From assembly GCF_001017655.1 (NCBI RefSeq), contig NZ_CP010904.1, positions 360,001 to 392,000 on the forward strand: a DNA stretch of 32,000 bases, in the 5' to 3' direction. Shown piece by piece: positions 1-32,000 of this stretch (its first letter is position 1; the number at the start of each line of letters is the position of its first letter). The notes under the pieces were generated by a model. That model saw only the letters and a program-made list of their open reading frames with translations, searched no databases and was not told the DNA's origin. Source of the DNA: Kiritimatiella glycovorans. GTDB taxonomy: Bacteria > Verrucomicrobiota > Kiritimatiellia > Kiritimatiellales > Kiritimatiellaceae. The position numbers and the translations under genes were made by a program.

Positions 1-1029
1 AAGATTTTCCGGACTGCGGGGATCGAAGACGAGCAGCGGAATACGAATCGAGGGTTCGTACATAAACCATTTCCCGTGGAATCCGTACTCGTATTCGAAG
101 TGGCCCTGGTCGCTGGTGTAGATCAGGATCGTATTGTCAGCCAGCCCCAGTTCGCTCAGCCGCTGTCGCAGTCGCCCGACCTGCCGGTCCACGCCGCTCA
201 CCAGCGTGAAGTACTGCTTCATGTGGCGGTGATGGTGTTCGAGGGTCGGGTTGCGGCCCCAGCCCCATTCGCGGGCGATGGACCCCTGTTCGCCGGCGAT
301 CGAATCCTGCAGGAACTTCGGCTGCGCGTCGAACGCCTCCGCGCTGAAGAGTTCGGGCACCGGCATGTCTTCGGGGTCATACAGATGATCGAGCCTGCGG
401 TCGTAGCCGTCCCAGGGACCGTGGCACGCCTTGAAACTGACGGAGAGGCAGAACGGCTTGTCCTGCCCGGACGCCTGTTCGACAAACTCGACCGCGTCGT
501 CGCCCATGATTTCGGTCATGTGTTTTTCGGGCTGCCGGGGATCGGGATAGTACTTGCCCTGTCCGACCACACCGCGCCAGAAGTCGAACCGGCCCGCGGG
601 ACTTTTCAGATGTTCCGGATGCGTCGCGCCCACGCCCCACTTGCCGATGAATCCCGTGTAGTAACCGTGTCGGCGCAGAATGGCCGGGTACGTCGCGTCA
701 ACCTGATCCTCCGTGAACGGTTCGATGAAATCGCGGATGCCGTGCGTGCGCATGTACTGGCCGGTCAGGACCGTCGCGCGGCTGGCCACACAGATGGACG
801 TAACCACGAACGCGTTCTCGAACGCCGTGCCCTCCGCCGCCATCGCATCCAGATGCGGGGTCTTCACTGCGGCGTTTCCGTAACACCCCAGCGTGTCCTT
901 GCGCTGGTCGTCCGTCATCAGAAAGATGATGTTCGGCCGCCCGCCCGGGGCACCGCGGGTAAGACCGCTCATGCCGAAGGCTGCAATCGCACCGGCGGAT
1001 GTCCCTGTAAGAAAAGATCTTCGTTCCAT
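1..1029 (-). CDS. Sulfatase (formylglycine-dependent arylsulfatase family), first 343 codons; 3' end lies beyond the window edge
   Basis: Hand translation of the minus strand from ATG at 1029: MERRSFLTGTSAGAIAAFGMSGLTRGAPGGRPNIIFLMTDDQRKDTLGCYGN...TSICVASRATVLTGQYMRTHG. It has a twin-arginine signal (RRSFL), the PNIIFLMTDDQ sulfatase N-terminus and a Cys-type active-site box. The frame stays open to position 1. It is absent from the ORF track because the window edge truncates it. The 76..1041 plus ORF is its antisense shadow. Confidence 0.85.
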   Translation of the reverse strand, partial: MERRSFLTGTSAGAIAAFGMSGLTRGAPGGRPNIIFLMTDDQRKDTLGCYGNAAVKTPHLDAMAAEGTAFENAFVVTSICVASRATVLTGQYMRTHGIRDFIEPFTEDQVDATYPAILRRHGYYTGFIGKWGVGATHPEHLKSPAGRFDFWRGVVGQGKYYPDPRQPEKHMTEIMGDDAVEFVEQASGQDKPFCLSVSFKACHGPWDGYDRRLDHLYDPEDMPVPELFSAEAFDAQPKFLQDSIAGEQGSIAREWGWGRNPTLEHHHRHMKQYFTLVSGVDRQVGRLRQRLSELGLADNTILIYTSDQGHFEYEYGFHGKWFMYEPSIRIPLLVFDPRSPENL

Positions 1030-1126
1030 GGGTACTCCTGACTTTGAATACTTCTGATCACGAAAACACATTGTAAAAAATGAAAGCGGATATTTGTCAA
1101 TATAATCCCTGAAAGTGACAGGACGA

Positions 1127-1174
1127 AAGAACGGAGTCTTCGTTCTTGACAGTGCTCCTTCAGGATAATAAAAC
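1127..1174 (+). promoter_or_regulatory. Candidate promoter/operator for the ABC transporter operon in the AT-rich divergent intergenic region
   Basis: TTGACA at 1146-1151, with possible -10 elements GATAAT/TAATAA/TAAAAC at 1164-1174 (spacing ambiguous). A 7-bp inverted repeat AAGAACG-N7-CGTTCTT (1127-1133 / 1141-1147) overlaps the -35. The region 1042-1255 is far more AT-rich than its surroundings. Confidence 0.3.
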
Positions 1175-1255
1175 GCTTCGATCATTAACTTTAAGTATTC
1201 TTTAAGGTGGGCTCGGCAGAGGGTAGTCTGACTGCTCCGGAGGGCAGCGCATCGG

Positions 1256-3838
1256 ATGGGTTATTCAATCAGGGATTCATGGAAACGCGCGGCGGGTCTG
1301 ATCCTGCTTGCGGGTGCGTTGCTCGGGGGTCTGCTGCTGGTGCGTACGGGGGTTGACGCCAGGGACGTGCTCGGCGAGGACGAGGTCGAGCTGCGTTTCG
1401 AGTCCTACTTCGCCTTCTCGCCCTCGGTGCGCGAGATGATCCGTGAGTTCGAGCATCTCTGCAGGAGGCGTCATGAGGCCACGGACGGCGAGTATCCCCT
1501 GTACAAGATCAGCGTCCAGCAGTCGGCCAATCGCGGCGAATCCGAGGATCCCACTCGTTTTGTGCTCAGCCTGATCGGCGGCGACCCGGCGGACGTGGTT
1601 TTTTTCGGCGATCATGTGATGGCGAAGTGGGCGTCGATCGACGCCTTCACGCCGCTCCGTCAGTACATGGAACGCGACCGCGAGGCGTGGGAGCGCTGGC
1701 AGGAGGAGAAGGAGCGCCGTGGTCGGGACGTCCTTCCCCCGTGGCCGGGCGCGGAGGCTGAAGCGCCTCGTGCGGAGGGGGCGCGGGCGCTGGCGGCGAT
1801 CGAACCCATTGACCGCGGGGACTATTTCGAGGCGTGCTGGCGGCAGGCCACCTACACCGACCCGAAGACCGGCGATGCGGACGTGTACGGGATTCCCTGC
1901 TGGGTGAACAGTCGTGCGCTGATCTACAACAAGGACATCCTGGTCCGCCACGGCTACACCAATGCGGCGGGCGAAGCGCGTCCGCCGCGCAACTGGGATG
2001 AACTCAGGGAGATGGCCGTAGGACTCACCGAGCGGGATGAGCAGGGCAACATGGATGTCGTCGGATTTATCCCCAACTACGGGAATGCCTGGCTGTATAT
2101 GTACGGCTGGCAGAACGGCGGCCGGTTCATGAGCGAAGACCGCACCACGGTCACGATGGACGATCCGCCGATCGTCGATGCGCTGGATTATGTGGTCGAT
2201 ATCTATGACCGCCTCGGTGGGGTGCAGGAGGTCAACGCCTTCGGAAGCTCCTTCCAGTCCGGTGCGTTGGATCCGTTTATCCTCGGCAAGGTGGCGATGA
2301 AGATCGACGGCGTGTGGAGCGTCGAGGATCTCGCCAAGTACGGGGAGAACCTCAATTTCGGGTGCTGTCCGGCCCCGATGCCGCAGGAGCAGCTGGACCG
2401 GGGGCGGGAACCGATTTCGTGGATCGGAGGGTCGAGTTACGCGATTCCCGCGAACTCCGATCACAAGCAGGGCGCGTGGGACTTTATCCGGTTTCTGCGC
2501 AGCCGCCGCGCGCAGCAGATCCGCTGCGCCGCCAAGTACTACGAAAACCTGGCCAAGGGCCAGTCGTATATCCCCACTCAGGACCCCAACCGCAGCCATA
2601 ACCGATGGGCGTACGAGCACTATGTCGTCGATAACGACAGTCTGAAACCCGAGCTGAAACACGCCATCAAGGTCTTCAACGATCTGCTCCCGGTGTCGAA
2701 GAACCGTCCGGTGACGCCGGTCGGGCAGAAGCTCTGGGACGCGCAGCTCTCGGCGACCGATGATGCGGTCTATCACCGCAGGACCCCGCAGGAGGCCTGC
2801 GAGTATCACAATGCCCAGGTGCAGCGCGAACTGAATGAATTGCTCTATCCCGCGCCCGGGGTCACGATCACGGACTGGACATGGTTTATCGTGTTGTACG
2901 GGGCTATCCTGGCGGCGCTCGCCGTCTGGGGGGTGCGCAATTACCGCCGGCGCGACACCGGAGGGCCGGGAACAAAACAGTGGTATGGCGGGCTCATTTC
3001 GGCCGCGCCGTGGATCATAGGGTTTGTCGCCCTGATCGGCGGGCCGTTGCTCTTTTCGATCGTTCTGAGCTTCTGCCGCTACGACGTGCTGAGTCCGGCG
3101 GTATTCATCGGCCTGGACAATTTCAGCAGGATGTTTGTCGAGGACGACCTCTTCTTTAAATCGCTCGGGAATACGGTATTCATGATCATCGGCGTCCCGC
3201 TCGGCCTCGCGACGGGGCTGGGGATGGCGCTGCTGCTCACGCAGAAAGTCCGCGGCGTCGCCCTCTGGAGGACGCTGTTCTACATCCCGAGCATCGTGCC
3301 GCACGTGGCCGCGAGCATTCTCTGGATCTGGATTTTCAACCCTTCGGGCGGACTGCTCAACCAGGCGCTGGGCATCTTCGGCCTCGAAGGCCCGCTGTGG
3401 CTGCAGGACCCGCGCACCGCCAAGCCGGCCCTGATCCTCATGAGCCTCTGGGCCGCGGGGGGGACGATGATCATCTGGATCGCGGGGTTGAAGAGCATCA
3501 GTGAGTCCTATTACGAGGCGGCGGCGATCGACGGCGCCAGCGCATGGCAGAAGTTCCGCTTCATTACGCTGCCGATGCTGACGCCGTACATCCTCTTCAA
3601 TCTGATCATGGGCATGATTATCACGTTCCAGGTCTTTACGCAGGCCTTCATCATGACCGGCGGCGGCCCGGTGAACTCGACGCTCTTCTATGTGTACCAT
3701 CTCTTCAATCAGGCGTTCCGTTATCTGAACATGGGGTATGCGGCGGCGATGGCGTGGTTCCTCTTCCTGATCATTGCCGTGCTCACGTTCTTCCAGCTCA
3801 AGGCCTCGAAGAAATGGGTCCATTACGAGGGCGGATAG
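1256..3838 (+). CDS. Fusion protein: N-terminal membrane anchor + family-1 extracellular solute-binding protein (sugar ABC type) + extra TM + MalF/UgpA-type ABC permease domain
   Basis: 860-aa ORF. The N-terminal TM is AAGLILLAGALLGGLLLV. SBP-like motifs are DPADVVFFGDHVMAKWASIDAFTPL, YGIPCWVNSRALIYNKDIL and NWDELREMA. A second TM (WFIVLYGAILAALAVWGV) and a basic linker follow, then a typical permease (PWIIGFVALIGGPLLFSIVLSF) with the EAA loop YEAAAIDGASAWQKFRFITLPML. Confidence 0.8.
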   Translation: MGYSIRDSWKRAAGLILLAGALLGGLLLVRTGVDARDVLGEDEVELRFESYFAFSPSVREMIREFEHLCRRRHEATDGEYPLYKISVQQSANRGESEDPTRFVLSLIGGDPADVVFFGDHVMAKWASIDAFTPLRQYMERDREAWERWQEEKERRGRDVLPPWPGAEAEAPRAEGARALAAIEPIDRGDYFEACWRQATYTDPKTGDADVYGIPCWVNSRALIYNKDILVRHGYTNAAGEARPPRNWDELREMAVGLTERDEQGNMDVVGFIPNYGNAWLYMYGWQNGGRFMSEDRTTVTMDDPPIVDALDYVVDIYDRLGGVQEVNAFGSSFQSGALDPFILGKVAMKIDGVWSVEDLAKYGENLNFGCCPAPMPQEQLDRGREPISWIGGSSYAIPANSDHKQGAWDFIRFLRSRRAQQIRCAAKYYENLAKGQSYIPTQDPNRSHNRWAYEHYVVDNDSLKPELKHAIKVFNDLLPVSKNRPVTPVGQKLWDAQLSATDDAVYHRRTPQEACEYHNAQVQRELNELLYPAPGVTITDWTWFIVLYGAILAALAVWGVRNYRRRDTGGPGTKQWYGGLISAAPWIIGFVALIGGPLLFSIVLSFCRYDVLSPAVFIGLDNFSRMFVEDDLFFKSLGNTVFMIIGVPLGLATGLGMALLLTQKVRGVALWRTLFYIPSIVPHVAASILWIWIFNPSGGLLNQALGIFGLEGPLWLQDPRTAKPALILMSLWAAGGTMIIWIAGLKSISESYYEAAAIDGASAWQKFRFITLPMLTPYILFNLIMGMIITFQVFTQAFIMTGGGPVNSTLFYVYHLFNQAFRYLNMGYAAAMAWFLFLIIAVLTFFQLKASKKWVHYEGG

Positions 3839-3845
3839 GATAGTC

Positions 3846-5540
3846 ATGTTGAAAGAACCCGACATAAAGGCCCGGAGAATGCGCAGGTTTCGCGGGGTGC
3901 TGCGCACGGTGGTGCTGTACACGCTGCTGATCGGCGGCAGCGCACTGTTCACCGTGCCGTTCGTGTGGATGATCGGCAGCAGTTTCAAGGTGGATCGCGA
4001 GATGTTCACCGAGGAATTGAAGATTCTGCCGCGGCGTCCGATTCCCGCGAAACGTTCTCCCTATCTCGATGCGCGCACTTTCAGCAAGCCGGAGGAGGAG
4101 GTGTTCGCCAGGGCCCGCCCCATGATTGAGGAGATCCTCGCCGCCCGTCCCCGCCCGGAGATCCCGATGGGCGTGATCGGCGAAAAAGATGCCGACGAGC
4201 TTCTGCTGCCGGGCGTGTTCCATCGGCTGTTCCGGACCATGCCGCTCGAGGACTGGGATCTTTCGGACGGCGAGCTGCATCGCAGGCTGGATGTGCAGAT
4301 CACGCCGGATCTCCTGGCCGATGTGGCGGAAAAGGCGCGCCGGCGCCTGCTGGTGGGGCCGGTGCGGGTGCGCAGCATCGACCTGCAGGAGAAAGAACTG
4401 ACCGAAGGACTGTCCTTCGCCGATTTCTGGAGCGTGGCCGAGGGTCCCGCCGAACTGCGCGACGCGCGGGACGGGCGCGGGGCGGTGGTGCATTACGACT
4501 TCTCCGCGCCCGGTAAACAGCGCGTGGTGCTCACGCGCAGAATGTCGATTCCCTTCGAGGTCGAGCGGCTGCAGCGGCTGATGGTGGCGATCACCCCGGA
4601 TGATTCGTGGCATGATCTGCGCTTTGAGATGGAGATGAACGGGCGCCTCTACCGGACCACGCGGGACGAGACGACCGGTCGTATCCAGTCGCGCATCATC
4701 ACACTTCAGGAACACGGCCCCGCGGACGCGTACAATTCCACCCGCATGCGTCTATGGACCCCTTACAAGCAGAAGGATAGCGGGCCGGAGTACGAGTCCC
4801 GCCCCCGCACGGTCAAGCTCAGTATGATCGTCGACGAAAACGGCGCGCTGGGGGCCTGGGGCCACAAGCTGATGCGCAACTACCGCAAGGTGTTCGATTA
4901 CGTCCCCTTCTGGCAGTACGTGCTCGTGAGCGTGGTGCTGCTCACGTTCAATATCGTCGGCGCCATTTTCTCCTGCTCACTGGTGGCCTACGCCTTTGCC
5001 CGCCTGGAATGGCCGGGACGCAAGCTGTGCTTTGCCGTGATGCTGGCCACGCTGATGATCCCGCCGCAGGTGACTATGGTTCCCTACTTTCTGATCGTGA
5101 AGAACCTGGGCTGGTACAACACCCTCACCCCGCTGTGGGTACTGAACTGGTGCGCGAACGCGTTCAATACGTTCCTGCTGATCCAGTTCATGCGGGGTAT
5201 TCCCAAGGATCTTGAGGATTCGGCGGTGATAGACGGCTGTAACTTCCTGCAGGTCTACTGGTATGTGATCATGCCGCTGGTGAAACCGACCCTGGCCTGT
5301 ATCGCGATCTTCACCTTCATGGCGGTGTGGAACGATTTCATGGGGCCGTTGATCTTCATCTCCGACCAGCAGCTCTACCCGCTGCCGCTCGGACTCTACG
5401 CCCTGCAGGTGGAACGCGGAACGGACTTCGGACTGATGATGGCCGGCTCACTGCTGATGACCCTTCCGGTGATCGTCGTGTTTTTCTTCGCCCAGAAATA
5501 CTTTATCCAGGGCATCGCGCTGACGGGGATGAAGGGGTAG
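3846..5540 (+). CDS. MalG-type carbohydrate ABC permease with a roughly 300-aa insertion between TM1 and TM2
   Basis: ATG at 3846 (MLKEPDIKARR...) lies 8 nt after the upstream stop; the track ORF start at 3774 overlaps the preceding gene. TM1 is VVLYTLLIGGSALFTVPFVWMIGSSF. A long hydrophilic stretch follows (approx nt 3990-4900). The canonical permease core then resumes (FWQYVLVSVVLLTFNIVGAIF ... EAA-like LEDSAVIDGCNFLQVYWYVIMPLVKP). Confidence 0.8.
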   Translation: MLKEPDIKARRMRRFRGVLRTVVLYTLLIGGSALFTVPFVWMIGSSFKVDREMFTEELKILPRRPIPAKRSPYLDARTFSKPEEEVFARARPMIEEILAARPRPEIPMGVIGEKDADELLLPGVFHRLFRTMPLEDWDLSDGELHRRLDVQITPDLLADVAEKARRRLLVGPVRVRSIDLQEKELTEGLSFADFWSVAEGPAELRDARDGRGAVVHYDFSAPGKQRVVLTRRMSIPFEVERLQRLMVAITPDDSWHDLRFEMEMNGRLYRTTRDETTGRIQSRIITLQEHGPADAYNSTRMRLWTPYKQKDSGPEYESRPRTVKLSMIVDENGALGAWGHKLMRNYRKVFDYVPFWQYVLVSVVLLTFNIVGAIFSCSLVAYAFARLEWPGRKLCFAVMLATLMIPPQVTMVPYFLIVKNLGWYNTLTPLWVLNWCANAFNTFLLIQFMRGIPKDLEDSAVIDGCNFLQVYWYVIMPLVKPTLACIAIFTFMAVWNDFMGPLIFISDQQLYPLPLGLYALQVERGTDFGLMMAGSLLMTLPVIVVFFFAQKYFIQGIALTGMKG

Positions 5541-5560
5541 GAAGAGGATGCCGGATCCTC

Positions 5561-6793
5561 TTAATCGTCTCTATCCCCGCGCATCTCCCGCCGGTACCGC
5601 CCCGGTGTTACGCCGGTGGCCTGCCGGAAGCGGCGGATGAAGTAGCTCTGTTCGCCGAAACCGACGTCGAGCGCGATGTCGGCGCAGGTGCGATCGGTCT
5701 GCTCCAGCAGGCGGCGCGATTCCTCGACCCTTCTGCGGCGGAGGTGTTCGACAATCGTGCGGCCCGTCACCTCCTTGGTCAGATGTGCAATACGGCTGAC
5801 ACTGAGTCCCGCGGCGCCGGCGACGTCCTCCAGCGTGAGCGGCTCGCGGAAGCGCATCTCGATACAGCGCAGCGCGGCATAGACCGGGGTGCTCGATCCG
5901 CTGGCGCCCACGAGGTACATGCTGTCCATGAATGCGTTGAGCGCCTCGATCACCGTGCCCGTCAATTCCTCGAAATCGTGCGCCTGCACGATCTTTCCCA
6001 TCCACTCGTAGTTGCGCTCGATCGCCGGACTGAGCCGCGGGTGATCTTCCACGGCGGCGCGCACGAGATAACCCATCATCTCCGTCGCGCGGGCGCGGAG
6101 GATGTGGATGTCCGGCGAGCGCGCAAACATCGACCCGAGCAGCCGGTTCAGGATGCGCCGCGCCCCCTTGCGGTCGCCGCTCTTCATCAGCGCCAGCAGC
6201 GTGCGCTCCTCGTCCAGCGGGTAGACCGGCCGCGGTGCCGCGTCGCGGGGATACAGCGTGTCGGTCATCTTCCGCCTCCGGATCGCTTCGGCCCGGTTCC
6301 GGTCGAGGATTCCGGGACGCCAGCCGCTGATGCGGTAGAAGGCGGTGAAGACGGCATCGGCCATGCGCCGCGCCAGGGCTTCGTCGCCGGCCGGCCGCGC
6401 CTCCGCTTCCGCCTCGGCCTCCGCACGCGTACAGCCGGCCGCCATCAGGTTCGTCACGCACTCCCGGCGCGCCTGCGGTCCGTCCGCGGTCAGCCGCGGC
6501 GTGCCGGTCAGCGCTCCGTTCAGGTCGTTCCCGTCGTTGAGCGGTACGATCCAGCTCAGCAGGCCCGGCAGGAGACTGAACACCCAGGGTTCACCCCAGC
6601 GGACGGATTCCTGAAAGGCCTCGCGACGGGACTGAACCGGAGACTCCGCGTTCAGCCAGCCGGAAGGAACCCCCGCCTCCCGAAGAGAACCGGCCAGATG
6701 CCCCTCCGGTGAACAGAGATAAAACGATTCCGCCTCCAGAGATTCCAGTTCTTCATAAAGGCGGGTTTGAAGTTCATGTGACAAAATCGGCAT
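5561..6793 (-). CDS. AraC/XylS-family transcriptional regulator with a roughly 290-aa uncharacterised N-terminal sensor region
   Basis: The C-terminal double HTH is LTLEDVAGAAGLSVSRIAHLTKEVTGRTIVEHLRRRRVEESRRLLEQTDRTCADIALDVGFGEQSYFIRRFRQATGVTPGRYRRE. ATG at 6793. It is divergent from the corrinoid protein gene. Confidence 0.8.
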   Translation of the reverse strand: MPILSHELQTRLYEELESLEAESFYLCSPEGHLAGSLREAGVPSGWLNAESPVQSRREAFQESVRWGEPWVFSLLPGLLSWIVPLNDGNDLNGALTGTPRLTADGPQARRECVTNLMAAGCTRAEAEAEAEARPAGDEALARRMADAVFTAFYRISGWRPGILDRNRAEAIRRRKMTDTLYPRDAAPRPVYPLDEERTLLALMKSGDRKGARRILNRLLGSMFARSPDIHILRARATEMMGYLVRAAVEDHPRLSPAIERNYEWMGKIVQAHDFEELTGTVIEALNAFMDSMYLVGASGSSTPVYAALRCIEMRFREPLTLEDVAGAAGLSVSRIAHLTKEVTGRTIVEHLRRRRVEESRRLLEQTDRTCADIALDVGFGEQSYFIRRFRQATGVTPGRYRREMRGDRDD

Positions 6794-6976
6794 AGTTCCG
6801 CGCTGCTCCCTCTTCCGTCTGCAGCATGATCGGGGATCTTTCTATCAGACGCCGCAGCAAATATGTACCATAAATTAACTGATATGCCCTATTCAGAAAG
6901 AGGGGCGGCTGGTAGATTTCGTCCCGATTTGAACAGGGAAACGGAAAGCGGATAAACGTAAAGGGAGGCATCCGGT

Positions 6977-7603
6977 ATGGCCAAGAATGAAGAACTGTTC
7001 CAGGCGGTGACGAAGGGGAAGCGCAAAGACGTGCAGGAGATCGTGCAGAAGGCGGTCGACGGGGGCGCGTCGGTAGAAGAGCTTCTGATGGACTCGATGA
7101 TTCCCGCGATGAAAGAGGTCGGCGACCGCTTCTCGCGGAACGAGGCCTATGTGCCGGAAATGCTGATCGCGGCGCGCGCAATGCAGGCGGGGCTGGATAT
7201 TATCGATCCGATCCTCGCCGAGCAGGGCCACGAGCCGAAGGGCCGCGTGGTGATCGGCACGGTCAAGGGCGACCTGCACGATATCGGTAAGAACCTGGTG
7301 ACGATGATGGTGAAGGGCGCGGGGTACCATGTCGAGGACATCGGCGTGGACTGCGATGTAGAGAAGTATAAGAAGGCCGTCGAAGATACCGGATCCAAGG
7401 CGGTCCTGCTCAGCGCTCTGCTGACGACCACGATGCCGTACATGAAGGAAGTCGTCGAGGCGTTCAAGGATTCGGACGTCAAGGTGGTCATCGGCGGCGC
7501 TCCCGTCACGCAGGAGTATGCCGACGAGATCGGGGCCGACGGTTATTCGAGCGACGCCAACCTGGCCGTGAGCGAAGTCGATCGCGTACTCGGCCTGAGC
7601 TGA
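6977..7603 (+). CDS. Corrinoid (cobalamin-binding) protein of the methyltransferase-cognate MtaC/MtbC/MetH-B12-domain type
   Basis: 208 aa with an N-terminal helical cap and a Rossmann-like B12 domain carrying the DxHxxG motif (GDLHDIGKNLV), followed by LLSALLTTTM and VVIGGAPV. RBS GGGAGG lies 7 nt upstream of the ATG. Confidence 0.85.
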   Translation: MAKNEELFQAVTKGKRKDVQEIVQKAVDGGASVEELLMDSMIPAMKEVGDRFSRNEAYVPEMLIAARAMQAGLDIIDPILAEQGHEPKGRVVIGTVKGDLHDIGKNLVTMMVKGAGYHVEDIGVDCDVEKYKKAVEDTGSKAVLLSALLTTTMPYMKEVVEAFKDSDVKVVIGGAPVTQEYADEIGADGYSSDANLAVSEVDRVLGLS

Positions 7604-7625
7604 GGCCGGTGCGATTGAAACGGAA

Positions 7626-7655
7626 AGCCGGTCCCGAGGGGCCGGCTTTTTTCTT
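7626..7655 (+). terminator. Rho-independent terminator-like hairpin after the corrinoid protein gene
   Basis: AGCCGG-tcccgagg-(G)GCCGGCT hairpin followed by TTTTTTCTT (T-run 7647-7652). It ends directly at the guaD start codon. Confidence 0.55.
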
Positions 7656-8123
7656 ATGGACATGAGATTTCTACGAGAGGCGATTCGCCTGTCGCGCGAG
7701 AAGATGGAGGCGGACGAAGGAGGCCCTTTCGGCGCGGTGATCGTGCGCGGGGACCGGATCCTCTCCCGCGGATGGAACCGGGTGACCCGCGCGAACGATC
7801 CTACGGCGCACGCCGAGATCTGCGCCATCCGTGCCGCATGCTCCGCGCTCGACCGCTTCGACCTCTCCGGCTGCACGCTCTACGCGAGCTGCGAGCCCTG
7901 CCCCATGTGCCTCGGCGCGATCTACTGGGCCCGGCTCGACGCGGTCGTGTTCGCTGCGACGCGTCGGGACGCGGCCGACGCGGGGTTTGACGATGCGTTC
8001 GTCTACCGGGATCTTTCGCAACCGATCGAGGCGCGAGCCATCCCGTTCAGGCAGGCCCTCCGTGAGGAGGCCCTGCCGGTGCTGGAGGCGTGGACGCGCA
8101 AAGAAGATCGGGTCGACTACTAG
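7656..8123 (+). CDS. guaD: Guanine deaminase (CDA-fold, GuaD type)
   Basis: 155 aa, colinear as recalled with Bacillus subtilis GuaD: GGPFGAVIV..NDPTAHAEICAIRAAC...LYASCEPCPMCLGAIYWARLDAVVFAA..DAADAGFDDAFVYRDL...IPF, including the C-terminal Tyr. It has the HAE and PCxxC zinc motifs. Confidence 0.85.
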   Translation: MDMRFLREAIRLSREKMEADEGGPFGAVIVRGDRILSRGWNRVTRANDPTAHAEICAIRAACSALDRFDLSGCTLYASCEPCPMCLGAIYWARLDAVVFAATRRDAADAGFDDAFVYRDLSQPIEARAIPFRQALREEALPVLEAWTRKEDRVDY

Positions 8124-9175
8124 ACCCTGAACTCCCGGACTGTGCGCACCAGTGCCAGGATGTTCTCTTCCGGCGTGTCGGCCTGCGCGAAGTGGCAGGA
8201 GCACGGGATGTAGCCGTCGGGCCCCAGCTTTTCGAGGCACTCATGCGTCTCCCGCGCCACTTCCTCCGGTGTTCCGAAGGGCAGGGTCTGCTGGTTTTCG
8301 ACGCCGCCGTGAAAGATGAGTCTGTCCCCGTATTGGGCCTTCAAGGACTCGCGGTCCATGCCGGGACAGACGTGCTGGATCGGATTGAGGACGTCGACGC
8401 CCGCCTCGATCAGGCGCGGGATCAGCGGTTCCGCGGCCCCGTCGGTATGGAAGAACACGCGCGCGCCATGGTCGTGGATCATGTCGCACCAGTTCTTCAG
8501 CCTCGGAAAGAGGAACTCGTCGAAGGCCTGCGGGGATATCAGTAGATTCTGCTGCATGCCCACGTCGTCGCTGATGAATACCATATCGGTCGCGTCCCCC
8601 GCCGCGTCCAGAAAGCGGCGCAGCATCTCGCCCTGCGACCACGCGATTTTGTCGAGCGCGGCGTGCAGGAATTCCGGCTCGGCCACCGTGTCCATCAGCG
8701 CCTGTTCAAGCGAGCGCATCATGCAGTAGACCTCGAACAGCGAAACCCAGGGGCCCAGCGTGACGAACTCCGAGGCGAGCTGTCTCGCCTCCCGTGCCGC
8801 GGCCTCGTAATCGAAGTCGCCGGGGTCGGGCCACGGGTAATCCTCCAGCGCCGAAGGGTCTTCCATAGCTTCCAGCGGCCGGAATGAAACCTCGCTGTAC
8901 TCGGTCTTCTCGTTGGCGTTGACCTTCCGGAACTTGACGCCCCAGTGGTTGACGTCGACCTGCTCGTTGGGATCCTTGATCATCCGGCCCTTATAAGGAA
9001 TGCCCAGCCAGGCGATCTTGTCCACGTCCAGCTCTCGGTAGATGTCGAGTTCATCCCCGACTTCCAGCCGCCGCTTGAACTTCTCCACCAGCTCCGGTGC
9101 CAGCCACAGATCGACCGGAACCCGGTCCGGGGTTTCCCTGTTCAGCACCGCCAGTACCCGCTCTCTCGCGTTCAT
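8120..9175 (-). CDS. Uroporphyrinogen decarboxylase (URO-D) family protein, MtaA/CmuA-like methyltransferase-type TIM barrel
   Basis: 351 aa; MNARERVLAVLNRETPDRVPVDLW... and ...VFFHTDGAAEPLIPRLIEAGVDVLNPIQ...LIFHGGV are typical of the URO-D/MT2 family. RBS AAGGAG lies 6 nt upstream of the ATG at 9175. Confidence 0.75.
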   Translation of the reverse strand: MNARERVLAVLNRETPDRVPVDLWLAPELVEKFKRRLEVGDELDIYRELDVDKIAWLGIPYKGRMIKDPNEQVDVNHWGVKFRKVNANEKTEYSEVSFRPLEAMEDPSALEDYPWPDPGDFDYEAAAREARQLASEFVTLGPWVSLFEVYCMMRSLEQALMDTVAEPEFLHAALDKIAWSQGEMLRRFLDAAGDATDMVFISDDVGMQQNLLISPQAFDEFLFPRLKNWCDMIHDHGARVFFHTDGAAEPLIPRLIEAGVDVLNPIQHVCPGMDRESLKAQYGDRLIFHGGVENQQTLPFGTPEEVARETHECLEKLGPDGYIPCSCHFAQADTPEENILALVRTVREFRV

Positions 9176-9233
9176 CGTCGACTCCTTTTTAGGTGAAATA
9201 TAGCCCTGCAGACGGCGGCAATCTTGGTATATG

Positions 9234-9263
9234 TTTACAAATCGATGCGTCCCTGTTTACTAT
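9234..9263 (+). promoter_or_regulatory. Candidate sigma70-type promoter for the hydrolase/AraC operon
   Basis: TTTACA (9234-9239), 18-nt spacer, TACTAT (9258-9263), in a locally AT-rich divergent intergenic region. Confidence 0.35.
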
Positions 9264-9327
9264 GAGGGTCGCGGGACCGGACGCCGCCCGGGTTGAGGGG
9301 ACCGCTACCTGCAGTTTCGGGGAGGGC

Positions 9328-10587
9328 ATGACATCTCGCTTATTCAAGTGGATAGGGATCACGGCGTGTCTCTGGCCGGCGCTCGTTTCAGTTCCGGCGA
9401 TGAGGATCACGCTGGACCGCGGTCCCGCGGGAGAGTTCCGGGTCCGGGTGCGGGACGGGGAGGAGACCGGCGGGTACGCCGTACTGACCCGCGCCGGTCT
9501 CGGGGACGGGTCATGGAGCTTTGCGGGCGGAGCCGACCGCTGGCCGGACGGCGGGACGGAATGGACGTTCGAGCCCGCGGAGCGATCCGGATTCTTCCGC
9601 GTCCGCCGGTCTCCGCGCGGAGAGGATATCGACCCCCGGCGGGACTCGAGTTATTCGCGTTTCGCGATCAGTTTATCTCTGGGCCCCAACGGTATTGATT
9701 TCATCGATCCGGACTACGGCGTGACCGTCTATACCCTCTCGTATGACACCTTTGATCATCGCGGACTTGCTTCGCGGGCTTCCGGCCGCCTCTGCATTCC
9801 GCAGGGGAGCGGATCGTTCCCCCTGCTTTCGTACCAGCACGGGACGATGTATAAGCGCTCGGAGGCGGTGGCCTGCGTGGATATGCTGCGAGCGGTGCGC
9901 ACTTACGTGGAGCAGACGTCGTCTTTATCGCTCAACGGGGACCTTTACATCTTCGGTTATTCCCAGGGCGGACATGCGACCCTGGCGCTGCAGCGGGAAC
10001 TGGAGACCCGTCATGGCGATGAGTTTTCGCTGACGGCGTCCGCGCCCATGGCGGGGCCGCACGATCTTTCCGGGGTGATGGCGGATCTGATGCTGGGGCC
10101 GCAGCCCTCCCCTGATCCGGGCTATTCGGCGTATCTGCTCCTGGGCTATAATGGGGTGTATCGCTGGTTCGACGACTTGTCGGATGTGTTGGTTCCACCC
10201 TACGACGTGACGCTTCCCGCCGTGCTGGACGGGGAGCATACCGCCGCACAGGTCAATGCGGAGATGCCGGACATTCCCCGCGAGATCTTTCGCCCGGAGT
10301 TTATAGCGGAATTCGACGCCGATCCGGATCACGTCTTCCGAGAGGCCCTGCGGGCGAACGATACCTACAGGGAATGGGTGCCCGCCGTGACGACCCGTTT
10401 CTACCACTGCTCGGGCGATACCACGGTTCCCAAGGAGAATTCATGGACGGCGTACTCCAACTTCTTCGCCCGCGGGTGCCGATGTATTTCAATTGAAGAT
10501 CCCGGTCCGGTGACGGATCACGAGGCCGGAGCGCTGCCCTGTATCGAGGCCGCGCTGCAATGGTTCGAAACGCTGAGGGCACGTTGA
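9328..10587 (+). CDS. Secreted alpha/beta hydrolase (lipase/esterase-like)
   Basis: The preferred start is ATG 9328 (GGGGAGGG RBS), giving the signal-like N-terminus MTSRLFKWIGITACLWPALVSVPA. The nucleophile elbow is GYSQGG. Candidate Asp (CSGDTTVP) and His (VTDHEAG) follow in the usual order. The track ORF begins earlier, at 9193. Confidence 0.7.
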   Translation: MTSRLFKWIGITACLWPALVSVPAMRITLDRGPAGEFRVRVRDGEETGGYAVLTRAGLGDGSWSFAGGADRWPDGGTEWTFEPAERSGFFRVRRSPRGEDIDPRRDSSYSRFAISLSLGPNGIDFIDPDYGVTVYTLSYDTFDHRGLASRASGRLCIPQGSGSFPLLSYQHGTMYKRSEAVACVDMLRAVRTYVEQTSSLSLNGDLYIFGYSQGGHATLALQRELETRHGDEFSLTASAPMAGPHDLSGVMADLMLGPQPSPDPGYSAYLLLGYNGVYRWFDDLSDVLVPPYDVTLPAVLDGEHTAAQVNAEMPDIPREIFRPEFIAEFDADPDHVFREALRANDTYREWVPAVTTRFYHCSGDTTVPKENSWTAYSNFFARGCRCISIEDPGPVTDHEAGALPCIEAALQWFETLRAR

Positions 10588-10588
10588 G

Positions 10589-11521
10589 ATGAGGGGAATC
10601 GCCCCCGAACGTCAGATCACCAAACGCCCCAACATCCCGAGGGCCGCGCGCCGGCTGGCGTCGACCGGACTCGCCTTTGAATACTTCCGGGCGTTCAGCC
10701 AGAGCACGCACCAGTATCACACCCACCCGTTCGTCGAAGTGCTCTTCGTGCTGAACGGAACCTTCCGGCACGTCACGGCGGATCGGACGTATGATGAGAC
10801 GCGCGGAGGCGTGACGATCCTGAATTATCACCAGTACCACACGCTGAAGACCCCGCGCGGTCCGGTGGAGCTGATGAATCTGTATTGGGATCGGCGCCGC
10901 TATCCCGCTCCCCCCCTGCCGCCTTCGCTGGACCGGCGTCTGCATGATCTTATCCCGTCCCACCCGATGCTCGGTCACCGCCTGAACCGGGTCGTCCACC
11001 TTCAGCTCGCCGAGCCGGATCGTCCTCTTCAGCTTCTGGCCATGCTGTACGCGGAACAGGAACGCCCCGCCGATGGAAGCGAAACGGCGATCGAATCGCT
11101 CTTCCGGCTTCTCCTCATCGAGTTGTGCCGCGCTGCTCCGGCCGTCGTCCCGGAGCATACGGAATCTATCGATACGCCGGTCGAACGCGTACGGGTCTAT
11201 CTGGACGAGCATTTCAACGAGGCCGTTCCGCTTGATGACCTGTGCGCCGTCGCCCGATTGCGCCGCGCCAACCTCTGCCGACGGTTCAAACGCTACACCG
11301 GTCTCACCACGGGGGCGTATCTTCGGCAGCGGCGATTGGCGGAGGCCGTGCGCAGGCTTCGTACGACGGACGATAAAATCGCCGTGGTGTGTCTCGAGAG
11401 CGGGTTTTCCGATCTCTCCAATTTCAACCGGCTCTTTCGACAGGTATTCGGATGTACCCCCTCGGCCTTTCGCAATGAAGCCGAAGAGTGCACTCCCTTG
11501 AGGGTTGAGGGGCGACGGTAA
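10589..11521 (+). CDS. AraC-family transcriptional regulator with an N-terminal cupin-type sensor domain
   Basis: Cupin-like HTHPFVEVLFVLNGTFRHV. The C-terminal HTH is LDDLCAVARLRRANLCRRFKRYTGLTTGAYLRQRRLAEAVRRLRTTDDKIAVVCLESGFSDLSNFNRLFRQVFGCTPSAFR. The ATG lies 1 nt after the hydrolase stop, so the two genes look operonic. Confidence 0.8.
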   Translation: MRGIAPERQITKRPNIPRAARRLASTGLAFEYFRAFSQSTHQYHTHPFVEVLFVLNGTFRHVTADRTYDETRGGVTILNYHQYHTLKTPRGPVELMNLYWDRRRYPAPPLPPSLDRRLHDLIPSHPMLGHRLNRVVHLQLAEPDRPLQLLAMLYAEQERPADGSETAIESLFRLLLIELCRAAPAVVPEHTESIDTPVERVRVYLDEHFNEAVPLDDLCAVARLRRANLCRRFKRYTGLTTGAYLRQRRLAEAVRRLRTTDDKIAVVCLESGFSDLSNFNRLFRQVFGCTPSAFRNEAEECTPLRVEGRR

Positions 11522-11556
11522 CCTCGGGCCGACCTCGTCCATGCAGCGTTCGCCCT

Positions 11557-12007
11557 GGAGGGACGGGTTCCACCCCGTCCTCTTTTGCGGTCGGTGTGGA
11601 GGGACGGGTTCCACCCCGTCCTCTTTTGCGGTCGGCGTGGAGGGACGGGTTCCACCCCGTCCTCTTTTGCGTTCGCCCTGGAGGGACGGGTTCCACCCCG
11701 TCCTCTTTTGCGGTCGGCGTGGAGGGACGGGTTCCACCCCGTCCTCTTTTGCGGTCGGCGTGGAGGGACGGGTTCCACCCCGTCCTCTTTTGCGGTCGGT
11801 GTGGAGGGACGGGTTCCACCCCGTCCTCTTTTGCGGTCGGCGTGGAGGGACGGGTTCCACCCCGTCCGTGTTAGAGGTCGGCGTGGAGGGACGGGTTCCA
11901 CCCCGTCCGTGTTAGAGGTCGGCGTGGAGGGACGGGTTCCACCCCGTCCGTGTTAGAGGTCGGCGTGGAGGGACGGGTTCCACCCCGTCCTCTTTTGCGG
12001 TCGGCGT
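11557..12007 (+). repeat. Tandem array: 11 head-to-tail copies of a 41-bp unit, each with a 7-bp-stem hairpin
   Basis: The core GGAGGGACGGGTTCCACCCCGTCC starts at 11557+41k (k=0..10) and looks identical in all copies. The stem is GGACGGG/CCCGTCC and the loop is TTCCAC. The 17-nt linkers are TCTTTTGCGGTCGG(C/T)GT (units 1,2,4-7,11), TCTTTTGCGTTCGCCCT (unit 3) and GTGTTAGAGGTCGGCGT (units 8-10). There are no unique spacers. Confidence 0.95.
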
Positions 12008-12047
12008 GGAAGCCGACCCTCCATGCGGTTATCCGGGCTCCCGAACC

Positions 12048-12077
12048 TTGACAGGCGTTCGCGACGTATTGGACAAT
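12048..12077 (+). promoter_or_regulatory. Candidate thyX promoter immediately downstream of the repeat array
   Basis: TTGACA (12048-12053), 18-nt spacer, GACAAT (12072-12077). AGGAGG RBS at about 12112-12117 precedes the ATG at 12128. Confidence 0.3.
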
Positions 12078-12127
12078 GCCCCTCGTGCCCGGCGTTCCGG
12101 GGCGGGGAAACAGGAGGCGTTACGGCG

Positions 12128-12892
12128 ATGGGGGCGGTATCCATAGCGGTTGAACTGGTCGGGCACACCCCGGACGCGGAGGCGCTCGTCGCATCGGCGG
12201 CCCGGCTCTGTTACGCGGGGGGTGACGAGCATCCGTTCGATGCCGGCGCCGCGCAACGTGAGGGCATGATCGGCTTTCTGCGCAGCATGGGACACCTGAG
12301 TCCGCTCGAACACGCGGTTTTCTCGTTTTACATCCACGGCGTTTCGAGGGCGATGAGTCATCAATTGGTCCGTCATCGGCTGGCGAGCTATTCTCAGCGA
12401 AGCCAGCGTTACGTGGCGCACGACCGCTTCGATTACGTGATTCCTCCCTCCATGGAGGGCCGCCTCGTGAATACTCCGGAGGGGGAATCGCGCGATGCGG
12501 TGGAGTATTTCGAGGAGACCATGGCCCTGCTCGCCGAACGGTATCGCCTTCTGGGGGACGCCTTGGAGGGCTCGGGAGAGGAGCGCCGTCAGGATGCGCG
12601 CTACCTCCTGCCCAACGCCTGTGAAACACGCATCGCGGTGACGATGAATGCGCGCGTGCTGATGCACTTTTTCGAGGAGCGGCTCTGCCGCCGGGCGCAA
12701 TGGGAGATTCGTGAGGTCGCCGGGCAGATGCTCGCCCGGGTCAAGGACGTGTGTCCTGCTTTGTTCGCGGGCTGTGGCCCGAAGTGTCTGCGTTACGGGC
12801 GCTGTCCGGAGGGGGCGAAGGGTTGTGGACGGTATCACGAGATGCGGCGGTATTACCTGAATGCGGAGGGAGACGATGAAGGGGGATCTTAA
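12128..12892 (+). CDS. thyX: FAD-dependent thymidylate synthase ThyX
   Basis: ThyX signature RHRLASYSQRSQRY, plus SPLEHAVFSF and ARYLLPNACETRI. The ATG at 12128 with an AGGAGG RBS is preferred over the track start at 12023. Confidence 0.9.
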   Translation: MGAVSIAVELVGHTPDAEALVASAARLCYAGGDEHPFDAGAAQREGMIGFLRSMGHLSPLEHAVFSFYIHGVSRAMSHQLVRHRLASYSQRSQRYVAHDRFDYVIPPSMEGRLVNTPEGESRDAVEYFEETMALLAERYRLLGDALEGSGEERRQDARYLLPNACETRIAVTMNARVLMHFFEERLCRRAQWEIREVAGQMLARVKDVCPALFAGCGPKCLRYGRCPEGAKGCGRYHEMRRYYLNAEGDDEGGS

Positions 12893-13760
12893 AACGGCCT
12901 GGGCGGAGGGCAAACCGCTGTTGTGCGATGGCGCCATGGGAACGATGCTTCAGGCGGCCGGTCTTCAGCCCGGCGAATGCCCGGAACGTTGGTGTGTGGA
13001 CCGCCCGGATGACGTGCGGGCGATCTATCGCGCCTATCGCGATGCGGGCAGCGATATCGTCGAATGCAATTCCTTCGGGGGGTCGCGTTACAAACTCCGC
13101 TTTCACGGACTCGAATCACGCGCGCATGAGATCAACGAGGCCGCGGCGAGTCTCGCCCGTGACGTGGCGGGCGAAGAGGGAATCGTGCTGGCGACGATTG
13201 GCCCCACGGGCGAATTTATGGAACCCTACGGCACGGAAACGGAGGAGGCGTTCGTCGAGGCCTTCGCGGAACAGGCGGAGGCCTTCGCCTCGGGCGGCGC
13301 GGATGCGGTGATCGTCGAGACGATGACCGGGCTCGAAGAGGCCGGGGCCGCGGTCCGCGCCGTGCGCGAGCACAGCGATCTGATTGTCCTGGTGAGTTTT
13401 ACCTTCGACCCCCAGTTGCACGGAGGATTTGCGACCATGATGGGTGTCACGCCGGAACAGTTCGCCGGGGAGATGGCGTCCCTGGGCGTCGATGCGATCG
13501 GGACCAATTGCGGGAACGGTCCGGAGGGGATCATCGAGGTCGTCCGGCAGCTTCGCGCCGCATCCGGCCTCCCGATCATCGCGATGCCGAACGCCGGGAT
13601 GCCGGTCATAGAGGACGGGCATACGGTCTTTAAGGCTACGCCCGGGGAGATGGCCATCGCCGTGCCGCGCCTGATCGACGCCGGCGCGAACATCATCGGA
13701 GGGTGTTGCGGCACGACGCCGGAGCACATCGCCGCGATGCGGCGTACCATGGATGCGTAG
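12876..13760 (+). CDS. Stand-alone homocysteine S-methyltransferase domain protein (MetH N-terminal / BHMT / MmuM fold)
   Basis: LLCDGAMGTMLQ, ECNSFGG and the zinc-ligand cysteines in GTNCGNG and IGGCCGTTPEHI. The start is ATG 12876 (GGAGGGA RBS) or 12861; either overlaps the thyX 3' end by 17-32 nt. Confidence 0.8.
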   Translation: MKGDLKTAWAEGKPLLCDGAMGTMLQAAGLQPGECPERWCVDRPDDVRAIYRAYRDAGSDIVECNSFGGSRYKLRFHGLESRAHEINEAAASLARDVAGEEGIVLATIGPTGEFMEPYGTETEEAFVEAFAEQAEAFASGGADAVIVETMTGLEEAGAAVRAVREHSDLIVLVSFTFDPQLHGGFATMMGVTPEQFAGEMASLGVDAIGTNCGNGPEGIIEVVRQLRAASGLPIIAMPNAGMPVIEDGHTVFKATPGEMAIAVPRLIDAGANIIGGCCGTTPEHIAAMRRTMDA

Positions 13761-13762
13761 CA

Positions 13763-13794
13763 AGCCCCGTCACGCCGGAGGGCAGGACGGGGCT
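13763..13794. terminator. GC-rich hairpin between convergent genes (possible bidirectional terminator)
   Basis: AGCCCCGTC-N14-GACGGGGCT, a 9-bp stem between the stop codons at 13760 (+) and 13809 (-). There is no clear T-tract. Confidence 0.4.
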
Positions 13795-13808
13795 CGTTCG
13801 AATACGTC

Positions 13809-14822
13809 CTACTGCTGGGTCGTCAGGTACTGGCCCTTGTAGGATTCGAGGATCTTGATGTAGTTCGCGCGTTCAAACGCGGTGTCCCCACCGGTCGCCT
13901 TGTGGCTGAGACAACCCTGCATCTGTTCCACGGATTCGTACTCGTGGGCTTCCATCCATTTCGTGAGGTTGCCGAGAAGAACCCCGAGATGATCCAGCCC
14001 CTTTTCGAGCAGCACGGAGGTCATCATCACCGCATCCGCCCCGGCCATCAGGTACTTCACGGCATCCTCGGCGGTATGCACGCCGGTGGTCGCGCCGAGC
14101 GAGGCGCCGATGCGGCCGCGAAGCAGGCCGATCCAGCGCAGCGGAAGGCGCATCTCGTGCGGGGAACTGAGATTGAGTGAAAGGTCGACTTCGCGGTTTT
14201 CGATGTCGAGATCCGGCTGGTAGAAGCGGTTGAAGAGCACGAGCCCGTCCGCGCCGGCGTTGACCATCTTGCGGCAGGCGTGAGCGGTGGAGCTGAAGTA
14301 CGGGCTCAGCTTGACCGCGACCGGGACATCCACCGCCGCCCGGACCGAACGCACCGCCTCCTCGTACAGCGCCTCCACCTGTTCGGCGGTCTGTTCCATG
14401 TCGGCGCCAAGGTAGTAGACGTTCAGCTCGATCGCATCGGCTCCGGCCTGCTCCATCTTTTTGCTGTAGTCGATCCAGCCTTCGCTCGAGATGCCGTTCA
14501 GGCTGCCGATGATCGGGATGTCCGTCTTTTCTTTCGCCTCGCGCAGCGTGTCCAGGTATTCGTCCGCCCCGACGCGGTAGTCGGAAACCTCGGGGAAATA
14601 GGAGAGCGCCTCGGGAAAGCTCTCCGAACCCGCCGAGGTGAGGTAGTCGAGGGCATCCGCTTCGTGGCGGAGCTGCTCCTCGAACAGCGAAAACATCACC
14701 ACCGCGGCGGCGCCCGCATCCTCCAGGCGACGGATGCCGTCGATGTTCTGTGAGAACGGTCCCGCGGAGGGGACCAGCGGATTCTTCAGTTCCATGCCCA
14801 GATAGGTCGTCGTCGTATTCAT
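13809..14822 (-). CDS. Dihydroorotate dehydrogenase-like TIM-barrel flavoprotein (class-1 DHOD/DPD family, function uncertain)
   Basis: 337 aa; MNTTTTYLGMELKNPLVPSAGPFS..., IPIIGSLNG, VAVKLSPYF and GADGLVLFNR... match the DHOD-fold pattern. It lies 80 nt downstream of nifJ on the same strand. Confidence 0.65.
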   Translation of the reverse strand: MNTTTTYLGMELKNPLVPSAGPFSQNIDGIRRLEDAGAAAVVMFSLFEEQLRHEADALDYLTSAGSESFPEALSYFPEVSDYRVGADEYLDTLREAKEKTDIPIIGSLNGISSEGWIDYSKKMEQAGADAIELNVYYLGADMEQTAEQVEALYEEAVRSVRAAVDVPVAVKLSPYFSSTAHACRKMVNAGADGLVLFNRFYQPDLDIENREVDLSLNLSSPHEMRLPLRWIGLLRGRIGASLGATTGVHTAEDAVKYLMAGADAVMMTSVLLEKGLDHLGVLLGNLTKWMEAHEYESVEQMQGCLSHKATGGDTAFERANYIKILESYKGQYLTTQQ

Positions 14823-14902
14823 GCTTCCAGTTCCTTTGTTCTCTTCACGATCTCCCGCAGATCACCAGCCCCTGACTGCAAACGCGCAGGCTCCCCGTTC
14901 GC

Positions 14903-18457
<3,555 letters not shown>

Positions 18458-18713
18458 GCTCTCCGTGGGTTCCTTGACTACACCGTGAAAAAACCGCCGC
18501 TCTCATTCGCCTTGCCCCGCCCCGGGCCGAGGCCCGATTCTCCCGAAAACGGCAAAACATGCGCAGGGTAGCAGAGAGGCGGGGAGTGAGGAAAGGGCGA
18601 AGTTGGGCCGGCCCCGTTTCGTGGATTTTTATGGAAAGTCGTTCGGGGGAAGGGCGGGGTGCGGAAGATCAGGGGGAGCGTAGAATCGCGATCGTGGGGA
18701 GAGCATGGGATTT

Positions 18714-18740
18714 ACCATGAAGGCCATGAAGAGCATGAAG
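18714..18740. repeat. Three tandem 9-bp units NNCATGAAG
   Basis: ACCATGAAG GCCATGAAG AGCATGAAG, within the long non-coding region upstream of nifJ. Confidence 0.6.
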
Positions 18741-18968
18741 GGGTGAACATAATTCGTACTCTTACTCGTACTCGGAGCGCCGAAGGCGCGATCCCATCCG
18801 TGTACCCGGTGTAATCCGTGGTCGAAAACACAAGAAAGGTCTCTCGCGCAGAGATCCCAAAGATGGATGAGGATAGCGTAGGCAAAGAAATCGTGCGCGC
18901 TCTCTTACGTTCGTAAAAAAAGCCCTTTTCGGTCCCTCACACGCACGGACGCGTCATGTTCGCTTATA

Positions 18969-19013
18969 GAACCCCTCGTGGCGACCGCCGCAGGCGGGAG
19001 ACGCGAGGGGTTC
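18969..19013 (-). terminator. Long GC-rich hairpin downstream of thiD (possible terminator; no clean U-tract)
   Basis: GAACCCCTCG ... CGAGGGGTTC is a 10-bp outer stem with an inner CCGCC-GCA-GGCGG stem-loop. It lies 78 nt after the thiD stop on the minus strand. Confidence 0.4.
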
Positions 19014-19090
19014 TGTAAGAGCCTCTCCCGCAAGGCTATGATCCAGAGGGTCTTGCGGCTCAGACGCGGTAAGCGGGTGCATGATCGGGT

Positions 19091-19855
19091 CTAGAACACC
19101 GGCCCGTTGCCGTGTCCGAGCGGCCGGGCGGCGCGCAGCTTTTCGGCCAGCCAGCCGTGGGCGCGTTGCGCGGCCTCCGCCGGCGTCCAGCCGAGCGCGA
19201 GCAGCGCCGTCAGGGCGGAGGACAGCACGCAGCCGGTCCCGTGCGTGCAGCGGCTCTCCAGCCGGGGGCTCTCGAGCCACAGAGTTTCCGCGCCGTCGGT
19301 CCAGAGGTCGCGGCAGACCGCGCCCCCCTCCAGATGGCCGCCCTTGAGGAATACCGAGGCGGGACCCAGCGCGAGCAGCGCCCGGGCGTCCTCCTCCATC
19401 GATTCCGCGCTGACGGTCCGTCCGAGCAGGACCTCCGCTTCCGGGATGTTCGGTGTCAGGATCGCGGCGCGGGGGACGATCCCGTTTTTCACGCACGCGA
19501 TCGCGTCGTCGCTCAACAGCGGATCGCCGGAACCCGCAACCATGACCGGGTCGCAGACGAAGCGGGCCCCGGCGGGGATCCGGTCCAGAAATCCGGCCAC
19601 GGTGCGGCAGGTGGACGCATCGCAGAGCATGCCCGTCTTGAATGCGGCGGGGGGAAGATCCTCGATCAGCGCCTCGAACTGCGCCTCCAGCATGGCGGGC
19701 GCGACCGGGTCGGCGCGGAGGACGCCGAGCGTGTTCTGCGCGGTGAGGGCGGTGATCAGGGTGCACCCGTGGACGCCGAAGGCGTGCATCACGCGGAGGT
19801 CGGCCTGGATGCCGGCCCCGCCGCCCGAGTCCGACCCCGCCATCGTCCATGCCAC
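19091..19855 (-). CDS. thiD: Hydroxymethylpyrimidine/phosphomethylpyrimidine kinase
   Basis: AGSDSGGGAGIQADLRVMHAFGVHGCTLITALTAQNTLGV and the downstream ribokinase-fold motifs. The start is uncertain: TTG 19864, GTG 19855 or ATG 19843. The track start at 20026 would overlap the upstream gene. Confidence 0.85.
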   Translation of the reverse strand: MAWTMAGSDSGGGAGIQADLRVMHAFGVHGCTLITALTAQNTLGVLRADPVAPAMLEAQFEALIEDLPPAAFKTGMLCDASTCRTVAGFLDRIPAGARFVCDPVMVAGSGDPLLSDDAIACVKNGIVPRAAILTPNIPEAEVLLGRTVSAESMEEDARALLALGPASVFLKGGHLEGGAVCRDLWTDGAETLWLESPRLESRCTHGTGCVLSSALTALLALGWTPAEAAQRAHGWLAEKLRAARPLGHGNGPVF

Positions 19856-19860
19856 AGGTT

Positions 19861-20064
19861 TCAAATCAGTCTCCCGAGTAAAACGAGGGCCAGAAACGCC
19901 AGCAGGGCCGCGAGCATGGCCGTTATCCGCCCCGCGCGCCGACGGCGGGATTCGCGGGGAAACTCGTATCCGCATATCGGGCAGGTATTCTCGTTCTCCT
20001 CCACCACGCCCGCGCAGCCCGGACACTCCCGCTCGCCGAAATCCTTTTCCGCGTCAATTCTCAT
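19861..20064 (-). CDS. Small zinc-ribbon protein with a C-terminal transmembrane helix
   Basis: MRIDAEKDFGERECPGCAGVVEENENTCPICGYEF (CxxC...CxxC), a basic stretch, then ITAMLAALLAFLALVLLG. ATG 20064 overlaps the ftsB-like stop by 11 nt; ATG 20073 is an alternative. Confidence 0.5.
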   Translation of the reverse strand: MRIDAEKDFGERECPGCAGVVEENENTCPICGYEFPRESRRRRAGRITAMLAALLAFLALVLLGRLI

Positions 20065-20374
20065 CGGTCTCATTGGTCGCGACGGGAGGTTCGTCGATAA
20101 ACCGGAACAGCGTTTCCTCCGGCCGCGCCAGGCCCATTTCGTGTGCAATCCGCTCCGCGTATTCCGGGTCGTTCAGAAAGTGTTCGCGCCGGTTCCGCAG
20201 CTCGCGAATTTGATCCTCTCGCACTTCGATCCTGCGCTCCATCTCCGCCCGTTTCTCCTGGTAGCGCTGGTACTGCTGAAGCTTGGGATAGAACGCGAAG
20301 CCCGCCGAGCCGAGGACGAGCACGCCCACGAAAATCCAGGCCAGTCTGTAGAGCATATTCCACATCGCGATCAC
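20054..20374 (-). CDS. ftsB: Septum formation initiator (FtsB/DivIC family)
   Basis: N-terminal TM (LAWIFVGVLVLGSAGFAFY), a coiled coil (QQYQRYQEKRAEMERRIEVREDQIRELRNRRE) and DPEYAERIAHEMGLARPEETLFRF. The start is GTG 20374, or ATG 20365/20356. Confidence 0.75.
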   Translation of the reverse strand: MIAMWNMLYRLAWIFVGVLVLGSAGFAFYPKLQQYQRYQEKRAEMERRIEVREDQIRELRNRREHFLNDPEYAERIAHEMGLARPEETLFRFIDEPPVATNETDEN

Positions 20375-20478
20375 ACCGTGCGGGGTCAGCGTTGCCCCGA
20401 CTGTAAAACAAAGGGAGGCGGGCGGGAAAGAAAGAAGGTTATGGGTGGGGTTCCCCCCGTTTTTCCCCGTTCGTGCTC

Positions 20479-20506
20479 TTGCATTTGTAAAGAATATTGA
20501 TAGTGT
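20479..20506 (+). promoter_or_regulatory. Candidate rpsB-tsf promoter
   Basis: TTGCAT (20479-20484), 16-nt spacer ending TGA, TAGTGT (20501-20506). Confidence 0.3.
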
Positions 20507-20612
20507 GTCCGATTCTTGAGTTCCGCGCGGAGCGGGACGGAAGCGAGTGTGCCCCTGAACCTCGGGGGTGCCAAAGCGGATTGTTCATAACGAACCGACA
20601 GGAGAGGTACCT

Positions 20613-21707
20613 ATGGAACTGACTTCCAGAGAAGTCGAAATACGGGATATGCTGGACGCCGGAGTGCACTTCGGCCACCAGACCAAGCGGTGGAATCCCA
20701 AGATGAAGCGCTTCATCTTCGGCGCGAAGAGCGGGATCTACCTCATCGACCTGACCCAATCGCTCGCCCAGCTCAGGGTGGCCCGCGAATTTCTCGCGGA
20801 CGTCGTCTCCCAGGGGCGCAAGGTGCTGTTCGTCGGCACCAAGAAGCAGGCGCAGGACGTCCTCAGAGAGACCGCGGAATCCATGGAGCAGCCCTACGTG
20901 GTGCACCGCTGGCTGGGCGGCATGCTCACCAACCACCGCACGGTCCGCCAAAGCGTCAAGCGCATGCGCGAGCTGGAGCGGATGGAGCAGGATGGCACGT
21001 TCGACAACATGGCCTCCAAGAAGGAAGTGGCGGGGCTGAAGCGCGAACAGGAGAAGCTGCAGCGCAATCTCTGGGGCATCAAGGATATGGACCGTCTGCC
21101 CGGCGCGCTGGTCGTGATCGATATCAACCGCGAATCGCTCGCGGTCCGGGAGGCGAACCGGCTGCACATCCCGGTGGTGGCGATGGTGGATACGAACACC
21201 GACCCGGATCCGGTCGATTATCCGATTCCGGGCAACGACGATTCGCTGCGGTCGATCCGGCTGGTCGTGGAGCAGCTCGGCGCAGCCGTGAAAGAGGCGC
21301 AGGATCTCTACAGCCGGGAGGCGATCGAGAAAGCGCGCGAGCGCGAACGGCGCGAGGCCGAGGAGACCGCGGCCAGCAAGGCGGCCGAAGAGACCCGCAT
21401 GGCCAAGGAGAACGAGGAGCGCCGGAAGCGCGAGGAAGTACTCGCCCGGATGCGCCGCGAGCGCGAACTGGCCGGAACGCAGGCCGGGGACGAAGCCGGG
21501 CCGGCCGACGCCGGCGCCGTCGCGGAGGAAACCGCCTGGGAGCAGGTCGGGGCGGCGGAAACGAAAGCCTCTGCCGGGGAAGAAAAGACGGAGGAACCGG
21601 AACCCCGCGAGCAGGCGGACGACGCCGCGACCGGTAAGTCCGGGGAAGAGGAAACCGGTCAGACGCAGGATCCCGGAGAGGCCCCGGAGGAAGAAAAGCC
21701 GGAATAA
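20613..21707 (+). CDS. rpsB: 30S ribosomal protein S2 with a long acidic low-complexity C-terminal extension
   Basis: MLDAGVHFGHQTKRWNPKM, FVGTKKQAQ, RWLGGMLTN and VDTNTDPD. ATG 20613 follows an AGGAGAGG RBS; the track start at 20568 is GTG. The tail after about residue 250 is E/A/K/R-rich. Confidence 0.9.
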   Translation: MELTSREVEIRDMLDAGVHFGHQTKRWNPKMKRFIFGAKSGIYLIDLTQSLAQLRVAREFLADVVSQGRKVLFVGTKKQAQDVLRETAESMEQPYVVHRWLGGMLTNHRTVRQSVKRMRELERMEQDGTFDNMASKKEVAGLKREQEKLQRNLWGIKDMDRLPGALVVIDINRESLAVREANRLHIPVVAMVDTNTDPDPVDYPIPGNDDSLRSIRLVVEQLGAAVKEAQDLYSREAIEKARERERREAEETAASKAAEETRMAKENEERRKREEVLARMRRERELAGTQAGDEAGPADAGAVAEETAWEQVGAAETKASAGEEKTEEPEPREQADDAATGKSGEEETGQTQDPGEAPEEEKPE

Positions 21708-21752
21708 TACGCCGGTGGAACTTTAACGACCCCGAACAAGGGAGGACAGATC

Positions 21753-22595
21753 ATGGGCGAAATTACCGCGAAAGATGTCAAGGTGCTGCGCGACGCCACC
21801 CACGTGAGCATGATGGAGTGCAAGAAGGCCCTTCAGGAGGCGGACGGCGATATGGACCGCGCCATGACGCTGCTGCGCGAGCGCGGCATGGCCGTGGCGG
21901 CCAAAAAGGCCACGCGCACGGCGAAGGACGGCAAAGTCGCGGCGCGCGTCTCGGAGGACGGCTCCCGCGCGGCGATGATCGAGGTCAACTGCGAAACCGA
22001 CTTCGTGACCCGCAACGAGAAGTTTCAGGCGTTTGTCGAGGAACTGAGCGAGAAGGCGCTGGACGCCGAGGACGACAGCCTGGCCGAAAAGGTTAAGGAC
22101 GACCTCACCGCGCGGATCGCGGAAATCGGCGAAAACCTGGTCGTGCGGCGTAACGTGCGCTTCGAGCTTCAGGGCACGGGTCTGCTTGCCAGCTACGTGC
22201 ATCTGGGCGGAAAGGTGGGCGTGCTCCTCGAAATGGGGTGCGAAAAGCCGGAGACCGCGTCCGCCGACGCGTTCAGGGAACTGGCCCGGGACCTGACCCT
22301 TCACGTCGCGGCCACCGATCCGGAAGCCCTCTCGCGCGAGGATGTGCCGCAGGAGAAAGTCGACGCCGAGCGCGAGATCTTTAAGAAACAGGTCGAAGGC
22401 AAGCCCGAGCACATCATCGAGAAGATCGTGGAGGGCAAGGTCGATAAGTTCTACTCGCAGATCTGCCTCCTCGAGCAGGGGTTTGTGAAGGACGACAAGA
22501 TCAGCGTGACGGAACTCATGAAGCAGAAAGGCGGTGAGGTCGGCGACACGTTTTCGATCCGCCGTTACGCACGCTATCAGCTGGGTGGTGAATAA
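21753..22595 (+). CDS. tsf: Translation elongation factor Ts
   Basis: ITAKDVKVLRDATHVSMMECKKALQEADGDMDRAMTLLRERG (UBA-like N-terminus), EVNCETDFV, and the conserved rpsB-tsf order. Confidence 0.95.
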   Translation: MGEITAKDVKVLRDATHVSMMECKKALQEADGDMDRAMTLLRERGMAVAAKKATRTAKDGKVAARVSEDGSRAAMIEVNCETDFVTRNEKFQAFVEELSEKALDAEDDSLAEKVKDDLTARIAEIGENLVVRRNVRFELQGTGLLASYVHLGGKVGVLLEMGCEKPETASADAFRELARDLTLHVAATDPEALSREDVPQEKVDAEREIFKKQVEGKPEHIIEKIVEGKVDKFYSQICLLEQGFVKDDKISVTELMKQKGGEVGDTFSIRRYARYQLGGE

Positions 22596-23603
22596 ATGGC
22601 TGAGTACAGGATATGCGTCGTGGGTGCCGGAGCCGTGGGCGAGCAGATGGTTCGCCTGCTGCGCCGGCGCGGCTTCCCGGCCCGTGAGATCGTACTGTTC
22701 GCCCGCAGCGACCGCACCCAGGAGATCGACGGGGAGTCCTACGAAGTGCGCACGGCTTCCGCGGAGGCCTTCGAGGGATTCGACCTGGCCTTTTTCGCGG
22801 GAACGGAGGGCGCGAAGGGCGCATCCCAGACCTACGGCTGGGAAGCGGTCAAACGTGGCTGCACGGTCATCGACAACGGCGACGATTTCCGGATGGACGA
22901 CCGCGTCCCGCTGGTGATCCCCGAGATCAACCCCGACGCGCTCGACCGCCACCAGGGACTGATCGCCAATCCGAACTGCAGCACCAGCATCGCGTTGATG
23001 GCGCTGGGGCCGCTGCACCGGGCCTACGGGCTGCGACGCGTGGTCGTCTCGACGTACCAGGCGGTTTCCGGCAGCGGCGCCGGCGCCGTGCGGGAACTGG
23101 AGGCGCAGGTGCGGAGCTGGGTCGCGGGCGAAGAGATGGCCTGCGAGGCCTACCCGCACCGGATCGCCTTCAATGTCCTGCCCAAGATCGGTTCACTCAA
23201 AAATGGCACGCCCAGCGAGGAATTGAAGATGAGCCGGGAGACGCACAAGATTCTCGGCGACGACTCGATCCGCATCAGCTGCACGTGCGTCCGCGTTCCG
23301 GTGTTTACCGGCCACAGCGAGGCGATCAGCGTCGAGTGCGCACAGGAGGTCGATCCGGCCGCGGCCCGCGAACTGCTCGAGCAGGCCCCGGGCGTGCGGG
23401 TGGTCGACGATCCCGGAAATGAGGTTTACCCGATGCCGGTCGATTCGGAGAACCGCGAGGACGTCCTCGTCGGGCGCATCCGTACGGATTCCGCGCTCGA
23501 CAAAGGCCTGGCGCTATTCGTGGCGGGTGACAACCTCTGGAAGGGTGCCGCCCTCAACGCCGTTCAGATCGGCGAAGCACTGATCGGGCGGGGGATGATG
23601 TGA
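22596..23603 (+). CDS. asd: Aspartate-semialdehyde dehydrogenase
   Basis: VVGAGAVGEQM Rossmann N-terminus, active-site region IANPNCSTSIAL, SGSGAGAV and HSEAISVE. The ATG directly abuts the tsf stop. Confidence 0.9.
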   Translation: MAEYRICVVGAGAVGEQMVRLLRRRGFPAREIVLFARSDRTQEIDGESYEVRTASAEAFEGFDLAFFAGTEGAKGASQTYGWEAVKRGCTVIDNGDDFRMDDRVPLVIPEINPDALDRHQGLIANPNCSTSIALMALGPLHRAYGLRRVVVSTYQAVSGSGAGAVRELEAQVRSWVAGEEMACEAYPHRIAFNVLPKIGSLKNGTPSEELKMSRETHKILGDDSIRISCTCVRVPVFTGHSEAISVECAQEVDPAAARELLEQAPGVRVVDDPGNEVYPMPVDSENREDVLVGRIRTDSALDKGLALFVAGDNLWKGAALNAVQIGEALIGRGMM

Positions 23604-23636
23604 GACCGGGAGGGAGGGCCTGAGCCTCCGGCCTTG

Positions 23637-23834
23637 TCACGGCGTGTTGTACCCCTGCTGGGGCGTGAACATGCCGCCCCCGCTTTCCCATGACTGCGGG
23701 GTGTTCCAAGGGAGTTCGGAGCGCTTTTCGGGGTCGGTCGAGGTGCAGCCGCTTCCGGCCAGGACCAGGAAAAGCGCGGCCGCGACGGCTGCGGCGAGGG
23801 CCGGAACGGGGCTCTTGACAGCGGGTGCGTTCAT
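23637..23834 (-). CDS. Small putative lipoprotein (65 aa)
   Basis: Signal peptide with lipobox LAGSGC (AAALFLVLAGSGCTS). RBS AAGGAAG lies upstream of the ATG at 23834. Confidence 0.5.
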   Translation of the reverse strand: MNAPAVKSPVPALAAAVAAALFLVLAGSGCTSTDPEKRSELPWNTPQSWESGGGMFTPQQGYNTP

Positions 23835-23858
23835 GGTCTTCTCTTCCTTGCGTGCGGT

Positions 23859-23893
23859 AAAAACGCCGCGACCGAAGCGGCCGCGGCGTTTTC
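23859..23893 (-). terminator. Rho-independent terminator of hup (A-tract/T-tract flanked, potentially bidirectional)
   Basis: AAAACGCCGCG-ACCGAAGCGGC-CGCGGCGTTTT: an 8-bp GC stem plus an inner 3-bp stem. The minus-strand reading ends in TTTTT, 22 nt after the hup stop. Confidence 0.7.
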
Positions 23894-23914
23894 GTCTTGT
23901 CCGCCGTTACCGGT

Positions 23915-24199
23915 TCAGAGAATGGCGTCTTTGGCCTGCTTGGAGATCCGGAACTTCAGCACGGTCTTGGCCGGAATCTTAATCGATTCGCCGGTGGCGG
24001 GATTGCGGCCGGTGCGGGCTTTGCGGCGCTGCTTGATCAGCTTCCCGATGCCGGGGATGGTGAATCCGTCTTTGGTCTTGGCGCCCTTGTAGGCCATATC
24101 CACCATGGATTCCAGCGCGGCCTTGGCCTGAACTTTCGTGATCTCGGCGTCGTCAGCCATCTGTGCGATGATCTGCGTCTTCGTTTTCGGGGTAGCCAT
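23915..24199 (-). CDS. hup: HU/IHF-family nucleoid-associated DNA-binding protein
   Basis: MATPKTKTQIIAQMADDAEITKVQAKAALESMVDM...GFTIPGIGKLIKQRRKARTGRNPATGESIKIPAKTVLKFRISKQAKD. ATG 24199 follows an AAGGAG RBS; the track start at 24268 is too long. Confidence 0.9.
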   Translation of the reverse strand: MATPKTKTQIIAQMADDAEITKVQAKAALESMVDMAYKGAKTKDGFTIPGIGKLIKQRRKARTGRNPATGESIKIPAKTVLKFRISKQAKDAIL

Positions 24200-24287
24200 T
24201 CCGTATCTCCTTGCGTTGGTTTTTGTCCGGCGGCCTGCGGTCTCCCGCGGCACCGGCCGCAGACGCATCCGCCCCTTTCAGGCTCGG

Positions 24288-24317
24288 ATATTAGGAAGTA
24301 AACGTTGTCAATCACAA
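24288..24317 (-). promoter_or_regulatory. Candidate hup promoter with an A/T-rich UP-like element
   Basis: Minus strand: an A/T tract (CTTTTTATTTTTTTATTG), then TTGTGA (24312-24317) or TTGACA (24306-24311), then TAATAT (24288-24293). The spacer is 18 or 12 nt depending on the -35 choice. Confidence 0.35.
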
Positions 24318-24543
24318 CAATAAAAAAATAAAAAGTTGCGAAAAGAGCCTTGCTGGAGGGGGTATATCGAGACAGTCGGCGGGAAGTGCGCGCCGGGAGC
24401 GGTTTTTCCTGAACCAGCCGGTTCAACGACGGTGCCGGCCGGCGTTCCGCGCGGCGCGGACGGCTTATATCGAAATCTTTGTTGACCCGGAGCGAGGCTC
24501 GCGCAGAATGGGCGTTTTTTATCAAAGCGGAGCCGCGTGACCG

Positions 24544-24990
24544 ATGAACCTGAAAAAAGTGCTGTCGCCCGAGCTGGTCTTTACCGATCTCGAGGCGGAG
24601 GATAAGGACGGGCTGATCACCGAAATGGTGGACCGGCTGGTGGCCCGCGGGTTGCTGAAAGACCGTCAGTCGGCGCTGGAGGCGGTGCGCGAACGCGAAG
24701 CGAAGATGTCGACCGGCATGCAGAACGGGATCGCCATTCCGCACGGGAAGACGGGCACCGTGGAACAGCTGGTGGCCGCGGTGGGCGTCAAGCCCGAGGG
24801 GATCGATTTCGATTCGCTGGACGGCCGTCCGGCGCGCATCATCATCATGACCCTGTCGCCGGCGGACCGCACCGGCCCCCATATCCAGTTTATTGCCGAA
24901 GTGGGCCGCCTGCTGAGCCGGGAGGAGGTTCGCGAAGCGATTCTTTCGGCGCGTTCGCGCGAGGAGATTCTTCGGGCCCTGACCGGCTGA
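24544..24990 (+). CDS. ptsN: PTS EIIA type-2 domain protein (nitrogen-regulatory PtsN/EIIA-Ntr-like)
   Basis: REAKMSTGMQNGIAIPHGK contains the phosphorylatable His motif, and the overall pattern matches E. coli PtsN as recalled. 148 aa. Confidence 0.8.
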   Translation: MNLKKVLSPELVFTDLEAEDKDGLITEMVDRLVARGLLKDRQSALEAVREREAKMSTGMQNGIAIPHGKTGTVEQLVAAVGVKPEGIDFDSLDGRPARIIIMTLSPADRTGPHIQFIAEVGRLLSREEVREAILSARSREEILRALTG

Positions 24991-25003
24991 GCCGGGACGT
25001 TAC

Positions 25004-26662
25004 ATGAAGGTATTAGCGCAGGCGAATTCCTGGATGCTGGCCATGGAGACCCCCATGGCGACCGGGATCATGGAAGACATGATGGTCCTGGTCCTGCAGC
25101 TGGGCCTGATCGTCATCGCGGCCAAGCTGGGCGGATACCTTTTCCAGCGCGTGCTCCGTCTGCCCGAAGTGCTCGGGGAACTCGCCGCGGGCATGCTCAT
25201 CGGACCCTACGCGCTCGGCCACCTGATCATGCTTCCCCAGCACGGCGCACTCTTCGCAGCGCCCACGGCGACCATGCCGGTGTCCACGGAGCTTTATGGA
25301 ATCGCGACCGTGGCCTCGATTGTGCTGCTCTTCCGCTCGGGTCTCGAGACGGACCTGAGCACCTTCATGCAGTATGCCGGTGTCGGTACGCTGGTGGGTC
25401 TGGGGGGGCTGATTTTCTCTTTCGGCCTCGGCGCCGGATGCGCGGTGTGGTTCGGCGTGGCGGACTCCTGGATGGATCCCGGCGCGCTCTTTCTGGGGGC
25501 CATATCCACGGCCACCTCGGTCGGGATTTCAGCCCGTATCCTCACGGAAAAGCGCAAGATCGCCTCGCCGGAGGGCGTCACGATCCTGGCCGGAGCCGTG
25601 CTCGACGACGTGCTCGGCATCATCATTCTCGCTATCGTCGTCGGCATGACCCGCGTGGCGCGCGTCGGCGGCGAAATGTCCTGGATGGCCATCGGCTGGG
25701 TGGCGGTCAAGGCGATGGGCTTCTGGCTGATCTGTACGGCGCTCGGACTGCTGCTCGCCCGGCGCATCGGCAGCGCCCTCAAGCAGTTCCGATCGACCGA
25801 GATCATGGTGACGCTGGCCTTCGGCCTCGCGCTGCTGGTGGCCGGACTGTTCGAGATGGCGGGACTCGCCATGATCATCGGGGCCTACATCATGGGCCTG
25901 ACCCTCTCGCGCACGGATCTGGCGCATGAGCTGCAGACTCAGCTGAACGGCATCTACCGGATCCTGGTGCCGGTGTTCTTCTGCGTGATGGGCATGCTGG
26001 TGGACTTCGAGGCGATGCACTCGCTGCTGGGGTTCGGCCTGGTCTACTCGCTGCTCGCGGTCGCCGCCAAAGTGCTCGGCTGCGGGATACCGGCCTGGTG
26101 CAGCCGGTTCAACTGGCGGGGCGCACTGCGCGTCGGTTTCGGCATGCTCCCCCGCGGGGAAGTCGCCCTGATCGTGGCCGGGATCGGACTCTCCACGGGC
26201 GCCATCGGCCCGCAGATCTTCGGCGCGTCGGTCCTGATGACGCTGATCACCACGATCATCGCGCCCCCCGCGCTGATCGAATCGTTCAAAGGCCCGAAGG
26301 GCGTACGGCGCGAGATTCCGCATACCCAGCACGAGGCGGAGACGATCGAACTCGATTTCCCGTCCCCCGATATTTCGGACTTCCTCTGCGACCGGTTCCT
26401 CCGCTCCCTGCGCCGCGAGGAGTTCTTCGTCCACCGGCTGCCCACCGAAAAGCTCACCTATCAGGCGCGCAAAGAGGACGCCGCCTTTACGATCACGGTG
26501 GACGGTCCGAAGCTGATCGTGAATACCACGGCGGAACAGCGCTACGTCGCGCGGATGATGCTGCTCGAAGAAGTCCTCTCACTCTCCGACCTGCTCGAGG
26601 CCTCCCGGCAGCTGAAAAGCCTCAACGATATGGGCAACGAACTGGTGGACGGGCTGTTCTGA
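25004..26662 (+). CDS. Monovalent cation:proton antiporter-2 (CPA2, Kef/NapA-like) with a roughly 130-aa non-RCK C-terminal soluble domain
   Basis: Multi-TM Na_H_exchanger pattern (LGLIVIAAKLGGYLFQRVLRLPEVLGELAAGMLIGPYALG, ...GLETDL..., ...MLPRGEVALIVA...). The exact start among several N-terminal Met codons is uncertain. Confidence 0.85.
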   Translation: MKVLAQANSWMLAMETPMATGIMEDMMVLVLQLGLIVIAAKLGGYLFQRVLRLPEVLGELAAGMLIGPYALGHLIMLPQHGALFAAPTATMPVSTELYGIATVASIVLLFRSGLETDLSTFMQYAGVGTLVGLGGLIFSFGLGAGCAVWFGVADSWMDPGALFLGAISTATSVGISARILTEKRKIASPEGVTILAGAVLDDVLGIIILAIVVGMTRVARVGGEMSWMAIGWVAVKAMGFWLICTALGLLLARRIGSALKQFRSTEIMVTLAFGLALLVAGLFEMAGLAMIIGAYIMGLTLSRTDLAHELQTQLNGIYRILVPVFFCVMGMLVDFEAMHSLLGFGLVYSLLAVAAKVLGCGIPAWCSRFNWRGALRVGFGMLPRGEVALIVAGIGLSTGAIGPQIFGASVLMTLITTIIAPPALIESFKGPKGVRREIPHTQHEAETIELDFPSPDISDFLCDRFLRSLRREEFFVHRLPTEKLTYQARKEDAAFTITVDGPKLIVNTTAEQRYVARMMLLEEVLSLSDLLEASRQLKSLNDMGNELVDGLF

Positions 26663-26677
26663 AGGCGGCATCCGAAT

Positions 26678-26713
26678 CAGAGTCAGAGTTAGAGTCAGAG
26701 TGAGAGAAAGAGG
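26678..26713. repeat. Degenerate hexamer microsatellite (NAGAGT)n
   Basis: CAGAGT CAGAGT TAGAGT CAGAGT GAGAGA AAGAGG, immediately after the antiporter stop. Confidence 0.5.
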
Positions 26714-26826
26714 GCTCGAACTCCTTTTCAGTCTCTTCTTTCCCCGGCTGCGCGCTTCTCCTATACTGGCCTCACGCTCCGGTCCAGGGGCGGAACAGTT
26801 GATTAAAGCTTGCAGGAGAGTAGTTT

Positions 26827-29800
26827 ATGACTGATGCGTCCCCGCCGTTCTGCCATCTTCACTTCCACACCGGGTACAGTCTCCTGGACAGCGCGTGCCG
26901 CATCCCGGATGCAATGGAGCGTGCGAGGGAGCTGGGGCAGGAATACCTGGCGATGACGGATCACGGCGTGCTGTACGGGGCGGTGGAGTTCTACCGCGAA
27001 GCGCTGAAAGCGGGAATCAAACCGATCATCGGCTGCGAGGTCTACGTGGCCCGCTGCGGCATGGAGAACTTCACCTCGCAGTCGGACAACATGCACCTGG
27101 TCCTGCTGGCCGAGGACAACGAAGGGTATCGCAACCTCTCGCGACTGGTCTCGCTGGCCTGGTTCAAAGGGTTCCATTACAAGCCGCGGATCGACAAGGA
27201 GCTGCTGGCGAAACACTCCCGCGGGCTGATCGGCCTCTCGGCCTGTCTGAAGGGCGAGGTCACCGAATCGTGCGCCGCCGGGCAGCGCGACAAAGCCTGC
27301 GCCCTGGCGAGGGAATACCGCGAGATTCTAGGTGAGGGCAATTTCTTCCTCGAGATCCAGGACCACGGGATGGAGGAGCAGAAGGCGGCCAATCGCGTGC
27401 TGGCGGAGGTATCGGAAGAGACCGGCATACCGCTGGTCGCCACCAACGACGTGCATTATCTCCGCCGCGAGGATTCCGACGCGCACGATGTGCTGATCTG
27501 CCTGCAGACCAATGCCGCGCTGAGCGATTCGAACCGGATGCGGTACGAGGGGGACCAGTTCTACATGAAAAGCGGCGCGGAGATGGCCGCGCTGTTTCCC
27601 GGGCACGAGGACGCGCTGGCGCGGACGGTCGAGATTGCGCGCCGGTGTAATGTCGAATTCGAGTTCGATCTCCCCGCCGAACGGCTCCACTTCCCGAAGG
27701 CCGAAATCCCCGAGGGGTACAACCAGGAGTCGTACCTGGTGAAATTGGGCGAGGACGGCCTGCGCGAACGCTACGGCATCGAATCGCTCGAATCCCCGCG
27801 GGACGAGCGGGAGGAGGAGATCCGGGATCGGTTTTTCCACGAGGTGGGCGTCATTAAAAAGACCGGGTTTCTCAACTATTTCCTCGTCGTCCAGGATTTC
27901 GTCCAGCATGCGCGCCGCCAGGGCGTACCGGTGGGGCCGGGGCGCGGGTCGGGCGCCGGAAGCCTGGTGGCCTACGCCCTCGGGATTACCGCCGTCGATC
28001 CCCTGCGCTACGGCCTGATCTTCGAGCGCTTTCTCAATCCGGACCGCATATCCCCGCCGGACTTCGATATCGACTTCTGCCAGTACCGGCGGGGGGAGGT
28101 CATCGATTACGTGCGGGATAAATACGGCGACGAGCGCGTGGCGCAGATCATCACCTTCGGCACGCTCGGCGCGAAGACCCTGATCCGCGACGTGGGCCGG
28201 GTGCTGGAGATGCCGCTCTCTGAATGCGACCGACTGGCCAAGATGGTCCCCGAGGGGCCGAAGGTCACACTCGAAAAGGCCTTGAAAGGCAGTCCCGATT
28301 TCCGGCGCGCGGTGGAGAAGGAGGACAGCGCGGCGCGCATCATGAAGTACGCCCGGGTGCTCGAGGGACTCCCGCGCCACCCCGGCACCCACGCGGCGGG
28401 TGTCGTGATCGGCGACCGGCCCCTGATCGATCTCGTCCCGCTCTCGATGGATAAAGAGAAACAGGTCATTACCCAGTTCGAGAAAGATCCTCTCGAAGAC
28501 CTCGGTCTGCTGAAGATGGATTTCCTCGGCCTCAAGACCCTCAGCGTGATCCGCGAGTGTCTCGATTGCGTGCGGGAGAACCGGGGTACGGAGATCGATG
28601 CCGAGAAACTCCCGCTCGACGATCCGGAGACCTACGGGCTGCTGGGCCGCGGCGACACGATCGGCGTATTCCAGGTGGAAAGCGCGGGCATGCGCGATAC
28701 GCTGCGCAAATTCGGCCCCGACCGTATCGAGGATCTCATCGCCATCCTCGCGCTCTACCGCCCCGGTCCGATGCAGTTCATCGACGATTTCATTCAGCGC
28801 AAACACGGACAGGTCCCGGTCCGGTACGACCACGAACTCCTCGAACCGATTCTGCGGGAGACTCACGGGATCATCGTGTACCAGGAGCAGATCCAGCAGG
28901 CCGCCAAGACGCTGGCCGGTTTCTCGCTGGGGCAGGGCGATATCCTGCGGCGCGCCATGGGTAAGAAGAAGGCGGAGGAGATGGCGCGTCAGCGCGACCG
29001 GTTCATCAAGGGCTGCCGGGAGACCCACGGGATCGGCGAAAAACTTGCCGCGCGTATCTTCGACCACATCGAGAAGTTCGCCAGCTACGGGTTCAACAAG
29101 TCGCACAGTACGGCCTACGGTATCGTGGCCTGCCAGACCGCGTATCTCAAAGCGCATTACCCCCCCGAGTTCATGGCCGCGCTCATGTCGAGCGAGATGG
29201 GCAACACGGACAAGCTCCCGGGGATCATCGAGGAGGCCCGCCGGATGGGCATCCCCGTGCTGCCGCCGTCGGTCAACGAGAGCGGAGTGCGCTTCCGCGC
29301 CGTCGGCGACCGCATACGCTTCGGGATGGCGGCGGTGAAGAACGTGGGCGAGGGCATCGTCCGCGCGGTCGTCCGCGAACGGGAGGAACGCGGTCCGTTT
29401 GAAGGGCTGATCGACTTCTGCACGCGCATGGATCCCCACGCCCTGAACCGCAAGAGCCTCGAGTGCCTGATCCGCTGCGGCGCGTTCGACTTCAGCCCGC
29501 TCGACCGCAGCCGCCTCTTCGCCGGGATCGATATGGCGCTGCACCGCGCCGCGGAGCTGCGGCGCGACCGGGAGAGCGGACAGACCTCGATGTTCTCGAT
29601 GATGGAAGGAGAAAAAGAGTCCGAGGCGGGCGACGACGGATTACCGGAGGCGGAGCCGTGGTCGGAACACGCGATGCTCGCCGAGGAGAAGGAGCTGATC
29701 GGATTCTATATCTCGGGCCATCCGCTCACGCAGTACGAGTGGCTGCTCGACCGCTATGCCCTCCACCGGGTCGGAGAACTCGGGAACGGGGTGGAAGGCG

Positions 29801-30372
29801 GTACGCCCACGCGGGTCGGCGGGATGGTCACCGGCCTGCGTAAGGTTTTCACAAAAAAGGATCAGCGCCCGATGGCCCAGTTCCGGCTCGAGGGGCTCGA
29901 CGGCGCCGTGGATGCGGTGATGTTTCCCGACGCTTTCGAGCACTGCGGCGCACTGCTGGCGGAGGACGCGGCGCTGATGGTCGGGGGTATCGTCGGCACC
30001 AACCGGCAGGAGGAACTCCAGCTCGAGGTGCGCGAGGCCTACCCGCTCCCCGAAGTCCCGCGCTGGTTCGCGGAACACGTCAGCCTCCATCTCGCCGACG
30101 GCGCGGTCACGGAAGACCGGCTCGGCCACCTGCGGGAGGTCGCCGCCCGGCACCCCGGACGGACTCCGCTGCAGCTCTGCCTCCAGCATTCCGCCGGGGC
30201 GCATGTCTTCATCGAGGCGGGAGAGCGCTACCGCGTACAGCCCGATGAGCCGCTGTGCCGCGACTTCGAACACCTGCTGGGCGAGGATGCGGTGTACGTG
30301 GCGACGCGCAGCGAAGCCCTCCTGCGCAAGAGCAGCCGGGAGAAGACATGGGGGCGGAACGGCGGGCGATGA
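26827..30372 (+). CDS. dnaE: DNA polymerase III alpha subunit
   Basis: PHP domain FCHLHFHTGYSLLDS, GLIFERFLNPDRISPPDFDIDF, RHPGTHAAGVVI, GLLKMDFLGLKTL and FNKSHSTAYG. 1181 aa; AGGAGA RBS. Confidence 0.95.
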   Translation: MTDASPPFCHLHFHTGYSLLDSACRIPDAMERARELGQEYLAMTDHGVLYGAVEFYREALKAGIKPIIGCEVYVARCGMENFTSQSDNMHLVLLAEDNEGYRNLSRLVSLAWFKGFHYKPRIDKELLAKHSRGLIGLSACLKGEVTESCAAGQRDKACALAREYREILGEGNFFLEIQDHGMEEQKAANRVLAEVSEETGIPLVATNDVHYLRREDSDAHDVLICLQTNAALSDSNRMRYEGDQFYMKSGAEMAALFPGHEDALARTVEIARRCNVEFEFDLPAERLHFPKAEIPEGYNQESYLVKLGEDGLRERYGIESLESPRDEREEEIRDRFFHEVGVIKKTGFLNYFLVVQDFVQHARRQGVPVGPGRGSGAGSLVAYALGITAVDPLRYGLIFERFLNPDRISPPDFDIDFCQYRRGEVIDYVRDKYGDERVAQIITFGTLGAKTLIRDVGRVLEMPLSECDRLAKMVPEGPKVTLEKALKGSPDFRRAVEKEDSAARIMKYARVLEGLPRHPGTHAAGVVIGDRPLIDLVPLSMDKEKQVITQFEKDPLEDLGLLKMDFLGLKTLSVIRECLDCVRENRGTEIDAEKLPLDDPETYGLLGRGDTIGVFQVESAGMRDTLRKFGPDRIEDLIAILALYRPGPMQFIDDFIQRKHGQVPVRYDHELLEPILRETHGIIVYQEQIQQAAKTLAGFSLGQGDILRRAMGKKKAEEMARQRDRFIKGCRETHGIGEKLAARIFDHIEKFASYGFNKSHSTAYGIVACQTAYLKAHYPPEFMAALMSSEMGNTDKLPGIIEEARRMGIPVLPPSVNESGVRFRAVGDRIRFGMAAVKNVGEGIVRAVVREREERGPFEGLIDFCTRMDPHALNRKSLECLIRCGAFDFSPLDRSRLFAGIDMALHRAAELRRDRESGQTSMFSMMEGEKESEAGDDGLPEAEPWSEHAMLAEEKELIGFYISGHPLTQYEWLLDRYALHRVGELGNGVEGGTPTRVGGMVTGLRKVFTKKDQRPMAQFRLEGLDGAVDAVMFPDAFEHCGALLAEDAALMVGGIVGTNRQEELQLEVREAYPLPEVPRWFAEHVSLHLADGAVTEDRLGHLREVAARHPGRTPLQLCLQHSAGAHVFIEAGERYRVQPDEPLCRDFEHLLGEDAVYVATRSEALLRKSSREKTWGRNGGR

Positions 30373-31304
30373 GGGTGTCGGCTAAACACAGGCTCGAGTA
30401 CGCCGCCCTGCGCACCGCGGCCTGCGTGCTGCGCGTGCTCCCGCTGCGCGCCGCCCTGGCCCTCGGCCAGGGTGCCTCCGCGCTCCTGTTCCATGGGTTC
30501 CGCTTCCGGCGCCGGGAGGCCGAAGCCCGGATACGCGAAGTCTTCGGCCCCGAACTCCCCCCCCGGCGCGTCCGCGCCATCGCACGGCGGTCGATGCGGA
30601 ATCTGTGTTTCAACGCCGTGGAAATGATGCGCACCACGCCGCGGCGCGCCGCGGCCCTCGGCCGGCAGACCGCGTATCGCGGGATGAGGGACTTTTACCG
30701 TCGCCACCGCGAACGGCACGGAGACGGAGGATTCATCCTCGCCACGCCGCACATGGGGAACTGGGAACAGGCCGGACTCGCGGCCCGCGCGGCCGGCGTG
30801 CCCGTCTTCTTTATCGCGCGCCGGCAGAAGAACCCGCTCGTCAACCGGTGGATCAACCGGCTGCGGGCCGCGTCGGACGGCGAAGTGATCTCGAACGACG
30901 CCCACCTCCTGCGCGGCGTCGCGCGCCGGCTCAAGAAAGGGGGCGTACTCGCCATCCTCCCCGACGTGCGCGTCCGCCGGAGCGGGTTCGAGGTCGCCTT
31001 CCTCGGCGCGCGAACGGAGGTGGGCGCCGGCACGGCCCTCTTTGCCCGGACCGCCCGGGTCCCCGTCTATCCGGTGGTCATGCAGCGGACGGGATGGACC
31101 GGGCACACGTGGCAGGCCTTCGATCCGATCTTTCCCGACCCCGCCGCCGGAAAAGACGCCGACTTCCGGAGGATCATGACCGAGGTCATGGCCGTCTTCG
31201 ATGCCGCCGTACGCGAGCATCCGGAGCAGTACTTCTGGTACAATAAACGGTGGGTCGCCGGCCGGAAAGCGGACCCGAGTCCGGCTGAAGAAGAGTCCGG
31301 ATGA
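30369..31304 (+). CDS. Lipid A biosynthesis (Kdo2-lipid IVA) acyltransferase family protein, LpxL/HtrB-like
   Basis: HMGNWE acyltransferase motif, LAILPD, and C-terminal EHPEQYFWYNKRW. ATG 30369 overlaps the dnaE TGA (ATGA); the track start at 30255 lies inside dnaE. Confidence 0.8.
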   Translation: MRVSAKHRLEYAALRTAACVLRVLPLRAALALGQGASALLFHGFRFRRREAEARIREVFGPELPPRRVRAIARRSMRNLCFNAVEMMRTTPRRAAALGRQTAYRGMRDFYRRHRERHGDGGFILATPHMGNWEQAGLAARAAGVPVFFIARRQKNPLVNRWINRLRAASDGEVISNDAHLLRGVARRLKKGGVLAILPDVRVRRSGFEVAFLGARTEVGAGTALFARTARVPVYPVVMQRTGWTGHTWQAFDPIFPDPAAGKDADFRRIMTEVMAVFDAAVREHPEQYFWYNKRWVAGRKADPSPAEEESG

Positions 31305-31393
31305 TCTTTTTCCGGTTCTCCGCTTGCCCGCCGGAATTCCTTCCCTAGAATGTAGCGGAACCTCATGCAGGAACCCCTTTTTCGGGACGGTAC

Positions 31394-32000
31394 ATGAAAA
31401 AATATTACATCCTCGACACCAACGTTTTACTCCACGATCCCTCCGCCATAACGCATTTTGAGGACAACGACGTCCTGATCCCGCTGAAGGTCATCGAGGA
31501 GATCGACAAATTCAAGCGGGAGATCAGCGAGCGCGGGCGCAACGCCCGCCAGGTGGCGCGCAAGCTCGATGAACTGCGGCGCATCGGCCGGCTCTCCGAC
31601 GAACGGGGCGTCGAACTGCCCGGCGGCGGCCGGTTGCGGGTGTGCTTCCCGCGCAACAGCGATCCGCTCGATGCCGGAAAGCCGGCGGACGATATCATTC
31701 TGCGCACGGCACGCGAGACGCGGGCGATGTATCAGGAGACGCCCGTGATCATGGTCAGTAAGGACATCAATCTGCGCCTGAAGGCCGACGCGCTCGGGCT
31801 CCAGGCCGAGGACTACGAGAACGGGCACACCACCGACAACCTCTCGGAACTCTATTCCGGCCGGACAGCGGTCGACGTCGACGAGGCCGCGCTTGAACGC
31901 TTCCGCGAGGAGCGGCGGATCGAGCCGCCGCCGGGCTGCGATCTGTTCGCCAACCAGTACGTGACGCTGCGCAACCGCAAAGACGCCGGCGAGACGGTCG
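31394..32000 (+). CDS. PIN-domain N-terminus of a PhoH-like ATPase (YlaK type); 3' end beyond the window
   Basis: Hand translation from ATG 31394: MKKYYILDTNVLLHDPSAITHFEDNDVLIPLKVIEEIDKFKRE...PVIMVSKDINLRLKADALGLQAEDYE. The frame is open to the window end. It is missing from the ORF track because it is truncated. Confidence 0.85.
   Translation, partial: MKKYYILDTNVLLHDPSAITHFEDNDVLIPLKVIEEIDKFKREISERGRNARQVARKLDELRRIGRLSDERGVELPGGGRLRVCFPRNSDPLDAGKPADDIILRTARETRAMYQETPVIMVSKDINLRLKADALGLQAEDYENGHTTDNLSELYSGRTAVDVDEAALERFREERRIEPPPGCDLFANQYVTLRNRKDAGETV

Follow-up and report, generated by a model that had tools for sequence, protein, structure and literature searches.

The window analyzed here is a stretch of 32,000 nucleotides from the Kiritimatiella glycovorans genome (CP010904), in which genes for URO-D-family, lipase-like, AraC, ThyX, homocysteine methyltransferase, DHODH-like and PFOR proteins are neighbors. 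The intergenic region between the AraC-family regulator gene and thyX harbors a tandem array of short hairpins. In an earlier analysis of the letters alone (hereafter the sequence-only reading), the array was placed between an araC-like gene with a stop at position 11521 and thyX, and the Pfam matches of both genes agree with this. The ATG start codon of thyX is located at 12128, with an AGGAGG motif at 12113-12118. A promoter-like site, also proposed earlier, was recovered at 12048-12077, such that the repeat cluster ends 25 bp upstream of the -35 hexamer. A hairpin in the thyX leader (12078-12127) was not notable (z = +0.6). The features of the locus are listed below, where REP refers to the hairpin unit and R1 to a covariance model that was built from other genomes only.

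10589-11521, plus strand: AraC-family regulator gene, upstream of the array (Pfam HTH_18, 82 bits; HTH_AraC; AraC_binding)
11546-11555, plus strand: left flank GCGTTCGCCC, with C|T at its end, directly 5' of the first TGGAG head (sequence)
11556-12006, plus strand: head-to-tail array of 11 units of 41 bp (Tandem Repeats Finder; units aligned in register)
11556-11580, plus strand: forward REP 1, TGGAG head and GGACGGG-TTCCAC-CCCGTCC (sequence; model R1, 41.9 bits)
11597-11621, plus strand: forward REP 2 (sequence; model R1)
11638-11662, plus strand: forward REP 3 (sequence; model R1)
11669-11678, plus strand: GCGTTCGCCC within unit 3, copy of the left flank (sequence)
11679-11703, plus strand: forward REP 4 (sequence; model R1)
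11720-11744, plus strand: forward REP 5 (sequence; model R1)
11761-11785, plus strand: forward REP 6 (sequence; model R1)
11802-11826, plus strand: forward REP 7 (sequence; model R1)
11843-11867, plus strand: forward REP 8, followed by a class-B spacer (sequence; model R1, 43.3 bits)
11868-11875, also 11909-11916 and 11950-11957, plus strand: class-B spacer GTGTTAGA, which takes the place of TCTTTTGC and has no U-tract (sequence)
11884-11908, plus strand: forward REP 9, followed by a class-B spacer (sequence; model R1)
11925-11949, plus strand: forward REP 10, followed by a class-B spacer (sequence; model R1)
11966-11990, plus strand: forward REP 11, left arm of the complete doublet (sequence; model R1)
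11966-12023, no strand: complete REP doublet, REPIN-like, heads outward, with the 8-nt spacer TCTTTTGC (folding; sequence)
11999-12023, minus strand: inverted partner REP, which reads TGGAG-GGTCGGC-TTCCAC-GCCGACC on this strand (model R1, 40.5 bits, E 1.2e-8)
12048-12077, plus strand: candidate sigma-70-like thyX promoter, TTGACA-18-GACAAT, downstream of the whole cluster (sequence)
12128-12892, plus strand: thyX (Thy1, 218 bits; product 100% identical to Kiritimatiella glycovorans ThyX)

Tandem Repeats Finder identified a repeat in the window with a period of 41, 11.1 copies, 95% matches and zero indels at 11556-12010, and the eleven units of exactly 41 bp that had been described before were recovered at 11556-12006. 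The 24-nt core GGAGGGACGGGTTCCACCCCGTCC occurs eleven times, on the plus strand only, with starts at 11557 + 41k up to 11967, and it is free of substitutions, as claimed earlier. The 20-nt hairpin, which has a 7-bp stem (six G-C pairs and one A-U pair) and a 6-nt loop, gave 11 matches with at most three mismatches, as compared to 0.00 expected from 100 shuffles. The linkers fall into the two classes of the sequence-only reading, TCTTTTGCGGTCGG(C/T)G in units 1, 2, 4-7 and 11 (class A) and GTGTTAGAGGTCGGCG in units 8-10 (class B), but class A is not uniform: the linker of unit 3 is TCTTTTGCGTTCGCCC, of which the final 10 nt are a copy of the left flank at 11546-11555, and GGTG replaces GGCG in units 1 and 6. 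The copy of GCGTTCGCCC in unit 3 is the mark of a duplication that brought flanking DNA into the array. The class-B spacer GTGTTAGA contains a TAG that ends spurious open reading frames traversing the array. The motif GGTCGGCGTGGA is found at seven of the junctions between units and recurs at 11999, there running on into an inverted copy of the REP.

This inverted twelfth copy, at 11999-12023, was overlooked in the sequence-only reading, in which the 11 forward copies were correctly listed. It follows directly after the array, with GGTCGGC-GTGGAA-GCCGACC-CTCCA on the plus strand, and has the same head and loop as the forward REPs, while its stem is different but compensated. The scores under model R1 were 41.1-43.3 bits for the 11 forward copies and 40.5 bits for the inverted copy, as compared to 11.6 bits for the next-best match in the window and only 6.5 bits for the opposite strand of the same hairpin. 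All 12 motif copies in the 32-kb window are thus located at one locus. Nor are the units autonomous, since each joins a 25-nt forward REP, through an 8-nt spacer, to the 5'-most 8 nt of an inverted REP. A whole inverted partner follows only the last forward REP, and these two inverted REPs with their short spacer constitute a doublet at 11966-12023. The segment 11966-12025 folds as one long hairpin, both as RNA (-39.4 kcal/mol, z -5.95) and as DNA (-21.5 kcal/mol, z -5.7). Folding had been proposed as a check of the units; it gave a signal for this doublet (z about -6) but not for a single 41-nt unit, which folds no better than shuffled sequences (z -0.3 to -0.5 on the plus strand, -1.45 on the minus strand). 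An inverted-doublet architecture, with spacers of 3-34 nt, was also found in 11 other assemblies. A candidate for a decayed REP remnant at 11503-11542 was rejected (7.6 bits, E 2.8; folding no better than shuffles).

The question of a dispersed family versus a unique locus, raised in the sequence-only reading, was addressed with the exact 20-mer hairpin, which was found in at least 120 genome stretches from about 50 other assemblies, whereas we estimate that about one match is expected by chance in 596 Gb. Among the matches listed, the hosts are mostly Verrucomicrobiota, Kiritimatiellia and Lentisphaerota, with some Chloroflexi. One metagenome-assembled genome (MAG) has at least 21 copies on 20 contigs, and two others have 12 and 9 loci, respectively; the many copies per genome that are characteristic of REPs are thus seen in other genomes, with K. 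glycovorans covered by the 32-kb window only. Other tandem arrays include three copies at 39 bp in one locus and doublet repeats of about 100 bp in two loci, with two further loci of this kind. Some family copies are clearly located inside open reading frames, and a bias of the family toward extragenic positions was not demonstrated by stop-free frames, which spanned 72% of the copies versus 86% of random positions, in a test that is crude and of low power in G+C-rich DNA. The viral contigs yielded one match only, with a GTAG head, and there is consequently no sign of a phage origin. The 16-mer GGGTTCCACCCCGTCC had no match in the literature searched, and the array hairpin sequence is absent from the supplements of REP surveys.

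Both the head and the stem of the hairpin are conserved in the manner of REPs. In 141 family copies, the head (positions -5 to -1) reads T in 65%, G in 87%, G in 79%, A in 90% and G in 90%; it is preceded by C-rich positions, and position +1 is G in 62%. The 5' head is thus (CC)TGGAG, a strand-specific head in which GGAG is a variant, and the Chloroflexi copies have GTAGG, the classical REP head. Among 25 variants chosen by head and loop only, 21 form at least six of the seven stem pairs, and the mean number of pairs is 6.08, as compared to 4.75 with shuffled partners (maximum 5.36). In 98 distinct model hits, 99.4% of the cells were paired, versus 36-62% in slid controls, and double changes were observed in four of the seven stem pairs (86 cells). 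These results show that the element is a G+C-rich stem-loop with compensatory change, as is the REP palindrome.

A small HUH...Y...NPV open reading frame was identified within tens of bases of the hairpins in 7 of 120 loci of 8 kb, as compared to roughly 0.25 loci expected by chance according to our estimate, and in the loci L082 and L021 a doublet is located on each side of the HUH/Y1 frame. The hairpin-flanked frames match Y1_Tnp in Pfam as well as the NCBIfam model NF047646, “REP-associated tyrosine transposase,” to which the scores are at or just under the cutoff of 80 (80.8 bits, and 78 bits in one locus). The only match of the frame's profile in PDB is 4ER8, TnpArep of E. coli (E 6e-10), and the named proteins among more than 4,500 homologs are RayT or transposase. 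In two cultured relatives, Pontiella agarivorans and Pontiellaceae B12227, a RAYT gene is located between GGAG-headed hairpins, which form an inverted pair in P. agarivorans and are found in the intergenic gaps of called genes in both. A cognate RAYT, as expected for a REP, is therefore present in other genomes, at the seven loci and in these two relatives. A RAYT gene is absent from the 32-kb window, and a K. glycovorans protein was not found among the best 120 of the more than 4,500 RAYT homologs. Two RAYT lineages share the exact 20-nt hairpin, that of the PVC bacteria (GGAG) and that of the Bellilinea-type Chloroflexi (GTAG), and they are only 18% identical to each other.

The unit is identified as a REP by its dispersed family, conserved head, covarying stems and the RAYT adjacency in other genomes, and the array is accordingly a known kind of element and not a new system. 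The sequence-only reading had offered a REP/BIME-like family as one of five possible roles, and the family, the head and the RAYT association support that choice; its remark that no described element has such a unit has to be abandoned, since the unit is a RAYT-associated REP whose head, GGAG, is a variant of GTAG. We consider it very probable that the array is a locally amplified cluster of this REP-type mobile hairpin, seeded by a truncated doublet. The 24-nt core would represent a strand-specific ssDNA hairpin that is recognized and spread by RAYT (HUH/Y1) transposases, with the family head (CC)TGGAG standing in for the classical GTAG. The process may have started from one doublet (forward REP, TCTTTTGC, inverted REP) between the araC-like gene and the thyX promoter, of which a 41-bp segment, extending from the forward REP through the spacer to the eighth nt of the inverted REP, would have been amplified head to tail, with the join in the TGGA microhomology between the loop of the inverted REP (GTGGAA) and the head of the forward REP (TGGAGG).

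After duplication, the 41-bp homology could have enabled slippage, unequal exchange or RAYT strand transfer to produce 11 copies that diversified. The C/T variants, the duplicated flank in unit 3 and the foreign spacer of units 8-10 may be signs of this diversification. Cleavage by E. coli TnpArep needs C|T. The internal junctions of the array read G|T, and a RAYT-made junction is for this reason not favored over slippage. The earlier idea of a variable-number tandem repeat is compatible with the data. If a REP doublet was amplified locally, the array is a by-product of mobile-element dynamics and not a purpose-built device.

In the RNA, eight hairpins with UCUUUU tails and the long terminal hairpin would lie after the stop codon of the araC-like gene and before the thyX promoter, where they probably stop or attenuate read-through and protect the 3' end of the upstream mRNA. 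That stacked intrinsic terminators or an insulator are the primary selected function, providing tight termination ahead of the thyX promoter, is possible but in our view doubtful. The class-A units do combine a 7-bp stem, a 6-nt loop and a UCUUUU tail on the plus strand only, which is the strand of both flanking genes, and the distance of 25 bp that separates the cluster from the -35 hexamer suits such a function. The terminator consensus scan, as run, flagged 1 of the 11 units, and according to our reading the other units would satisfy its T rule with a 7-bp instead of an 8-bp stem. The resemblance to terminators pointed out in the sequence-only reading is fair for class A, but it is not a trait of the family: only 13 of 141 copies have at least four T among the 8 nt that follow the stem, and units 8-10 have no U-tract. 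The hairpin is also located beside unrelated genes and within open reading frames, and the nearest thyX relatives have no such array. Moreover, one terminator would suffice, and eleven identical copies therefore point to recent amplification rather than selection. Since the T-rich tail is confined to this locus, the amplified REP cluster may plausibly act as a terminator or insulator, but in a secondary, exapted capacity.

Regulation of thyX by an array of binding sites for the AraC-like protein, IHF or gyrase, with a phasing of roughly four helical turns, is very unlikely. The period of 41 bp is close to 4 x 10.5 bp, the E. coli BIMEs are reported to be bound by several proteins of the host (PMC2817692), and an IHF site is often present in the BIME-1 linker (PMC3333891), but the period is a direct consequence of the length of the duplicated segment, and the motif has a wide variety of neighboring genes across about 50 genomes and shows no link to AraC. 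The nearest ThyX relatives (67-70% identity) have other upstream genes, with neither an AraC gene nor a REP or array, and the relatives identified in a metagenome scan with ThyX were only 58-63% identical and without REPs. It is hardly credible that the locus is a gene for a structured non-coding RNA or a CRISPR-like array, even if the regular repeats, the conserved hairpin and the stems that covary across genomes could suggest as much. Rfam gave no match at the gathering thresholds in the whole window and chance-level E-values of about 1-9 at 11450-12150; the element is dispersed as singletons and as inverted doublets that flank a transposase gene, and its conserved 5' head and flanking RAYT fit the recognition of ssDNA. 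The 17-nt linkers belong to a few near-identical classes and are not the unique spacers of a CRISPR, and there are no cas genes among the neighbors. The regulator-binding and structured-RNA roles listed in the sequence-only reading thus gain no support. ARAGORN identified no tRNA in the sequence searched, and a likeness to a tRNA or T-arm was rejected, the loop being 6 nt and not 7. Also rejected upon inspection was a pseudoknot within the unit between the loop UUCCAC and the 5' segment GUGGAG, which are complementary; it is sterically implausible because the 5' segment abuts the stem. An assembly artefact by repeat collapse or expansion is scarcely probable. Short reads resolve near-identical 41-bp units poorly, and the exact number of copies may be wrong, but the genome was closed with PacBio RSII libraries of more than 10 kb and MiSeq reads (PMC5148204), and the array of only 451 bp has ordered internal variants (the flank copy, the C/T sites and the class-B block) that collapse or expansion would not create.

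The local amplification of a REP doublet explains an eye-catching array as ordinary mobile-element biology, and there is thus no need to pursue it as a new regulatory or defense system. A further outcome is the definition of a GGAG-headed REP family, described by a consensus and a covariance model, which is common among Verrucomicrobiota, Kiritimatiellia and Lentisphaerota. The locus also illustrates cleanly how a head-to-tail array may be seeded by a truncated REP doublet via microhomology between loop and head. The unusually wide exact conservation of the hairpin makes it usable for studies of co-evolution or horizontal spread. REPIN-RAYT systems are viewed as vertically inherited. A speculative and rather unlikely explanation for an identical 20-mer in two RAYT lineages and about 50 assemblies is that it is held constant by a conserved host factor or a role at the RNA level, or that REPIN-RAYT systems move between phyla. 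If a constraint other than the transposase does hold the hairpin, the K. glycovorans array might serve thyX as an exapted terminator or insulator made of multiple hairpins.

The complete doublet at 11966-12023 resembles REPINs, which Bertels and Rainey reportedly described in 2011 as REP doublets that form hairpins: two inverted REPs with a short spacer form one long imperfect hairpin, and doublets flank the RAYT genes in L082 and L021. It differs from REPINs in the spacer of only 8 nt and in the different stems of the two arms (GGACGGG and GGTCGGC). The class-A units share with Rho-independent terminators a G+C-rich hairpin with UCUUUU after it, on the strand that codes for the upstream gene; unlike in such terminators, the U-tract is short, interrupted, and missing in units 8-10 and in 128 of the 141 family copies, and the hairpin sequence is conserved across phyla. 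The family as a whole is similar to known REP/RAYT systems (the GTAG REPs, E. coli TnpArep in 4ER8, Opitutus terrae) in having a G+C-rich stem-loop of 20-25 nt with a 5' head of 4-5 bases, strand specificity, many dispersed copies, frequent clusters and occasional copies in genes (PMC3733652), and inverted doublets around a single small HUH/Y1 transposase gene. This likeness draws on the other genomes, K. glycovorans having been read over the 32-kb window only. The head, (CC)TGGAG instead of GTAG, differs from that of classical REPs, and REPs with degenerate heads such as GTGG are described in O. terrae (PMC3733652). Here the 7-bp stem is perfect, whereas E. coli TnpArep requires a stem mismatch (PMC3333891), and the exact 20-mer is common to many genera in two phylum-level groups, while REP families are usually lineage-specific. 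The closest parallel to the array is provided by the tandem BIME-2/REP clusters of E. coli and Pseudomonas, in which near-identical copies at one intergenic locus are likewise separated by variable linkers and carry flanking DNA (PMC3333891, PMC3733652). BIMEs alternate a REP and an inverted REP in each unit, whereas 10 of the 11 units here have only 8 nt of the inverted REP, such that the array is head to tail and only its 3' end has a complete doublet. In E. coli, the tandem BIME-2 copies show strong conservation at a given locus and differ from strain to strain, and tandem copies can be built in vitro by the strand transfer activity of TnpArep (PMC3333891).

The array between the AraC-family gene and thyX is a REP/REPIN-type element (a repetitive extragenic palindrome, or an inverted doublet of such palindromes) that has been amplified in tandem, which is a kind of structure already known. 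Tandem Repeats Finder recovered it at 11556-12010 with a period of 41 bp, 11.1 copies, 95% matches and no indels, and the 24-nt core, GGAGGGACGGGTTCCACCCCGTCC, is present in the window in 11 exact copies at 11557 + 41k, on the plus strand only, which bears out the regular series of eleven units described in the sequence-only reading. Not one match to the 20-nt hairpin was obtained at up to three mismatches in any shuffle of the window. Both neighboring genes were also located as that reading had named them, and ThyX is 100% identical to ThyX of Kiritimatiella glycovorans, on a contig of 2,949,723 bp. The features around the array are:

10589-11521, AraC-family gene, upstream of the array
11999-12023, minus strand, inverted hairpin copy (plus strand reads GGTCGGC-GTGGAA-GCCGACC-CTCCA)
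12048-12077, promoter-like site, TTGACA-18-GACAAT
12128-12892, thyX, with the ATG preceded by AGGAGG

The two linker classes proposed earlier both exist, but class A, in which TCTTTT follows the hairpin, is not uniform: units 1 and 6 end in GGTG instead of GGCG, and unit 3 ends in GCGTTCGCCC, identical to the 10-nt left flank of the array (11546-11555), which means that the array has picked up some of its flanking DNA. Open reading frames run through the array because the repeat has no stop codons, and those that cross it end at the TAG of the class B spacers. Long-read support had been called for, and since the source genome was closed using PacBio plus MiSeq (PMC5148204), an assembly artefact is unlikely.

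The inverted hairpin copy, which was overlooked in the first reading, occupies the 25 nt directly after the spacer of the last unit. On the minus strand it reads TGGAG-GGTCGGC-TTCCAC-GCCGACC, with the head and loop of the core and a stem that is different but still complementary, and together with unit 11 it forms a 58-nt doublet. The segment 11966-12025 folds into a single long hairpin, both as RNA (-39.4 kcal/mol, z -5.95) and as DNA (-21.5 kcal/mol, z -5.7). Each standard unit closes with GGTCGGCG, the same 8 nt with which the inverted copy opens. Seven unit junctions contain the string GGTCGGCGTGGA, and an eighth copy of it, at 11999, continues into the inverted hairpin. The 41-bp unit is thus made up of a forward hairpin and an 8-nt spacer, followed by an inverted hairpin that is truncated.

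Binding of the E. coli transposase TnpArep to REPs is mediated by GTAG and a mismatch in the stem, its cleavage of single-stranded DNA occurs at C|T, and tandem copies can arise in vitro from its strand transfer reaction (PMC3333891). In the array, the units join within a TGGA common to the loop of the inverted copy (GTGGAA) and the head of the forward copy (TGGAGG), and the internal junctions read G|T, with C|T only where flank sequence precedes the head, before units 1 and 4. This makes growth by slippage or by unequal exchange, at the TGGA microhomology, more likely than a cut of the E. coli type, although the C|T rule may not be that of the RAYTs (REP-associated tyrosine transposases) in the PVC group.

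The hairpin stem is under structural constraint. Among 25 distinct variants picked in the loci by head and loop alone (G[GT]AG-N7-TTCCAC-N7), at least six of the seven pairs are formed in 21, including stems such as GGTCCGG/CCGGACC, GGGCAAG/CTTGCCC, GGCCCGC/GCGGGCC and GGACGAC/GTCGTCC, and on average 6.08 pairs are formed, as compared to 4.75 (at most 5.36) when the partners are shuffled 1000 times. A covariance model built from 29 variants of other genomes gave 159 matches in 100 loci. In the 98 distinct rows among its best 150 hits, an alignment fitted to the model, 99.4% of cells pair, as compared to 82.8% when shuffled and 36-62% when slid, and both sides have changed at four of the seven pairs (86 cells). 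In the window, the eleven units plus the inverted copy make up the exactly twelve hits of the model at 40-43 bits, and no other site exceeds 11.6 bits.

The search for the core in relatives that the sequence-only reading had suggested recovered a dispersed family. With one genome per species, the exact 20-mer was found in at least 120 stretches from about 50 assemblies, as compared to about one match in 596 Gb expected by chance according to our own estimate. Among the matches listed, the assemblies are mostly Verrucomicrobiota (including Opitutaceae and Pelagicoccus), Kiritimatiellia (including Pontiellaceae) and Victivallales/Lentisphaerae, with several Bellilinea-type Chloroflexi and one Gemmatimonadaceae contig; one “Deltaproteobacteria” MAG contains at least 21 copies on 20 contigs. 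In 141 copies, the hairpin is directly preceded on its 5' side by a conserved TGGAG (65-90% per position) with C-rich positions before it, a G directly follows the stem in 62%, and nothing else around the hairpin is conserved. The head of the Chloroflexi copies is not TGGAG but GTAGG, the classical REP head. Other tandem arrays of the same REP were identified in L011 (39 bp, three copies, inside a RAYT ORF), in L079 and L110 (doublet repeats of about 100 bp), and in L008 and L074.

In the MAG JAFDHO01, labelled Deltaproteobacteria, a composite repeat of about 110 nt that looks MITE-like is present on many contigs (L004, L016, L040, L048, L051, L060, L065, L095, L096, L114 and others) and consists of an inverted hairpin (GGTCATGC-AGGAGC-ATGACCCTCC), GATTC, the canonical REP and a conserved tail, GTTTCAGCCTGACAATTCTGGGAAAGATTTTCAAAGGTCT. 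In Chloroflexi copies (L042, L068, L072, L098, L105, L119) a conserved AT-rich tail (…GAAAAT…TTTTGG) follows the REP, which in several of them is preceded by a partner inverted hairpin, GGGCGGGCATGGAAACCCGCCCCTACC. In the viral collection IMG/VR, the 20-mer was found in one contig only, L126, with two GTAG-headed copies (3174-3198, 200-224); this contig may come from a provirus, or may be bacterial DNA that was assigned wrongly.

The hairpin is the REP of a RAYT family. An E. coli YafM-like sequence, which served solely to probe the six-frame ORFs of the 120 loci, matched seven ORFs, all within tens of bases of hairpins; by our own estimate, a genome's RAYT would be expected in about 0.25 of 120 random windows of 8 kb. 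In two Opitutaceae loci (L082, L021) a doublet, made up of one canonical forward REP and its inverted partner, stands on either side of the RAYT gene, and in Bellilinea (L113) the gene lies between two inverted GTAG copies; L054, L104, L008 and L011 are similarly arranged. The ORFs contain HUH (MPDH[IVL]HLF) and Y..NPV motifs. The NCBIfam model NF047646, “REP-associated tyrosine transposase”, matched L082 at 80.8 bits (cutoff 80) and L113 at 78 bits, and the L113 ORF also matched Pfam Y1_Tnp (46.8 bits). A RAYT profile matched a single sequence in the PDB, 4ER8 TnpArep (E 6e-10), and more than 4,500 homologs; most of the best 120 of these are unnamed, and the named ones are “REP element-mobilizing transposase RayT”, “REP-associated tyrosine transposase”, “putative transposase” and a few “hypothetical protein”. 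In the genome of K. glycovorans, 75 genes are annotated as transposases (PMC5148204). The RAYT gene of two cultured Kiritimatiellota lies between GGAG-headed hairpins in gaps separating called genes, with several hairpins on either side in Pontiellaceae B12227 (L127) and an inverted pair in Pontiella agarivorans (L128):

5932-5956, plus strand, hairpin flanking the RAYT gene
6550-6574, minus strand, hairpin flanking the RAYT gene

REPs were also observed inside ORFs (L011:3890-3996, L008:1484-2209, L003:5349-5377 and 7361-7389, L023:3075-3103). Three tandem copies (period 39) in one RAYT ORF translate as PDGVEPVPP, and copies in a second RAYT ORF, as well as in an ORF with YD/RHS repeats, as GGTGSTPS; REPs have thus invaded the very transposase genes to which they belong. 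Most unusual among the side observations is a comparison of the RAYTs of Bellilinea (L113:2390-3175) and Opitutaceae (L082:3724-4489): they come from different phylum-level groups and are only 18% identical, yet both are flanked by the identical 20-nt hairpin, headed GTAGG in the first and TGGAG in the second. This suggests either that there has been horizontal spread or that the hairpin is constrained independently of the transposase, and merits the attention of REP/RAYT specialists; the identity of the K. glycovorans array is unchanged by it.

The proposed resemblance to an intrinsic terminator holds for the class A units, in which a 7-bp stem (six G-C pairs, one A-U) is followed by UCUUUU on the plus strand only. 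But at least four T in the 8 nt after the stem were found in only 13 of the 141 family copies, units 8-10 have no U-tract, and a terminator consensus scan flagged one unit; the terminator-like feature is a local accident of the spacer. The cluster starts 35 nt past the stop codon of the araC-like gene, and 25 nt separate its end from the thyX -35 hexamer; with this position and the class A hairpins, attenuation of read-through and protection of the 3' end of the upstream mRNA would be plausible roles, and both have been proposed for REPs elsewhere (PMC3733652). The nearest thyX loci (67-70% identity) contain neither an AraC gene nor a REP, nor do the more distant ones, and we found nothing linking the motif to the AraC-like protein.

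A candidate REP remnant across the araC-like stop codon (11503-11542, GAGGGGCGACGGTAACCTCGGGCCGACCTCGTCC), with a faint likeness to the REP head and 3' stem, was rejected: it scored 7.6 bits (E 2.8) and folds no better than shuffles, so the likeness is probably due to chance. A G+C-rich hairpin in the presumed thyX leader (12078-12127), between the promoter-like site and the ribosome-binding site, is no more stable than shuffled sequence (z +0.6). The araC-like coding region contains a 28-bp imperfect direct repeat (10979-11034, two copies, 82% matches).

The 16-mer GGGTTCCACCCCGTCC was found in no paper of the literature searched. In a survey of GTAG/CGTC REPs, GTAG REPs occur in Chloroflexi and the PVC superphylum and are very abundant in Opitutus terrae, where most GTAG-20 elements have the degenerate head GTGG, and the predominant form is inverted dimers with the heads outward (PMC3733652). 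BIME-2 (bacterial interspersed mosaic) elements of E. coli form tandem series, in which the copies at one locus are well conserved and their number varies between strains (PMC3333891). The K. glycovorans array matches this REP/BIME-2 picture in nearly every respect, with four differences: its head is GGAG; its stem is perfect, unlike the mismatched stem bound by TnpArep; its internal junctions are G|T rather than the C|T cut by that enzyme; and its units are arranged head-to-tail, since the repeated segment includes no more than a stub of the inverted REP, so that the array is not a BIME in the strict sense.
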